64,000 nt of DNA from an uncultured Methanomicrobiales archaeon. Lineage in GTDB: Archaea; Halobacteriota; Methanomicrobia; Methanomicrobiales; Methanospirillaceae. Positions 1 to 64,000 of the stretch are shown in pieces. Position 1 is the first letter of the stretch. Each line of letters opens with the position of its first letter. The notes beneath the pieces were generated by a model, which searched no databases, was not told the DNA's origin, and was given only the letters and a program-made list of their open reading frames with translations. The stretch lies in NCBI GenBank assembly GCA_963697895.1, contig OY969100.1, positions 1,088,001-1,152,000 on the forward strand, given 5' to 3'. A program made the translations under genes and the position numbers.

Positions 1-158
1 TATCCGAGGAGCACCATGAGGGAGATGACGAACAGGTACCAGTCATATGCATACAGGTCGTGATGGAACGTGATCAGGGCGATATTGAGAAGACAGATCA
101 TCGCCACTCCTGACGAGAAGCCGACCGTAAATATCGCCCGGCCCGAGGTTATGTCCAT
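1..158 (-). CDS. Hypothetical membrane protein, truncated by window start
   Basis: ATG at 158 on the minus strand reads MDITSGRAIFTVGFSSGVAMICLLNIALITFHHDLYAYDWYLFVISLMVLLG with no stop before base 1; hydrophobic segments. Confidence 0.55.
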   Translation of the reverse strand, partial: MDITSGRAIFTVGFSSGVAMICLLNIALITFHHDLYAYDWYLFVISLMVLLG

Positions 159-296
159 GGGAAACATGAGGGGAAAGATTCTGCTTAAGCCTTCCCCACA
201 AGCAGGTACCCGGATTGATTCCTCCCCCGCCCCTGACGCTCACTTTCACCGTCCGTTCAGGGATCCCTTATCCCGTTACGTGCCGGAAAGATCCTC

Positions 297-542
297 ATGG
301 AACCCGTGGATCGCGGACCGGTCGGCAGGGACCTCTTTGAAAGCCTGGAGTGGTACGCACAGGGAAACCCGGAGGAGCTGGCCGAAATCGATCGGATACG
401 GAGACTTCTGACCGAGACAGGAGCCTGGGCCGGCTGGAGATACCAGGCGGAAGAGGGAGAACCGGCCCCGGAAGCATCAACGGATCCTGCGGTCAGACGG
501 GATGTTAACGGTACGGAGAAAACCCGGTTGAACCGTGAATGA
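297..542 (+). CDS. Hypothetical protein (81 aa)
   Basis: ORF with plausible composition (DLFESLEWYAQGNPEELAEIDRIRRLL); no recognised motif. Confidence 0.35.
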   Translation: MEPVDRGPVGRDLFESLEWYAQGNPEELAEIDRIRRLLTETGAWAGWRYQAEEGEPAPEASTDPAVRRDVNGTEKTRLNRE

Positions 543-637
543 GGTGCCGAAGGGCTTGACCCGCAGGTTCGAATCTCACCTCGTCCTCTGCATGAACAAA
601 TAAGGTTTAAACCCGTAAATCGATAAAATGGATCACA

Positions 638-1228
638 ATGGTCCAGTTCTTTCCCACCGAACTCGCAAATCTCCTCTTCAACATCGTCATCATCCTCTGG
701 TTTCTCAGCGAGGTTGTGGGAGGCAGGATAATTCCCGCTCTCCGGCGCCGCGGAACAAAGATCGAGAGAAGAGACCGGGGCTCTGCCCTCCTCATCGTCG
801 GAGGCATCTTCCTCTCCGTTGTCATCGCGTTTGCGTTTGCATCCAACGGCATCGCGATGCTCCCCGGATGGGTCTCGTACGTGGGGATCGCCCTGATGCT
901 TGCAGGAGTTATCATCAGGCAATGGGCCATTGCAGTCCTCGGGAGGTATTTCTCACCCGTGGTGGGGATCCAGGAGGGCCAGACCGTGGTGAAGACCGGA
1001 CCGTATCGCCTGGTCCGTCATCCTTCGTATACCGGGGCACTCCTGATCATCGGGGGAATAGGGCTGGCACTCCAGTCATGGGGAGCGGTCCTCGTTCTCC
1101 TGGTCATATTCGGCCTGACCTACGGCTACCGGATACACCGGGAGGAGAAGGTCCTGGTCTCCGAACTCGGCGATGAGTATATCCAGTACATGAAGACGAC
1201 GAAGAGAATCATCCCGTATATCATCTGA
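638..1228 (+). CDS. Isoprenylcysteine carboxyl methyltransferase (ICMT/Ste14) family membrane protein
   Basis: Multi-TM; motifs LGRYFS, VKTGPYRLVRHPSYTG, RIHREEKVL, GDEYIQY..TKRIIP. Confidence 0.9.
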   Translation: MVQFFPTELANLLFNIVIILWFLSEVVGGRIIPALRRRGTKIERRDRGSALLIVGGIFLSVVIAFAFASNGIAMLPGWVSYVGIALMLAGVIIRQWAIAVLGRYFSPVVGIQEGQTVVKTGPYRLVRHPSYTGALLIIGGIGLALQSWGAVLVLLVIFGLTYGYRIHREEKVLVSELGDEYIQYMKTTKRIIPYII

Positions 1229-1422
1229 AGTACACTTTCGTTTCAGAAACAGGTTGTTTCCCGATCAGAAACAAGGGAAGAAAAAGGGATCCCTGTCTTC
1301 CGGATACCGGGACCCATCTATATCCGGAATTTCCGGTTCCGTATCGTGCTGCCATCCATAATCCGGTGACGAGAGATCGCAACGGTTAAAATCTGCCACA
1401 TCTATCTTCAAGGCAGGCAAGA

Positions 1423-1968
1423 ATGACCCCGGACGACGCAAAGCCCCCTGAAGGGAAGGAAGGAGGAGAAGATCCGTGCCAGGAGAAGGGAGGGGTGCAT
1501 TCATTTGTCCAGTCTCTCGCACTCGGCAGCACATGGATGTTCACCCTCGCGGTGATCGGCACCGGGATCATAGCGGTCGTCCTGTTTGTCTACGGCTTCC
1601 TTTTAAGCCTGTACGGGGTGTACCAGGCGATCGCCGGGTTCAGCCTGGATATCCATGTCGTCAAGGAATACCTCGCCACTTCGATCCAGATCATCGACAT
1701 CTTTCTCGTCGCGACGGTCTTTTACCTGATATCCATGGGGCTGTACCAGCTCTTCATCGCGAAGGCGCCGCTTCCCGGGTGGGTAAAGATCTGCAACCTC
1801 GACGACCTGAAGACCAAGCTCCTCGGCCTGACCGTGATCGCATTAGCAGTCATCTTCCTCGGGACCGCCCTTACCCTGAGTGTTGGAACCAGCATCCTGG
1901 AGTTCGGAGCCGCGATCGCGCTCATGATCGCGGCTATTTCGGTTTACCTCTGGGTAAAACACGAGTGA
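1423..1968 (+). CDS. YqhA/UPF0114 family membrane protein
   Basis: Four TM; IDIFLVATVFYLISMGLYQLFI...LP.W..I.NLDDLKTKL signature. Confidence 0.85.
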   Translation: MTPDDAKPPEGKEGGEDPCQEKGGVHSFVQSLALGSTWMFTLAVIGTGIIAVVLFVYGFLLSLYGVYQAIAGFSLDIHVVKEYLATSIQIIDIFLVATVFYLISMGLYQLFIAKAPLPGWVKICNLDDLKTKLLGLTVIALAVIFLGTALTLSVGTSILEFGAAIALMIAAISVYLWVKHE

Positions 1969-2124
1969 AAGATTGCAAAAAACGTTCGGGACATATACCG
2001 TATCCTTTTTTTTCCGGCGCCATCCTTATCATCTCCTCCGGTCCTCATTTACCGACCGGTTGCCCACCGGACGATCCGGGAATCCGGCGACGGTACCAGG
2101 ATGATCGCGTATTCGACCCGGGAA

Positions 2125-2721
2125 TTACTCCCGCGGCAGGATCTCGATCGGAATTTCCATCAATACGCGGATTACCTTGTTTTCCCGCCGTACCGGAATG
2201 GGATCGAAGAGGAGCGTCTCCGTCGGACCCCAGAGGGATACCCAGCCGATGATCTGGAACCCGTTGTTGAGGACCGAACCCAGCCATGCAGGGATGCCGG
2301 CAACGACACCGCTTCCGAAGAACGTTGCAAGGCCGAGACAGACGGCGAGGAATGCAAAACTGAAGGGGAGCTGCCGTAACCCCTGCCAGTGGATGTTCCG
2401 GAGCTGGATCGCGTTGTCCGAGAGCTTTCTCATGCAGAACCGGTGGATCGCAACGGTGACCTGTTCCTGTATCCCGGGGGTGATCTGGTCCCGGGGGAGC
2501 AGGATCGTCAGCCGGAACTTCCGCTTCCGGAGCGTCCACCCCGGCTTGAGCTGCTTCATCAGCCGCTCCACGGCCGACTGCCCCATATACTCCGTCTCCT
2601 TCTCTGAAAAGGGATCGAAATCCGGTGCGATCAGCAGCTCCCGGATGGTATCCAGTTCCAGCGTGACGTGGTTCTTATCGTTCCAGGTAATCTGGTCCGC
2701 GTGAGTATTCCCGGGGATCAT
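2125..2721 (-). CDS. Conserved hypothetical membrane protein
   Basis: 198 aa; two C-terminal TM helices, GWVSLWGP.E..LFD motif; host-like codon usage. Confidence 0.75.
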   Translation of the reverse strand: MIPGNTHADQITWNDKNHVTLELDTIRELLIAPDFDPFSEKETEYMGQSAVERLMKQLKPGWTLRKRKFRLTILLPRDQITPGIQEQVTVAIHRFCMRKLSDNAIQLRNIHWQGLRQLPFSFAFLAVCLGLATFFGSGVVAGIPAWLGSVLNNGFQIIGWVSLWGPTETLLFDPIPVRRENKVIRVLMEIPIEILPRE

Positions 2722-3029
2722 GGTACTTCACTTTTTACTGATGAGCGTCCTTCGGATCACAAGCGGTCACTTCTGATACATCTCTGTCGTTCTCCTCGCC
2801 GGGGTTGACAATTGGTACCCTTCGCCCGGTATAGAGGTCATGCAAAAACCGTGTCTTTCCACCGTATTGGCCAGGTTTTGAACCACATGGTTCATTTCTG
2901 AACCAGGAGAAGATAAATTATTCCGAGGGAGAACCAATACGACCGCAGTCTTTCGGAACAATCCATACCCGGGAGCCGCCGGAGTCGCCCGTTATTTCGG
3001 CAGAATGAGAGGAGGAGGGAGTGCCTTCC

Positions 3030-3212
3030 CTACCGGTACGTGAGGATCTTGAGGATCCGTTCCCGTTCCTCTTCCTTGCTCAAGTCCATGTCGTGCATGG
3101 TCATTACATGTCCCTCGATCCGCTTCATTATCTCCATCTCGCCCTTGGCTTCCATCTCGTAATCGCACGAGAGGCCGAGGTCCTTACACCGGTATACTGC
3201 AATCTTCCCCAT
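3030..3212 (-). CDS. DUF1059 family small metal-binding protein
   Basis: C-KDLG.SC.....A....E.......H....H pattern in 60 aa. Confidence 0.85.
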   Translation of the reverse strand: MGKIAVYRCKDLGLSCDYEMEAKGEMEIMKRIEGHVMTMHDMDLSKEEERERILKILTYR

Positions 3213-3405
3213 TACGATTCACTCACGACACTCATGGCACCCGGGATATTTAGGTTTTTTGGGGGGGGTATTCCCGATCTTCTCATGCCAGGGCCGCACT
3301 TCATCACCGGGTATGTGGGATGATCTCCCCTGCACCGGCGATCTCCTGCTTCCATTGCCGGGGATATCGGCACCATATGGAGAGGCCACCTTGGGGGGAA
3401 CTTCT

Positions 3406-3492
3406 TTAATGTGTTCCCGATCCAATATTTGAGGAACGTGACACAGGGTATCTTCCCTTAATGCGTTCCCGATCCAATAGTTGAGGAACGTG
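3406..3492. repeat. Two 35-bp direct repeats (period 52 bp) with internal GTTCC/GGAAC dyad
   Basis: TTAATG(T/C)GTTCCCGATCCAATA(T/G)TTGAGGAACGTG at 3406-3440 and 3458-3492. Confidence 0.85.
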
Positions 3493-3622
3493 TAACGATC
3501 GGAACCGTGATTCAAAAGTGAACACGGACCGGGCTTCCCGCAATGAAAACCGGAACCGGGAAGATCCCCGAGATCCCGTGCCGTCAGAAAGGGGAACAAA
3601 CGGAATCAGGTCAGGACAATGT

Positions 3623-4969
3623 ATGAGGTATTCGGGATTTGCCGGTAAATTAATGGTATTCATACTCATTGCACTCGTTCCCCTGATCCTGGTAGCCACG
3701 CTCTTCTTTTCCCCTGCCCTCACGCTCGCGGTCAGCACCGCGATCATCGGTCTGGTCGTGGGGGTTTGTTCCTTCCGCACGCTCGTCTGCTTCTCCTTCG
3801 GGTGCAGGACCCCGGAGACGGTACATCCCCGGAACTATCCGTTCGTCTCGGTCATCGTATCCGCGTACAATGAAGAAACCGTCCTCCCCCGGACGATGGC
3901 CTCGATGCGTGAGGTTGGGTATCCCTCCGACCGGCTCGAGTTCCTCTATGTCTACGAGGAGACGTGCACGGACCGCACCGGGGAGATCATCGCCGGCTTT
4001 GAAAAAACGGACCCCCGTTTCCACGGGATGAAATTTCGCGGCGGAAAAGCAGTATGCCTGAATTATGCGATCCGTCAGTCGCGGGGGGATGTCATCTGCA
4101 TCCTCGATGCAGACCATTCGCTCGAGCGGGATGCAATCATCCGGGCGGTGGGGGTCATGGAGACGACCGGTGCCGCCTGTGTCAAGGGCAGGAGCCGGGT
4201 CGTCAATAAACAGGAGAGCGTGTTCTCCCTCCTCGGCGGGGTCGAACGGGATGTCATCGAACGGCTGATCAGCTATGGCACCTACCTGTTCGGCGGGTTT
4301 TCATTCTTCGGCGGAAGCCTCGGGTTTTTCCGGCGGGAGTTGCTCGAGACGGTAGGCCCGTTCAACGGAGAGGTGTTAACGGAGGACATCGAGTCTGTCT
4401 GCACGGATCCATCTGGCGGGATACACGGTCTGTGTCGATCCCTCCATCGTCAGCTGGGAGGAGACTCCCCCACCTTCGCCGGCTGGTGGAAACAGCGGAA
4501 ACGATGGTGCCGGGGGTGGGTGCAGTGCACGGTCATCCACCTCTTCCCGATGATCCGGAGCCGCATACCCGTGGTGACAAAAGTGGACAGTTCCTTCACC
4601 TGGGCGTTCAATTTTATCCCGTTGCTGACGATCAGTTTCATTCCCCTGTCGATCATCGGCCTTGCATTCCATATCCCGGTATTCCTGTTCAACCCGGCGT
4701 TGGCAGTGGTCTTCGCAGTCGTGCCCGTCGTTATGGTGACCGGACCGGTCCTGCTGGACGTAATCCAGGGCGAGCGGTTCCGCTGGGAGGATCTTTTCTG
4801 TATCATTCTCTTCCCGTATTACCTGGCATTATACGGCATCGTTGCCGTTTCCGCAATCCTCGACGAGTTCGTCCTGGAAAAGCCGAGTGTGTTTATCCGG
4901 ACGGAGAAATCGGGGAGTACCAGGGCGGAGTGCGGTCCGGTTACCGGAACGCAGGGAAGTTATCCCTGA
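3623..4969 (+). CDS. Processive GT2 family glycosyltransferase (cellulose synthase/PgaC-like); internal compensated frameshift
   Basis: VSVIVSAYNEE, GGKAVCLN, DADH (DxD), TED and QRKRW motifs, TM helices; about 24 codons after TEDIE are out of frame (see findings). Confidence 0.85.
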   Translation: MRYSGFAGKLMVFILIALVPLILVATLFFSPALTLAVSTAIIGLVVGVCSFRTLVCFSFGCRTPETVHPRNYPFVSVIVSAYNEETVLPRTMASMREVGYPSDRLEFLYVYEETCTDRTGEIIAGFEKTDPRFHGMKFRGGKAVCLNYAIRQSRGDVICILDADHSLERDAIIRAVGVMETTGAACVKGRSRVVNKQESVFSLLGGVERDVIERLISYGTYLFGGFSFFGGSLGFFRRELLETVGPFNGEVLTEDIESVCTDPSGGIHGLCRSLHRQLGGDSPTFAGWWKQRKRWCRGWVQCTVIHLFPMIRSRIPVVTKVDSSFTWAFNFIPLLTISFIPLSIIGLAFHIPVFLFNPALAVVFAVVPVVMVTGPVLLDVIQGERFRWEDLFCIILFPYYLALYGIVAVSAILDEFVLEKPSVFIRTEKSGSTRAECGPVTGTQGSYP

Positions 4970-5322
4970 GGCGGGCCAGAGCCGCGGGGGGGATACTATC
5001 GGCTGAATGCAACCCGGTATTACGGGTAACTCGTTTGGCCGAGGATGCTCTCGCATTCCGGAAGGGTTGGACTGCCGCTATAACCCGGGATCGGAGATGG
5101 GAACAGGTTTGGTGATCTTTTCTGGCATAACCCGGTGGACGGTATCGGCTGAACTGAAAAGAACATCTCTCCCGCTGAACGTTTATGATTCGATCCCGCC
5201 ATTCCGTCCCCTGAACTGACATCGCAACAACTCCGACTGGTATAAGAACGATCGCGACGTTCTGGTATCATTATACAGAGAGTGAGGGAATTCCCTTGTC
5301 CGCGGCAGAAAGTTCACAAACC

Positions 5323-5931
5323 ATGTTCGGTCAATATCTGAGTCTCTTTGCCACCACCGAAATTTTCATCTTCGTTTTCATGGAGATCGTCACCAAAATA
5401 GATACCATCCAGCGGGTGATCTTCAAGAAGGCAGCACTCCGTGATTATATCGTCTTCGTGGTGCTTTTCGGTTTATTTTCGATATTCGGGACGTACATCG
5501 GGATACCGAGCAACTACGGGGCGATCAGCAATATCCGGGATCTTGCGCCGATGGTGGCGGGCCTGGTCGCCGGTCCGTATGTCGGCCTGGCGGTCGGGTT
5601 GATCGGCGGCGTCCATCGCTTTTTCCTCGGGGGGGATACCGCTCTCCCCTGCATGCTGGCAACCATCCTCGCGGGAGTGCTGGCAGGGCTGGTCTACCAG
5701 TTAAACAAGGGAAAATTGATCGGCATCATCCCAGGGATGCTCTTTGCCGTCGGGATCGAGCTGCTGCATGGCGGGCTGGCACTGGCGCTGGTCAGCCCGT
5801 TCTCGGAGGCGGTAGAGATCGTGGTCGCGGTGATCCCCGGCATGATCATTGCCAATTCTCTGGGTTTGGGAATCAGCATCATCGTAATCCATAGTACCAA
5901 GGAATCGTGCAGGCCCTGCACCCCGGAATAA
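5323..5931 (+). CDS. Stand-alone LytS/YhcK 5TM receptor (5TM-5TMR_LYT) domain protein
   Basis: FSIFGTY.G......NIRDLAPMVAGL..GP.VG..VGLIGGVHR; no kinase domain follows. Confidence 0.85.
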   Translation: MFGQYLSLFATTEIFIFVFMEIVTKIDTIQRVIFKKAALRDYIVFVVLFGLFSIFGTYIGIPSNYGAISNIRDLAPMVAGLVAGPYVGLAVGLIGGVHRFFLGGDTALPCMLATILAGVLAGLVYQLNKGKLIGIIPGMLFAVGIELLHGGLALALVSPFSEAVEIVVAVIPGMIIANSLGLGISIIVIHSTKESCRPCTPE

Positions 5932-6132
5932 CAAAATACTCTTTTTCTCTCGGATAGTGGGGAAGGGGGTATGAAGGAATTTTTTTACGGAATGCTTCCC
6001 GTCGATCGAACGGGTAAGAATTTCCCGGTTTCCGGCAACCGGGGAAGCATGAAAGGATGAGACTGATGTAAACACTCTCGTCCACCCGGAGATTCCGAAA
6101 TTATAAAGAGGCTTGAACCGGAATTGCCGATC

Positions 6133-7458
6133 ATGCAGGGGAGCCCGAAACGGGGGGAGCTCGGGGTATTCGCCGCGATCGCCTTTGCCGTGGGGAACAT
6201 GGTCGGGGCCGGGGTCTTTGTCCTGAGCGGCCTCGTGATCGCCACCGCCGGTCCTTCGGCCGTCCTCTCCTATCTCTTCTGCGGGATCCTCGTGACGTTC
6301 TCGGCACTCTCCTATTCCGCACTTGCGAGCATCTACCCCGAAGACGGCGGCGGGTACCTCTTTGCCCGCCGGATGCTCGGCCCTATCCCCGGGTTCATCG
6401 CCGGCTGGTCGATGTACATCAGCCTCATGATCGCGAGCGCATTCGTCCTCCTCGGGTTCGGGATCTATGCAAACCTGATGCTCGGGACCTCCGTCGACCC
6501 CCGCTGGCTCGCCCTCGGCGGGCTCGTGGTCCTCTCCGCCCTCAACATTCGCGGCTTGTCCGAGGCGGGAACAGTCGAGACCGGGCTCGTCGTCGCCAAG
6601 GTCGTCATCCTCGCCGGCCTGATCGTTGCCGGGTTCATCCATATCACCGGCTCCGACTTCACGCCCTTCTTCCCGTCGGGGATCGGCGGCATGCTGGCGG
6701 GGATGGTCATGGTCTTCTTTGCGTACATCGGGTTCCAGGTCGTCGCCCTGATGGGGGGCGAGATCAAGCAGTCGTCCCGGAACGTCCCCCGGGCCACGCT
6801 GGCCGCGATCGGGATCGTCGCCCTCATCTATACCGGGACCATCATCGCCCTGCTTTCGGCCAGACTGCCCACCTACGGGAGCCAGAGCGTCTTCGATGCG
6901 GCACTCGTCCTCTTCGGCGGCATCGGGGCCACCATCGTGGCGCTCGGCGCCGTCTTCTCCACCCTCTCCTCGGCGAACGCGAACGTGATCGGCGGATCAA
7001 GGATCATCATGGAGATGGGATCCGAGAAGCAGATCCCGGCCCGGTTCGCCCGACTCTCGAGGGGAGGCCAGCCGTCTACCTCCATCCTCTTCGGGATGAT
7101 CCTTGCGGGTATCCTCATCATCTACGGAAACCTCGGTTTCGTCGTGAGCCTGACCAATGTCACCACCCTCGTGACCATGGCCCTGGTCAATGCGAGCGCC
7201 TTTCTCCTCGTCCGGCGGGAGCACCTGGTCCCCCCCGAAAAGACCTATTTCAGGCTCCCGCTCGGGGTCGTCATCCCGGTTGCCGGCTTCGTATCCTGCA
7301 TCGCCATGCTCGCCACCCTGACCCCCACAATCATCCTGATCGGGTTTGCGGTCATCCTCGCCGGGCTGATCATCTACTCCCTGGAGGACACCGCCGAAGG
7401 GGAATCAATCCGGAGAGAGATCCGGAAAAAACTGGGAAGGAAGGAGCCGGAGGGCTGA
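6133..7458 (+). CDS. APC family amino acid permease
   Basis: GNMVGAGVF, YPEDGGGY, FFAYIGFQ..ALMGGEIK...NVPRA; about 12 TM. Confidence 0.92.
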   Translation: MQGSPKRGELGVFAAIAFAVGNMVGAGVFVLSGLVIATAGPSAVLSYLFCGILVTFSALSYSALASIYPEDGGGYLFARRMLGPIPGFIAGWSMYISLMIASAFVLLGFGIYANLMLGTSVDPRWLALGGLVVLSALNIRGLSEAGTVETGLVVAKVVILAGLIVAGFIHITGSDFTPFFPSGIGGMLAGMVMVFFAYIGFQVVALMGGEIKQSSRNVPRATLAAIGIVALIYTGTIIALLSARLPTYGSQSVFDAALVLFGGIGATIVALGAVFSTLSSANANVIGGSRIIMEMGSEKQIPARFARLSRGGQPSTSILFGMILAGILIIYGNLGFVVSLTNVTTLVTMALVNASAFLLVRREHLVPPEKTYFRLPLGVVIPVAGFVSCIAMLATLTPTIILIGFAVILAGLIIYSLEDTAEGESIRREIRKKLGRKEPEG

Positions 7459-7799
7459 ACCAAATATCGGAAAAGAGCGGGGAGGAACGAGCCCGGGGTT
7501 GAATCGACCTCTATCGGGGACGCTGTCGCAAGAACAGGACCGGTGGAGGATCCGAAAAAAAGCCGGGTATTACGGGGTGTTCGGCCTGGAGAAACCGCCC
7601 AGCCGTCCTCCGACCGGATTGTATCATTCCTGATCCATTTTGCTCCCTGCCTGGCTGCTGCTGCCCGCTCTGTGCGATGGGTGAGACGCGTCTCCGGTCT
7701 CAATTTGCCGCCATGACTGGCGCATCGACGTTCCGATCCGGGTATCCTGCCCCGGTGCATCAAGAAACATTAATGCTCCTTGAAAAGTACTGTGCTCTC

Positions 7800-8339
7800 A
7801 TGAGACCGAACATCAGCTATGTACTGCTGGCTCTGCTGGCAGTTGCCCTGCTTTTTGCAGCAGGCTGCACGACACCGACCCCGCCCGTGACCCCGACGCC
7901 AACCGCGACGGCGACCGCTACGGCCACCGCAACAGCGACGGCGACCGAGACCATGAGCATGACCATGACCGTCCCCCCGACAACGGTGACGGCACCCCCA
8001 ACCCAGACGACGGTCCCGGCAAACACCACGGCGCCTCCCTCAGGGGGAGCGGTGACCGTCGGGCTGAGTGCAAAGAATATCGCCTTTAACACGAGCATCA
8101 TCACGGTCCCCGCCTGTTCGAACGTGACGGTCATCTTTGACAACCAGGACTCGGGGATCCCGCACAACTTCGCGGTCTACTCGGATCCGGGGCTGAGCAG
8201 CACCATATTCAAGGGAGAGATCATCACCGGACCGAAGATGATCACCTACACGTTCAAGGCTCCCTGTGCCCCGGGAGACTACTGGTTCCGCTGCGACGTG
8301 CACCCGGCGGCCATGACGGGCACATTCAAAGTGGTCTGA
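7800..8339 (+). CDS. Cupredoxin (type-1 blue copper) lipoprotein, copy 1
   Basis: Lipobox FAAGC, Thr/Pro/Ala linker, PHNF ... YWFRCDVHPAAM (His/Cys/His/Met ligands). Confidence 0.88.
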   Translation: MRPNISYVLLALLAVALLFAAGCTTPTPPVTPTPTATATATATATATATETMSMTMTVPPTTVTAPPTQTTVPANTTAPPSGGAVTVGLSAKNIAFNTSIITVPACSNVTVIFDNQDSGIPHNFAVYSDPGLSSTIFKGEIITGPKMITYTFKAPCAPGDYWFRCDVHPAAMTGTFKVV

Positions 8340-8453
8340 AACAACCCAACCCTTTTCTTTTTTCTGCCTCGGGATTCCGACAGGGCAACGTTCTCCTGAA
8401 GTGATTCCTGAAATGCAACATTAATGTCCCTTGAACAGGTACCTGTTGCTTTC
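8340..8453. repeat. Conserved intergenic unit (oligo-T terminator + TTCCGACAGGGCAACGTTCTCC + promoter region), repeated at 8967-9078 and partly at 9616-9690
   Basis: Near-identical TTTTCTGCCTCGGGATTCCGACAGGGCAACGTTCTCCTGAAGTGATTCCTGAAATG.AACATTAATGTCCC after copies 1 and 2; core also present after copy 3. Confidence 0.9.
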
Positions 8454-8966
8454 ATGAGACCGAACATCAGCTATGTACTGCTGGCTCTGCTGGCAGTTGC
8501 CCTGCTCCTTGCCGCAGGCTGTTCGACGACCCCGCCCGTGACACCGACGCCGACAGCGACACCGACCGGGACGGCGACCGGGACAATGGCGATGACCATG
8601 CCAGAGACAACGGTGACGGTTCCCCCGACCGGGACGACGGCCCCGATGACCACCACGATGCCTCCATCCGGAGAGGCGGTGACGATCGACCTGATCGCAA
8701 AGAATATCGCCTTCAACACGAGCACCATCACCGTCCCCGACTGTGCGAACGTGACGGTCGGCTTCGATAACCAGGACGCGGGAATTCCCCACAACTTCGC
8801 GGTCTACACGAACTCATCGGCAACCGCCGCCATCTTCGTGGGAGAGATCATCACCGGCCCGAAGATGGTAACCTACACGTTCACGGCTCCCTGCACCCCC
8901 GGGGACTACTGGTTCCGCTGCGACCCACACCCGGCGGCCATGAACGGCGGGTTCATCGTGGTCTGA
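8454..8966 (+). CDS. Cupredoxin lipoprotein, copy 2
   Basis: LAAGC lipobox; PHNF ... RCDPHPAAM. Confidence 0.88.
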   Translation: MRPNISYVLLALLAVALLLAAGCSTTPPVTPTPTATPTGTATGTMAMTMPETTVTVPPTGTTAPMTTTMPPSGEAVTIDLIAKNIAFNTSTITVPDCANVTVGFDNQDAGIPHNFAVYTNSSATAAIFVGEIITGPKMVTYTFTAPCTPGDYWFRCDPHPAAMNGGFIVV

Positions 8967-9078
8967 ACCAACCCGACCTCTTTCTTTTTTCTGCCTCGGG
9001 ATTCCGACAGGGCAACGTTCTCCTGAAGTGATTCCTGAAATGTAACATTAATGTCCCATAAAAAGTACTGTTGCTTTC

Positions 9079-9615
9079 ATGAGACCGAACATCAGTGATG
9101 TACTGCTGGCCCTGCTGGCAGTTGCCCTGCTCCTTGCAGCAGGCTGTACCACCCCGACCCCCCCGGTGACCCCGACGCCGACGCCAACCGAAACGCCGAC
9201 CGCTCCTCCCACCGCAACAGCGACCGGGACCATGACGATGACCGTCCCACCGACGACAGAGACCGTACCTCCCCCGACCGGGACGACTGCACCGGCAACC
9301 ACCACGATGCCTCCCACCGGCGGAGCGGTGACCGTCGGCCTGATTGCCAAGAATATCGCCTTTAACACGAGCACCATCACGGTCCCCGCCTGTTCGAACG
9401 TGACGGTCGCCTTTGACAACCAGGACTCGGGAATCCCCCACAACTTCGCGGTCTACTCGGATCCGGGGCTGAGCAACACCATATTCAAGGGAGCTATCAT
9501 CACCGGACCGAAGGCCATCACCTACACGTTCAAGGCCCCCTGTGCCCCGGGAGACTACTGGTTCCGCTGCGACGTGCACCCGGCGGCCATGAACGGCAAG
9601 TTCATAGTGGTCTGA
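9079..9615 (+). CDS. Cupredoxin lipoprotein, copy 3
   Basis: LAAGC lipobox; PHNF ... RCDVHPAAM. Confidence 0.88.
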   Translation: MRPNISDVLLALLAVALLLAAGCTTPTPPVTPTPTPTETPTAPPTATATGTMTMTVPPTTETVPPPTGTTAPATTTMPPTGGAVTVGLIAKNIAFNTSTITVPACSNVTVAFDNQDSGIPHNFAVYSDPGLSNTIFKGAIITGPKAITYTFKAPCAPGDYWFRCDVHPAAMNGKFIVV

Positions 9616-9824
9616 ACACACTTTCCTTTTTTTCAACCACCCCCACATTCCGACAGGGCAACGTTCTCCACACGGGAGATTCCTGGAATGTTTTCCGGCT
9701 GTCCTTATGCAGGACCGTATTCCGGCGGATAAGCCACATAAAAAATTTCTGCCATGTCAAACGGCTTCGTTCACCCGTTTCATCCTGCATGGCGTCGCAC
9801 GACGGGAAAGAAAAAAGAAGAAGA

Positions 9825-11798
9825 TCAGAGTGGTCCCTGCTGGGAGAGCACGGGGGTCGGTTCCGGGGTCGCCCCGGGCGGGAGCGGTACCACGGTTATC
9901 GTTTCCGATTCAACGACCGGAGGGTTCAACGGCGTGTGGTCGTTGTTCACCAGCTCGACCGAGAGGGTGTGGGTTCCCGTGGTCACGTTGGACCAGACAG
10001 TATAGAGATACGGGGTGGCGACATAGGTCCCGGCCGCGGTGATCGCCGGCTGGCCCTGTGTGGTCGGGGCGTCCACGTCCAGGAAGTAGTGGAGGTGCCC
10101 CTCCCCGGCCACGTTCGCCTGCCCGAGTTTGTTCACCAGGGCGAAGTTCTTCACCCAGGCCGTGACCACCACGGTGCTTCCCTCGACGGTAGCACCCGGT
10201 GCAGGCCGGGCGATCCCGAGATGGGGGGCGGCGCCGGGCGTCCCGATGGAAAACGCCACTACCGACGGTGCGGTCCCCGAGCCGACCGGCCAGACGAGGG
10301 TATCCCCGGCCACCGCGGGCCAGGCGTTGATCAGGCCGGGGGCCTGGTATGTCCAGACGATCTCCCCGGTATCCTTGTCCAGCGCAGAGATCATCCCGTT
10401 GTAGGTGGCAACGAAGACCAGGTCGTTCACCACGGTGGCGGAGGAGAAGATCTCGGAGCCGAAGTTCGTCTCCCAGAGGATCTTCCCGGTGTCCACCTGG
10501 ATCGCGGTCAGGTTCGAGGTCCCGTTCGCGTACGGCTGGAGGCCTCCCCCCGGCGGGAAGGAGATGGTTGGTGCCCATTTTGCGTAGAGGTTGATCGTCG
10601 GGACATAGACGACCCCGTCGGCATAGGCCATCGGGGTCTCGATACCGCCCTGGTAGCCCGGATAGACGATGATCGTCTCGTTCGGCAGGTTCACCAGGTT
10701 GTCGTTTAAGTGAATCCCCACGGGGGTTTCCCAGAGGATGGCACCGGTGCTCCGGTTGAACGCGAAGACCCTGCCCCATTTGCCGCCGCCGATCGCGATC
10801 TCCTGGGTGATGCCGTTGATATTGGCCGTGGTGAGGATGGGGGAGAGCTGGAAGTCCATGTCGGTGTTGTCGTGGGCGATCGTCTGGGTGTACCACTCCA
10901 GGCCGCCGCTATCGTTCAGGACGACGATCGAGTCGCAGTAGAGGTTATTCCCCGGGCGGGAGGCCCCGTTGGGGTACGCGGGGGTACCCGCAAAGGGTGC
11001 CGGGTTCCCGGTCCCCCAGAAGGAGTTCCCGGTACCGACATCGACCGAGGCGGGGAACCAGCACCCGCCGCCGCTGTTCAGCTCCGGGTGGCCCCAGAAG
11101 TCGGGCGACTGGATGGTATTGAACTGCCAGAGGACCTTTCCGGTCTCCTGGTCGAGGGCGTAGATGATCCCTGCCGCTCCGGGCTTGTAGCCCTGGGGGG
11201 TGGTGGAGACGAGCACCTTCCCATCATAGATGATGGGCTGGTCCAGGATCCCGATCGGGGCCCCGAAGGAGAGGTTGGTCGTCCAGATCCGGGTCCCGTT
11301 CGCCAGGCTGACGGCGGAGATGCTGTACTGGTTGCTGGGGCCGAAGACCTTCCCGTACCCCACCGCCGGGCCGTTGGGCCCGACCACGCCGAGGGAGTCG
11401 AAGGTGGTCATCCAGTTCACCGCACCCGTCTGCCGGTCGATGGAGAAGAGCCGGCCGAGGAGGTCCTGGAAGTAGACGGTGTTCCCCATGATGAGCGGGT
11501 TGCTCGACGCCCCGCCGAAGACTCCCGATGCGGTGATCGGCATCATCCAGGTGACCTCGAGGTTCTGCACCGTCGCCGTGCTGATGCTGGAATCGGTCGT
11601 CGCCCGGGTGCTTTCGTAGTCCCTGTTGGGCAACGGCCAGTCCTTCGCATACTGGCTTACTTCCGGAGGAATGGCGGCCGTACCCGGCCCGGAAGGACCG
11701 CCTCCCTGGGGAGGGGGGTTACTGACGCATCCTGCCAGGAGTACCACTCCCGTGAGCAGGATCAGTCCTAAGACGAAGAGAGAGAATGTTCTTGCCAT
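9825..11798 (-). CDS. PQQ-dependent dehydrogenase-like beta-propeller lipoprotein with C-terminal His-rich (HLHYFLD) beta domain
   Basis: LLAGC lipobox; repeated A.D..TG...W blades; WGTGNP, RPGNNLY.DSIV.L and HDNTDMD motifs of quinoprotein alcohol dehydrogenases. Confidence 0.8.
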   Translation of the reverse strand: MARTFSLFVLGLILLTGVVLLAGCVSNPPPQGGGPSGPGTAAIPPEVSQYAKDWPLPNRDYESTRATTDSSISTATVQNLEVTWMMPITASGVFGGASSNPLIMGNTVYFQDLLGRLFSIDRQTGAVNWMTTFDSLGVVGPNGPAVGYGKVFGPSNQYSISAVSLANGTRIWTTNLSFGAPIGILDQPIIYDGKVLVSTTPQGYKPGAAGIIYALDQETGKVLWQFNTIQSPDFWGHPELNSGGGCWFPASVDVGTGNSFWGTGNPAPFAGTPAYPNGASRPGNNLYCDSIVVLNDSGGLEWYTQTIAHDNTDMDFQLSPILTTANINGITQEIAIGGGKWGRVFAFNRSTGAILWETPVGIHLNDNLVNLPNETIIVYPGYQGGIETPMAYADGVVYVPTINLYAKWAPTISFPPGGGLQPYANGTSNLTAIQVDTGKILWETNFGSEIFSSATVVNDLVFVATYNGMISALDKDTGEIVWTYQAPGLINAWPAVAGDTLVWPVGSGTAPSVVAFSIGTPGAAPHLGIARPAPGATVEGSTVVVTAWVKNFALVNKLGQANVAGEGHLHYFLDVDAPTTQGQPAITAAGTYVATPYLYTVWSNVTTGTHTLSVELVNNDHTPLNPPVVESETITVVPLPPGATPEPTPVLSQQGPL

Positions 11799-12066
11799 GG
11801 TGGACTAATACCGGTCGATAGTCATAAATGTATCCCGAAGGCGGATGCTTTTCCCCGACAGACACCGTGCACGTTATCCCGGAAACGGATACTATCCCCG
11901 ACGGGTGCCGGTGTATCTTTGCAAAAAAGTTTATAACATGAGGGATAAAGGACGTTGACGGGATCTCACTGGATTTTCAGACATCGCCCGTGATGCATTT
12001 GCAGAGAACATTCCTTAACAGCAACCTGTCCGACCGACCGGACAGATCCTGCCCGTGGTGGTAACC

Positions 12067-13194
12067 ATGAATCCAAAGTACATTCATTCAATCGAAGAGC
12101 TCGACGACCTGGTCGGGTTCTCGAAAAAAGACTTCAAACAGATGGAAAAGGTCACGGAACGATTTCCGTTCCGGGCCAATGACTACTACCTCTCCCTCAT
12201 CGACTGGAAGGACGATCGCGACCCGCTCCGGAAGATCGTCGTCCCCGATATCCGGGAACTGAACGGAAGGGGAACCCTGGACCCCTCGTCCGAGAAGGAC
12301 TTCACGAGGCTTCCCGGCCTGCAGCACAAGTACGAGCAGACCGGGCTCCTCCTGCTCTCCGATGTATGCGGGGGAATATGCCGGTTCTGCTTTCGGAAAC
12401 GGCTGTTCATCAACGAGGAACGGGAGGCGGTGAAAGACGTTACTGGCGGGATCGAGTATATCCGGTCCCACCCGGAGATCACGAACGTCCTGCTCACCGG
12501 GGGAGACCCGCTCACCCTCGAGACATCCTGCCTGGAACGGATTTTACGTGAATTGAGGGAGATCCCCCACGTGAACATCATCCGCATCGGGAGCAAGATG
12601 CCCGCGTACAACCCCTTCCGGATCCTGAACGACCCCCGTATCTCCGAGGTCTTCCGGCAATTCAGCAGCGGGGAGAAGAGAATTTACCTGATGGCCCACT
12701 TCAACCACCCGAACGAGCTGACGAATTATGCGATCCAGGCGCTGGAGCAGCTGCACGATGCGGGCGTGATCGTGGTGAACCAGACCCCGGTCCTTTCCGG
12801 GGTGAACAGTGCCCCGGAGACATTCACCCACCTCTTCCGCAGGCTCTCCTTTGCCGGGGTGACCCCGTACTACGTGTTCCAGTGCCGCCCTTCCCTCGGC
12901 AACCGTTTCTTCCAGGTCCCGATCGAACAGTCGTACCATATCGTCCAGGAGGCATGGCAGGCGTGTTCCGGGCTGGCGAAGCGGGCACGGTTCGTCATGT
13001 CCCACGCGACCGGAAAGATCGAGGTCGTCGGCAGGAATGCCGGGTACATCTTCATGCGGTACCACCAGGCGGCAGAGCGGGGATTGATCGGGAAGTTCAT
13101 GATCCTGAAGAGCAATCCCCGGGCCACCTGGTTCGACGACTACCGCGATCACTATACGGAATTGTCCCCGCCGAAAAAGGTCTGGTTGTTCTGA
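12067..13194 (+). CDS. KamA family radical SAM protein (lysine 2,3-aminomutase-like)
   Basis: GLQHKY, CGGICRFCFRKR, LLTGGDPL, HFNHPNEL, NQTPVL.GVN, PYYVFQCRP. Confidence 0.92.
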   Translation: MNPKYIHSIEELDDLVGFSKKDFKQMEKVTERFPFRANDYYLSLIDWKDDRDPLRKIVVPDIRELNGRGTLDPSSEKDFTRLPGLQHKYEQTGLLLLSDVCGGICRFCFRKRLFINEEREAVKDVTGGIEYIRSHPEITNVLLTGGDPLTLETSCLERILRELREIPHVNIIRIGSKMPAYNPFRILNDPRISEVFRQFSSGEKRIYLMAHFNHPNELTNYAIQALEQLHDAGVIVVNQTPVLSGVNSAPETFTHLFRRLSFAGVTPYYVFQCRPSLGNRFFQVPIEQSYHIVQEAWQACSGLAKRARFVMSHATGKIEVVGRNAGYIFMRYHQAAERGLIGKFMILKSNPRATWFDDYRDHYTELSPPKKVWLF

Positions 13195-13197
13195 GGG

Positions 13198-15958
13198 TCA
13201 GGCACGGGTCGTGAAATCTTCCGCTCCGGCCTGGATCACCCGGAATTTCACCCATTTGAAGAGCTCCATTCCGACGACGACCAGGGAGGCCAGGGCCAGG
13301 AGGACGCCCCAGGTCTCCAGACTCACCGGGCCGATATCGAGCACGTTCTGCATGGCCGGGGTCAACATCGCGGCGATCTGGACCCCCTGGGCAACGAGTA
13401 TCCCGATGATCAGGAAGTAATTGCTCTTCAGCGGCACCCGGAAGATCGAGCGGAACTCGGATCGGCAGTTCAGCGCCTGGAAGTTCTCCAGGAGCACCAT
13501 CAGGAGGACGAGGACGTTCCGGGCGGAAAACTCGTCCCAGCCGGAGGAGAGGAGCGAGAAATATGCTCCGAATGCAATGAACCCCATCAGGAAGCCGGAG
13601 AGGAGGGTCTCCTGGATCATCAGCGGGTTGAAGATCCCTTCATCCGGCCTCCGCGGACGCCGCTTCATCGCCTCCGGCTCCCCGGCCTCGCTGGCAAGGG
13701 CGACGTCCTGGATCCCGTTGGTGACCAGGTTGAGCCACAGGAGCTGCACCGCAAGCAGGGGGAGCGGCAGCCCGGCGATGAGGGCGAGGGCGAAGAGAAT
13801 GATCTCCGCAAACCCCGTGGAGACGAGGAGGTAGGTCACCTTCCGGATATTCTCGTAGGCGTACCGTCCCTCCTCGATGCCGGCCACGATCGAAGAGAAA
13901 TTATCGTCGGTGATGATCATCGAGGCGGTGTCCTTCGCCACGTCGGTACCCGATCCCATCGCCACCCCGATATTTGCCCTCCGGAGCGCCGGGGCATCGT
14001 TCGCACCGTCACCGGTCACGGCGACGAACTGCCCGTCGCGGACCAGGGTATCGACGATCTCGAGTTTCTGCACCGGGCTGACCCGGGCAAAGATCCGCCC
14101 GGAGCGGACCCGTTCGAAGTATTCCGGGAGATCGGGGGAACCGATCGCCGCGAGCTCCGGGCCGGTCACCACCTGCGATTCATCCGTCGCAAGACCGATC
14201 TGCCTCCCGATCGCCAGGGCCGTGTCCGGGTGGTCCCCGGTGATCATGGCCACCTCCACCCCGGCACCCCGGCACCGTTCTATCGCATCCGGGACGTCGG
14301 GCCTGAGGGGGTCGGTGAATCCCGCAAGGCCGAGGAATGACAGGGCAGGGGGGAGGTCGGCCAGGGCCGGGGGACCCGGGGGAACGGCACCGGCCGCCCC
14401 TCCGGCGATCGCGAGCACCCGGTATCCCCGGCGGGTAAGCTCCCGGAGCTGCCCCTCCACCGCGGGCCGATCGAGCGGCATAGTCCCCTCCCGGGTCTCC
14501 ATGGACCGGCAGAACGGAAGGATCGTTTCCAACGCCCCCTTCACCGCGACCCGGATATCTCCGGCCTCGTCCCGGTAATATACCGCCGAATACCGGAACT
14601 CGGGCTCAAAGGGAACGGTCCCTTCGATCCGGGTATCGCCTCTCACCCGGTCCGGGTCGATCCCCAGCTTTATCGCAAGCGCGAGGAGGGCCACATCCAT
14701 CGCGTCCCCGTGGTGCACCCACGCACTGTCCTCGCGGTACAGGCTCCCCTCGTTGCAGATCGCCCCCGCGTACCCGAGGGCTTTCAGGTGCCCGAGGGAG
14801 CGGGGGTCAGGAGCAGAACCATCGGATCCCCGCACCTCCCCTTCACCGTCGTAGCCCGCGCCCGTGACCTCGAAGGACTCTCCCCCGGGAAGGATCACCC
14901 GCTTTACCGTCTGCTCGTTGACCGTCAGCGTCCCGGTCTTGTCCGTGGCGATCATCGTGCAGCTGCCGAGGCTCTCCACCGCGGCAAGCCGCCGGACGAG
15001 CACGTTCCGCTTCCCCATCCGCGACGTGGCGATGGAGAGGGCGACCGTTATCGCCACCGGCAGACCCTCGGGGATGGCCGAGACGGCGAGGGCAACGGCA
15101 AGGAAGAAGACCTCCGCGTACGGAATTCCCCGGGCGATCGAGACGGCGGCGACGAGGACGGATGCCCCGATCACGATGATCCCGATATTCCGCGAGAACC
15201 GTTCCATCCGGATCAGGAGCGGGGGTTTCGACGCCCCGGTGGTCGCCACCGCTGCGGCGATGGCGCCTATTTCTGTCCGCAACCCCGTGGCCGTCACCAC
15301 TCCCATCCCCCGGCCCGTCATGACCGTGGTCCCCCCGAACGCCATGTTCTTCCGGTCCCCGATCGGTGCGTCTTCTTCGACCAGGGCCAGGTCCTTCTCC
15401 ACGGCGACCGATTCGCCGGTGAGGAGCGATTCGTCGATGGCAAGGTTGGCGGCATGGATCAGGCGGAGGTCCGCCGGGACGCGGTTGCCGGATTCGAGGA
15501 GGACGATATCCCCGGGCACGATGGCAGCGGAATCGAGGGTGACCTCCCTGCCCCCCCGTTTCAGGTGAGCCGTAATGGTGAGCAGGCCCTGGAGCCTGCT
15601 TGCGCTCTGCTCGGCCCTCCACTCCTGGACAAGACCGATCGCCGCATTCAGGAGCACCACCGCGAGGATGAAGAGCCCGTCCTGGAGGTCCTGCAGGGCG
15701 AATGAGATGAACGAGGCGATCAGGAGGATATAGATGAGCGGGCTTTGGAACTGGTGGAGAAAGAGGGTGAAGATCCCGGGAGGTTCCCGGGCGGGGAGCC
15801 GGTTCGGGCCGAACTCGAGCCTGCCTCCGGGTGGCTTCGTCGTCCCCGAGACCACCGGGGCCTGAACAGAGCTTCCCGTATACCTCGTCGAGGGGCAGCG
15901 TATGCCAGGAAATACCCGTGTGGGGATCGGATCCATCCTGCACCGGTCGCTCGTCCAT
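13198..15958 (-). CDS. Type IIA-like cation-transporting P-type ATPase; single frameshift near 15820
   Basis: DESLLTGES, PEGLP, DKTGTLT, MITGDH, TGDGANDAPAL. The natural N-terminus (MDERP...WHTLPLDEVY) is in a different frame and joins EFGPNRL if one base is removed near 15820. Confidence 0.9.
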
Positions 15959-16507
15959 AACAATGATTCACCTGCCGGGGTTTCTTCTCCAGATTCCCGA
16001 AAATTCTGAAGTTGGAATACAATCGATGATTGAGAGGTCTGATGGAGATCCGAAGGGGGTTCTGCTTCACGAACCCGGAGTAATCCTTCTCTTGGACAGG
16101 ACGGATTATCAATATAATCCACTCGTCTTTCTCCGTGCCGGTGAAGGGGGAGATCCCGGTCCATGACTGGCCCAGCCTTTTTGGAGCAGAAGTCACGATG
16201 TCCGGTTACAGTTTTTTACCGGTGTCCCGGAGGCAAGGGAAATCCGGTACCGGGTACGACGGACCCGAACCGAGTGACCGTGGAAGCCTGGTCTTTCACC
16301 GGGGCAGGGTGCCCGGTTACGGTTGGTTACCGGTGTTCCGGTTCAGGAAGAAAACCCTGAATGGAGCACGTGCTTCTCCGTTCCGATGGAAAGAGGGAGG
16401 ACCAATAACATAGGGTGTTCCGCGACTCATATACAGCCCGGACGATTCATAGGCAACCCGGCGGGATAAAACCGGATCATGCCAGGAGGGTATTAAGGAG
16501 GGCTATT

Positions 16508-16873
16508 TCAGGCCCGTATCCATTCCCAGGCCTCGGCCAGCCGGTCCTGTTTGAAGAACCGGAGTTCGGTCTGGGTCAGGGTGGTGAATCCCTTGAAGAG
16601 CCAGCTCATCCATTCGTCCCAGCTCTCGTCGATGACCGTCGCCATCTTTTCGACCGACGAGAACTTCAGCCCGAGGAGGAAATCCTCCCAGGCCCCGCCA
16701 ACCGTCCAGCCCTTGAACCCCTCCATGACCCAGACGACCCGGATCTTTCCGTATTCCTTTATGGCACTCTCCATCTCCGGTGCAAGATGGTCACGGTAGT
16801 CGGCTTCGGTCAGCTTTCCCCGCAACCGGTACCCGAGGATATTTCCCGAGCTCTCGGGAAGTTTTTCAATCAT
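16508..16873 (-). CDS. SpoIIAA-like (STAS/SEC14) protein, copy 1
   Basis: GKLTEADY, GKIRV, F.GW...AWED, F....LAEAWEWI. Confidence 0.88.
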   Translation of the reverse strand: MIEKLPESSGNILGYRLRGKLTEADYRDHLAPEMESAIKEYGKIRVVWVMEGFKGWTVGGAWEDFLLGLKFSSVEKMATVIDESWDEWMSWLFKGFTTLTQTELRFFKQDRLAEAWEWIRA

Positions 16874-17121
16874 AGTACATCATTCCCGGAGAAGGAGTCA
16901 GGAGCAGGAAATATAAATGTTGCCCCGATCAGGGAGGATTTTCTCAAAACCGAAGAGGAGAGAATGAAAAAGGGAAAGAGCCCCGCTGCCCCTTCCGGAA
17001 CGGGGAGATTATCGCCAAGGGGTATCCGCCGCCCCGATCGGTGCATTTCACGACACGCTCGCTTGTACCTGCGTTAACCAGGCCCTGTCGGAGGGTAATC
17101 TCCGGGCGACTCGATCTCTTT

Positions 17122-17487
17122 TCAGGCCCGGATCCATTCCCAGGCTTCGGTCAGCCGGTCCTTCGTGAAGAACCGGAGCTCGGTCCCGGTCAGGGTCGTG
17201 AAGCCCTGGAACAGCCAGGTCATCCATTCGTCCCAGCTCTCGTCGATGACCATGGCCATTCTCTCGACCGCGGGGAACTTCAGCACAAGGAGGAGATCCT
17301 CCCAGGCCCCGCCGACCGTCCAGCCCTCGAAACCCTCCACGACCAGGAGAACCCGGATCTTATGGCAGTCCTTCATGGCTTTATCCATATCCGGCCCGAG
17401 AAGGTCACGGTAGTCGGCTTCGGTCATCTTCCCCGAGATCCGGTATGCAAGGTGATTCTTTGCGCTCTCCGGTAGTCTTTCGATCAT
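17122..17487 (-). CDS. SpoIIAA-like (STAS/SEC14) protein, copy 2
   Basis: Same length (121 aa) and motifs as 16508-16873. Confidence 0.88.
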   Translation of the reverse strand: MIERLPESAKNHLAYRISGKMTEADYRDLLGPDMDKAMKDCHKIRVLLVVEGFEGWTVGGAWEDLLLVLKFPAVERMAMVIDESWDEWMTWLFQGFTTLTGTELRFFTKDRLTEAWEWIRA

Positions 17488-17654
17488 ACCTGTATCATCC
17501 CGGAGACAGAGATCAGGAGGGGGAAATATTAACGTTTTCCCCGGAAGGCAGACCGGAGGGAAGTGAGGAAAAGAACCCCGGGATTCAAAATTGCTCTACC
17601 AGGGGAAAAGGATCCGGCGATGAGATCGCTACAACGGGGGGAAGGACGTCGGGT

Positions 17655-19016
17655 TCACTTGATCCGGATGATATCGTACGCCGCCGTCGGGTATGCCCAG
17701 GCGATATCCTGCAGCTCGGCGAGGGTCATTCCCTTCCGGATCGCGAGGGTGAAGATATTGATCAGCTCGTCGGCGTTGTACCCGAGGATATGTGCACCGA
17801 GGATCTTCCCCGATCCCTCTTCGGTGAGGATCGTGTACCCGGCATGGGTGATGCCGACCCTCTGGTTCGAGTACCAGTATGCCGTCTCCTTCCGGTGCGT
17901 GACCGCGGCGATTCCGCGTTTCACTGCCTGGTCCTCCCGCAGTCCCACGGATGCGATCGGCGGGGAAACGAAGACGACACTGGCGACCGCGGAATAGTCA
18001 GGGGCGACGGTGTTCCCGTGGATCATGTTCTGCGCCGCGATCTGCCCCTCCGTCCGGGCGACCGGGGAGAGCATTATCCCCCTCCCGTTCACGTCCCCGG
18101 CCACGTACACGGACGGGTTCGAGACGCTCTGGAGGTACCGGTTGATCGCAATCCCCCGCTCGTCCACCGCAACGCCGCCCGCCTCCAGGTCGAGCCCTGC
18201 GGTGTTCGGCACTCTTCCGGCACCATGGACGACCATGTCTGCCGCAAAGACCTTCTCCCCTGCCTTTCCCGCATGGACCAGGAGACCGTCCGGGCTTTTT
18301 TCGACCGATGCAACCGGCATATCGGTGAAGACCTCCATCCCCGCTTCGCGGAGGGCCTCCCCGAGCATCCCGATGAGGAACGGGTCGAACCCCTTCAGCA
18401 CCTGCCCGCTCCGGTGCAGGATCGTCACCGCCGCACCTGCTTTCGCCGCCACGTGCCCGAACTCAAACGAGATGAAGCCCCCGCCGATGAAGACGATCCG
18501 CTCCGGCAGGGACTCCATCGCGAGGAAATCGTCGCTCGTGCTCACGAACTCCTCCCCGGGGATCCCCAGGCGCCGGGGAACCCCCCCGGTCGCGATCCCG
18601 GTAAACCGGGTGGAGAGGCGTGTATCCCCGACCTGGACCGTGTTCCTCCCGAGGAATCGTGCGTGATCGTGGTACGTGTCGATCCCCTCCTTCGCGAGTG
18701 CCTCGTTCCTCGCCGGGGCCACCGGGTCGGTGAAGGTCCGCTTAAACCGTGCCAGGTCGGGCCATTCGATCCGGAGGGTCCCCGAGACCCCTTTTCCCTG
18801 CAGGGCATCTGCCCGCTCGATCACCTCGGCGGCACCGAAGAGGACCTTCTTCGGGATGCATCCTTTCACCGCACAGGTCCCGCCGTACGGCAGTTCATCG
18901 GTGATCGCGACCTTCCACCCTGCGTGCCGCGCCTCGAGGGCCATCGCCATCCCGGCGTTCCCGGTGCCGATAACGACGAGGTCATAGGTTTTTTCTGCTT
19001 CCTGACTGGTCTCCAC
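17655..19016 (-). CDS. Class-I pyridine nucleotide-disulfide oxidoreductase (glutathione reductase/dihydrolipoamide dehydrogenase family)
   Basis: GTGNAG FAD motif, GGTCAVKGCIPKK redox disulfide, GGGFISFE, VYVAGD, C-terminal YPT; GTG start at 19016 inferred. Confidence 0.9.
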   Translation of the reverse strand: METSQEAEKTYDLVVIGTGNAGMAMALEARHAGWKVAITDELPYGGTCAVKGCIPKKVLFGAAEVIERADALQGKGVSGTLRIEWPDLARFKRTFTDPVAPARNEALAKEGIDTYHDHARFLGRNTVQVGDTRLSTRFTGIATGGVPRRLGIPGEEFVSTSDDFLAMESLPERIVFIGGGFISFEFGHVAAKAGAAVTILHRSGQVLKGFDPFLIGMLGEALREAGMEVFTDMPVASVEKSPDGLLVHAGKAGEKVFAADMVVHGAGRVPNTAGLDLEAGGVAVDERGIAINRYLQSVSNPSVYVAGDVNGRGIMLSPVARTEGQIAAQNMIHGNTVAPDYSAVASVVFVSPPIASVGLREDQAVKRGIAAVTHRKETAYWYSNQRVGITHAGYTILTEEGSGKILGAHILGYNADELINIFTLAIRKGMTLAELQDIAWAYPTAAYDIIRIK

Positions 19017-19278
19017 GAAATACCCTCTTCTTCCCGTTCGTTGGAGAGAATACTCCCCCTGATTTAAAATGGTTCGGGTCCGGGGATACGTTCCATGCAG
19101 GGCAGGATCACCGTTCAGGATACCCGGAGATCGGGAGCCGCGAATCTGGACCAGGAACGATACCATCGATTCCCGGGAACTGGACACGGTTTATCGCTCG
19201 GTGGGCCGATACCATAAAAAAAGTAGAGGAGTTATGGATATTACCTGATTCCCGGTACGAAGAACTTCCCTATCACCG

Positions 19279-20112
19279 TCATTCCGCAACCGGTATCAGC
19301 TTCCCTTTCAGTTTCTCCTCGATCCCAAGTTTAAGCATCTCCACGACGTTGTTAGCCATGCCCTTGACCTTCAGGATCACCATCGGGTCATTTCTCAGGT
19401 AGTCTGAATCGGTTATGGTGTTGAACTGGGCGCCGTGCGTCCGGTACGAGATCCCGAACGGTGCCAGCAGGTACCCCATCTGCTGGAAGTACAGGTAGAT
19501 GTCCATCGCTGCCTTTGTTGCACCGTCCTCGTGCCCCGAGACCGTGATCCCGACGATCTTTCCCTCCGTAAGTCCGGGCCGTTCGAGCAGGTACAGGTTC
19601 TGGATGCAGTTCAGGCGGTCGAGGAAATCCTTGAGCCGTGCCGACATATTGTTCCAGTTTATCGGGGAGCCCACGATGACTGCTTTTGACGCAATGATCA
19701 TCTCGTGGAACGCGGGCATGTCATCGTGCTGGTTCCGGCAGGGATACCGGCAGGCGTTGTCCCGCATGCTGTAGCAGCACCAGCAGTGGTCGACCCGGAA
19801 TTCATTCAGGTTATACCGGCGGTAACTCACCCCCCGCTCTTTGAGGACCTCCTCGACCAGGTCCATCATGTACCCGGTATTGTTGGAGCGGTGATTGCTC
19901 CCGTTGATCAGGAGGATATCGAACTTTTCCCGGTCGTAGGTAAGTTTTTTCGGGTCGGACAGGACCGTGAACTCCCTCCCGGTCGCGGCGCATTCCGGAC
20001 ATTCGTCCGGGGGCGAGTCCCCGCCGGCGATGAAACCGCATACCGTGCATCTCCAGGCTTTTCCCGGTTCATCGCTGCTCTTGTTCGTTTCCCCGGATAC
20101 AATAGTAGACAT
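19279..20112 (-). CDS. Rubredoxin-like domain fused to iron-sulfur flavoprotein/NADPH-dependent FMN reductase domain
   Basis: WRCTVCG...CPEC; INGS....NT; HCWCC...C.YPC; GSPINW..MSARLK.F.DRL. True start may be 20072 (see findings). Confidence 0.85.
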   Translation of the reverse strand: MSTIVSGETNKSSDEPGKAWRCTVCGFIAGGDSPPDECPECAATGREFTVLSDPKKLTYDREKFDILLINGSNHRSNNTGYMMDLVEEVLKERGVSYRRYNLNEFRVDHCWCCYSMRDNACRYPCRNQHDDMPAFHEMIIASKAVIVGSPINWNNMSARLKDFLDRLNCIQNLYLLERPGLTEGKIVGITVSGHEDGATKAAMDIYLYFQQMGYLLAPFGISYRTHGAQFNTITDSDYLRNDPMVILKVKGMANNVVEMLKLGIEEKLKGKLIPVAE

Positions 20113-20287
20113 GCATGAACCCCTCCTGTTCCTGGACCGGGCAGCCCGGGCAGAGACACCCGGCTTCCTTTTTTATGCATTTGCTTTTACTGGGTACTGC
20201 CATGCAAAAGGAGATCTCCTCCCTGCAATCGATATAGGTGGGACACCGTCTGCACATGCATAGCTTGACCGCTTCACTTCTCTCCAT
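20069..20287 (-). CDS. DUF2769 family Cys-rich protein
   Basis: CMCRRCPTY..C.....FC....S.CI....GCLCPGCPV.......YYC..G. Confidence 0.88.
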   Translation of the reverse strand: MERSEAVKLCMCRRCPTYIDCREEISFCMAVPSKSKCIKKEAGCLCPGCPVQEQEGFMHVYYCIRGNEQEQR

Positions 20288-20457
20288 ACACCATTCTCCT
20301 TCTCGTCAGCAGGGGGATTGAATGGTCAACTACTTATAAGGTTGAGTCTCGATCCTTCGGGGAAGCAGAGAAGGTAGTGCGACCGGGAATGGGATTACAG
20401 GGATGGATCCCACGGACATTCCGAGCGACTCTCCTCCCGTTCCCGGAGAACTACCCG

Positions 20458-21021
20458 TCACAGGAGATGTTCCGTGACAATTTTGATCCCGATCAAGATC
20501 AGGATGATTCCCCCCACGATCTCCATTTTGGTCCCGAGAATCTTCCCGAGCCGGGTTCCCAGCATGACCCCGGCGATGGCGAAGATCGCTGCTATTACAC
20601 CGATAATCAGGCTCGGTATCGCTATTTGTATATCGAGGAACGCAAACCCGAGACCGATGGCGAGTGCATCGATACTGGTGGCCACCGCGAGAAGAAGAAC
20701 AGACGTCATCCCGGGGAAAGACGCGGTATTCTCTTCCCGGGCAGGTTCTTCCTTCAGCCCTTCATAGATCATCTTCAGGCCGATTATGGAGAGAATGATG
20801 AAGGCGACCCAGTGATCATAGGGGGCGATGATTTCGATGAAGAGGGATCCGGCAGCCCAGCCGAGAACAGTCATTCCTGCCTGGAACAACCCGAAGACAA
20901 GCGCGAACAGGAGGGCAAGGCGGACCTTGTCGATCCCGGGTTTTGCTCCCCGTGCGAGTGCGACCGCAAAACAATCCATCGCGAGGCCGATCCCGATGAT
21001 GACGATAGTGAGAAGGTCCAT
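20458..21021 (-). CDS. mntP: Manganese efflux pump MntP
   Basis: GLAMDCFAVA, FGLFQAGM, DHWVAF, ATSIDALAIG, EIVGGIILILIG. Confidence 0.92.
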   Translation of the reverse strand: MDLLTIVIIGIGLAMDCFAVALARGAKPGIDKVRLALLFALVFGLFQAGMTVLGWAAGSLFIEIIAPYDHWVAFIILSIIGLKMIYEGLKEEPAREENTASFPGMTSVLLLAVATSIDALAIGLGFAFLDIQIAIPSLIIGVIAAIFAIAGVMLGTRLGKILGTKMEIVGGIILILIGIKIVTEHLL

Positions 21022-21318
21022 GCGTTTTACAGGAATGGAGGTTTTTCGAAAATAAAGGGATCGGACGGGTGAAATCACCCGGGTGCAGGATCATCCCTCC
21101 TTTGGCATCTTGGATCGAACCGCCGGGTTTTTTTTCAGTTCCCATGAGGCAGAAGGACTGGTACGTCAGTTTCATCGCTGCCATCCCACCTGTCCCGGAG
21201 CGATATCAGAATGAGAGGAAGAACTCCATTCCGGAAGAGAAGTTCTCAGATGCCGATCGGATACTGCCGATCATCTATATCGCATCATACGGTATACACT
21301 TGAGATACGCGTGAATTG

Positions 21319-21870
21319 ATGAGATTTATCGCCCTGTTGCGGGGAGTGAATGTCGGGGGGAAGAAGAGCGTAACCATGGCGGAACTGGAAGGTGCGTTCG
21401 AGTCGCTCCGGTTCTCCCATGTCCGGTCGTATATCCAGAGCGGCAGCATCATCTTCGATGCCGAATCCCACGACGCCACGCGCCTGGCTAAAACGATCGA
21501 ACAGAAACTCCGCGAGACCCTCGGGTACCCCGTCCCGGTCATTATCCGGAAAACCGGCGATCTGGAAAAGATCGTGGACGGGAACCCGTTCATCGAAGAA
21601 CCCGGCGTCGATCCTACGAAACTGCACGTCACCTTCCTTGCAGAGATGCCGGACCCGGAACTGACCCGGGACCTGGACCTGAAGAAAGAGGAGAATGAAC
21701 GGTTCGTCGTCGCCGACAAGGAGGTATACCTCTATCTCCCGAACGGGTATGCACGAACGAAACTGGGGAACGCCGTCTTCGAGAAGAAATTCCGGACGAC
21801 GGCAACGACCCGGAACTGGAGAACCGTCAAAAAGCTCCTCGAGCTCTCGAAAGAGGAAGAGCCCTCCTGA
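21319..21870 (+). CDS. DUF1697 family protein
   Basis: ALLRGVNVGG, VRSYIQSG, TTRNWRTV. Confidence 0.92.
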   Translation: MRFIALLRGVNVGGKKSVTMAELEGAFESLRFSHVRSYIQSGSIIFDAESHDATRLAKTIEQKLRETLGYPVPVIIRKTGDLEKIVDGNPFIEEPGVDPTKLHVTFLAEMPDPELTRDLDLKKEENERFVVADKEVYLYLPNGYARTKLGNAVFEKKFRTTATTRNWRTVKKLLELSKEEEPS

Positions 21871-21930
21871 AAACACGGGAATGAGCCCGTTCCCGATCCG
21901 CGGCATCACCGCTTTTCCACCGAAGATAAC

Positions 21931-22125
21931 ACAGGAAATCCGGAATGAGCGTGATTTTAATTGATATCGCCGATAAGAAGGTCCATATCACATTCACTAT
22001 TATAAAACAGGAAATCCGGAATGAGCGTGATTTTAATGATGCTGCCGGTAAGAAGGTCCTTTCACGTTCACGAATATGATACAGGAAATCCGGAATGGGC
22101 CTGATTTTAATGATGCTGCCGGACA
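21931..22125. repeat. Imperfect tandem repeat, about 75-bp unit x ~2.6
   Basis: ACAGGAAATCCGGAATG(A/G)GC(G/C)TGATTTTAAT starts at 21931, 22007 and 22081. Confidence 0.9.
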
Positions 22126-22133
22126 GAAAGTAC

Positions 22134-22649
22134 ATGTCCCATGAAAGAGAGAGAATCCGTATGATATCCCCTGATACCATTCGGGACTGGCTGGCCGACG
22201 AGGGATTGTTCCGGCAGAAAGTCGCCGACGATAATGCACATTTCCATTTCACGATAGAAATCGGGCAACAGAACTTCATGGACGTGATTCAGCCGAAAGG
22301 GAAAACGGATCTGATTATTGTCGGGACCGGGGTCAGCGTCAGTCCCGAACATCTCCGCAAGATTGCAGAATTAAATCAAAAAAGGAGAGAGAATTTTTTA
22401 TGGAATTTCAGGCTGACGCTGAATCAGATGGAAGTATCGCTAACCCTGACCCATCCCGACAATATCCTGCAATTTTTTGCGGTGAACGATTCGATCTTTG
22501 AGGATGGATTATCGAAAGACCGGCTCATGCACACGATCAACAAGATTGCACGGGCAAAAATTCACGGGATCTGGTTAATTCAACAGGAATTTGGCAGTGA
22601 AAGCAGCGGAAAGACCGATACGAAGGATGACCTGAAGAGCTATGGTTAA
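22134..22649 (+). CDS. DUF2299 family protein
   Basis: IRDWLADEG, NAHFHF, V.QPKGK.D.I.V, IFEDGLSKDRLM; alternative start 22161. Confidence 0.75.
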   Translation: MSHERERIRMISPDTIRDWLADEGLFRQKVADDNAHFHFTIEIGQQNFMDVIQPKGKTDLIIVGTGVSVSPEHLRKIAELNQKRRENFLWNFRLTLNQMEVSLTLTHPDNILQFFAVNDSIFEDGLSKDRLMHTINKIARAKIHGIWLIQQEFGSESSGKTDTKDDLKSYG

Positions 22650-22853
22650 CCGTGAGATCTTAAACCCGACTCCCCCTGTTTTCATCCATAACATTCGCTC
22701 ACAAAACCAATTCTGTTGACACCATTTTTGGTCTTCATCCTGTTTCGCCTGCCGGGCGATCCGCCCCGGTGATCCCATCCTCATCCTTAATCCCCCAGTA
22801 CAGCGAAATACACAGAGAACAATCCACGATATCCTTTTGCAGGAAATCATAAT

Positions 22854-23771
22854 ATGCAGGTCATCGAAGCGAATAATCTTTCCAAATCGTTCGGCCCGGT
22901 CCTCGCGGTGGACAACGTCAGCATACTGGTGGAGGAGGGCGGGATCTTCGGCTTCCTCGGCCCGAACGGTGCGGGGAAGACGACCACGATCCGTATGCTC
23001 ACCGGCGTCCTGACTCCCGACACGGGAACGGTCCGGATCGGGGGGATCGACATGCAGAAAGATCCCCTCGGGGCCAAGCGGAAGATGGGCGTTATCCCCG
23101 AGAACGGCACCGTGTACAGCGACCTGACCGCGGAGCAGAACGTCCTCTGGACGGCACGGTTCTACGGGATGGGGACTGCCGCCGCCCGGAAGCGGGCGGA
23201 GGAGATCCTCTCGCGGCTGGGGCTCACCGAACGGCGGAACGACCTCGTCCGGACGTTCTCGAAGGGGATGCGGCAGCGGATCAGCATCGCCTGTGCGATC
23301 GTCCACTCGCCCCCCGTGCTGCTCCTCGACGAACCGACGACGGGGCTCGACGTGTACAGCCGCCGGCTCGTGATCGACACGGTCCGGCACATGAACGCGG
23401 AGGGAAGCACCATCCTCCTGACGACGCACAACATCGAGGAGGCGAACGCCCTCTGCACGAAGATCAGCATCATCGACAAGGGGAGGATCGTCGCGACCGA
23501 CAGCCCCGAGAAGCTCAAGAAGACCTTCGATATATCGCGGTACATCGAGGTCGCGTTCGATGAGCCGGTCGGGAAGGAGATCTTCGCGAGCCCTGATATC
23601 ACCCGCCTCGAGAACTGGGGGGACAAGTGGCGGGTCTACACGAACGATCCCGACCGGGGGGTAAAATATCTCGCGGAACTCGCCGAGGAACGCCACCTGC
23701 ATATTATATCGCTCGCCACCTCGAGCCCGACCCTGGAAGAGGCGTTCGTCCAGATCACCGGGGGTGCCTGA
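22854..23771 (+). CDS. ABC exporter ATP-binding protein (DrrA/CcmA-like)
   Basis: GPNGAGKTT, FSKGMRQR, LLLDEPTTGLD, LTTH. Confidence 0.95.
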   Translation: MQVIEANNLSKSFGPVLAVDNVSILVEEGGIFGFLGPNGAGKTTTIRMLTGVLTPDTGTVRIGGIDMQKDPLGAKRKMGVIPENGTVYSDLTAEQNVLWTARFYGMGTAAARKRAEEILSRLGLTERRNDLVRTFSKGMRQRISIACAIVHSPPVLLLDEPTTGLDVYSRRLVIDTVRHMNAEGSTILLTTHNIEEANALCTKISIIDKGRIVATDSPEKLKKTFDISRYIEVAFDEPVGKEIFASPDITRLENWGDKWRVYTNDPDRGVKYLAELAEERHLHIISLATSSPTLEEAFVQITGGA

Positions 23772-24517
23772 TGGACATGGGCCTTTTCGCCCGGAGCATT
23801 GCGATGGTCGCCGAGAAGAATATGCGGATCTATTACTTCAAGGGTCCCGTGGTCGTATTCGGCCTCCTCTTCCCCCTCCTGATGTTCTTCACCTTCTTCA
23901 TCGGGCGGAGCCTCGATATCGTCCTCTTCTTCCCCGGGTTCCTCGGCATGATGCTCTTTTTCACCGCGTCGTCGGTCGGCCCCCTGATCACCCCGTGGGA
24001 GAAGCGGGAGAAGACCTATGAGCGGCTCCTCTCCCTCCCCGTCGTCCTCGAGAGCATCATCCTCGGGGACCTCCTCGCCGGGGCGATATTCGGGGTGATG
24101 ATCACGACGATCGTCTGGATCGTGAGTGCGGTGCTCCTCCACCTCCCCCTGCTGAGTGCCGGCCTCCTCGCCGTCGGGTTCCTCCTCGGGTCGATCACCT
24201 TCGCCGCCCTCGGCACCCTGCTCGCCTCCCCGACGACGAACAACCCGTCGAACATCATGATGCTCTCGAGCCTCGTCCGGCTCCCGCTCATCTTCGTGAG
24301 CGGCATCTTCATCCCGCTCTCCCAGCTCTCCGGCTGGCAGTACGTCCTCACCTCGCTCTCCCCGCTCACCTACCTGGTCGACCTGTTCCACGCGGCGATC
24401 CTCGGGAACGCAGTCTACCCGGCATACGTCGACTCCCTGGTGCTCGTCTTCGTCATCCTCCTCTTCATCGGGGGAACGAAAATGATCCAGCGGCGGAACC
24501 TGGTGAAGGGCATTTAG
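23771..24517 (+). CDS. ABC-2 type permease
   Basis: TGATG overlap with the ATPase; 6 TM; TYERLLSLP, FVSGIFIP, SPLTY. Confidence 0.92.
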   Translation: MDMGLFARSIAMVAEKNMRIYYFKGPVVVFGLLFPLLMFFTFFIGRSLDIVLFFPGFLGMMLFFTASSVGPLITPWEKREKTYERLLSLPVVLESIILGDLLAGAIFGVMITTIVWIVSAVLLHLPLLSAGLLAVGFLLGSITFAALGTLLASPTTNNPSNIMMLSSLVRLPLIFVSGIFIPLSQLSGWQYVLTSLSPLTYLVDLFHAAILGNAVYPAYVDSLVLVFVILLFIGGTKMIQRRNLVKGI

Positions 24518-24885
24518 GAAGGAGGCAAGGAGAGGACTCCGGGGATTGGTCTCCAGTGATCGACCAGGAAATGGATCATGCGCCGGTCCGGACAGGGATC
24601 CTCCCCGGTTCGCCGCTGTACAATCCTTTCCTGCACCGATCAGAACAGGGACCCTCCGGTTCCCGTTTACCGTTTCAGATTACCTGTTATCGGCCAGAGA
24701 TTCTGATCTCTCAGCCAGAGACCGGCCATCCACTATTATACCCGATCCTGAACAGGAGATAATATAAAAAGAGAATTTCATCCCGACAGCCCCCGTTATT
24801 CCCTGTCGTGTTTTTATCCGGGGATCCATTCATATAGGACCACAGACAAGAATGGTTCGTTCCCTGATAATGGGGGGTAATAGCC

Positions 24886-25287
24886 ATGAAGAAAGGTTTT
24901 TCAGCAGATCTCGAAGCAGAAACCCGGAAGAACACGGACTTCCGGAGGGTATTGTACACCGGAAAATACAGCCAGCTCGTCCTGATGCGGCTCCGGCCGG
25001 GGGAGGATATCGGCATGGAGACGCATGACGACGTGGACCAGTTCTTCCGGTTCGAGGAAGGAGAGGGAGTGGTCGTGATCGACGACACCAGGCATCCCGT
25101 GAAGGACGGGAGCGGCGTGATCGTCCCGTCGGGCGCGAAGCACAACGTGACGAATACCTCGAAGACCGCGGACCTCAAACTGTACACGATCTACTCGCCG
25201 CCCGAACACCAGGACAAGGTGGTGCGGAAGACCAAGCAGGAGGCCCTTGCAAAGGAAGAGCATTTCGATGGGAAGCCGACCGAGTAG
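24886..25287 (+). CDS. Cupin domain protein
   Basis: FRRVLYTG..SQLVLM, GEDIG.E.H, DQFF, VPSGAKHN, LYTIYSPPEH. Confidence 0.92.
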   Translation: MKKGFSADLEAETRKNTDFRRVLYTGKYSQLVLMRLRPGEDIGMETHDDVDQFFRFEEGEGVVVIDDTRHPVKDGSGVIVPSGAKHNVTNTSKTADLKLYTIYSPPEHQDKVVRKTKQEALAKEEHFDGKPTE

Positions 25288-25316
25288 ACGATGGGGAAAG
25301 TCCCCCTTACAAAGAA

Positions 25317-26780
25317 TTACTTTTTTGTCCCGGTCAGGGAACCGAGCACTCCCCGGATGATCTCCCTGCCGATCTGGCTCCCGATCGCCTGGGCGGCGCT
25401 CTTTGCCGCAGACCCCATGAGACCACCCGGGGCAGCACGGGAAGATTTGGGCGCCTTCTTTTCAGGCACCTCCGGTTTCTTCGGCGCAACGGTCTTCTCC
25501 GCTCTCATCTTCAGTTGTTCATACGCGGATTCACGGTCGACGACGTTCGCATAGGTTGCCCGGAGCGGGGAATCCCGGATGATCAATTCCCGCTCTTCCG
25601 GCGTGAGCGGGGCGATCCGGCTGTGGGGCGGATAGATGAGGGCGCGTTCGACCATGGTCGGACTTCCTCTGGCATCCAGCATCGAGACGAGCGCTTCCCC
25701 GATCCGGAGATCCGTAATCGCGGTCACCGTGTCGAATGCCGGGTTGGGCCGCAGCGTCTGCGCCGCCCCCTTCACCTCTTTCTGGTCCTTCGGGGTGAAG
25801 ACCCGGAGGGCATGGTGCACCCGGTTCCCGAGCTGCCCGAGGACCGGGTCCGGGAGGTCGAGCGGGTTCTGAGTGACAAAGTACACCCCGATCCCCTTCG
25901 ACCGGATCAACCGGACGACCTGCACGATCCGCTCCTCGAGCATCTTCGGGGTGTCCTGGAAGAGCAGATGGGCCTCGTCAAAGAAGAATACCAGCCGGGG
26001 TTTTTCGGGGTCCCCGACCTCGGGGAACTGTTCGAAGAGTTCGGAGAGGAGCCAGAGGAGGAGTGTGGCGTATACCTTCGGGGACTGCATCAGGCGGTCG
26101 GCCGCAAGGATGTTGACCATCCCGCGGCCTTGTGAATCATTCCGGGTAAAATCAAGGACATTCATGGCAGGTTCCCCGAAGAAGCGGTCGGCCCCCTGTT
26201 GTTCGAGGGTGAGCAGGCTCCTCTGGATGGAACCGATGCTGGACGGGGATATGTTCCCGTACTGGCTTTTTAAATCTTTTGCGTGATCGCTGCAGTACTG
26301 GGCCATGGATCTCAGGTCTTTCAGATCGAGCAGCAGGAGGCCCTGGTCGTCAGCGATCTTGAAGAGTATCGTGAGTACGTCCGTCTGGATATCGTTCAGA
26401 TCCAGGATCCGCCCCAGGAGCAGCGGTCCCATCTCCGAGACCGTTGTCCTGACCGGGTGGCCGGATTCCCCGTACACATCCCAGAACGTGACCGGATAGC
26501 CATCCGGGAGCACCCCGGGAAGTCCGAGTTCCGCTGCCCGTTCGACGATCTTCGGGTTGTCCCCGCCGGGCTTTACCATCCCGGAGAGATCTCCCTTGAT
26601 ATCTGCCATGAAGACCGGGACCCCGATCCGGGAAAAATTTTCGGCGAGCACCCGCAGCGTTACCGTCTTCCCGGTCCCGGTCGCCCCCGCGATTAGGCCG
26701 TGGCGGTTTGCCATCCCCGGCAACATATAGACAATCTGCTCTCCCTTTCCGATGGGGAGGGGTTCAATATTATCCGGCAT
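25317..26780 (-). CDS. DUF853/YjgR family HerA-like P-loop ATPase
   Basis: [55 protein letters not shown]. Confidence 0.93.
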
Positions 26781-26904
26781 TCCAATCCCATGCCAATATA
26801 CTGCCCGAACAGATATGTTTTATCCGGTCCGGGGAAAGAAGTGGCGGAAGCTCATGGGGAGGCCGGGATTATGTGAAGGGAATACCGAATACCAAAAAAA
26901 GAGA

Positions 26905-27126
26905 TTACTTCGGGATATACTGCTGCAGCGGTTGTTTAACCGCATCAGGAACCCCGAGGTTCCCGAGGATCGGCATCAGGAGCTTCCCCGCCAGCTCCTT
27001 CCCCTGCGGGCTTGCGACGAACTGCTGGAGCATCGCCATTCCTTCCGGCGATGTGATGTATTTCATGACCTGTTCCTTGCCCCCGGATGACCCCAGGGCA
27101 CCAGTAATACTGCCAAGATCTACCAT
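26905..27126 (-). CDS. Small hypothetical protein
   Basis: 73 aa, GAGG before ATG, internal near-repeat YITSPEG/FVASPQG. Confidence 0.65.
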   Translation of the reverse strand: MVDLGSITGALGSSGGKEQVMKYITSPEGMAMLQQFVASPQGKELAGKLLMPILGNLGVPDAVKQPLQQYIPK

Positions 27127-27579
27127 GCGAGCGTACCTCGTGCAGATAGGATCCCTGTCGGGGATAAAGATATCATCCGGGGAGAAATCTCATGCACGGG
27201 TTGTCCCGCGAAATAAGGAACGTATGTGCGCTTTGGATCGGATTCCTGTCCCCAATCGGGAACCTGAAAACAACAGGAACCCTCCGTCGTTTCGGAAACG
27301 ATACGTGCAGTTCGCGATCGGTCTGTGAAATTGTATTACAGTCATCTCAGTCCCCTGATGATATGCTATTTTTGCCACCTCACTGCCGCGGAACCTTTTT
27401 AAAGATATCAATATATAATGCCCGGACGGATACCCTGCTGGAAAATACGATACCTGTCACCGCATCCGGTGAGCACGAAGCTCATCATTCGATCTGTAAC
27501 GGTATCTTGAATTATGCAGCAATCCTTAAAAAAAGACCTTGAAAAATCAAATTTCGGAATTATCCGACGGAGAACTACG

Positions 27580-29928
27580 ATGACCAAACCATGGAAAGGG
27601 AAAATTGCACTCGATATCCGCGATTCAAAACCGGACTGGACCCCGTATATCCAGCCGACCGCACCGGAAGGTGCACCCAATGTCCTGATGATCGTCTGGG
27701 ATGATGTGGGGTATGGGACCATGGACACGTTCGGTGGTCCCGTTGAGACGCCGAATATGACCAGGATCGCTGACTCCGGAATCCGGTTCAGTAATTTTCA
27801 TACCACCGCCCTCTGCTCCCCCACCCGTTCCTGTCTCCTCACGGGACGGAACGCGACGAGCAACAACATGGCCTGCATCACCGAAGGGTCGGCGGGGTTC
27901 CCGGGGATCAGCGCCCGGATACCGTTCGAGAACGGGACCATCGCCGAGGTGCTCAATGAACGGGGCTGGAACACCTATGCCATCGGGAAGTGGCACCTTA
28001 CCCCCGGTGAGGAGGTCGATCTCTCGGCATGGAAGGGACGCTGGCCGCTGGGCCGGGGATTCGAGCGGTTCTACGGGTTCCTCGGGGGGGAGTCCAGCCA
28101 GTGGTACCCCGATCTCGTCTATGACAACCACCCGGTCGAACAGCCATACCTGCCAGAGGAGGGATACCACCTCTCCAAAGACCTCGCCGACAAGGCGATC
28201 GGGTTTGTACGGGATGCGAAGATGGTGGCCCCGGATAAGCCCTGGTTCCTGTACTTCTGCCCGGGATGCGCCCATGCCCCGCACCACGTCTTCAAGGAAT
28301 GGGCCGATCGGTACAAAGGCAGGTTCGACCAGGGTTACGAGGAGATCCGGAGACAGATCCTCGCAAACCAGAAGAAGATGGGACTTTTACCGGCATCCAC
28401 CGAATTATCCCCGATCAACCCGCACGGGGAACCCGATGTGAAAGGACCGGACGGGCAGCCCTGGCCGGGGCTCGATTTTGTGCGGCCATGGAATTCGCTC
28501 TCGAAAGAGGAGCAGAAACTGTTCACCCGGATGGCCGAGGTCTTTGCCGGTTTTGTCTCCTACACGGATCACGAGATCGGGAGGATCCTCGATTATCTCC
28601 AGGAGTCGGGGCAGCTGGAGAACACGATCGTGATCGTCGTCTCGGACAACGGTGCGAGCGGCGAGGGGGGACCGAACGGTACTTTCAACGAGGCGAAATT
28701 TTTCAACAATATTCCCGACGACATCAAAGAGAACCTCCTCCACCTCGACGAACTCGGCAGCCCGAAGTCCTACAACCACTACTGCAACGGGTGGGCGTGG
28801 GCCTTTGACACCCCGTTCCCCTACTGGAAACGGTTTGCCGGGTACGAGGGCGGGGTCGCCGATATGTGTCTCGTTGCGTGGCCAAAAGGCATTCCTGCCC
28901 GCGGGGAGATGCGCCACCAGTACGTCCATGCCGTGGACATCGTGCCGACCCTCTACGACTTCCTGGGCATCCAGCCCCCCGGGGTCCTGAAGGGGTATAC
29001 CCAGAGCCCGATTGAAGGGGAGAGTTTTATCCCGGCCATCCGGGATCCGAAGGCACCGGAAAAGGAGGTCCAGTTCTACACGATGCTCGGCCAGAGGGCG
29101 CTCTATTCCCAGGGCTGGCTGGCAAATACCCTCCATCCACCCCTCTCCGGCTGGTCCAGGTTCGAGCATGATGTCTGGGAGCTCTACAACCTGAAAGAAG
29201 ACCGGTCCCAGATGCATAACGTTGCCGACAAGAACCCTGAGATACTCGGGAAACTAAAGGGCCTCTGGTACTACTATGCCGGCATCTACCGGGGCCTCCC
29301 CCTCGATGATCGCAGTGCCCTGGAGATCATCACCACGGAGCGACCGCAGCCTTCGAAGATCCGGAACCGCTACATCTATTATCCTGACTGTGCGGATGTA
29401 CCCGAGATCGTGGCGGTCAATATCAGGCGGCGTTCATATACCATCGTCGCCGGGGCAGTCATCGATTCGCCCGACGCGACGGGTGTCCTTTTTGCCCAGG
29501 GGGGTGTCACAGGGGGCCACAGCCTGTATATCAAAGATAACAGGCTGCACTACCTGTACAACTGGCTGGGGGAGAAGTTCCAGAAGGTCTCGTCGGATAT
29601 CGGGATCTCCCCGGGGAAACATGCCTTTACCGCGGAGTTCGTGAAAACGGGGGACCACAAAGAGACCATGAGTGCGCTGGGCACGCTCACCCTGTACATC
29701 GACACAAAGCAGGTCGGCCAGGCGACCATCATGACCCAGCCGGGGTACTTCGGTCTGGTCGGAGACGGCCTCTGCGTCGGAAGAGACAGTGCATCACCCG
29801 TATCGCCCGATTATACCGCACCCTTCCGCTTCACGGGAGGAGTTATCGAACGGGTCATCGTGGACGTGAGCGGGGAATTGTATGTGGACCATGAGAAGGA
29901 GGTTACTGCCTGGCTCATGAGGGACTGA
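27580..29928 (+). CDS. Cys-type (formylglycine) arylsulfatase, long form with C-terminal LamG-like domain
   Basis: PNVL.I.WDDVG, CSPTR..LLTGR, GKWHL, HAPHH, SDNG; no signal peptide. Confidence 0.95.
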   Translation: MTKPWKGKIALDIRDSKPDWTPYIQPTAPEGAPNVLMIVWDDVGYGTMDTFGGPVETPNMTRIADSGIRFSNFHTTALCSPTRSCLLTGRNATSNNMACITEGSAGFPGISARIPFENGTIAEVLNERGWNTYAIGKWHLTPGEEVDLSAWKGRWPLGRGFERFYGFLGGESSQWYPDLVYDNHPVEQPYLPEEGYHLSKDLADKAIGFVRDAKMVAPDKPWFLYFCPGCAHAPHHVFKEWADRYKGRFDQGYEEIRRQILANQKKMGLLPASTELSPINPHGEPDVKGPDGQPWPGLDFVRPWNSLSKEEQKLFTRMAEVFAGFVSYTDHEIGRILDYLQESGQLENTIVIVVSDNGASGEGGPNGTFNEAKFFNNIPDDIKENLLHLDELGSPKSYNHYCNGWAWAFDTPFPYWKRFAGYEGGVADMCLVAWPKGIPARGEMRHQYVHAVDIVPTLYDFLGIQPPGVLKGYTQSPIEGESFIPAIRDPKAPEKEVQFYTMLGQRALYSQGWLANTLHPPLSGWSRFEHDVWELYNLKEDRSQMHNVADKNPEILGKLKGLWYYYAGIYRGLPLDDRSALEIITTERPQPSKIRNRYIYYPDCADVPEIVAVNIRRRSYTIVAGAVIDSPDATGVLFAQGGVTGGHSLYIKDNRLHYLYNWLGEKFQKVSSDIGISPGKHAFTAEFVKTGDHKETMSALGTLTLYIDTKQVGQATIMTQPGYFGLVGDGLCVGRDSASPVSPDYTAPFRFTGGVIERVIVDVSGELYVDHEKEVTAWLMRD

Positions 29929-29954
29929 CCGGCTGGCACACATTAATCCTTTTT

Positions 29955-30215
29955 TTGGTTCATAGCGAAGACAGTCCGGCGCACCAAACGCGAAAAATTC
30001 CCGAAATTCTACGGGGGAGTGCCCTGTTCTCTCGCAGGCAGGGGCAGGTGCCCAGGAACAGGTTTGCGGTTACCCGTGACGGCGAGCCAGGGCCTGCAGT
30101 ATCCCTGCGAAGGCTACCGGATGTTCTTTTTCCCCTTCGACAGGGCGATGAAGTTCATGGTCAGGGAAAGAACGAGAGGGCGGTCGGCCATCAAACGTTG
30201 ATGAAATACCTGCAG
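29955..30215 (+). pseudogene. Decayed 3' remnant of an anaerobic sulfatase maturase gene
   Basis: Frameshifted fragments KRE.FPK, CPVL, CP.NRFA, GEPGL.Y.CEGYRMFF and MKFMVRE are collinear with the C-terminus of the intact gene at 46599-47792. Confidence 0.8.
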
Positions 30216-30361
30216 GATAAGAAATTATCAGGACCATATCTCACACAACTCCGTGGAAACGCCTTTTCCTTATTTTCCTCCGTCATTTACTAAAAAATCG
30301 CCCCTCACAAATAAGAGCCTTAAATACGTCCACGGCCGGATTTCTTTAGTTGTGAATTTTC

Positions 30362-31198
30362 ATGTTCCAAATCAAGCGCAGGGAGCAACTGGACTTCGGG
30401 TATGAACTATTCATCGCCGCGGTGTCGATTCTTTCGGTTTTCAACCTGATACTGATCTATTTTCCGAATATAGATCCGGATTCGGTGAATGTCGTCTATA
30501 TTATCAATGTCATCCTCACCCTGTTCTTTGTCTATGACTTCAGTCTCCGGTTTTCCACGGCACCTGACCGGAAGTTCTACTTCTTCCGGAACTTCGGGTG
30601 GGCTGACCTGCTGGCGATAATCCCGCTCTTCCGTATCTTCCGGTTGTTCCGGATCTATAAGGCCTACCGGATCATCAAAAAGTACGGGTTTACGTATATC
30701 AGAGAGTACCTCTCCCATAACAGGGCCGCATCAGCACTGTATATCCTCATCCTGATGGTCCTTCTCATCATTGAATTCGGGTCCATCTTTGTACTCCAGG
30801 CGGAAGGAAAATCCCCTGATGCGAATATCACCAGCGCCGGGGATGCGATATGGTGGGCGTATGTGACCATCACCACGGTCGGCTACGGGGATCAGTATCC
30901 CGTGACGACAGGGGGCCGGATCGTGGGAGTCCTGGTGATGACCACGGGAGTGGCAGTCTTTGCGACGTTTGCCGGGCTGATATCGAGCAAACTCCTGGCG
31001 CCGCCGGCACAGCCCCAAAGAGAGGAGGAATCGCCGGAACAACCCCCGGCGGGAGAAGATACGGCTGCCCGGCATCTTGCGGAACTGAAACAGCTGATCG
31101 GCGAACGGGAGAAGATCGAGACCGAGATCACCAGCCGGGTCGAACAGCTGGAACAGTTGCTGGAAAAGGGTCAATACCGGGCGGTTGGGGGAGATTAA
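30362..31198 (+). CDS. Voltage-gated-type potassium channel (6TM)
   Basis: S4 RIFRLFRIYKAYR; pore WWAYVTITTVGYGD; C-terminal coiled coil. Confidence 0.92.
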   Translation: MFQIKRREQLDFGYELFIAAVSILSVFNLILIYFPNIDPDSVNVVYIINVILTLFFVYDFSLRFSTAPDRKFYFFRNFGWADLLAIIPLFRIFRLFRIYKAYRIIKKYGFTYIREYLSHNRAASALYILILMVLLIIEFGSIFVLQAEGKSPDANITSAGDAIWWAYVTITTVGYGDQYPVTTGGRIVGVLVMTTGVAVFATFAGLISSKLLAPPAQPQREEESPEQPPAGEDTAARHLAELKQLIGEREKIETEITSRVEQLEQLLEKGQYRAVGGD

Positions 31199-31253
31199 CA
31201 GATACGGTCCGGAAACAATATTTTTTAAAAAGAGATTGAGCTGCGAAAAAACG

Positions 31254-31817
31254 TTATTGTTTCTGCCCGGCTTCCTGTATTTCCAGTCGTTTTCTCTCAA
31301 TCTGGTCTTTTGAAGCAATACTCAGTATGTAGCCGATTGCGATCATCACCAGCGAAATTCCTATTCCCAGTCCCGCTATCATTATTCCATCGGAGGCCGT
31401 GGACGCATAACCCAGGAACAGGACGGCGAGTACTACGACAATCACAATCAAAAGACGCACTTTCAGGACCTCGAATGAGGGGGTATCCAGCCATTCCGGA
31501 AGGTCGAGATCGGAATCAATGAAGAGCTGATACAGCCCGAGTGAAATAATAATCAGGACGAGGCCTATCAGATAGAGGTCTATCATTTCCGTTACCGTGA
31601 CCGAGAGAAATTTTCCCGCTTCCCCGGAGAAAATACCGTCATGAATGAGAAATGATACAATCCGGAATAATTCTGCAAACCCGGTTATTACCACAATAAT
31701 CGAGGTAATAATCATACCGATAATGGCAATAATTACCAGAATACGGCTGAGAAAATAGAGATTCTTCAGCCAGGCACGCTTTTCCGGGGTGTCCTTTACC
31801 AGACTTTCATCAGTCAT
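31254..31817 (-). CDS. YqhA/UPF0114 family membrane protein
   Basis: IDLYLIGLVL..ISLGLYQLFI...LPEWL...SFEVLK.RL. Confidence 0.85.
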   Translation of the reverse strand: MTDESLVKDTPEKRAWLKNLYFLSRILVIIAIIGMIITSIIVVITGFAELFRIVSFLIHDGIFSGEAGKFLSVTVTEMIDLYLIGLVLIIISLGLYQLFIDSDLDLPEWLDTPSFEVLKVRLLIVIVVVLAVLFLGYASTASDGIMIAGLGIGISLVMIAIGYILSIASKDQIERKRLEIQEAGQKQ

Positions 31818-32098
31818 ATCGCCCACTGGTTCAAGATACTCGTGTATCCTTATCACACTTATCTTTCGAGGCTCGGCAAATCAGCTGCCATGATTATTGA
31901 ACTGCCGGAATAAGATCTCGCCGGCGTTTCACTGATTTGGCTCATACTGAAAAACAAGACTATGCTATTGTGAGCTGTGTCCCATGGAAAAGGAATATGG
32001 TTGGTACCATCTGTCGGGGGATCCTCCCCCGTTGCCCTGTAAGCAATTCGTTCGGGCCTTTCCTGTCCTCATTGATGCGGGGGTCCTGGTTGTCTGTA

Positions 32099-32205
32099 TT
32101 GAAAAACCCCCGGACCCCTGATGTTACCGCTTGAAAAACCACCGGGACCCCTGATGTTCCCGCTTAAAAAACCCCCGGACCCCGGTGTCACCGGCTTAAA
32201 AGACT
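32099..32205. repeat. Tandem repeat, about 32-bp unit x3, T-tract on the minus strand (terminator-like)
   Basis: TT(G/A)AAAAACC..CGGACCCC.G.TGT..CCGC at 32099, 32131 and 32164. Confidence 0.85.
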
Positions 32206-32294
32206 CCCGTCCAGAACTGGTACCGCCAGACTGCACCGCCGATTATCACCAACAGGATGAGTGCAAATAAGACTACCCACCAATACCATTTCAT
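32196..32294 (-). CDS. 32-aa single-TM microprotein (not in ORF track)
   Basis: MKWYWWVVLFALILLVIIGGAVWRYQFWTGVF; GGGAGGG 6 nt upstream; co-oriented 30 nt downstream of the SHOCT gene. Confidence 0.6.
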   Translation of the reverse strand: MKWYWWVVLFALILLVIIGGAVWRYQFWTGVF

Positions 32295-32324
32295 GCTCTT
32301 CCCTCCCGGAAAAAAATAGATTTT

Positions 32325-32582
32325 TCACATACCCAGCAGTTTCTTTTTCATGGCAGCAAATTCTTCATCCGTTAATGCACCGGATTTATGGAGATTGTTC
32401 AGTTTTTCAAGCTCGGCAGTGACATCCTTGGTGGCTGGTGCCGCGGCCTGCGCCTGGGCTGCCCCCTCCTGCTTTGCCTGTTCTACCGCGGCCTGCTGCT
32501 GGGACTGCGCCTGAGCCTGCTGCTGGGCTTTCTGTTCTCCCATCTTCATCCCTGCTACGAGCATTAATCCTCTTCCTCTCAT
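32325..32582 (-). CDS. SHOCT domain protein
   Basis: Q/A-rich linker then ELEKL..LH.SGALTDEEFAAMKKKLL. Confidence 0.9.
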   Translation of the reverse strand: MRGRGLMLVAGMKMGEQKAQQQAQAQSQQQAAVEQAKQEGAAQAQAAAPATKDVTAELEKLNNLHKSGALTDEEFAAMKKKLLGM

Positions 32583-32584
32583 CT

Positions 32585-33034
32585 TCAGGCACCTCCTTGT
32601 GCTTTTAAGTGTTTTTCCGCCTTCGCAATCGATTCCGGCGGGATCCGTCCCATGTCGATCAGTTCGGCATCGGATTCAAGCAATGCTTCCTTGAACTTGA
32701 TCGCCCAGATGTTCTCGAAGAGAAGGAGGCCGGCAGAGGAGTTGTTCGGCAATGATGCCGCTATCGCCTCGATGTCCCCTTCGGAGAACCATTCCTCCGC
32801 ATGCTTTGCCACCTCACGAAATGCCTTGCCCGCCTCTCCCTCCAGGTTCTTGGGCTCGACCATCATCAGTTTTCCTTTCGCATCCTTCATGACCAGGACC
32901 ACATCGATCACCCGGATTATTCCCTGCTCCTCAAGGTTGTTCAGCTCGGGGGCAATCTTCCCGGAAAACTTGTTCCCCGGGAACCGGACCATCAGGTAGT
33001 CCACCGGGCCCATCACTTTGCCATGTTGTGCCAT
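32585..33034 (-). CDS. DUF6325 (DUF1269-like) family protein
   Basis: MGPVDYL.V.FPGN.FSG.IAPEL, IRVID, SSAGLLLFENIWA, GRIP. Confidence 0.85.
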   Translation of the reverse strand: MAQHGKVMGPVDYLMVRFPGNKFSGKIAPELNNLEEQGIIRVIDVVLVMKDAKGKLMMVEPKNLEGEAGKAFREVAKHAEEWFSEGDIEAIAASLPNNSSAGLLLFENIWAIKFKEALLESDAELIDMGRIPPESIAKAEKHLKAQGGA

Positions 33035-33234
33035 AAGTATCCCTCTATAAATTGTCCCGAAACTTCGGGCCTGATCAGGTAACATGCAGACTTAAATTAT
33101 AAAGGTTGCTGTCCCGCAGAGCGTGGTGGAAATAATGAAAACTTCCCTGGAACGCATTCCGTGACCTGAACGTCTGGACGTTTGGAGCTGAATGAGCGAA
33201 AGATATTTTAGGATATTCGTATACCTGACCTCCT

Positions 33235-33609
33235 ATGCCGAACCTTGCATATTTCGAAGTGCCGGCGGACGACCTGAAACGGGCAAAGAGGTTCTACAAG
33301 GACCTGCTCGGCTGGGAGTTCGCAAAGGCCGAAAACCCCGATATCAAGATGGAATACTGGATGATCACCACGGGACCTGCCGAAGAAGGAACCATCAACA
33401 TGGGAGGCATGTTCCAGAAACCGGTTCCGATGACCGGAATCGTCGCCTACGCCAGGGTCGAAGACCTCGACAGGCACCTCGCACGTGTGGAAAAACTGGG
33501 AGGAAAGATCGTCATGCCGAAGATGACCGTCAACATGGTCGGGAGCATGGCCCACATCCTCGATTCCGAAGGGAACGTGATCGCCCTCTGGGAACCGGAG
33601 AAGAGGTAG
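33235..33609 (+). CDS. VOC/glyoxalase family protein
   Basis: YFEVPADD..RAK.FY..L.GW, GGKI..PK, DSEGN.IALWE. Confidence 0.92.
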   Translation: MPNLAYFEVPADDLKRAKRFYKDLLGWEFAKAENPDIKMEYWMITTGPAEEGTINMGGMFQKPVPMTGIVAYARVEDLDRHLARVEKLGGKIVMPKMTVNMVGSMAHILDSEGNVIALWEPEKR

Positions 33610-33769
33610 GGGAACGGGGGAAACGGAGCCTTTACAGGTTCTTTTTTTAAATCAATGACATGATCTTTACTGCCACACGCACACGGGATTAGCATAATCC
33701 AGGCCATTCCGTTTACGATGGGTAAAGATGCCCGTCTTCTTAAAAAATGATCCGGACGGGAAAAAAAAT

Positions 33770-34636
33770 CTATGTGTTGTAGGGCGGGGACTCGGTATTG
33801 CCGAGGAATGCCAGTGCATTCTCCCCGTACTCGACGGGTGCCCACCGGGACCCGATATGGGGGAGGTCCTTGAACCGCACGAGCCACGATCCATTGATCT
33901 GCCCGGTCATCTGGACCGTAACCGACTCGGGAGTCAATACGTCTGCGGTACCCACGACGAGCATGACATCCTTATGGATACCGGAAAGATCGGCCCAGGT
34001 CCCGTTCCACGCGAGGTTCGCCGCTGCCTCCCGGTGAACGCCTTCAGTCTGGTTGGGATCGGCACCGGAGACTTCAATGATATCGAACAGGAGTTTTGTC
34101 TGGGGAATCCGGATGCTGTATGTTACGGAATCCAGGACCAGTTTTCGTACGCGTTCAGGGTGATCGATGACCAGCTGCTGAGAGACCGAAGAACCCATCG
34201 AGACTCCGTACACATTCATACTGTCATAGCCGAGAGCAGACATGAGCGCCGCGGCATCATCAGAGTACAGAGCAATAGAGGGGGTCGCATTATTGTCACT
34301 GCTATATCCCATTCCCCGGTGGTCATAGGTATAGACATGGTATTTCGATGCAAGGATACCGATAAAAGTCTCGTTCCACGCATTTATGGTCTGGGCGAAC
34401 CCCTCGACCATGAGGAGCGGTTCACCGGATCCGAATTCCCGGTATCCCAGGGTAACCCCGTTGACCTGGGCATACTGGACGGGTGTTGTGTTGAACGATA
34501 CGGGCTGCGGGGGGGCAACTGCCTGACCTCCCGGCGGGCAGGTGACGGGAGTACTGACGGTACTTATACACCCTGCCGTCGCGAGGAGGCATACCATGAC
34601 GGCGATCACCACGGTGACCATCTTTGTCTTGTGCAT
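33770..34636 (-). CDS. Alpha/beta hydrolase lipoprotein
   Basis: ATAGC lipobox; GSGEPLL, YDHRGMG.S, GVSMG nucleophile elbow, GTADVL, terminal PH. Confidence 0.88.
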   Translation of the reverse strand: MHKTKMVTVVIAVMVCLLATAGCISTVSTPVTCPPGGQAVAPPQPVSFNTTPVQYAQVNGVTLGYREFGSGEPLLMVEGFAQTINAWNETFIGILASKYHVYTYDHRGMGYSSDNNATPSIALYSDDAAALMSALGYDSMNVYGVSMGSSVSQQLVIDHPERVRKLVLDSVTYSIRIPQTKLLFDIIEVSGADPNQTEGVHREAAANLAWNGTWADLSGIHKDVMLVVGTADVLTPESVTVQMTGQINGSWLVRFKDLPHIGSRWAPVEYGENALAFLGNTESPPYNT

Positions 34637-34776
34637 TAAAATCCTCTCAATCCATGAGTCAACAGGTAGCACTCTTATATACACCAAAATTTCAATATTT
34701 CGGTTCTGCTTTTTGTTTTATGGGTAAACGATCATCCGTTCCATTTCTTTTTAAAAAAAATGAACCGGGTACCCGA

Positions 34777-35580
34777 TCATTCGGGAACTGCCGGTTCTCC
34801 CGCGGAATTGTAGAGGAGAGCGATATATCGTGAATAGAATACCGCGATGAACGGGGAGACAATGAGCTGGAGGATGCCGCCGATGTACGGAATAATCCCG
34901 ATGATGACCTCGACGATCACCACGATGACCACCACGACGATCAGGGCAAGGATATAGGAACCCCAGCCGATCCTGCGGATCGTATCCACGATGCCATGGA
35001 AATGGAATGCCTCGCCGGTACGTCCCGTCTTGGCAAACCGTACCACACCGATGATGGCAAAGAGGCCGATGATGAACCCCACGACCAGGGCGAGGAGAAT
35101 GCCGGCGAAGAGCCCGCCGAGGATCGGCACCAGCTCCTCAAAGCTGGGTTCTGCGGAGAAGAGTCCTTTGGACATTGCCGAGAAGAGCACGGACCCGATC
35201 GTCACGCCAATGATGATGATAACCGGGATCGAGTAGACAATCTGGATGGCGATATACCGGATTCCATTGGCAAACAATTTGCCGTATCCGGACACCGCCG
35301 GTAACGGCGTTTCTCCACCCAGGACCCGCACCTGGTACCCCGAGTAGAATGCGGCGAGGATGATGGCCGCGATGAACGCGATGACGAATACCCCCACCAT
35401 GGTCGGAATATCCGGGACCGCCCCCGTAATCAGGGAAGGCACAAAGACTGCCACGCCCACGAAGAAGGGGATCGCCGGTAAGAGGGTCAGGATGATCAAT
35501 ATAATCCATGTCACGGGTTTTCCAAAGAGACCGTCCTTCGTGTATGCAAAGGAATCCCCGAGTAGTTTGCCGATGTCCAT
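34777..35580 (-). CDS. DUF4013 family membrane protein
   Basis: MDIG.LL.DSF.Y, GY.VRV..G..PLP, RFAKTG..GEAF.F..I..I..IGW. Confidence 0.88.
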   Translation of the reverse strand: MDIGKLLGDSFAYTKDGLFGKPVTWIILIILTLLPAIPFFVGVAVFVPSLITGAVPDIPTMVGVFVIAFIAAIILAAFYSGYQVRVLGGETPLPAVSGYGKLFANGIRYIAIQIVYSIPVIIIIGVTIGSVLFSAMSKGLFSAEPSFEELVPILGGLFAGILLALVVGFIIGLFAIIGVVRFAKTGRTGEAFHFHGIVDTIRRIGWGSYILALIVVVVIVVIVEVIIGIIPYIGGILQLIVSPFIAVFYSRYIALLYNSAGEPAVPE

Positions 35581-35787
35581 TTTTTAACTCACCACTGATC
35601 TTGTATTTGATTCGGATGAACCGATAAAGGTATTTCGTGAACTCGCGATTCCCGGAAAGAGGGAACATGACGGATTAAATCCAAAAAGAGGTTTTTTTCC
35701 GAACAAGAGATCGGATGAATCCAAAAAACCAGGGAAAATCCAAAAAAAAAAATATTCCGAAAGGAACCGACTCTGCCCTTCCCGGTC

Positions 35788-36453
35788 CTATAGACGGCTG
35801 ACCGCCTTGGGCGATAACCCGTGGATCTCCCGGATCCTCAGGAATATCCCGATCGCGAAGACCTCTGTCCAGAGGAAGATGATCCCGACCAGGATCCGCT
35901 GCAGGAGCCCGGCGATATCCGGGAACGATAAGAATACCGGCAGCACTACCAGGGTCAGCACCGCGGTGGCCAGGGAGTACTGCCAGAATCCGCCCCATCC
36001 CCTCTCCCGGTGCATGACGTACGAAAAGGTCAGTGCGGCAAGCAAAGCCGCTACGATCGCAATGAGGCCGAGCAGGAGGTGCACGTTCCCGGACGTGGTC
36101 ACCGCTATGCATCCCTGGTCGCAGTGATAGAACCCCATCGCGATGAAAGACAGCCCGGCTCCTGCCACCATCACCGAACCGAAGATCACCCGCCGCAGGG
36201 GCCGGAATACCCGGAATGTCGCATAGCTGAACCCCACCAGGAGAATACCGACCAGGCCGAATCCCACGACATTCATGAGCTGGGCATACGGTTCGCCGGG
36301 TACCCCGAGCTCGCTCATCAGCTGGGTCACCGGGTCATATCCCGGGGTCAGGTACCCGGCGACGAGCACGGTTACGGCAAAGAGGGCGGGAGCGGCCATC
36401 CCGCAGAGGGCAGAAGCGGTGACGGGGGAGAGGGAGCGGATCGTGTTCATCAT
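35788..36453 (-). CDS. DUF998 family membrane protein
   Basis: PGYDP..Q.MSELG, H in SGNVH, GLLQR; about 6 TM. Confidence 0.88.
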   Translation of the reverse strand: MMNTIRSLSPVTASALCGMAAPALFAVTVLVAGYLTPGYDPVTQLMSELGVPGEPYAQLMNVVGFGLVGILLVGFSYATFRVFRPLRRVIFGSVMVAGAGLSFIAMGFYHCDQGCIAVTTSGNVHLLLGLIAIVAALLAALTFSYVMHRERGWGGFWQYSLATAVLTLVVLPVFLSFPDIAGLLQRILVGIIFLWTEVFAIGIFLRIREIHGLSPKAVSRL

Positions 36454-36589
36454 TATCCTGAGACCTTCTGAAGGTTTGAAGATTTTCCCGGGGCGCATCC
36501 TCCCGGGAGAGAAAAATAATTGCGACCGTTCATTCCAAAAAGTCTCTTTCCCCAACCCGGGGTCTATTGTGACCCGGCCGGTATTCCGA

Positions 36590-36640
36590 TAATTTTATAT
36601 TCCCAAATTATAATTCCCCAATATATATGGAGGGATAAAG
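36590..36640 (+). promoter_or_regulatory. Candidate archaeal TATA boxes and RBS of the gasdermin-like gene
   Basis: TTTTATAT at 36593-36600, TTATAA at 36608-36613, GGAGG at 36629-36633. Confidence 0.4.
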
Positions 36641-37576
36641 ATGACAATGGATCGGCTCTCAAAGGCAGGGTATCAGGTTATCGCTGTTCCTGATACGGCA
36701 CTCACCCCCTGGACGATCATAGATGGGAATAAAGAAGAATTCAAGACCTTCGGTCCTATCTGGAAATTTACCAAAGAAAGTATACAGCCGGAGATAAACC
36801 AGGATATCATCGGACCTGATGTGTTACTGGAAGCATGCGACGACGTTATCGAAGCCAAAGCAGGATTTTCGATCCTGAACCGCCTGGGGCTGAAAGGTGC
36901 GGACCTTTCTTCAGAGTTTAAGAATGCCAATACCCTGCGCATCGTGTACTCGTCGATACTGAAAGATGCGATCGACCTGATCGACGTAAGCAGATATATT
37001 AAAACGCATCTTCCCGAGAAAGATTATTTTACAGAAGATTTTTTTGAAGCGCTGAATGACAAGGGTGATGCAGCCATCATCTTCGAGACATTGAAGTCCA
37101 ACGAGATCAACTTTGTCGCCTATAACGAGAAAGGGCTTGAAATCAAGGTAAACGCGGAGATGGAAGTGGCAACCGCGAAAGGAGAATTCAGGATATCGGC
37201 CACGAATGCGAACACGCTCTGTTACAAGGGCTCGAAACCGCTTGTTTTCGCGTACCAGGCATTACCGTTCTGGATTAATGAAAAAAATGCCGAATATCAG
37301 TTCAATTTCAGTGTAAACGAGAAGGTCGAAGCGACGATCGGGGGATACCCGACTATGGGAGGGGGAGGAGGACACGGAATGAAAGGAGACCGGCACTATA
37401 TGCGGGGAGGCGGGGGGACGCCTCGTACGGTATCCCGGAATCAAAAACGAATTATAACTCCGGAATATGTCAAATCTCTCGAAGACAAGGGGCTGCTTGA
37501 GAAACAGTTCAAGTCGGTTTTTAAGCCGGACTACAAGATCTATTCTCCAAACACCCTGCTAAAAAAAGTGGGGTGA
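36641..37576 (+). CDS. Gasdermin, bacterial/archaeal type (bGSDM-like pore-forming protein) with extended C-terminal tail
   Basis: Collinear bGSDM hallmarks: L..AGYQVIAVP...LTP..I (cf. L..GY..V..P...I.P), A.L...FKNA..L.I.YS.I..D, IIFETLKSNE..F.A (cf. VITQVIKSNEF.V), TLCYKGSKPLVFAY (cf. TVTYKGEKQLVFGF). Comparison is with recalled bGSDM sequences; no search was run. Confidence 0.8.
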   Translation: MTMDRLSKAGYQVIAVPDTALTPWTIIDGNKEEFKTFGPIWKFTKESIQPEINQDIIGPDVLLEACDDVIEAKAGFSILNRLGLKGADLSSEFKNANTLRIVYSSILKDAIDLIDVSRYIKTHLPEKDYFTEDFFEALNDKGDAAIIFETLKSNEINFVAYNEKGLEIKVNAEMEVATAKGEFRISATNANTLCYKGSKPLVFAYQALPFWINEKNAEYQFNFSVNEKVEATIGGYPTMGGGGGHGMKGDRHYMRGGGGTPRTVSRNQKRIITPEYVKSLEDKGLLEKQFKSVFKPDYKIYSPNTLLKKVG

Positions 37577-37752
37577 AAAAGGGGATTTATCCCTAATTTT
37601 TACTGAAAGCAATGATGGTAGGAATTCTCGGTGTTCCGGTTACTCCGGATCGAAATAATTTACAAGCATTCCGGGAACTCTACAGCGAAATACAGCCCCC
37701 ATACCATGCAGATTGTCGAATCGGCGGGCTGACAAAAAAATAAATTCTCCGC

Positions 37753-39177
37753 TCATCCCAGCGGGGACAGGAGGCGTGAGAACTGCTCCTTGGCACGGAT
37801 CCAGCGGGACCGCTTCGCGTAGGTCTCGGGGGTGATCTCCGTGCACCGGTGGAGGTCGTCCAAGAAGGCCTTCTTCAGCTGCCCGGCATACTCCGCACTG
37901 TACAGGAAGGCGTTCGCCTCGAAGTTGAGCCGGAATGACCGGATATCCCAGTTTGCGCTCCCGACCGAGGCCGCCTGCCCGTCGACCACGACGGTCTTTG
38001 CATGGATGAAACCGTTGTCGTAGGTGTACGCCTTCACCCCGGAATCGAGGAGATCCCCGATGAACGACAGCGTCGACCAGTACACGAACGGGTGATCGGG
38101 CTTGCAGGGGATCATGATCCGGACATCGACCCCGGTGAGGGCGGCAATACGTAAGGCGTCGCTGATGCTCTCGTCCGGGATGAAGTACGGGGTCTGGATG
38201 TAGATCGATTCGGTTGCACCGGTGACCAGTTTCAGGTATCCCTCCTTGATCTGGTTATAGCGGGCATCCGGGCCGCTCGAGACCGTCTGGACCGCACAGG
38301 TCCCGGTCCCCGGGATACGGGGGAAGTAAACCGGGTCCGGGGTGAGCTTGTCCTTTGCCGCGTAGTTCCAGTCGAGGATGAACCGGAGCTGCAGGCCGAG
38401 GACCCCCGGCCCGTCGATCTTCAGGGCGGCGTCCCGCCAGTCCCCGAGCGGTCCCTTGCCCAGGTATTCCTCGCCGATGTTGTACCCGCCGATATACCCG
38501 GTCTTCCCGTCGATGACCGCGATCTTCCGGTGGTTCCGGTAGTTGATCGTGTAGATCCGCGGGAAGAAGTCGGCATGTTTTCCCCCGGCCTCTTCGAGCT
38601 CGCGGAGCTGCTTCTTTTTGATCTTCATCCCGAGGTGATCGGAGAGGAGCCGGACCTCGACCCCTTCCCGTGCCTTCTCTGTAAGGAGGGCGATCACCTC
38701 CCGCCCGAGCGGGTCGTCCCGGATGATATAATACTGGAGATGGACGTGGTGGCGGGCGCCCCGGATCGCGTCCAGGAGTGACCGGAACTTCTCGGTCCCG
38801 TCCGTGAAGACTGTGATCCCGTTCTTCTCGGTCAGGATTGCCCGGTTGTTCTCCAAAAACATCCGGATGACCGGTTCGTACCGCCGGACCACCGGATCCT
38901 TCGAATCCGCAATCAGCCGGTCGAGATCCTCCACCTGGGCGGCGACGAGGTCCTGGATCCGGCGGTCATCCTCGGCTTTTAAGGTGAAGAGATGCCGCTT
39001 GGTCCAGTTCTGGCCAAAGAAGAGGTAGAGAAAGAACCCGACGACCGGGAGGAGCAGAAGGACGAGGATCCAGCCCAAAGCCGAGGACGGGCTCCTCCGC
39101 TCGAAGAATACGAGCATGAAGGCAAGGATGTACTGGACGATCAGGAATATTTCGACGATGGTCAGTCCGAGAGCCAT
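37753..39177 (-). CDS. cls: Cardiolipin synthase (phospholipase D superfamily)
   Basis: Two N-terminal TM (PLDc_N), NYRNHRKIAVIDG and HAKTVVVDG HKD motifs, GSANWDIRSFRLNFE. Confidence 0.95.
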   Translation of the reverse strand: MALGLTIVEIFLIVQYILAFMLVFFERRSPSSALGWILVLLLLPVVGFFLYLFFGQNWTKRHLFTLKAEDDRRIQDLVAAQVEDLDRLIADSKDPVVRRYEPVIRMFLENNRAILTEKNGITVFTDGTEKFRSLLDAIRGARHHVHLQYYIIRDDPLGREVIALLTEKAREGVEVRLLSDHLGMKIKKKQLRELEEAGGKHADFFPRIYTINYRNHRKIAVIDGKTGYIGGYNIGEEYLGKGPLGDWRDAALKIDGPGVLGLQLRFILDWNYAAKDKLTPDPVYFPRIPGTGTCAVQTVSSGPDARYNQIKEGYLKLVTGATESIYIQTPYFIPDESISDALRIAALTGVDVRIMIPCKPDHPFVYWSTLSFIGDLLDSGVKAYTYDNGFIHAKTVVVDGQAASVGSANWDIRSFRLNFEANAFLYSAEYAGQLKKAFLDDLHRCTEITPETYAKRSRWIRAKEQFSRLLSPLG

Positions 39178-39564
39178 ACCTGATCCTGTTCTTCCCGATA
39201 TGATAAACTATCTTCGCGAAGAAGCGGATGAACGGTTTGCATCCTCCCCTGATTACTCCGAAAAGATCCCCTCTGTGAAGATTTTTTGAACCATTCCTGC
39301 CGGTATAAACGACAGATCGTTAACCCGGACCAGAATTTTTTTTTTTGACGTGTTATCGGCTGATTCGAGGAGATTCCTGTCCGTGATATCCGGAAGATCG
39401 TTGGACCTGACCAGAAAATACTTCTCTGTATTTCCGACAGATTTGAGGAAATTCATGCCCGATCTGATCATTGGGCCGCAGGATTTCTGCTCCCTCTCTC
39501 ACCCCGTGCATTCATATGGAAGCATGCCGAAGGCATGAGCTGGACAATCTGGGAGGAAAGACTG

Positions 39565-40707
39565 ATGTTGTACCGGAAGATGCAGAAGGCCGCCCCGGAA
39601 CTCTCGATCCTCGGGTTCGGGTGCATGCGCCTCCCCCTGCGGGAGAGCGGGCAGATCGACGAGGAACAGGCGACCGGCATGATCCGCTCCGCCATCGACC
39701 GGGGCGTGAACTATGTCGATACCGCGTACCCCTATCACAACGGCGAGAGCGAGCCGTTCGTGGGGAGGGCTCTGGCAGATGGGTACCGCGAGCGGGTGAA
39801 TCTCGCGACGAAGCTCCCGAGCTGGCTGATCAAGACCCGGGAGGACATGGACCGGTACCTCGACGAGCAGCTCGTGCGGCTGCAGACGGACCATATCGAT
39901 TTCTACCTCCTCCATGGCCTGGTACAGCCGTTCTGGGAGAACCTCTCGTCGCTCCGGGCCACGGAGTTCCTCGACGACGCGATCGCGGACGGCCGGATCC
40001 GGTATGCCGGGTTCTCGTTCCACGGCACCCTCCCCCTCTTCAAGGAGATCGTCGATGCGTACGACTGGACGTTTGCCCAGATCCAGTACAACTACATGGA
40101 TGAGCACTACCAGGCGGGTACGCCCGGGCTCCGGTACGCGGCGAAGAAGGGACTCGGGATCGTGATCATGGAACCGATCCGGGGCGGCCTCCTTGCAAAG
40201 GAGATCCCGGGGATAGCGGAGATCTGGGAGAGGGCCCCGGTCGAACGACCGCCCGCGGAGTGGGCGCTCCGCTGGGTCTGGAACCACCCCGAACCGACCG
40301 TCGTCCTCTCCGGCATGTCGACGCCGGAACAGGTCGATAAAAACATCGCGTGGGCGGAGAACGGCCTCCCCGGTTCACTGACGAAGAAAGAGCTCGGCCT
40401 GTACACCAAGGTCAGGAAGGAGTTCAAATCCCGGGCCGTCATCCCCTGCACCGGGTGCCAGTACTGCATGCCCTGTCCGCACGGGGTGAGCATCCCGGAG
40501 TGCTTCGAGTTCTTCAACCGCGGGCACATGTACGGGGATGCGGAGGATACCCGCCAGATCTATACGATGTTTCTCGGCGGGTTCTTCGACGGGATTCCCG
40601 GGTATGCATCGGTCTGCCAGGAGTGCGGCGATTGCGAGGAGAAGTGCCCGCAGGGCCTCCCCATCCGGGAGAACCTGAAGAAAGTGGCGGCATATTTCGG
40701 GAAATAA
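39565..40707 (+). CDS. Aldo/keto reductase with C-terminal 4Fe-4S dicluster domain
   Basis: LGFGCMRLP, DTAYPYH.GESE, LATKLP, CTGCQYCMPCP, CQECGDCEEKCPQ. Confidence 0.95.
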   Translation: MLYRKMQKAAPELSILGFGCMRLPLRESGQIDEEQATGMIRSAIDRGVNYVDTAYPYHNGESEPFVGRALADGYRERVNLATKLPSWLIKTREDMDRYLDEQLVRLQTDHIDFYLLHGLVQPFWENLSSLRATEFLDDAIADGRIRYAGFSFHGTLPLFKEIVDAYDWTFAQIQYNYMDEHYQAGTPGLRYAAKKGLGIVIMEPIRGGLLAKEIPGIAEIWERAPVERPPAEWALRWVWNHPEPTVVLSGMSTPEQVDKNIAWAENGLPGSLTKKELGLYTKVRKEFKSRAVIPCTGCQYCMPCPHGVSIPECFEFFNRGHMYGDAEDTRQIYTMFLGGFFDGIPGYASVCQECGDCEEKCPQGLPIRENLKKVAAYFGK

Positions 40708-40781
40708 CGAGGAGTGCTGTTGCAGATGCGAAGCCTGGATGCATGGGCAGTTCACGGAATGGAGGGTCTCTGGTGATCGGT

Positions 40782-41675
40782 ATGAAAGAACCGGAACATA
40801 AAACGAATCCGACCTTTGCGTTGGTCCTCGGCGGGGGCGGCCTGCTGGGGGCTGCTTGGGAGGCAGGATTGATTGCCGGCATCGCAGAAGAAGAAGCCGG
40901 AATTACCCGGGCGGACCGGCTCATCGGGACTTCCTCTGGTGCGATTATCGGGTTGCAGATAGCTCTCGGACGAGCACCAGGGGACATTTTCCAGGGCCAG
41001 ATCGCTATGGCGGAGGATTACATAAAACAAAATCCTGTCCGGCCGGAGAGCAGTCCGTCACCGGCCGGGCAACCTCCCATTATTCAGGAGATCCTGAAAG
41101 CGGCTCTCGAGGGTGATGTACCCCGGGAATTGCTGGCAAAGATCGGCAGGATAGCGCTCGAGGCTCCCGCACTCCCCGAAGAACCATTCGTTGCCCAATT
41201 TCAGCCGCTCCTCAAACCGGGCGAGAGGTGGCCCGATCGATTCGTCTGCATCGCACTCGATGTGGAGGACGGCACCCTCGCGGTCTGGGACAAAGATTCC
41301 CGGGTTGATCCGGTTCGTGCAATTGCGGCAAGTGCTGCCGCTCCGTTCGTGGTGACCCCGATTCAGATCCATGGTCACCGGTACATGGACGCCGGTCTCC
41401 GGTCAACGACAAACGCCGACATTGCAAAAGGATTTGACCGCGTTGTTATTGTGGCACCGTCTGCTGCGTTCATGCCTGAGTTGAAAATACCGGCAAAGCG
41501 GGAGGTTGCTATGATTGAACAGGCGGGAGGAAAGGCTATCCTGATCACGCCGGACAAATATTCAACGGAGGCGATGGGATTCAATCCCATGGATGCAGCG
41601 CGAAGCGGGGCAGTGGCAAGGACAGCGTTTAAACAGGGTAAAGAAGAATCGGGGGCGATAAAAGAGTTACTCTGA
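40782..41675 (+). CDS. Patatin-like phospholipase
   Basis: LVLGGGG..G oxyanion motif, GTSSG nucleophile, ASAAAP, YMDAG catalytic Asp. Confidence 0.9.
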   Translation: MKEPEHKTNPTFALVLGGGGLLGAAWEAGLIAGIAEEEAGITRADRLIGTSSGAIIGLQIALGRAPGDIFQGQIAMAEDYIKQNPVRPESSPSPAGQPPIIQEILKAALEGDVPRELLAKIGRIALEAPALPEEPFVAQFQPLLKPGERWPDRFVCIALDVEDGTLAVWDKDSRVDPVRAIAASAAAPFVVTPIQIHGHRYMDAGLRSTTNADIAKGFDRVVIVAPSAAFMPELKIPAKREVAMIEQAGGKAILITPDKYSTEAMGFNPMDAARSGAVARTAFKQGKEESGAIKELL

Positions 41676-42006
41676 AGGGTGGGCACCGTTCAGGTGTGTA
41701 TCGAAGAAGCCCGGATGTTCCAGGAGGTGACTCAGGCCCTCCTCACGTGAAATGCTATCCCTTTTATAATGTGGAGATCCTCAGGAACGAGAGCGGGAAG
41801 ATAATATAAGACAGAATATATGAAATTCCGGCATATCGTCAGATTTACGGTCACCCGGCAACGTGGCCGAAAAGATTATTGCCCCGGAACACTATCCACC
41901 CTCCAATGCCCTGCACCGGGAGGGTTTGGGAAGCCGCTGAGGTGGAGGCGTTCCCTGGCAGAACCTCCTGACGAACGGGCAGGTAATGAGAAGCGGAGGC
42001 GAAAAT

Positions 42007-42264
42007 ATGTTATTTTTCCTGAAGTTCACGTTCGACCCCGAGCATACCCAGCGGGTGATCGAACTCTGGAAGCACTTCACCTTCCCCAAAGAAGTGAAGA
42101 TGATCGGACGGTATTTACTTATCGGCAAGCACACGTCGGTGGCGATATTCGAAGCACCGGACGCGGAGACCCTGATAAAGATCGTCGGACCGTTTGCAGG
42201 CCTGGGGGTCGCCCATATAACCCCGGCGATGCCGCTCGAAGAGGCCCTGAAAGTCTGGTGGTAG
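42007..42264 (+). CDS. DUF3303 family (dimeric alpha-beta barrel) protein
   Basis: MLF...F.F, P.EVK.IGRY, IFEA.DAE, ITPAM..EEA. Confidence 0.75.
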   Translation: MLFFLKFTFDPEHTQRVIELWKHFTFPKEVKMIGRYLLIGKHTSVAIFEAPDAETLIKIVGPFAGLGVAHITPAMPLEEALKVWW

Positions 42265-42455
42265 ATTCTCTCTCCCGCAAGGTCCTACCTATATCTTTCC
42301 TTTTTCCCGAAATTCTCCCTGCAACCGGTCCGGCCAGGGAACGACGATTCTTCCCGGACTGGCAATGTCACCGGTAAAAAATCCGGATTGTCCGGTAAAA
42401 TATTTATTTTCCTAAGGATTCAAAAAAAAAGAGGGGCGGGGGATAGGCGATAATT

Positions 42456-42914
42456 TCATTCGTGCATGATCTCATCGAGTTCGATCCGGAACCGGGTGAC
42501 CGTGTCCAGTTTCCGCTTATCCCTGCCGAACCATGCCAGGATTCCGGCGATAAATAAGATAAGCGCGTTCATGAGGAACAGGTACATGTTTACGGATATC
42601 GACAGGGTACTCTGGAAGGTCGGCGTTCCATAGGAGAGGGTATTGATCACCGTATTACGGAACAGGTACCCAAAGAGGATCAGCACTATTCCGGATATGA
42701 AAAAGAGAACCGGTCCGGCCGTCCGGCGCTTTGCGATGAAATATAACCCGACGATCTCGACGAAGACCAGGAGGAGGACCCCGTATATCAGGGAAGACAG
42801 GGGGGTAAGGAGGTACGGGCCGGTCGAACCCCAGAGCATGAACCCGATTATCAGGTTTACGATGATCCCGATCGCCCCGATAATTATCGCGATTCTGGTT
42901 ACCAGTGGCTGCAT
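42456..42914 (-). CDS. Hypothetical 4-TM membrane protein
   Basis: Four hydrophobic segments in 152 aa. Confidence 0.7.
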   Translation of the reverse strand: MQPLVTRIAIIIGAIGIIVNLIIGFMLWGSTGPYLLTPLSSLIYGVLLLVFVEIVGLYFIAKRRTAGPVLFFISGIVLILFGYLFRNTVINTLSYGTPTFQSTLSISVNMYLFLMNALILFIAGILAWFGRDKRKLDTVTRFRIELDEIMHE

Positions 42915-43202
42915 AGATCTCTCATAACACGCTGGGAGGTTATGAATTTTATTCTCCCTTTCCGGGTTGAACCGGGGAGCACGGCGGTGGAGGATCGACA
43001 GGGAGGAAGAGACAGAACATCGGCTAACGGGCGATCACGGTCGTGCACGGAATGAGAGCGATGAAAACGGGAGACGAAGCCCGAAGGGGAATTGATTCGG
43101 TGACAATGAACGGCAGGGCATTCCCACCCGAAATTAACAGGCTTCCGGGGTTTTAATTATCGTGCAGGTATACAGTAATCAGGTGAATCGAAGGAACAGG
43201 TC

Positions 43203-43925
43203 ATGAAAGAGATCAAATGGAGAAGCTGGGACCGTTCCACGTGGATACTGGTCATAATCGGCATTTTAGTTGCTGCATTTCTTATCCAGTACCTGTTCCT
43301 CTGGATATTCTGGGTATATGGCCCCATCAGTCATCCGGGAGCGTACGAATACGGGATAACGGTGACCGGGCTCTCCGGCTTCACCGGCGGCGATTCCACC
43401 CGGATTGATATTCCTTTTCCCGAGAAGATTGATAATACAACCGTATTCCGGCCGCAGGATATCGATAACCGGACATCCGGGATATGGACCTCGCGGCTGG
43501 TTTCGGGATCCGGAGGCCCGATGATCCGTTTCTCGACCAGTGAACAAAACCTGACCGATATTCATGCCGTGTTCTATCGCAAGGAGGAAGGCCACATGGA
43601 CCGGTACCGGGATCTTTCGGAAAAAATGAGTCCGTATATCGAAAATGCCACAACCCCCTATACCCGGTGGATCTATAATCAAAGTCCCGGGGAGGGTCCG
43701 GTTACCCGGGTGGCCGTCGATTCCGGACTCAAACCGCATGATGCATACTCGAACCTCACCTTCGACCTCGAATTTACTGCAGGAGGAGGCGTCGTCTCCA
43801 GCCAGCCGAGAGATTGGTACCGGTTGAGTGTTGTCGAGGATATCCCTGCCGGGGTCACGGGAAGTATACCCGTCAGGGTCCAGATCGGGAAACAGGTGAA
43901 CAACCGCTGGGTTCCTTTCCCGTGA
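43203..43925 (+). CDS. Hypothetical membrane-anchored extracellular protein
   Basis: Single N-terminal TM followed by a beta-rich domain with N-x-S/T sequons. Confidence 0.75.
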   Translation: MKEIKWRSWDRSTWILVIIGILVAAFLIQYLFLWIFWVYGPISHPGAYEYGITVTGLSGFTGGDSTRIDIPFPEKIDNTTVFRPQDIDNRTSGIWTSRLVSGSGGPMIRFSTSEQNLTDIHAVFYRKEEGHMDRYRDLSEKMSPYIENATTPYTRWIYNQSPGEGPVTRVAVDSGLKPHDAYSNLTFDLEFTAGGGVVSSQPRDWYRLSVVEDIPAGVTGSIPVRVQIGKQVNNRWVPFP

Positions 43926-44069
43926 GCAGATGAGGGTATGGACCTTCCTCTCGTTTTTTCGCGAAGGGATTCCTAACCGCACCACCGGGGCACGGGCGTC
44001 TGCGGTTCACCATGCCGGGACCAGCCGTATCCGCAGATTCTATACGCCTGCACGGTACAGATCTCCCTC

Positions 44070-44885
44070 TTGAAAGGAGGAGCTCCCACGCCGCTGATCG
44101 AATTCCCCCCGGATCAGGATTATCGCGGAGAGGGTATTTCGCAGGGACTTGCCCGGGGCATGCTTGTCTCTGCCGACGGGAGGAATATCACCGGGGAGGG
44201 GATGGGTATCGGCGCTGTCGCCCTGAAGGACGCCCGGTTCTCCTACTTCTCCCGGGAGTGCACCACGACGGTGCACGGGCCGGACCGTATGGAAAAGGCC
44301 TATCTCATCGATACCCGCATGCTCTGGGGCCGGAAGGATTCCCCCTCGGTCTCCCTGACCCGGTTCATGGAGCGGGTGAACAACGGGTACATGCGATGGC
44401 CCGTCCTCCAGTATCTCCTTCCCGTGGGATCTTCCGCGAAGAATCTCCTCGGCCTCCGGCCTGTCTTCGAACCCATCCCTCCGGTCGCCGAGGGACGGTT
44501 CATCTACCGCATAACGGGGAACCGGATCGAAGTCTCCTGCACGATCCGCCCCCTCGCCGGGCGTCTGCCATCCGTGTATATCCTCAGTGAACTTGCCGCA
44601 GATTCGTTCACCCATGCGTTCTCGGGGGGAACGGTGACGAAACCTCCTTCCGGGTGGGTCCGGCATGAACCCGGGAGCGACCTGTACGACCCGGTTCACC
44701 GGCTCCGGTTCACGTTCTCCCCGGGTTCATCAGGGGGATCGGCCCCTCCCACGGTCTGGTGGGGGCGGGAGCATACGAAGAACCTCCGGTGGGCGGGCTA
44801 TTCCCTGGAATTCCCCGAGGGGGAGGAGTCAGGAAAACCTGTTTCGTGCAACTACACGGTCTGTCTCCGGGAGGAATCCCCGTGA
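44070..44885 (+). CDS. Hypothetical protein translationally coupled to a B12 radical SAM gene
   Basis: 271 aa; its TGA overlaps the GTG of the next gene (GTGA at 44882-44885). Confidence 0.7.
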   Translation: MKGGAPTPLIEFPPDQDYRGEGISQGLARGMLVSADGRNITGEGMGIGAVALKDARFSYFSRECTTTVHGPDRMEKAYLIDTRMLWGRKDSPSVSLTRFMERVNNGYMRWPVLQYLLPVGSSAKNLLGLRPVFEPIPPVAEGRFIYRITGNRIEVSCTIRPLAGRLPSVYILSELAADSFTHAFSGGTVTKPPSGWVRHEPGSDLYDPVHRLRFTFSPGSSGGSAPPTVWWGREHTKNLRWAGYSLEFPEGEESGKPVSCNYTVCLREESP

Positions 44886-46321
44886 AGGGCGTAGGAGGGC
44901 TCGCACTGGCACGGGTCGATGCGGCCCTGCCGGGAGAGATCCCGGAGCGTGACGGTGGCGTTGCGCTCATATTCCCGTATCTCCGCGAGGAAGATCCGGT
45001 CGAACCCGAAAAACTGTTTCCCCCCCTCTCCGTCGCGTATCTCTCCAGCCAGCTGAAGGAGCGGTCGGTGCCGGTATCGGTGTACGACGGGACCTTCCGC
45101 TCCCCCGATGAGATCATCCGGGACGTGGCCCGTGAAGAACCCGCGATCGTCAGCATCTACCTGATGATCACGATGGTCCGGAACGGATCGTACCTCCTTG
45201 ATTCCCTGAAAAGACTGCTACCCGACACGCTCTTTATCACCGGCGGGCCTCTCCCGACCCTCTACCCGGTGCGGTTTGCCAATACATTCGATATCGTCTT
45301 CCGGGGGGAGGGCGATCTCACCGTCGCCCGGTTCTGCGACGAGTACCGGACTGCCGGGTGCACCCCGGCCGACCTCTCCGCCCTGGACCTCTCTTCCTAC
45401 CGGGGCATCTACCGGCACCGGGGAGAGAAGATAGTCAGCGTGCCGCCGGTCCACCACCCGGTTTCCGTCATCGAAGCGCTCCCGCTCCCCGACCGGAGCG
45501 GCTTCGACCACCGCCGGTACCAGGAGTTCTGGGAACGCACCGCCGGGTGCCGGATGACGACGATCCTGATCACGCGGGGGTGCCCGTACTCCTGTGATTT
45601 CTGCTCGAAACCCGTCTGGGGAAATGATTACCGGAAACCCTCCCTGGACCGGGTGTTTGCCGAGATCCGGGAGATCCTCGCGCTCGGGTACAACCGGCTC
45701 TGGATCGCGGATGACTCGTTCACCCTCGATACCGGGTATCTCCGGGAGTTCTGCACGAGCAAGGTCCGGGAGGGGCTCCCGTTCACCTGGGTCTGCCTCT
45801 CGCGGGTCGACCGGCTCGATTCGGCGATCGTCGGTCTCATGCGGGATGCCGGGTGCGTGCGGGTCTACCTGGGGCTCGAGTCCGGAAACGATGCAACACT
45901 CCGGCTCATGGGCAAGCAGGCGACGGTTGCGGAGGGGATCGAGGCGGTCCGGCTCTTCCGGGAGGCAGGGATCGAGACCTCGGCCTTCTTCATCGTCGGG
46001 TACCCGGGCGAGACGGAGCAATCGGTGGATGACACCCTTGCACTTGCCTCCTCTCTCCCGCTCGACGAGATCTCGATCAACGTCCCCTTCCCTCTTCCGG
46101 GATCCCCGCTCTTTTCCCGGGTGGGCTCCGTCGACACCACGGCAGACTGGGACAAGGCCAACGATATCACCTTCATTTATCAATCCGAATTCGACGAATC
46201 CGTGTTACGGGAGAAGATCCAACGGGCCGGGGACCTGTTCCGGGAAAGAAAACGGGAACGGAAAGAGAGAGAAAAGCCGGGGGTGATCTTTCCGGGGAAT
46301 GCCGGGGACTTTGTCCGGTGA
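44882..46321 (+). CDS. B12-binding-domain radical SAM protein (class B methyltransferase-like)
   Basis: PPLSVAYL, GGPLPT, GEGD, TRGCPYSCDFC, DDSF, GLESG, FIVGYPGET. Confidence 0.92.
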   Translation: MKGVGGLALARVDAALPGEIPERDGGVALIFPYLREEDPVEPEKLFPPLSVAYLSSQLKERSVPVSVYDGTFRSPDEIIRDVAREEPAIVSIYLMITMVRNGSYLLDSLKRLLPDTLFITGGPLPTLYPVRFANTFDIVFRGEGDLTVARFCDEYRTAGCTPADLSALDLSSYRGIYRHRGEKIVSVPPVHHPVSVIEALPLPDRSGFDHRRYQEFWERTAGCRMTTILITRGCPYSCDFCSKPVWGNDYRKPSLDRVFAEIREILALGYNRLWIADDSFTLDTGYLREFCTSKVREGLPFTWVCLSRVDRLDSAIVGLMRDAGCVRVYLGLESGNDATLRLMGKQATVAEGIEAVRLFREAGIETSAFFIVGYPGETEQSVDDTLALASSLPLDEISINVPFPLPGSPLFSRVGSVDTTADWDKANDITFIYQSEFDESVLREKIQRAGDLFRERKRERKEREKPGVIFPGNAGDFVR

Positions 46322-46598
46322 CACGATTCACGAAGGAATGCAGGGTGATACGTAAATTGACACCGGACGAGGGACAGATGTCATCCATACGAAAACAGAA
46401 GGGAAGAGGGAAATTTTCCACACGCAGGGAAATTGGGGGATCCTTGTCAGCCGATACAGGGAAATTGCAGACATGTCTGGTTCATTTCAACAGGAAAACA
46501 TCCTGTGGCGAGAATACACCACTCCTGCCGGCTGATACCAGGTTCCCGAAAATCCATATCATTTTTTAATCTGTCTGCTTACATCTTCTGGAAACCAG

Positions 46599-47792
46599 AT
46601 GCCGTCCACCCAGCTTCCCGCTTTTCATCTCATGGCAAAACCCGGGGGATCCCGGTGCAACCTGGCCTGCCGGTATTGCTTCTACCTCGGTAAACGGGAG
46701 CTGTATCCGGGAAGCCGGTTCCACATGTCCGATGAAGTCCTTGAAGAGTACATACGGCAGACCATCGGGGCCCATCGCATCCCGGAAGTCACGTTTGCAT
46801 GGCAGGGTGGTGAGCCCACCGTTCTTGGTCCTGACTTCTTCAGAAAGGCGATTGAACTGCAGAAGAAGTATTGCAGACCCGGGATGGTGATCCATAACAC
46901 CCTCCAGACGAACGGTACCCTGCTCGACGACCAGTGGTGCGAATTTTTCCGGAAAAACGGGTTTCTCGTCGGTATCAGCATCGATGGACCAAAGGATCTG
47001 CACGACGCCTGCAGGACAGATGCACAGGGCAGGGGTACTTTTGAACGCGTGATGCAGGGGCTCTCTCTCCTGAAAGAGCATCATGTTGAGTTCAATATCC
47101 TGTGTACCGTCAATGCGGTGAACGGGGACCACCCTCTTCTCGTCTACCGCTTCTTCCGGGATGAGGCGAAGGTGCAGTTCATCCAGTTCATCCCGGTGGT
47201 GGAACGTGACCCTCAGACGGGTGAAATGGCACCCTGTTCCGTGAGGCCGGACCAGTTCGGGAAATTCCTGATCGGGGTCTTTGATGAATGGGTACGACAT
47301 GACGTGGGAGCGGTATATGTCCAGCAGTTCGATACCGCCCTTGCCTGCTGGTACGGCGAACCCCATGGAATTTGCGTTTTTTCGCCCACCTGCGGGCATG
47401 CGATGGTGATCGAGCACAACGGGGATATCTACTCGTGCGATCATTTCGTCAATCCTGAGCACCTGCTCGGGAATATCCTGGTCACTCCGCTGGCAGAGCT
47501 GGTCAACAGCGGGAGACAATCACAATTTGGCCGTGATAAACGCGAAACACTCCCGAAACACTGCCGGGACTGCCCGGTCCTCTTCGCATGTCAGGGTGAA
47601 TGCCCGAAGAACCGGTTCGCGATAGCACCCGGTGGGGAACCCGGCCTGAATTATCTCTGTGAAGGCTACCGGATGTTCTTCTCGCATATTACCGGACCGA
47701 TGAAGTTCATGGTACGCGAATTAACAGCCGGTCGGCCGCCGTCGAATATCATGAAGTTCGTTGCGAGCCGGAATATCTCTGATACTCAATGA
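46599..47792 (+). CDS. Anaerobic sulfatase maturase (anSME/AtsB/ChuR-type radical SAM-SPASM)
   Basis: CNLACRYCFY, WQGGEPT, QTNGTLL, SIDGP, C....TCG, NGDIYSCDH, C.DC....AC.GECPKNR. Confidence 0.95.
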   Translation: MPSTQLPAFHLMAKPGGSRCNLACRYCFYLGKRELYPGSRFHMSDEVLEEYIRQTIGAHRIPEVTFAWQGGEPTVLGPDFFRKAIELQKKYCRPGMVIHNTLQTNGTLLDDQWCEFFRKNGFLVGISIDGPKDLHDACRTDAQGRGTFERVMQGLSLLKEHHVEFNILCTVNAVNGDHPLLVYRFFRDEAKVQFIQFIPVVERDPQTGEMAPCSVRPDQFGKFLIGVFDEWVRHDVGAVYVQQFDTALACWYGEPHGICVFSPTCGHAMVIEHNGDIYSCDHFVNPEHLLGNILVTPLAELVNSGRQSQFGRDKRETLPKHCRDCPVLFACQGECPKNRFAIAPGGEPGLNYLCEGYRMFFSHITGPMKFMVRELTAGRPPSNIMKFVASRNISDTQ

Positions 47793-48032
47793 GTCGAATA
47801 ACCCGGTAGGACATGAAGTTCATTGCGGGCCGGAATATCTCTGATACTCAATGAGTCGAATAACCCGGTAGGACATGAAGTTCATTGCGGGCCGGAATAT
47901 CTCTGATACTCAATGAGTCGAATAACCCGGTAGGACATGAAATGTATTGCGATCAGAATACACTGATACTTAATGAGTCGAATAACCCGGTAGGACATGA
48001 AGTGTATTGCGAGCCGGAATACCTCTGATACA
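47751..48032 (+). repeat. Tandem repeat, 62-bp unit x ~4.6, starting inside the last 14 codons of the maturase
   Basis: ATGAAGTTC.TTGCG.GCCGGAATATCTCTGATACTCAATGAGTCGAATAACCCGGTAGGAC units start at 47751, 47813, 47875, 47937 (60 bp) and 47997 (partial). Confidence 0.95.
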
Positions 48033-48228
48033 CAATCAGCCGGGAAACCCGGTCGGAACGATCCGTTCCCGTGTGGAAGCGGGAAATAGTACAAGCATTG
48101 TTGTAGGGGAACGTGAATGGCCTGAGCGTTCCAGCCTCCCTGCCCCCCGCTTTTTCGGAAAGATCAAAACCACTTATTTATATACGAACCCTGCACGAAC
48201 CTCAGGCAACAAACCGAGACGAGATACC

Positions 48229-49563
48229 ATGCCCGAGATCCAGGAACCTGCAGGCACCGCAGAACCCCCTCCGCTGGGGTCCAGCGAAGTTACTTCCATC
48301 CAGGGAACGAGTTCGCGGATCTGGCATATTGTTCTCATCGCGTTCATCGCGATCGCCTTTACCGCGGTCTACATGACCAGCTATCTCTGGTTAAACGATC
48401 AGATCTGGTTCGAGAACGATTTTGTCCTGAACAATCCCTGGACGATCCCCGCCCTGGTTTTGTTCTTCTCTCTGCTCGTCGGTCTCAGCCAGAGATACCT
48501 GCACGCACCGACGGTGATCAAAGGCGGGTTCGTGGAATCGATCAAAGGAGGTGGAGAACACGCGAATTACCGGACCTTTCCGGGCGCCCTGCTCTCCTCA
48601 TTCGCCTCGCTCCTCTCCGGGGCAAGTATCGGGCCTGAGGGTACGATCGCGATCCTGGTCGGGGATATCGCGGAATTCACCCGGGAGAAGTTGAAGATCG
48701 CCGTCGATTCTGCGAATGATGCCCTCGGGTTCGATGTCGCCGCCCTCGCCTCGGCGTTCAACGGCATCATCGGCAGTGTATTGTTCACCGGAGTGTTTGC
48801 CACCGAGTTCCAGGTCGGGGGGAAGAAAGACGCCCTCAGGTTCCTTATCTGGAACCTCCTTGCAGGCACCATCGGGTTCCTCTTTTATATCTCTCTGGGT
48901 CTTCCCGCATTTTTCCAGTCGATCGTGTTCACCCCGATCGACGAACTGAAGATTGAGTATATCGTGTACGCGATCCTGCTCGGCGTACTGGGGGCGGTGC
49001 TCGCACTCTTCTCCGGGCTGTCGATGCAGGGGATAGGGAGGATCATCGAGCGGACATTCGGGGACCGGGTGGTTACCCGTATCCTCGCCGCGGGAGTGAT
49101 AATCGCGATCATCGGGTATTTTATCCCGCAGCTGCTCTTCTCCGGGGAGGTACAGATCCACACGATCATCGAAAACCCCGCGGAGGTAGGAATCGCCCTG
49201 CTCCTCCTCATGGCGATACTGAAGATCCTCCTCCTCGCCCTTTCGTTCAAGAGCGGGTATCTCGGCGGTCCCATCTTCCCGATCCTCTTTTCCTGCACGA
49301 TGATCGCCCTCGCCCTGAACCTTGCCTTTCCCAGTGTCCCGCTCTCGATCCTGGTCCTCTGCATCGAGAGTGCCGCGATCACCCTGGCACTGGGTGCACC
49401 GCTGACGGCGATCCTCCTGGTCACTGTTGTCGGTACCGCAAGCCAGTACGAGATCGCTCTCCTCGCACTTTCCGCGGTTACTGCAATGGCCATCGCCCTG
49501 GCAGCCAGGGAGCTCCGGGAACGCCGGAATGCACAGAAATCTCCCCTGGTTGCCGCCGCCTGA
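48229..49563 (+). CDS. CLC chloride channel/transporter family protein
   Basis: SGASIGPEG, SGYLGGPIFP, LLFSGE; about 11 TM. Confidence 0.88.
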   Translation: MPEIQEPAGTAEPPPLGSSEVTSIQGTSSRIWHIVLIAFIAIAFTAVYMTSYLWLNDQIWFENDFVLNNPWTIPALVLFFSLLVGLSQRYLHAPTVIKGGFVESIKGGGEHANYRTFPGALLSSFASLLSGASIGPEGTIAILVGDIAEFTREKLKIAVDSANDALGFDVAALASAFNGIIGSVLFTGVFATEFQVGGKKDALRFLIWNLLAGTIGFLFYISLGLPAFFQSIVFTPIDELKIEYIVYAILLGVLGAVLALFSGLSMQGIGRIIERTFGDRVVTRILAAGVIIAIIGYFIPQLLFSGEVQIHTIIENPAEVGIALLLLMAILKILLLALSFKSGYLGGPIFPILFSCTMIALALNLAFPSVPLSILVLCIESAAITLALGAPLTAILLVTVVGTASQYEIALLALSAVTAMAIALAARELRERRNAQKSPLVAAA

Positions 49564-49721
49564 CCAGATCCTTTTATTTTTTAAAAATCAGAGAGTATTG
49601 GTGCGTTCTTCCTTTTTGACTTCTTCACCCTCGACGTATACTGGATGATGATTGTCATCAATTCATCTCAATGAACGGATATTTCGCGTGGAAATAGTGC
49701 ATATAAAAAGAAGGGGCGATT

Positions 49722-51869
49722 CTATTCTGCTATCCCCATGCCCTTCAGCGGCGGGGGATAATATATGTCCCCGACCCCGGGGAGCGGGATCGTGACGATC
49801 GTCGTATTGATATCGTCGAGGGAGTTCGCCTTGATCTGTTTTGCCGAGAGCGTGTAGAGGACGTTTCCGATATAGAGGGACCGTTTCACGTCGGATGCCG
49901 ACCCGCCGTAGTAGTAGTACCCGTTGTCGCCCGTCCCGTGCTGGACCGTTCCCCGGAGCGTAAACCCGGTCTCCGGCGTGAGGCCGAAGACGTACGCCCC
50001 GTACCATGCCTGCGGCTGGTAGTTGTAATAGTCCGGCTTCGTGACCGGGGCCATCGATACCGCCCGGACCGGGATCACGAGGAGGTTCTTCCCCTTGTCG
50101 AAGAGGAACGCGTGGTGGTCGGTAAGGGCCGCCGAGTCCGAGCCGGCATCCCCGATCTGGACCGTATCGATCTGCTTCGGGTTCGCCACGTCGGAGACAT
50201 CGAAGAGGGCGAGCTTCACCCCCGAGGTCGAGACCCCGCCCCAGTCGTTCGTCGTCGTCTCCTTGCCGATCCCGATGATATGCGTCGCGTCGTACGGGTG
50301 CAGGTAATCTGAGTAGCCCGGGATCTTGAGCTTCCCGAGGATCGCCGGGGCCTCCGGCTTCGAGAGGTCGATCACGAAGAACGGGTCGATCCGCTTGAAC
50401 GTCACCATGTAGAGCCGGTCGCCGATGAACCGGGTCGAATAGATCGATTCCTGCTCGGCGATATGAGTGAGGGAGCCTATCGTCTTCATCCCCCCGTCGA
50501 GGACATACACGTTGTTGTAGGTATACTGCCCCGCCCGGGTATAGACGCTGGAAGTCGTCGCCAGGCGGAGGTTGTTGTTGTACTCGTCCATCGAGAACTG
50601 GTTGTCGAGGACCCCCGGAACCTCGCCCTTCGCGGCGTACGTGATCTTCCCGTCCTGTATCGCGATCTTGTGGACCACGGTCGTCGTCTGGTCGGCTTCC
50701 TGCCGCCGGATCGCCTCCTCCTCACCGCTCCGGAGACTGCTGATGACAGACTGCCGCTGGTCCTCCGAGAGGGTGTTGAAGTCGGACGGGACCGCGGATG
50801 GTGAAGAGCCGGATGATATCCCCGTGGATCCGCCGGAACCCGCACCCCGGCTGACCGGCTGCGGCGGGAGGACCCCGCCATTCATCGGGTAGACGACCGG
50901 GTGGTACCGCGGGTAACTCACGTACATCGCGTCCGTCGAGACATAGATGACGTTCCCGCTCCCGAGCAGGTAGGTCTGGGCGTCTTTCTCGTTCCCTGTC
51001 CCGGCATCGATCGCGGTGATCGTGGTGAAGGTGTACTGCTGCTCCGGGTTGTCGAAGTACCAGACATCGGGCCGGACCACGGTCGTCGTCCCTTCCCGGA
51101 GGGCGGGGACGATGATCGGTTCGTTGTAATACGGGTAGATCTGCTCCCGGGTGACCATGTACACGGTGGAGCCGATCATCCGGGCATCGGCATAATCGCC
51201 GTCGATCGAGTAGTCCTTCAGCACCCGGGGGTTTGCCCGGTCGCTGATATCGTAGATGACCGCGTGAGTAACCGGCGTATACGGCTGGTACCGGGGCATG
51301 TACGCGAGCCCCGGTTCAGGGGACGAAGGGGTGCTCACGTCGGTTCCCCACCCGACTGAAAAAAGGACGAGCCGGTCCCCGGTGACGAAGAGGTCCTTCG
51401 GGGTATCGGCGATCTCCGTCTTTGAGATGACCGATGCGTTCGCGGCCGGGTAGGCATCGACGATCGTAAGCGTCGATCCCGAGATCGTGTAGATGTACCG
51501 GGCATCGTTCTTCACGATATCCGGTTCATCGACCCCGACGACCTGCACGTTCGTCTGCGAGTAGTCGACCGGGACTCCCAACGCCGGTGCCGGGATGACC
51601 AACCCGGTCCCTCCCGCTTCCTGGTTCTTTGTCGCCAGGGACGAGGCGGTGGACGGTACCGCCGTCATGGGGATGGTCCGGTAGTACCCGGTCTCCTGGT
51701 CTGTTGCGGTCGTGTTCCGGATATACTCCTCGATCTCGGCGGTCGAGGTGAACTTCTTCAGGCCCGATCCTTCGGGTGGCGTGGCGGTCGCGTTCATGCA
51801 CCCGGCGGCAAGGATGGCGATGAACGCGAGCGAGGCGAGCACGATCAGGATTGTTCTGGTATGCGTCAT
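49722..51869 (-). CDS. Beta-propeller domain secreted lipoprotein (Beta_propel family)
   Basis: LAAGC lipobox; YSQTNVQV.GVDEPDIVK, NQFSMDEY, YSTRF.GDR.Y.VTF..IDP, LKIPGYS.YLHP. Confidence 0.92.
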   Translation of the reverse strand: MTHTRTILIVLASLAFIAILAAGCMNATATPPEGSGLKKFTSTAEIEEYIRNTTATDQETGYYRTIPMTAVPSTASSLATKNQEAGGTGLVIPAPALGVPVDYSQTNVQVVGVDEPDIVKNDARYIYTISGSTLTIVDAYPAANASVISKTEIADTPKDLFVTGDRLVLFSVGWGTDVSTPSSPEPGLAYMPRYQPYTPVTHAVIYDISDRANPRVLKDYSIDGDYADARMIGSTVYMVTREQIYPYYNEPIIVPALREGTTTVVRPDVWYFDNPEQQYTFTTITAIDAGTGNEKDAQTYLLGSGNVIYVSTDAMYVSYPRYHPVVYPMNGGVLPPQPVSRGAGSGGSTGISSGSSPSAVPSDFNTLSEDQRQSVISSLRSGEEEAIRRQEADQTTTVVHKIAIQDGKITYAAKGEVPGVLDNQFSMDEYNNNLRLATTSSVYTRAGQYTYNNVYVLDGGMKTIGSLTHIAEQESIYSTRFIGDRLYMVTFKRIDPFFVIDLSKPEAPAILGKLKIPGYSDYLHPYDATHIIGIGKETTTNDWGGVSTSGVKLALFDVSDVANPKQIDTVQIGDAGSDSAALTDHHAFLFDKGKNLLVIPVRAVSMAPVTKPDYYNYQPQAWYGAYVFGLTPETGFTLRGTVQHGTGDNGYYYYGGSASDVKRSLYIGNVLYTLSAKQIKANSLDDINTTIVTIPLPGVGDIYYPPPLKGMGIAE

Positions 51870-52308
51870 AATCAATAACGAGATCATGGGGGGTCAGGCA
51901 CATCAATCTGGCGTTAACTGCGAAAATTTTCATAGTTTGCGGGAACGGCAGATCCTTTTTGTTACATTCTCTCGATCTCCTCTTCCGGTTCGGAAGGAGA
52001 ATGCTCCCACATCTGGAAAAATAACAGCGCCCGATAGAGCCCCTGTCCATCTTGTCAGGAACCTGTGGTATCATGTACTCGACGAGATTACGGTTCCCGT
52101 AGATATGCCACATCACGGGCACCTTTCCGGTACCCGGATAAGATATGATTCCCCATATTCCTGTCACACGACGGGGATCGCGTTCTTTCAGAATACGCCT
52201 GTCAATGGTCGCCTTTATTTTGCGCCTGATCAAGGGATCCTGGATTATTCTGGTACCCTGGAATGCGTATCGCCATTTTTTGTGCCTCCTCAATATGACC
52301 GGTTGTCT

Positions 52309-53637
52309 TCAGCTACCCGAATCCCCCTCGTTTCCCCGTTTCTTCCGCTCCTCGATGATGCCATAGAAGATCACCCCGGTGAGGATGAAGATCGCTCCGA
52401 GGGAGAGCGCCTGGACCCCGAGGGAGACCATCACGACGATGGAGAGGACGAGCGAGACGACCTGGACCCACGGGTAGAGCGGCGACCGGAACTTACCCGG
52501 GACCGCCCGCTGGCGGAGGATGATCACCGCCGCCCCGGTCAGCGCGTACGAGAAGATCACCCCGAAGTTGGAGGCGAGCGCGATGAACTTCAGGTTCCCG
52601 AGGGAGAGCGAGGCGACGGTCCCGGCCCCGATGACGATCACCGCAATTTTGGGTGAATCCCCGGAGAATCCGCCGATCCATCGGGGGAACATCCCGTCCT
52701 CGCTCATCTGGAGGAGCGTCCGGGAGCCGGCGGTGATGAGGGAGATTGTCACCGAGATCGTCGCGACGATCGCCACGACGGCGACGATGGTGCTGATGAC
52801 GGGAGGGGCATTCGAGAAGTCGAGGGCATTCTGGAGAGGGTTTGCCGCAAGGGTGTACCCCGTCCAGGGCATGAGCGCGAGCAACCCGAGCACGACGAGG
52901 ATATAGAGGAGCATGCTCACCCCGAGCGAGATCAGGATCGCTTTCGGCACGTTCACCGGGCCGTCCTCTACCTCCGGGGTGAGGGTCGCGACCGTGTTGA
53001 ACCCCGAGTAGGCGAAGAAGGCGAGGGAGGCGGCCGTGATGATGCTGGCCGGGCCGAACGGGACGAGCGGGGTGAACCGGTCTGCGGTCCAGGAACCGTA
53101 CACGAGGGCCGCAGCAATGAAGATCGCGAGTCCCGCGACCGTGATGAAGACCAGGTATTTCTCTGTCCGGGCAACGAACCGCAGGCCGCGGTAGTTCAGG
53201 TAAGTGACGATCACGATCAACGCGATCGCGAGGACGAGGAGGAGCACCGGATCGGCGGGGAGCTTCACGAGCGAGGAGAGGTAAGAGGCAAACCCGAGTG
53301 CGACGGCGGAGGCGGCGATCGCGTAGGAGATCGCCCGCAGCCAGCCGACGAGGAACCCCGGTCCGTCCCCCATGCTCACCCGGACAAAGGAGTAGAGCCC
53401 GCCATGGGTGACGACCTTCGACGAGAGCTCGGCGCTGTTCAGCGCAACGGTGGTCGCGAGGACGGCGGTCAGCACAAAGGCGAGGATCGCCCCCGGCCCG
53501 GAGATATTGATGACCGTCCCGGCGAGGACGAAGATCCCGGCGCCGATGATGTTTCCGAGGCCGATGTATGCCGCCTGCCACATCGTGATCAGGGGTGGCT
53601 TCTTCGCTCCTTTTACCTGAACGGGCGCTGCGGGCAT
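52309..53637 (-). CDS. APC family amino acid permease
   Basis: GNIIGAGIF, GGLYSF, FFAYSGF......EV..GP.NVPKA, FRSPLYP. Confidence 0.92.
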   Translation of the reverse strand: MPAAPVQVKGAKKPPLITMWQAAYIGLGNIIGAGIFVLAGTVINISGPGAILAFVLTAVLATTVALNSAELSSKVVTHGGLYSFVRVSMGDGPGFLVGWLRAISYAIAASAVALGFASYLSSLVKLPADPVLLLVLAIALIVIVTYLNYRGLRFVARTEKYLVFITVAGLAIFIAAALVYGSWTADRFTPLVPFGPASIITAASLAFFAYSGFNTVATLTPEVEDGPVNVPKAILISLGVSMLLYILVVLGLLALMPWTGYTLAANPLQNALDFSNAPPVISTIVAVVAIVATISVTISLITAGSRTLLQMSEDGMFPRWIGGFSGDSPKIAVIVIGAGTVASLSLGNLKFIALASNFGVIFSYALTGAAVIILRQRAVPGKFRSPLYPWVQVVSLVLSIVVMVSLGVQALSLGAIFILTGVIFYGIIEERKKRGNEGDSGS

Positions 53638-53744
53638 CGCTGACTCGATCGGTAGCGAAACTATTTAGAGTTGATGAAGATCATCCGTCTGCCATCAGGA
53701 CAAGGTCAGCTCTAGTGCTGGTGTAAAGGGGAATGCACCCCTCA

Positions 53745-54080
53745 CTATGCGACCGCTCCGCCAATCACTCCGCCGATCAGACCGAGGATCCCGCTGTAGA
53801 TGCCCAGGATCACGAGCAGCGCCGCTATTCCCAGTCCCCCGAGGAACCCGAGCAGGCCGAGGAAGATGGTCCCGCCGATGACCACGAGGATCCCGATGAC
53901 CAGCGCCCCGAATATCCCGGCCACGAACCCGGCCTTTGCCCCGTTCCAGGTACCGCCTTTGGCGACGATCCCGGCCACGAATCCCCCGATGAGGTGGTTG
54001 ATCACCGGAAGGAAGAAGAGCACGACCATCACGATGAACCCGAGCACGACCCCGAGCCAGAAATTGCCCTGCTTTGCCAT
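53745..54080 (-). CDS. DUF5518 family Gly-rich membrane protein
   Basis: LIGGFVAG.VA.GG..NGAKAGF.AG.FG repeats. Confidence 0.8.
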   Translation of the reverse strand: MAKQGNFWLGVVLGFIVMVVLFFLPVINHLIGGFVAGIVAKGGTWNGAKAGFVAGIFGALVIGILVVIGGTIFLGLLGFLGGLGIAALLVILGIYSGILGLIGGVIGGAVA

Positions 54081-54381
54081 CGGAAAATGATAGGTAGGAA
54101 GGGCGTTAAAGATTTCCGGAATACTCCGGGGAGAAACGGTCCGGGGAATACGATCTCCGGAACTCCGGTTTCACCGGTGAGGACCGTTCCCGGTCGTTCC
54201 GAGTTCCCGAACCCGGTTTGTTTCAGCGCTGAAGAACGATCCAGGTCTCCCTGGTATCAAAAAAACCCTGTTGGCCAGCGGAGAATGCTCCTCAAGACCA
54301 GGTATCCGTTGAATGCAGGAATTCCGCGGGAATAATCCGAAAAGGAAACGTTTATGCTTCCTTGTGCCGATGGAGCCGGTC

Positions 54382-55194
54382 ATGGTACCTACTATCCTGG
54401 TCACCGGATCCACGGACGGGATCGGGAGAGCGACGGCGGCCGAACTTACCCGGCAGGGAGCCAGGGTGATCATCCACGGCAGGAGCCGGGCAAAGGCACG
54501 GGTCGTCCAGCGGGAATTACAGGAGATCTCCAACGGGGAGAAGACGGATATGTTCATCGCCGATCTTTCCGACCCGGACGAGATCCGTGGGATGGCAGAA
54601 GAGATCTCCTCGGTATACACCCGTCTCGACGTCCTGGTTAATGACGCGGGGACCTACCAGGCGACCCGGAACCTGACCGCCGGAGGCGTGGAGATGACCT
54701 TCGCGGTGAACTACCTTGCCCCGTTCCTCCTTACCAACCTGCTCCTTCCCCTGCTCCGGGCGAGCACCCCGTCCCGGATCGTGACCGTCGCATCGAGCGC
54801 CCACGAGGATGTCCCCCGGATAGACTGGGAGAACCTCCCGGGGATGCCCCGCTACGACCCGTGGGAAGCGTACTGCCTCTCGAAGTTTGCGGACATCACG
54901 TTCACGTACCAGCTTGCCGGGCAGCTCGAAGGGACCGGCGTGACCGCGAACTGCCTCCATCCCGGCGTGGTCGATACCAAACTCCTCCGGACCGCGTTCC
55001 CGGGGATGCAGGGGATCTCCCCGGAAGACGGTGCACGCACTTCGGTTTACCTGGCCCTCTCGCCCGAAGTGGCCGGCATATCCGGGCAATATTTCGAGGA
55101 GATGCGGCCGGCAAAATCGACGGCACTGACCCACGACCGGACCGTGCAGAAGAGGCTGTGGGATATGGCAGAAGATCTGACCGGGTTGAAGTGA
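54382..55194 (+). CDS. Short-chain dehydrogenase/reductase (retinol dehydrogenase/WWOX-like)
   Basis: TGSTDGIG, LVNDAG, AVNYLAPF, YCLSK, HPGVVDT. Confidence 0.93.
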   Translation: MVPTILVTGSTDGIGRATAAELTRQGARVIIHGRSRAKARVVQRELQEISNGEKTDMFIADLSDPDEIRGMAEEISSVYTRLDVLVNDAGTYQATRNLTAGGVEMTFAVNYLAPFLLTNLLLPLLRASTPSRIVTVASSAHEDVPRIDWENLPGMPRYDPWEAYCLSKFADITFTYQLAGQLEGTGVTANCLHPGVVDTKLLRTAFPGMQGISPEDGARTSVYLALSPEVAGISGQYFEEMRPAKSTALTHDRTVQKRLWDMAEDLTGLK

Positions 55195-55276
55195 ACGGGT
55201 ACTATCAGGAGTGCTTCGGGAATTCAAATTCTTATTGAAGCGTAACGTTGCATTCGTGACGTGTATCAGGTTCGCG

Positions 55277-55768
55277 TTAAAAATCCCCGCCTTTTTGAAT
55301 TTTGATAAAAACTCCGTCGTTGCGTTCTTCGATGATTATTCTGTTCATTATTTCACGCCTGATATGTTCCGGAAGACGCTGTGACTGCCAGTTCAGTTCC
55401 CTGGCAATTTCTTCCCCGGCATTCACTGGATTGGCCGCTGCGACCGCTTTAAGGGCGTAATGCGCACCCCCGTAGGCATGCTGGGGGACATGTGCCGTTG
55501 CCACCGCCTGGCCTGCTGCACGCGCTGCAAAACAGGCCGCCTTATTTTCTTTCGCTTCGCGGGCGGCAGCATGAGCGGCAAGAGCAGCTCCCCGTATCTC
55601 AGCAATACGAAACACCCCTGTACGGACCCATGCCCGACATGCTTCGATAGCTCTGCGTGGACGTTCGTCCTTCGGATATGCCTTCTCAAACAGGGGAAGT
55701 ACCCGCTCGGCACAGTCCGCAGCCCATGCTGCCATCAATCTCTGGTCTTGCGTGCTGTATTTTTTCAT
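55277..55768 (-). CDS. Imm-5-like putative immunity protein
   Basis: WAADCAERVL..FE...P.D.RPR.AI...R.W, AARAAGQAVATAHV..HA, E..WQ..RLP. Confidence 0.85.
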   Translation of the reverse strand: MKKYSTQDQRLMAAWAADCAERVLPLFEKAYPKDERPRRAIEACRAWVRTGVFRIAEIRGAALAAHAAAREAKENKAACFAARAAGQAVATAHVPQHAYGGAHYALKAVAAANPVNAGEEIARELNWQSQRLPEHIRREIMNRIIIEERNDGVFIKIQKGGDF

Positions 55769-55913
55769 GGATACCTAACAGGAAGATACCCGCGAGAACT
55801 CCCGCGTTTACAGAGCATTCACGCTCAGCATCTTCATCCTGTTCACATCCGGATACCTGTCCGGCGGGATCGGGAGTTCCCGACCCGGGAACGCCACCGG
55901 AATGAGATGCAAA

Positions 55914-57347
55914 TCATACCCCTCCGGTCCCGGGGATCCCCAGGTCCTTCCGGGCGAGCCCGCGTTTTATGAGGATTATCGCGAGGATCACGGCAGGAAT
56001 GAGGAATAATTCCGCGGCGAACAGGGCTGCATGGTACCCCTGGACGGTTATTACGCTCGTACTGCCGGTGGACCGGGCGATCCCGGTGAGGACCACGCTC
56101 GCAACACTTACCCCGATCGCCGCCCCGATCTGCTGGGCGGTGGTGAGCAGCCCGGCCGCGAGTCCCTGCCGCTCATGCACCACCCCGGTCGTCCCGGCGA
56201 TGTTTAAGGAAACGACGGTGGAAACAAGGCCGAGTGCCGTGGCATAATAGTACGCCATCAGGAGGATGATCGAGGAGCTGCTCCCGAGCGTTGCGAGAGC
56301 GAGCATGCCACTGGCGAAGAGGGAAAGCCCGATGATGATCATGAGCCGGTACCCGATACGCCGGATAATCCGGGGGGCCAGCGTCGCACCCGAAAGACCG
56401 CCGAGCCCCGCCGGGATGAATATCAGGCCGGTCTCCAGCGGCGAGAAACCCCGGACTTCCTGAAGGAAGAGCGTCATGACAAAAACGAGCGCTGCGTTGG
56501 CCGCGAACGTAAGGAACATGATCATGTCGGATATGGCGATCAGCCTCCGCCGGAAGATATCGAACGGCACGAGAGGGATAGCGGCACGCCGTTCCACGTA
56601 CACGAAACTGATCACGAGGGCTATCGACAGGGCAAGGAGGATCGCGAGGAAATAGGGTGATTCGCCGGGATAGGATGCCTCGGTGATGGCGTAGATGACG
56701 AGGAGGAGGGATGTGGTGATCAGCACGGCCCCCGTTATATCGAAGCCTCTCTTCTGTTGTTTCGCCCCGGATCCCGGGAGCACGAATATTCCCGCGATGA
56801 TGACAAACGCCCCGATGGGGACGTTGACAAAGAAGACCCAGTGCCAGGAGAGGGCGCTCGTCAGGATCCCCCCGAGGATCACGCCGACCGTAAAGCCGAT
56901 GGCGGCCATGGAACCGAAGATTCCGAGCGCCGCATTCCGCTCGTGGCCTTCCCGGAAGGTCGTGGTGACCAGGGAGAGCGCCGTCGGGGAGAGCATGGCC
57001 GCCCCGATCCCCTGTATCGCCCGCGAGATAAAGATCATCTCCGCGGAAAAGGCAAATCCCCCGAGCAGCGACGCCAGGGAAAAGACGGTCAGCCCCGCGA
57101 TGAAGACCGATTTCCGCCTGAAGATATCGGAAGCCCTACCCCCGAGGAGCAGGAACCCGCCGAAGGTCAGGGCATAGGCGCTGACGACCCACTGGAGTTC
57201 GATGGGTGCCAGCTGGAACTGGGCCTGGATGGACGGCAGGGCGACGTTCACGATCGAGAAGTCGAGGACTATCATCAGCTGGGCGAGGGAGAGGATCACC
57301 AGGATCAGGCGAAGCCGCTGCGGGCGGCCCGGTACTTCTTCGGGCAC
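55914..57347 (-). CDS. DHA2 (EmrB/QacA) 14-TM MFS drug efflux transporter
   Basis: LDFSIVNVALPSI, WVVSAYAL.FGG.LL.GGR, RAIQGIG, W.WVFFVNVPIG; GTG start at 57347 inferred. Confidence 0.92.
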   Translation of the reverse strand: MPEEVPGRPQRLRLILVILSLAQLMIVLDFSIVNVALPSIQAQFQLAPIELQWVVSAYALTFGGFLLLGGRASDIFRRKSVFIAGLTVFSLASLLGGFAFSAEMIFISRAIQGIGAAMLSPTALSLVTTTFREGHERNAALGIFGSMAAIGFTVGVILGGILTSALSWHWVFFVNVPIGAFVIIAGIFVLPGSGAKQQKRGFDITGAVLITTSLLLVIYAITEASYPGESPYFLAILLALSIALVISFVYVERRAAIPLVPFDIFRRRLIAISDMIMFLTFAANAALVFVMTLFLQEVRGFSPLETGLIFIPAGLGGLSGATLAPRIIRRIGYRLMIIIGLSLFASGMLALATLGSSSSIILLMAYYYATALGLVSTVVSLNIAGTTGVVHERQGLAAGLLTTAQQIGAAIGVSVASVVLTGIARSTGSTSVITVQGYHAALFAAELFLIPAVILAIILIKRGLARKDLGIPGTGGV

Positions 57348-57555
57348 AGGATACCATGAGCGAGCGGGCGGTATATATTCTGCGAAAAACCGGCCGGCGT
57401 GGTGGGCGTCACCCGGAAATGGATGCGGACATCCCCACTGATCTGGTTCTTTTCCGCTAGCTCGTCCCACAACCAGGGTCCCTGTCTGGGTATGACAATC
57501 TGCCCGTACAAAAAGCCCATGATATTATCCGTCCACCGGAACCGGGCCTATTTCG

Positions 57556-57834
57556 CTATTTCTCCGGTTCCGTCCCGGTGGTCGCCAGGGTCCTGCCGAT
57601 GTTCCGGTAGAACCGCCAGTGGAGGGCGATGTGAAGTATGACGAGCAGAGCAAAGACGATGCTCGTAACATCGTGCATCCGGAGCCATTGCGCCCGGCTG
57701 ATCCCGGCAAACAGGGCCCGGCCCGGGGTCCCGGATGGCAGGGCCCGAAGGAGGACGGTACCGGAGACGAGGGACGGGATGAAGAAGATGAGTGCAGCAA
57801 GGTCGGTGATTGCGTTAACCTGGACTTTTTTCAT
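57556..57834 (-). CDS. DUF4405 family small membrane protein
   Basis: SLVSG, W..MHD..SI.F.LL..LH..LHW. Confidence 0.8.
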   Translation of the reverse strand: MKKVQVNAITDLAALIFFIPSLVSGTVLLRALPSGTPGRALFAGISRAQWLRMHDVTSIVFALLVILHIALHWRFYRNIGRTLATTGTEPEK

Positions 57835-58008
57835 ATATCCTGCTGTACCTGCACCACGATAAAAAGGAGGTGTTGATGAACAGAGGGTATGCCCGGAATG
57901 ATGGGGACGGACGAAAGGGGCTGTTTACCGTTTGTGTCCCGCACCATATCCGGATAAATCCGGGAAGAGCGGAACAAATAAATAGCAACTCAACGAAAAA
58001 GACCGGAT

Positions 58009-58179
58009 ATGGCAATGAGCTGGCTTTTGACACTGGGAATTATCTTCCTCGTCATCGCGATAATCCTGATCATCCTCGGGTTCCTGGGGAGAATTGCATG
58101 GACAATATTGAAGTGGGTGATAATCATCCTCATAATTCTCGCCATTCTCTCCTATTTCTTTAATATCACCTTCTTTTGA
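58009..58179 (+). CDS. 56-aa two-TM microprotein (DUF1328-like; not in ORF track)
   Basis: MAMSWLLTLGIIFLVIAIILIILGFLGRIAWTILKWVIIILIILAILSYFFNITFF, followed by oligo-T. Confidence 0.7.
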   Translation: MAMSWLLTLGIIFLVIAIILIILGFLGRIAWTILKWVIIILIILAILSYFFNITFF

Positions 58180-58298
58180 TCAATTTTTTTTACCGGATGT
58201 GAATAGTATTCCATGCTCGTCCCTGGGAATAGTCAGATCCCCCCCGGTTCCGGAACATCGCAAAAACTTTAATCCTCCCGCTGCCGCAGTATGACGGC

Positions 58299-58766
58299 AT
58301 GGGAATGAAGGAGAATTTTACCGCCGAAGAGTGGAAGAACCTGGTCGCCCTCCCGTATGCGGTCTCGATGACGATCATCGCCGCAGCACCGAACGTCATG
58401 GGGATCTGGAGCGAGACGAAGACCATGATGCAGGAACCGCCGGTCCTCGCATCTTCGAGCGGCAGCGATCTTGCCGGACTTATCGTCGCCGATGCACAGC
58501 CGATGCTCAAGGAACTGGTAAAAGAGCAGCAGAACCTGTGGAAACAGGACCAGGCAGGATACCGGACTAAGATCATTGCCGCCTGTACATCCGCTGCCTC
58601 TGCTCTCGCCAGGGTTCCCCCCGAGGAGGCGCTCGCCTACAAGAAATGGGTCCTTGCCATCGGCATGAAGGTCGCCGAGGCATCAAAGGAGCACGGGGTT
58701 GCGGTCAGCGACCCGGAGAAGGCGGCTCTTGCCGAGATCTCCGCGGCACTCGGCGTCAGTGGATAG
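58299..58766 (+). CDS. Conserved hypothetical helical protein
   Basis: FT.EEW..L...P, EEA.AYK.W...I...VAEASKE, VS..EKAAL.EI..AL. Confidence 0.75.
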   Translation: MGMKENFTAEEWKNLVALPYAVSMTIIAAAPNVMGIWSETKTMMQEPPVLASSSGSDLAGLIVADAQPMLKELVKEQQNLWKQDQAGYRTKIIAACTSAASALARVPPEEALAYKKWVLAIGMKVAEASKEHGVAVSDPEKAALAEISAALGVSG

Positions 58767-58869
58767 AGGAGACTCCTCCTTTTTTCAGGCGGTCCGTATT
58801 CATTTCTGCAGGATAATCCGCATCGGTGAGGGTCCGATCTCGTATCCCTTTTCGAAGTCCTGAAATCCC

Positions 58870-59238
58870 TTATCTGGCCTTGGGATCTTCTTCATAGAGC
58901 CCGAACCTGTTCCCCTCCGTGTCCTCGCAGTTGATAAGGAAACCCATCCCGGGAACCGCCATCTTTTCGGAGATTAAGCTTCCCCCAAGACTTTTCACCT
59001 TTTTCGCGGCGGCTTCGAGGGAAGATACCCCGAAGTAATTCATCATCCGCTGCGAAGGTTCCATACGCTTTCCCATTCCGCCTCCGACCCCCGGCGTTCC
59101 GTCCAGGTTCGTCGTGGTAATGAGGCTGTACTGCATATCAGGGAATAATTCGAATTTCCATCCGAACAGCCCGGTGTAGAATTTCTTCGCTCTCCCGGTA
59201 TCTTCTGCGGGTATGTCAAAATGGACGATTGCTGGCAT
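58870..59238 (-). CDS. VOC/glyoxalase family protein
   Basis: HFDIPAED..RAKKFY..LFGW, VPGMG....C.DTEGN.FGL.E. Confidence 0.92.
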   Translation of the reverse strand: MPAIVHFDIPAEDTGRAKKFYTGLFGWKFELFPDMQYSLITTTNLDGTPGVGGGMGKRMEPSQRMMNYFGVSSLEAAAKKVKSLGGSLISEKMAVPGMGFLINCEDTEGNRFGLYEEDPKAR

Positions 59239-59427
59239 CAGACTTCACCACCCCTGATACGGATGATCTGAATAATATACATTTCCCTTCAAAACGCCTG
59301 GACTGAAAGCATAAATGGTCCTGCATTCTTGCTCAAACCCGACCGGGGAAGATTAAGTAGGCACGGGAATCGGAGTTCATCCGTGCAATAGAGGGCTTTT
59401 GGAACCCTCTTACGTTCGGGGAAAAAA

Positions 59428-60699
59428 TCATGCTTGTCGTTCCGGTGGCTTCATGAGAATATACGCGACGAAAAAGCCGATGATCGCCAGGACAAACACC
59501 CAGGGAAATACACCCGAATAGTTCCCCGTCGTGGTTTTGATGAACCCGGCAAGCTGCGGGCCGGCGATCGCCCCGGCACCGAATGCGAGGAAGACCAGGC
59601 CGTAACACCGCGGATAATCACCGGTCCCGAAATAGGTTGCCGTGGCCGTCGGCGCGATGGCGAGCCAGCCGCCGAGGCATCCCCAGAGCACTGCGAAGGC
59701 AATGATATACACCCCGACGCTCGGCACCTGCCACATTGCGAGGGAGGCCAGGGCGATCAGGACAAACGAGAGCATTGCGGTCTTGCCCGGGTTGAGCCGG
59801 TCGGTGAGGACCCCGAATACCAGCCTTCCCCCGCCGTTAAAGAGGGCAAAGAATCCCACGAGGGCTGTCGCGAGGCCGGTGGCGATCTGCAGCAGTTCGG
59901 TCCCGACCGGTTTCGAGATGGAAACGGCCATCAGCCCTGCGATACACCCGATGAAGTAACAGGTCCAGAGACCATAGAATGCAGGGGTCTTCACCATCTC
60001 TCTCCGGTTGCACTCGCAGGTCCCGTGCTCACCCTCTCCCGGGACCGGAGGGTTCCAGCCGGCAGGTTTCCACCCCGCTGGCGGGAAGACCAGCGGGAGG
60101 GCCAGGGGAATGGTGATGAGGATGATCCCGATCCCGAAGATACGGAAGGTGCTCATGACGCCATAAACGGCGATGAAGTACCCGGCGAGGTTTGCGGTGA
60201 TGAATGCCGAGAACCCGACCCCGAAGACGGTGAGCCCGACCGCAAGCCCCCTCCGGTCAGGGAACCACCGGGCCGCAACGGCAACCGTTGCACCGTATGC
60301 GATCCCGATGCCAATGCCCCCGATCACCCCGTACATGATGGAAAGCATGGCTATGGAGGAGACCGTCGATGCGAGCAGCCAGCCGAGGCCGGTCAGGATG
60401 CACCCGGCGATGGTGATCTTCCGGGGCCCATGGGTCTCGACGTACCTTCCGGTCAGGGCCATGGTGACCGCAAAGACGGCGAGGATTACCGAGTATGGCA
60501 GGAGCACTTCATTCGCGGTGACGGGCTGACCGAGATTTGTGGAAAAATAATCGGTGAGCGGATCGACGAAGACACTCCACGAATAGACCGTCCCGAGGCA
60601 GAGGTTGATGACCAGACCTACCGCAACGAGCACCCACCTTCCCTTCTCCGGGGGCATCCCTCGCAGCAAGGGAACTTCTCCGGCCTCACTATTCTGCAT
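59428..60699 (-). CDS. OFA (oxalate/formate antiporter) family MFS transporter
   Basis: LGTVYSWSVF, GIGIGIAYG......RWFPDRRGLA.G, NGGGR...G.LTD, YFG...Y...YG. Confidence 0.92.
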   Translation of the reverse strand: MQNSEAGEVPLLRGMPPEKGRWVLVAVGLVINLCLGTVYSWSVFVDPLTDYFSTNLGQPVTANEVLLPYSVILAVFAVTMALTGRYVETHGPRKITIAGCILTGLGWLLASTVSSIAMLSIMYGVIGGIGIGIAYGATVAVAARWFPDRRGLAVGLTVFGVGFSAFITANLAGYFIAVYGVMSTFRIFGIGIILITIPLALPLVFPPAGWKPAGWNPPVPGEGEHGTCECNRREMVKTPAFYGLWTCYFIGCIAGLMAVSISKPVGTELLQIATGLATALVGFFALFNGGGRLVFGVLTDRLNPGKTAMLSFVLIALASLAMWQVPSVGVYIIAFAVLWGCLGGWLAIAPTATATYFGTGDYPRCYGLVFLAFGAGAIAGPQLAGFIKTTTGNYSGVFPWVFVLAIIGFFVAYILMKPPERQA

Positions 60700-60927
60700 G
60701 AAATATGCTTCCCGACAGAGAGATTGTTATCCCGTACCATTCGCGACGGAAGGAAAAAGGATTTGGAAATGGGTTCGGTCAGATGTTCGTGTTGGGCTGG
60801 TTGTTTTTTTCAATCCGGGGGGAATCATCCATATTCCTCCGTGGATGCCGAGGATTCAAAACCCAATGAAGAAATGGGCGGCAATTCCATCTGTTGTCAT
60901 GAGGACTGTTTTAGTAAGAACGGGATC

Positions 60928-61095
60928 TCATTTTTCACGATATCCATGGGCGTGCGCCGCCCGTCCCTGGAGTCCTGCCTTCTCCTTTGCCTGGTCCTCG
61001 CTCTCAGGATCGTCGGGATCGAAGAAGTATTTCTTCCCGTGTTCACCCCACTGATAGTACCACCCTTCTGACGTGTGATGCTTTTCAACGGGCAT
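60928..61095 (-). CDS. 55-aa small protein (not in ORF track)
   Basis: MPVEKHHTSEGWYYQWGEHGKKYFFDPDDPESEDQAKEKAGLQGRAAHAHGYREK; GGTGA RBS 3 nt upstream. Confidence 0.7.
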   Translation of the reverse strand: MPVEKHHTSEGWYYQWGEHGKKYFFDPDDPESEDQAKEKAGLQGRAAHAHGYREK

Positions 61096-61236
61096 ACGTC
61101 ACCATCCGGCCTCTGGCACGTTCAATCCATCGATACCCCTGATACTGCAACAGACCTGAACCGATATCCGGTAAGATCCTTGCCATAATATCGGGTATAT
61201 CCCTCGCGGTTTGAACCATCCTCCCCATTTCCCCCC

Positions 61237-61569
61237 CTAGACCGGTCCGCCGATCGTAGGGAGGAACAGTCCCACGATGCTTGCCGCTATCCAGATGATC
61301 ACCGCAATAACCAGGGATTTGAGCCAGCCGATCTTGTAGAGGAACTGGAGTGCCAGCAGCCAGAAGATACCGGCGATAAACGCGGCAAGCAGCCCGGTAC
61401 CAAGGAAATAAGCGGCGATGGTATAGATGACCGAACCGATTACCGCCGCAAGAAGTGCCGTTAACAGGCCTTCCTTTTCACCGAATAATCTGGTTATGGC
61501 ATAAATGATCACCGTCGAGATGATCAAGGCAATTATGAATGATATGATCGGAGTAGCATACGAGACCAT
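61237..61569 (-). CDS. Hypothetical 4-TM membrane protein
   Basis: Hydrophobic 110 aa; GEKEG..TAL.AA, Y.IGWLKS. Confidence 0.75.
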   Translation of the reverse strand: MVSYATPIISFIIALIISTVIIYAITRLFGEKEGLLTALLAAVIGSVIYTIAAYFLGTGLLAAFIAGIFWLLALQFLYKIGWLKSLVIAVIIWIAASIVGLFLPTIGGPV

Positions 61570-61730
61570 GAGGCTTCCCTTCCTTTTCAAAGGTATTAAT
61601 CTTATGCTGCAGGGGGTGACGCAGGGATCTGTTTTTCATCGACCTCTCTTTGCAGCTTCACACCTATGGCGGGCAGGGCAACCTATATCAGGATAAACGG
61701 CATCCTGCCCAGAAAGGAGGGTGAACCGAA

Positions 61731-62756
61731 ATGGCACCTGCCGTACACAAAAAAGAAGAACTGAAGATCACCCGCATCATCGATGCACCGCGTGAGCGGG
61801 TATGGAACGCATGGACCGACCCCGAACAGCTAAAAAAGTGGTGGGGACCAAAGGGTTTCACCGCACCGTTTGCCAGGATGGATGTCCGCGTGGGTGGAAC
61901 GTACCTCTCCTGCATGCGATCTCCGGACGGGAAGGACTACTGGTCCACCGGCGTCTTCCGCGAGGTTGTCCCGGGAACACGCCTGGTCATGACCGATTCC
62001 TTTGCCGACGAGAAGGGCAACGTGGTCCCGGGGTCGTACTACGGGATGGCCCCGGACTTCCCCCGGGAGATGCTGATCACCGTTACCTTCGAGGACGCAG
62101 ACGGCAGGACGAAACTCACCCTGAAACATTCCGGCGCCAGGAACATCACCGGAACGGATCTGGCCAACATGACGCAGGGATGGAACGAATCCCTGGACAA
62201 GCTTGCGGCATTCATCGAAAAGCCCAAAGGCGGAGGAGCCATGATGCCGGCATCGAAGAAGTACCGTGCCAGGCTCATCGCCGAGCCGGGAAAACAGGAG
62301 TTCGTCGTTATCCGTGAGTTCGACGCACCGCGGGAACTCGTCTTTACGGCCTTCACCGACCCTGACCTGTACGTCCGGTGGATCGGGCCGCGGAGACTCA
62401 CCACAAAGCTGGAGACGTTCGAGTCGCGATCCGGAGGCCGGTGGCGGTATATATCGAAGGACAAGGACGGGAACGAGTTCGCCTTCCACGGGGTGAACCA
62501 CGAGGTCTTACCGCCCGGGCGGATCATCGGCACCTTCGAGTTCGAAGGACTTCCTGAGACCGGGCATGTCCTCCTCCAGAAAGCGACATTCGAGGCGCTG
62601 CCCGGCAACCGGACACGGTTTACCGGCCAGTCCGTCTTCCTGTCGCTGGAAGATCGCGACGGGATGCTCGGGTCCGGCATGGAGGAGGGCATGAACGAAT
62701 CCTACGACCGTCTCGATGAACTGCTGGAGGAGCTGAAGAAAAAACAGGGAAAATAA
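61731..62756 (+). CDS. Tandem double SRPBCC/AHSA1 (START-like) domain protein
   Basis: Two domains, each R..DAPRE.V..A(W/F)TDP.....W.GP ... G...S.D.L; internal RBS and ATG at 62241. Confidence 0.88.
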
Positions 62757-62986
62757 CGGAAAGGGATTCATTGAAAACGATCTGCAGGATAGGAGGAGAT
62801 CGGTTCATATTCGCTTTGTAAAGGAAAGGACGATGATAGTCCCGTGATTACCGGTCTGGCAGATGAAAAGCAGGGCTGCCGGGAACATTCTCCCTTTACC
62901 ATTCTGATTGGGCGAGATAGAGCAAATATATTCCTTATCGGTTGGAAAAATTCATACGTTCAAAACGTTACTCTTCCTCCATTCGA

Positions 62987-63916
62987 GTGATTACCCTGAT
63001 CGATGCTGAGAACCTCACCAGGAAATTCGGCGATATTACCGCGGTCGACAACCTGACGTTTCATATCCCGGAAGGAGAGGTCTTCGGCCTCCTGGGGCCC
63101 AACGGTGCAGGGAAGACCACCACGGTGAGAATGCTCTGCTGTCTCATCGCGAAGACCAGCGGGGAAGGGAGGATCGCCGGGTACGATATCGGAGACGAAG
63201 CAGGTTCACTGAAGATACGCAAGATCATCGGCCTGATCCCTGAAAATGTCGGGCTTTACGGTCCACTGAGCGTATACCGGAACCTGGATTTTTACGCCCG
63301 GCTGTACGAGCGGACCGAACAGCAGAGGAAGGAGAGTATCGAGCGCCTGCTCAGACTGCTGGGGCTCTGGGAGCAGAGAGACCAGCCTGCGGACACGCTT
63401 TCCAAGGGGATGAAACAGAAAGTGGCCATCGCCCGGGCGCTGGTCCATGATCCGGAGATCCTTTTCCTCGACGAGCCCACCGCGAACCTGGACCCCGAGG
63501 CGGCAAAAACGGTCCGGGACTTCATCCTCGAACTGAAGAAGGAGGAGAAGACCATCTTCCTCAACACCCACAACCTGGACGAGGCCCAGAAGCTCTGCGA
63601 CCGCATCGGGATCCTGAAAACCCACCTGCTCCGAATCGGAACACCGGAGGAGCTGAAGGAATCGCTCTGGGGCAGTAAGACCGTCATCCAGCTGCAGGAA
63701 GTCAGCGACTCCATTGTTGAGGCGGTACGAAAGCAGACTCAAAACAAGGTGACAGTCGAGGATCACCGTCTGGTGATCGACGTGATGGACGCCGGGCAGG
63801 AAAATCCCGGCCTGGTGCAGGCCATCGTTGCCGCGGGGGGCCGTGTCCAGTACGTCCAGGAACTCGCTCCGACCCTGGAGGACGTATACCTGCAGATCGT
63901 GAGGGAGAACAAATGA
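62987..63916 (+). CDS. ABC transporter ATP-binding protein
   Basis: GPNGAGKTT, LSKGMKQK, FLDEPTANLD, NTHNL; GTG start inferred. Confidence 0.93.
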   Translation: MITLIDAENLTRKFGDITAVDNLTFHIPEGEVFGLLGPNGAGKTTTVRMLCCLIAKTSGEGRIAGYDIGDEAGSLKIRKIIGLIPENVGLYGPLSVYRNLDFYARLYERTEQQRKESIERLLRLLGLWEQRDQPADTLSKGMKQKVAIARALVHDPEILFLDEPTANLDPEAAKTVRDFILELKKEEKTIFLNTHNLDEAQKLCDRIGILKTHLLRIGTPEELKESLWGSKTVIQLQEVSDSIVEAVRKQTQNKVTVEDHRLVIDVMDAGQENPGLVQAIVAAGGRVQYVQELAPTLEDVYLQIVRENK

Positions 63917-64000
63917 GGCTCTCCATCGCATGGATCATCGCGTCGAAGGAGCTCTCCATCTTCCGGAAAAAGAAGAGCATCTTCTACAGCGTGATCATCT
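63913..64000 (+). CDS. ABC permease, N-terminus only (window end)
   Basis: ATGA overlap; MRLSIAWIIASKELSIFRKKKSIFYSVII. Confidence 0.75.
   Translation, partial: MRLSIAWIIASKELSIFRKKKSIFYSVII

Follow-up and report, generated by a model that had tools for sequence, protein, structure and literature searches.

How is a gasdermin kept silent, and what sets it free, in an archaeon where we find neither a lipid anchor on the protein nor a partner protease beside it? The question is posed by one gene in the window analysed here, a stretch of 64,000 nucleotides from an uncultured member of the Methanomicrobiales. In bacterial gasdermins (bGSDMs), a cysteine is self-palmitoylated and is required for efficient pore formation. 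The accessible text of two studies (10.1101/2021.06.07.447441; PMC10153256) describes the rest of the control system. Every bGSDM characterised there is activated through cleavage. The cut falls in an exposed loop of about 12 residues that precedes a peptide of 16-30 residues; this peptide wraps the beta-sheet and reaches beta2, and its removal is toxic. Cuts are assumed to occur in exposed loops ahead of Gly, Ala or Ser. In the founding study, as far as its accessible text goes, a protease gene lies close to that of the gasdermin, no more than a few genes away, in 43 of 50 cases (10.1101/2021.06.07.447441).

Little of this has been carried over to archaea. According to the accessible part of a review (PMC10989679), archaeal gasdermins have yet to be studied functionally, and in the accessible part of a preprint fewer than 10 archaeal taxa are listed as having a gasdermin (10.1101/2024.10.26.620412). 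We found no publication joining a bGSDM with a methanogen; the supplementary tables of Johnson et al., which may list relatives, lay outside this search.

A sequence-only reading of the window singled out positions 37290-37576, which form the 3' third of an open reading frame at 36641-37576 on the forward strand. It described a gasdermin with no N-terminal cysteine and an unusually long C-terminal extension. Profile search, predicted fold and a comparison of tail lengths all confirm that description. We propose that the protein is an autoinhibited, acyl-independent pore former whose enlarged C-terminal latch is freed when a host or viral protease, encoded elsewhere than next to the gene, cleaves an exposed loop. 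We give this reading a probability of about 0.55. What we infer from the data on this protein is that the C-terminal module is autoinhibitory, that activation is proteolytic and that the protein forms pores and serves in defence.

Gene, start and predicted fold

The protein begins MTMDRLSKAGY and has cysteines at C66 and C194 exclusively, just as the sequence-only reading had it. Could a start further upstream supply the missing cysteine? That reading had named such a start as the finding that would undo its claim. The frame between the preceding stop and M1 comprises nine codons, FPNIYGGIK, with neither a Cys codon nor an ATG, GTG or TTG among them. Because of the in-frame TAA, the lack of another start in between and the GGAGGG element 6 nt away (Table 1), the start is secure; a hidden upstream start with a cysteine is ruled out.

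Table 1. Positions in the window of the gasdermin gene, its start signals and the parts of its product
Feature	Coordinates	Strand	Basis or remark
In-frame TAA stop ahead of the ATG	36611..36613	+	30 nt upstream; sequence read
GGAGGG, Shine-Dalgarno-like, 6 nt ahead of the ATG	36629..36634	+	putative ribosome-binding site, judged from sequence
bGSDM gene, 311 aa + stop	36641..37576	+	complete; monocistronic
Residues 1-232, gasdermin pore-forming core, inactive fold (predicted)	36641..37336	+	PADLOC, hhalign, high AF2 pLDDT, Foldseek
Residues 233-262, Gly-rich variable disordered loop, candidate activation/cleavage loop	37337..37426	+	pLDDT, alignment, Gly count
Residues 263-311, conserved C-terminal module, predicted autoinhibitory element docked on core	37427..37573	+	conservation, AF2, complex prediction

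The 5' neighbour, a DUF998 gene (35788-36555), is divergent, and the 3' neighbour, a gene for a PLD-type synthase (37753-39177), is convergent, so the gasdermin gene is its own transcription unit. The host genome is a single contig of 2.09 Mb, 93.85% complete. It encodes McrA, which marks the host as a methanogen-type archaeon. Composition makes a weak case for horizontal transfer: the gene has a GC content of 0.472, the genome one of 0.538, and this places the gene among the lowest 3.5% of 1200 long open reading frames, and its GC3 stands at the 14.5th percentile in the same comparison, which is unremarkable.

By sequence and predicted fold, the product of this gene is a bacterial-type gasdermin. 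The PADLOC bGSDM profile PDLC02986 matches residues 3-233 with an E-value of 2.3e-33. The best sequence match found with phmmer is to the Vitiosangium bGSDM structures 7n51 and 8sl0 (E ~2e-11), and hhalign aligns the subfamily with 60 typical bGSDMs at a probability of 100% (E 2.1e-38). All 8 members of the protein's family carry the precomputed label PF26164.1. Our own Pfam scan, run on a copy of Pfam that does not contain PF26164, returned 0 families. A match to RecO at E 1.1 was dismissed as noise.

The AlphaFold2 (AF2) model, built on a 100-sequence alignment, has a mean pLDDT of 82.8 and a pTM of 0.81. Its best PDB matches in Foldseek are 7n51, 7n50 and 7n52 (E 5.3e-13 to 2.5e-9, probability 1.00), with 7n51 first at E 5.3e-13 and TMt 0.61. 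The protein is therefore predicted to adopt the fold of the gasdermin N-terminal domain, in its inactive conformation. The structures of Trichoplax GSDM and RCD-1 are also among the Foldseek matches, and the mammalian proteins GSDMD and GSDMA3 share the N-terminal-domain fold at lower scores.

Of the solved proteins, Vitiosangium bGSDM (7N51 inactive; 8SL0 and 9A84 active) is alike in its core and in having a C-terminal segment that braces the beta-sheet. Its residues L211 and F213 align with L201 and F203, which are invariant in our family. Where it has a palmitoylated C4 and a C-terminal domain of 29-30 residues, as given in the accessible text of the two studies (10.1101/2021.06.07.447441; PMC10153256), the archaeal protein has no Cys peptide, a loop of 30 residues and a module of 49. 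The Runella protein (7N52) is likewise similar in fold, and its order of loop and then inhibitory peptide, as far as it is described in the available text, maps onto residues 233-262 and 263-311.

The missing N-terminal cysteine

Is the cysteine merely replaced, or is its whole surrounding gone? In the hhalign alignment, residues from about 4-6 to 225 lie on columns 10-233 of the typical bGSDMs, where the alignment stops, and the N-terminus is about 6 residues shorter than theirs. Since residue ~4-6 falls on column 10, the peptide of about 6 residues that carries the M-x-C-K-D motif is wholly missing. The two cysteines that the protein does have were considered as substitute acylation sites and rejected, for they are not conserved: C66 gives way to Ser in the family members P0006 and P0008 and C194 to Tyr in P0007, and the copy from a second genome of the same archaeal family (G673) has neither cysteine.

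The absence of the cysteine had been read as making the protein non-canonical. The absence itself stands; its rarity does not. We surveyed 129 representatives that start with M and are 240-330 residues long, drawn without taxonomic labels from 149 HMMER matches outside the family. A Cys at residues 2-8 is present in 80 of the 129 and absent in 49. Its state switches at least 7 times on a FastTree tree whose backbone is weak (54 of 141 inner branches below 80). A Cys-less bGSDM from Gillisia is already in print, and the cysteine is said to be conserved in 'most' bacteria in the accessible text of the study that reports it (10.1101/2021.06.07.447441). Because the palmitoylated Cys at residues 2-7 occurs in most members and not in all, it is typical of bGSDMs and not defining.

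A sharper pattern appears when archaeal homologues are aligned, as the sequence-only reading had suggested. Whatever start is assumed, the frames of all 10 bGSDMs found in the host's order are free of Cys codons from the upstream stop to the conserved G-Y motif. Three of these proteins keep a canonical N-terminus in which the Cys alone is swapped: MLFKDSY in genome G605, MLVKDSY in G677 and MGDKDSF in G014. Their closest neighbours on the tree are mostly or entirely Cys-bearing. The ten proteins occupy at least 6 tree positions forced by well-supported branches. These sequences support, as a correlation, the view that Cys loss tracks the archaeal host: the tally is 10 of 10, in a set where kin are not independent and set against representatives whose hosts are unlabelled. 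To that extent, the suggestion that losing the acylation site may suit a host poor in fatty acyl chains is supported.

What might the loss cost? In the accessible text on Vitiosangium bGSDM, the C4A change inactivates the deltaCTD form in cells, and C-to-A mutants leak liposomes less (PMC10153256). Toxicity of the Runella protein in cells requires C3, according to the part of the founding study available to us (10.1101/2021.06.07.447441); the archaeal protein has no N-terminal Cys. Since the cysteine matters in the characterised bGSDMs, a protein without it may work differently or weakly.

The glycine-rich loop and the C-terminal module

The tail of the protein is long by any bGSDM standard. 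Past the conserved F203 it has 108 residues, and its family has 107-116 (82 in P0007), against a median of 56 in 135 other bGSDM-type sequences (IQR 52-63, maximum 99). The sequence-only reading took this tail for a linker of ~85 residues with a basic helical segment. The unusual length holds, but the picture of a linker does not. Instead, the tail consists of a variable loop of 30 residues followed by a conserved module of 49 residues that is predicted to dock on the core. It looks like an enlarged version of the known cleavage loop and autoinhibitory peptide, an assignment made by analogy.

The loop includes the stretch GGYPTMGGGGGHGMKGDRHYMRGGGGTPR at residues 234-262, which the earlier reading had quoted. 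Glycine accounts for 13 of its 30 residues (233-262) and for 13 of the 281 elsewhere, an enrichment far above the protein's own background. The view that this stretch is exposed agrees with the AF2 model, in which it is predicted to be exposed and disordered with a pLDDT of 44-60. It is also the least conserved part of the protein (13-80% identity to family members). In all members it is rich in Gly, Ser and Ala and variable in sequence and length; it is cut to a few residues in P0007, and in the G673 copy its sequence is unrelated.

Where, then, would a protease cut? The candidate sites put forward earlier, with an Arg/Lys-specific host protease in mind, are M254-R255/G256 and M247-K248-G249. 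They are correctly numbered, but the family does not keep them: of its 9 members, 3 have Arg at the position of R255 and 5 have Lys at that of K248, and the loop itself is nearly absent from P0007. With G243 the sole loop residue kept across the 9 members of the subfamily, a sequence-specific cleavage site is not evident. R262, where loop and strand meet, is the basic residue kept best: it is Arg in 7 of the 9.

The module behaves quite differently from the loop. In the AF2 model it comprises a strand (263-272), two helices (274-282 and 286-292) and a short strand (294-296), with pLDDT 83-96 over residues 263-296. It is the most conserved segment of the family, with 68-94% identity for residues 272-305, next to 51-91% for the core. 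In distant members the module is kept better than the core: 85% vs 58% in P0006 and 79% vs 51% in P0008. Twelve residues are invariant in 9 of 9 members, the G673 copy included: I272, P274, Y276, L280, E281, G284, L286, P296, Y298, K299, Y301 and S302. Compared by hhalign, the tail does not resemble the tails of typical bGSDMs at the profile level. Searched for in other protein contexts, it matched its own family exclusively; an ESM Atlas search gave no usable match, and a comparison of the module with known ligand-binding and sensor domains gave no match.

We folded the core (1-232) and the module (263-311) as two separate chains, in three runs with 3 controls and an input of 8-9 sequences. 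The core-module ipSAE was 0.75, 0.60 and 0.75 against 0.01 for the best control, a pass that may reflect likeness and is no proof of binding, because the two chains are one natural chain split in two and solved bGSDMs have docked C-terminal peptides. In calibration, 58 of 80 solved complexes attained the same ipSAE mark, as did 2 of 110 mismatched pairs. At least 49% of contacts are shared between the runs, with a partner pLDDT of at least 65. In the predicted complex the module contacts residues 220-232, 112-121, 143-148, 206-210, 10-15 and 29-34 of the core, and its strand, here residues 263-274, pairs with the core strand 220-232. If these models are right, the module would dock on the core and may keep it inactive.

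A docked module might be released in another way than by a cut. It could be a sensor as well as a latch, displaced for instance when it binds a factor from a virus or from the cell or when it is modified, with the Gly-rich loop serving as a mere flexible tether. The loop's variable length and lack of a conserved site would fit this, and the better conservation of the module in P0006 and P0008 would fit an extra constraint on it, although a large interface with the core could by itself produce such conservation. Trichoplax GSDM and RCD-1, which turned up among the fold matches, are eukaryotic gasdermins that work without cleavage. The candidate protease families were not found in the genome, and the partner gene is absent. 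On the other side, the module has no match among known ligand-binding or sensor domains, and all bGSDMs characterised in the accessible literature need cleavage. We consider release without cleavage unlikely.

A solitary gasdermin and its proposed activation

If cleavage of the loop is the trigger, what does the cutting? Within about 10 kb of the gene lie genes for DUF998 and DUF4013 proteins, an alpha/beta hydrolase, a cardiolipin-synthase-like PLD protein, an aldo-keto reductase, a patatin-like protein, a sulfatase and similar products. None of these neighbours is a protease or defence gene, and the PADLOC matches among them are generic PLD and patatin domains alone; the adjacent caspase-like, subtilase or trypsin-like protease by which the bGSDM-protease defence system is defined is not present at this locus. 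A search of the whole host genome (a single contig, 93.85% complete) turned up no Peptidase_C14, CHAT, S8, Trypsin_2 or C11, and CHAT, C14 and C11 are likewise missing from genome G673. There the gasdermin gene sits among genes for MsrA, an ABC transporter and a DUF2150 protein and has no neighbour in common with our locus. A functional tie to the neighbouring PLD-type synthase or patatin-like protein was considered and is unsupported, given that the G673 copy shares no neighbours.

Other gasdermins of the same archaeal family or order are arranged differently. Those of G014, G605 and G677, likewise Cys-less, are 254-257 residues long, keep the canonical N-terminal motif, are 22-26% identical to our subfamily and, unlike the window's gene, have an adjacent clan-CD protease: CHAT in G014 and a clostripain-family Peptidase_C11 in both G605 and G677. 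We found no publication joining a bacterial gasdermin with clostripain. The Runella gene, too, has its protease (CHAT) next to it, with the cut after Leu247 and before Gly, whereas our gene has no adjacent protease and CHAT and C14 were not found (Runella data from the accessible text of 10.1101/2021.06.07.447441). The Gillisia protein, which we compare by its description, shares the lack of the cysteine, but the legend of fig. S7 in the same study lists it with a bGSDM-protease operon, whereas our gene is solitary.

How widespread is this type of gasdermin? A search of 5.8 billion clustered proteins found 7 relatives of similar length (283-317 aa, 51-88% identical), all of them metagenomic. 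An exhaustive HMMER search of 1.84 billion representatives gave 161 bGSDM-type matches at E <= 1e-3, and beyond the protein's own cluster the best of them reaches 29% identity. Among the 150 matches listed, alignments stop by about residue 257, mostly near 210-240. The copy in G673 is a further member of the subfamily: it is 39-40% identical to the window's protein and falls within its clade with a support of 99 (FastTree). Of 401 genomes of the order searched with the bGSDM profile, 10 yielded a bGSDM gene and 2 a member of the subfamily itself; among 401 genomes sampled across the phylum the count was 4, every one inside this order. A pattern scan of contigs from species-representative genomes found no relative, and neither did a search of viral contigs. 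Metagenome contigs yielded 3 short loci with relatives, all of the P0006 type. No fused or longer forms of the subfamily were found, which is weak evidence that there are none. On these sequences, the best explanation is that the protein belongs to a rare subfamily present in methanogen-type archaea.

So sparse a distribution could mean that the gene is an orphan, a gasdermin that arrived by horizontal transfer, has since shed both its partner protease and its acylation site and is now a remnant or a protein with some non-lethal purpose, not a regulated effector of cell death. No partner protease was found, any bGSDM is present in just 10 of 401 genomes and the subfamily in 2, and the GC content of the gene is low. 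Its GC3, however, is unremarkable, and the sequences do not look like those of a remnant. The reading frame is unbroken in all 9 members at 39-88% identity, and the core motifs are invariant. Together with the strongly kept C-terminal module, this points to purifying selection on the subfamily and makes an orphan improbable.

A second possibility takes up a suggestion of the sequence-only reading, that the loop is bait. It would be a decoy for a protease of an archaeal virus, for example one that acts in capsid maturation, and the gasdermin would be sensor and effector at once. The gene is solitary in two genomes, among unrelated neighbours, and the usual partner proteases of the host were not found. 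No part of the protein changes faster than the loop, as an arms race would have it, but low constraint would explain this equally well. Against bait stand the near absence of the loop from P0007, the lack of any virus or viral protease linked to this bGSDM and the failure to find a family member on viral contigs; the accessible literature on bGSDMs offers no precedent that we could find. We regard this as quite unlikely.

We therefore return to cleavage of the loop by a host or viral protease and set out how it might work. The protein would be cytosolic, with residues 1-232 as the pore-forming core. The latch, residues 263-311, would keep the core inactive, in the role of the 16-30-residue peptide of characterised bGSDMs: its first strand would pair with core residues 220-232, and its helices and short strand would cross the core toward the N-terminal strands. 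The Gly-rich loop 233-262 would be the expanded counterpart of the cleavage loop of about 12 residues. A protease would most likely cut within this exposed loop, or at its better-conserved end near R262, and the latch would depart. The freed core would then oligomerise in the membrane, and the cell would be killed. Since the palmitoyl-Cys and the N-terminal peptide around it are both missing, the stability of the inactive state and membrane insertion alike must be acyl-independent. Such independence would fit a host whose lipids are ether-isoprenoids. The protease that activates the protein would lie outside the known families of gasdermin partners and might be the host's own or virus-borne.

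The protein departs from known bGSDMs in three ways: the N-terminal peptide is lost, loop and latch together are 2-3 times longer, and a partner protease was not found. In layout it has something in common with GSDMD and GSDMA3, which also consist of a core, a flexible linker and a larger autoinhibitory C-terminal part. The mammalian C-terminal domain, however, is helical and exceeds 200 residues, as given in the accessible text of the founding study (10.1101/2021.06.07.447441), whereas our module has 49 and the tail shares no sequence similarity with it.

A broader view can be put forward tentatively, and we think it rather doubtful. Archaeal gasdermins may form a distinct, anchor-free class suited to ether-isoprenoid membranes, and the present subfamily may consist of sensor-effectors whose latch is freed without a dedicated clan-CD or serine partner protease. 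The trigger could then be a viral protease or factor, or the archaeal proteasome, stalling at the Gly-rich tract as it proceeds from the C-terminus. Glycine-rich processing stops exist in eukaryotic proteins and offer an analogy.

What these proteins mean for gasdermin biology reaches beyond one locus. Cys-less archaeal gasdermins bear on how gasdermins enter ether-lipid membranes. The ten gasdermins of this order, all of them without the cysteine, amount to a natural experiment on whether gasdermin pores need a lipid anchor. To this set the subfamily described here contributes a solitary gasdermin with the longest tail and no recognisable activator. Its trigger, once found, could reveal a new switch for gasdermin-type cell death.

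Candidate groove residues and neighbourhood of the window gasdermin

Three tryptophans, at positions 24, 41 and 211, are invariant in the family of the window gasdermin. At the corresponding positions, typical bacterial-type gasdermins (bGSDMs) have mostly smaller residues in the hhalign consensus (L, S or L). As judged from sequence, W24, W41 and W211 may occupy the groove in which other bGSDMs accommodate palmitate.

Around this gene lie three enzymes of acyl-lipid metabolism, a curious set for an archaeon: an alpha/beta hydrolase, a cardiolipin-synthase-like protein and a patatin-like phospholipase. They are not conserved beside the copy in G673, a genome of the same archaeal family, and there is thus no evidence for a link between the gasdermin and lipid enzymes. 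A radical-SAM gene pair and a HerA-like helicase elsewhere in the window bear no relation to the gasdermin finding. Two small overlapping ORFs lie upstream of a homologue of the P0006 type (a metagenomic member of the subfamily) at locus L008; from motifs seen by eye, we take them to be a putative nucleotidyltransferase/HEPN-type toxin-antitoxin pair.

Features of the window and of related archaeal and metagenomic loci
Feature	Location	Strand or arrangement	Detail
HerA-like helicase	window 25317-26780	-	HerA_C E 9e-213
Alpha/beta hydrolase	window 33770-34687	-	
Window gasdermin	window 36641-37576	+	
Cardiolipin-synthase-like protein	window 37753-39177	-	PLDc_N and two PLD domains
Patatin-like phospholipase	window 40350-41675	+	
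B12-binding radical-SAM gene, then radical-SAM/SPASM gene	window 44759-47792	+	
Two small overlapping ORFs	L008:2-687	-	
bGSDM and CHAT protease	L003:2-2160 (G014)	tail-to-tail	
bGSDM and Peptidase_C11	L025:4568-6662 (G605)	same strand	Pfam match for C11
bGSDM and Peptidase_C11	L024:7126-10287 (G677)	same strand	Pfam match for C11
Second-group bGSDMs	L011, L012, L017, L018		genomes G008, G306, G708, G429

Further Cys-less archaeal gasdermins

The bGSDMs of four further genomes of the order (285-304 aa) also lack the N-terminal Cys, and most rows of this second group fall within a well-supported Cys-less clade in the tree. Their tails are long, of low complexity and unrelated to that of the window gasdermin. 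No CHAT protease was found in these four genomes; the only C14 match among them, in G708, is sub-threshold and lies on a different contig from the bGSDM.

Protease partners

At the G014 locus, which comes from a methanogen-type archaeon, a gasdermin and a caspase-like protease form a pair of the canonical kind: the bGSDM has 254 aa and begins MGDKDSF, and the open frame of the adjoining CHAT protease runs to 1005 aa. Two genomes of the window's archaeal family, G605 and G677, encode Cys-less bGSDMs of 256-257 aa, with a clostripain-family (Peptidase_C11) gene of 435-436 aa directly downstream (Pfam E 3.7e-17 and 7.5e-22, respectively). Between the two genomes the paired genes are 71% and 58% identical; the next gene after the G677 pair encodes a TPR protein. 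Our literature search found no paper in which 'bacterial gasdermin' and 'clostripain' occur together. The pairing of a gasdermin with Peptidase_C11 may represent an undescribed type of system.
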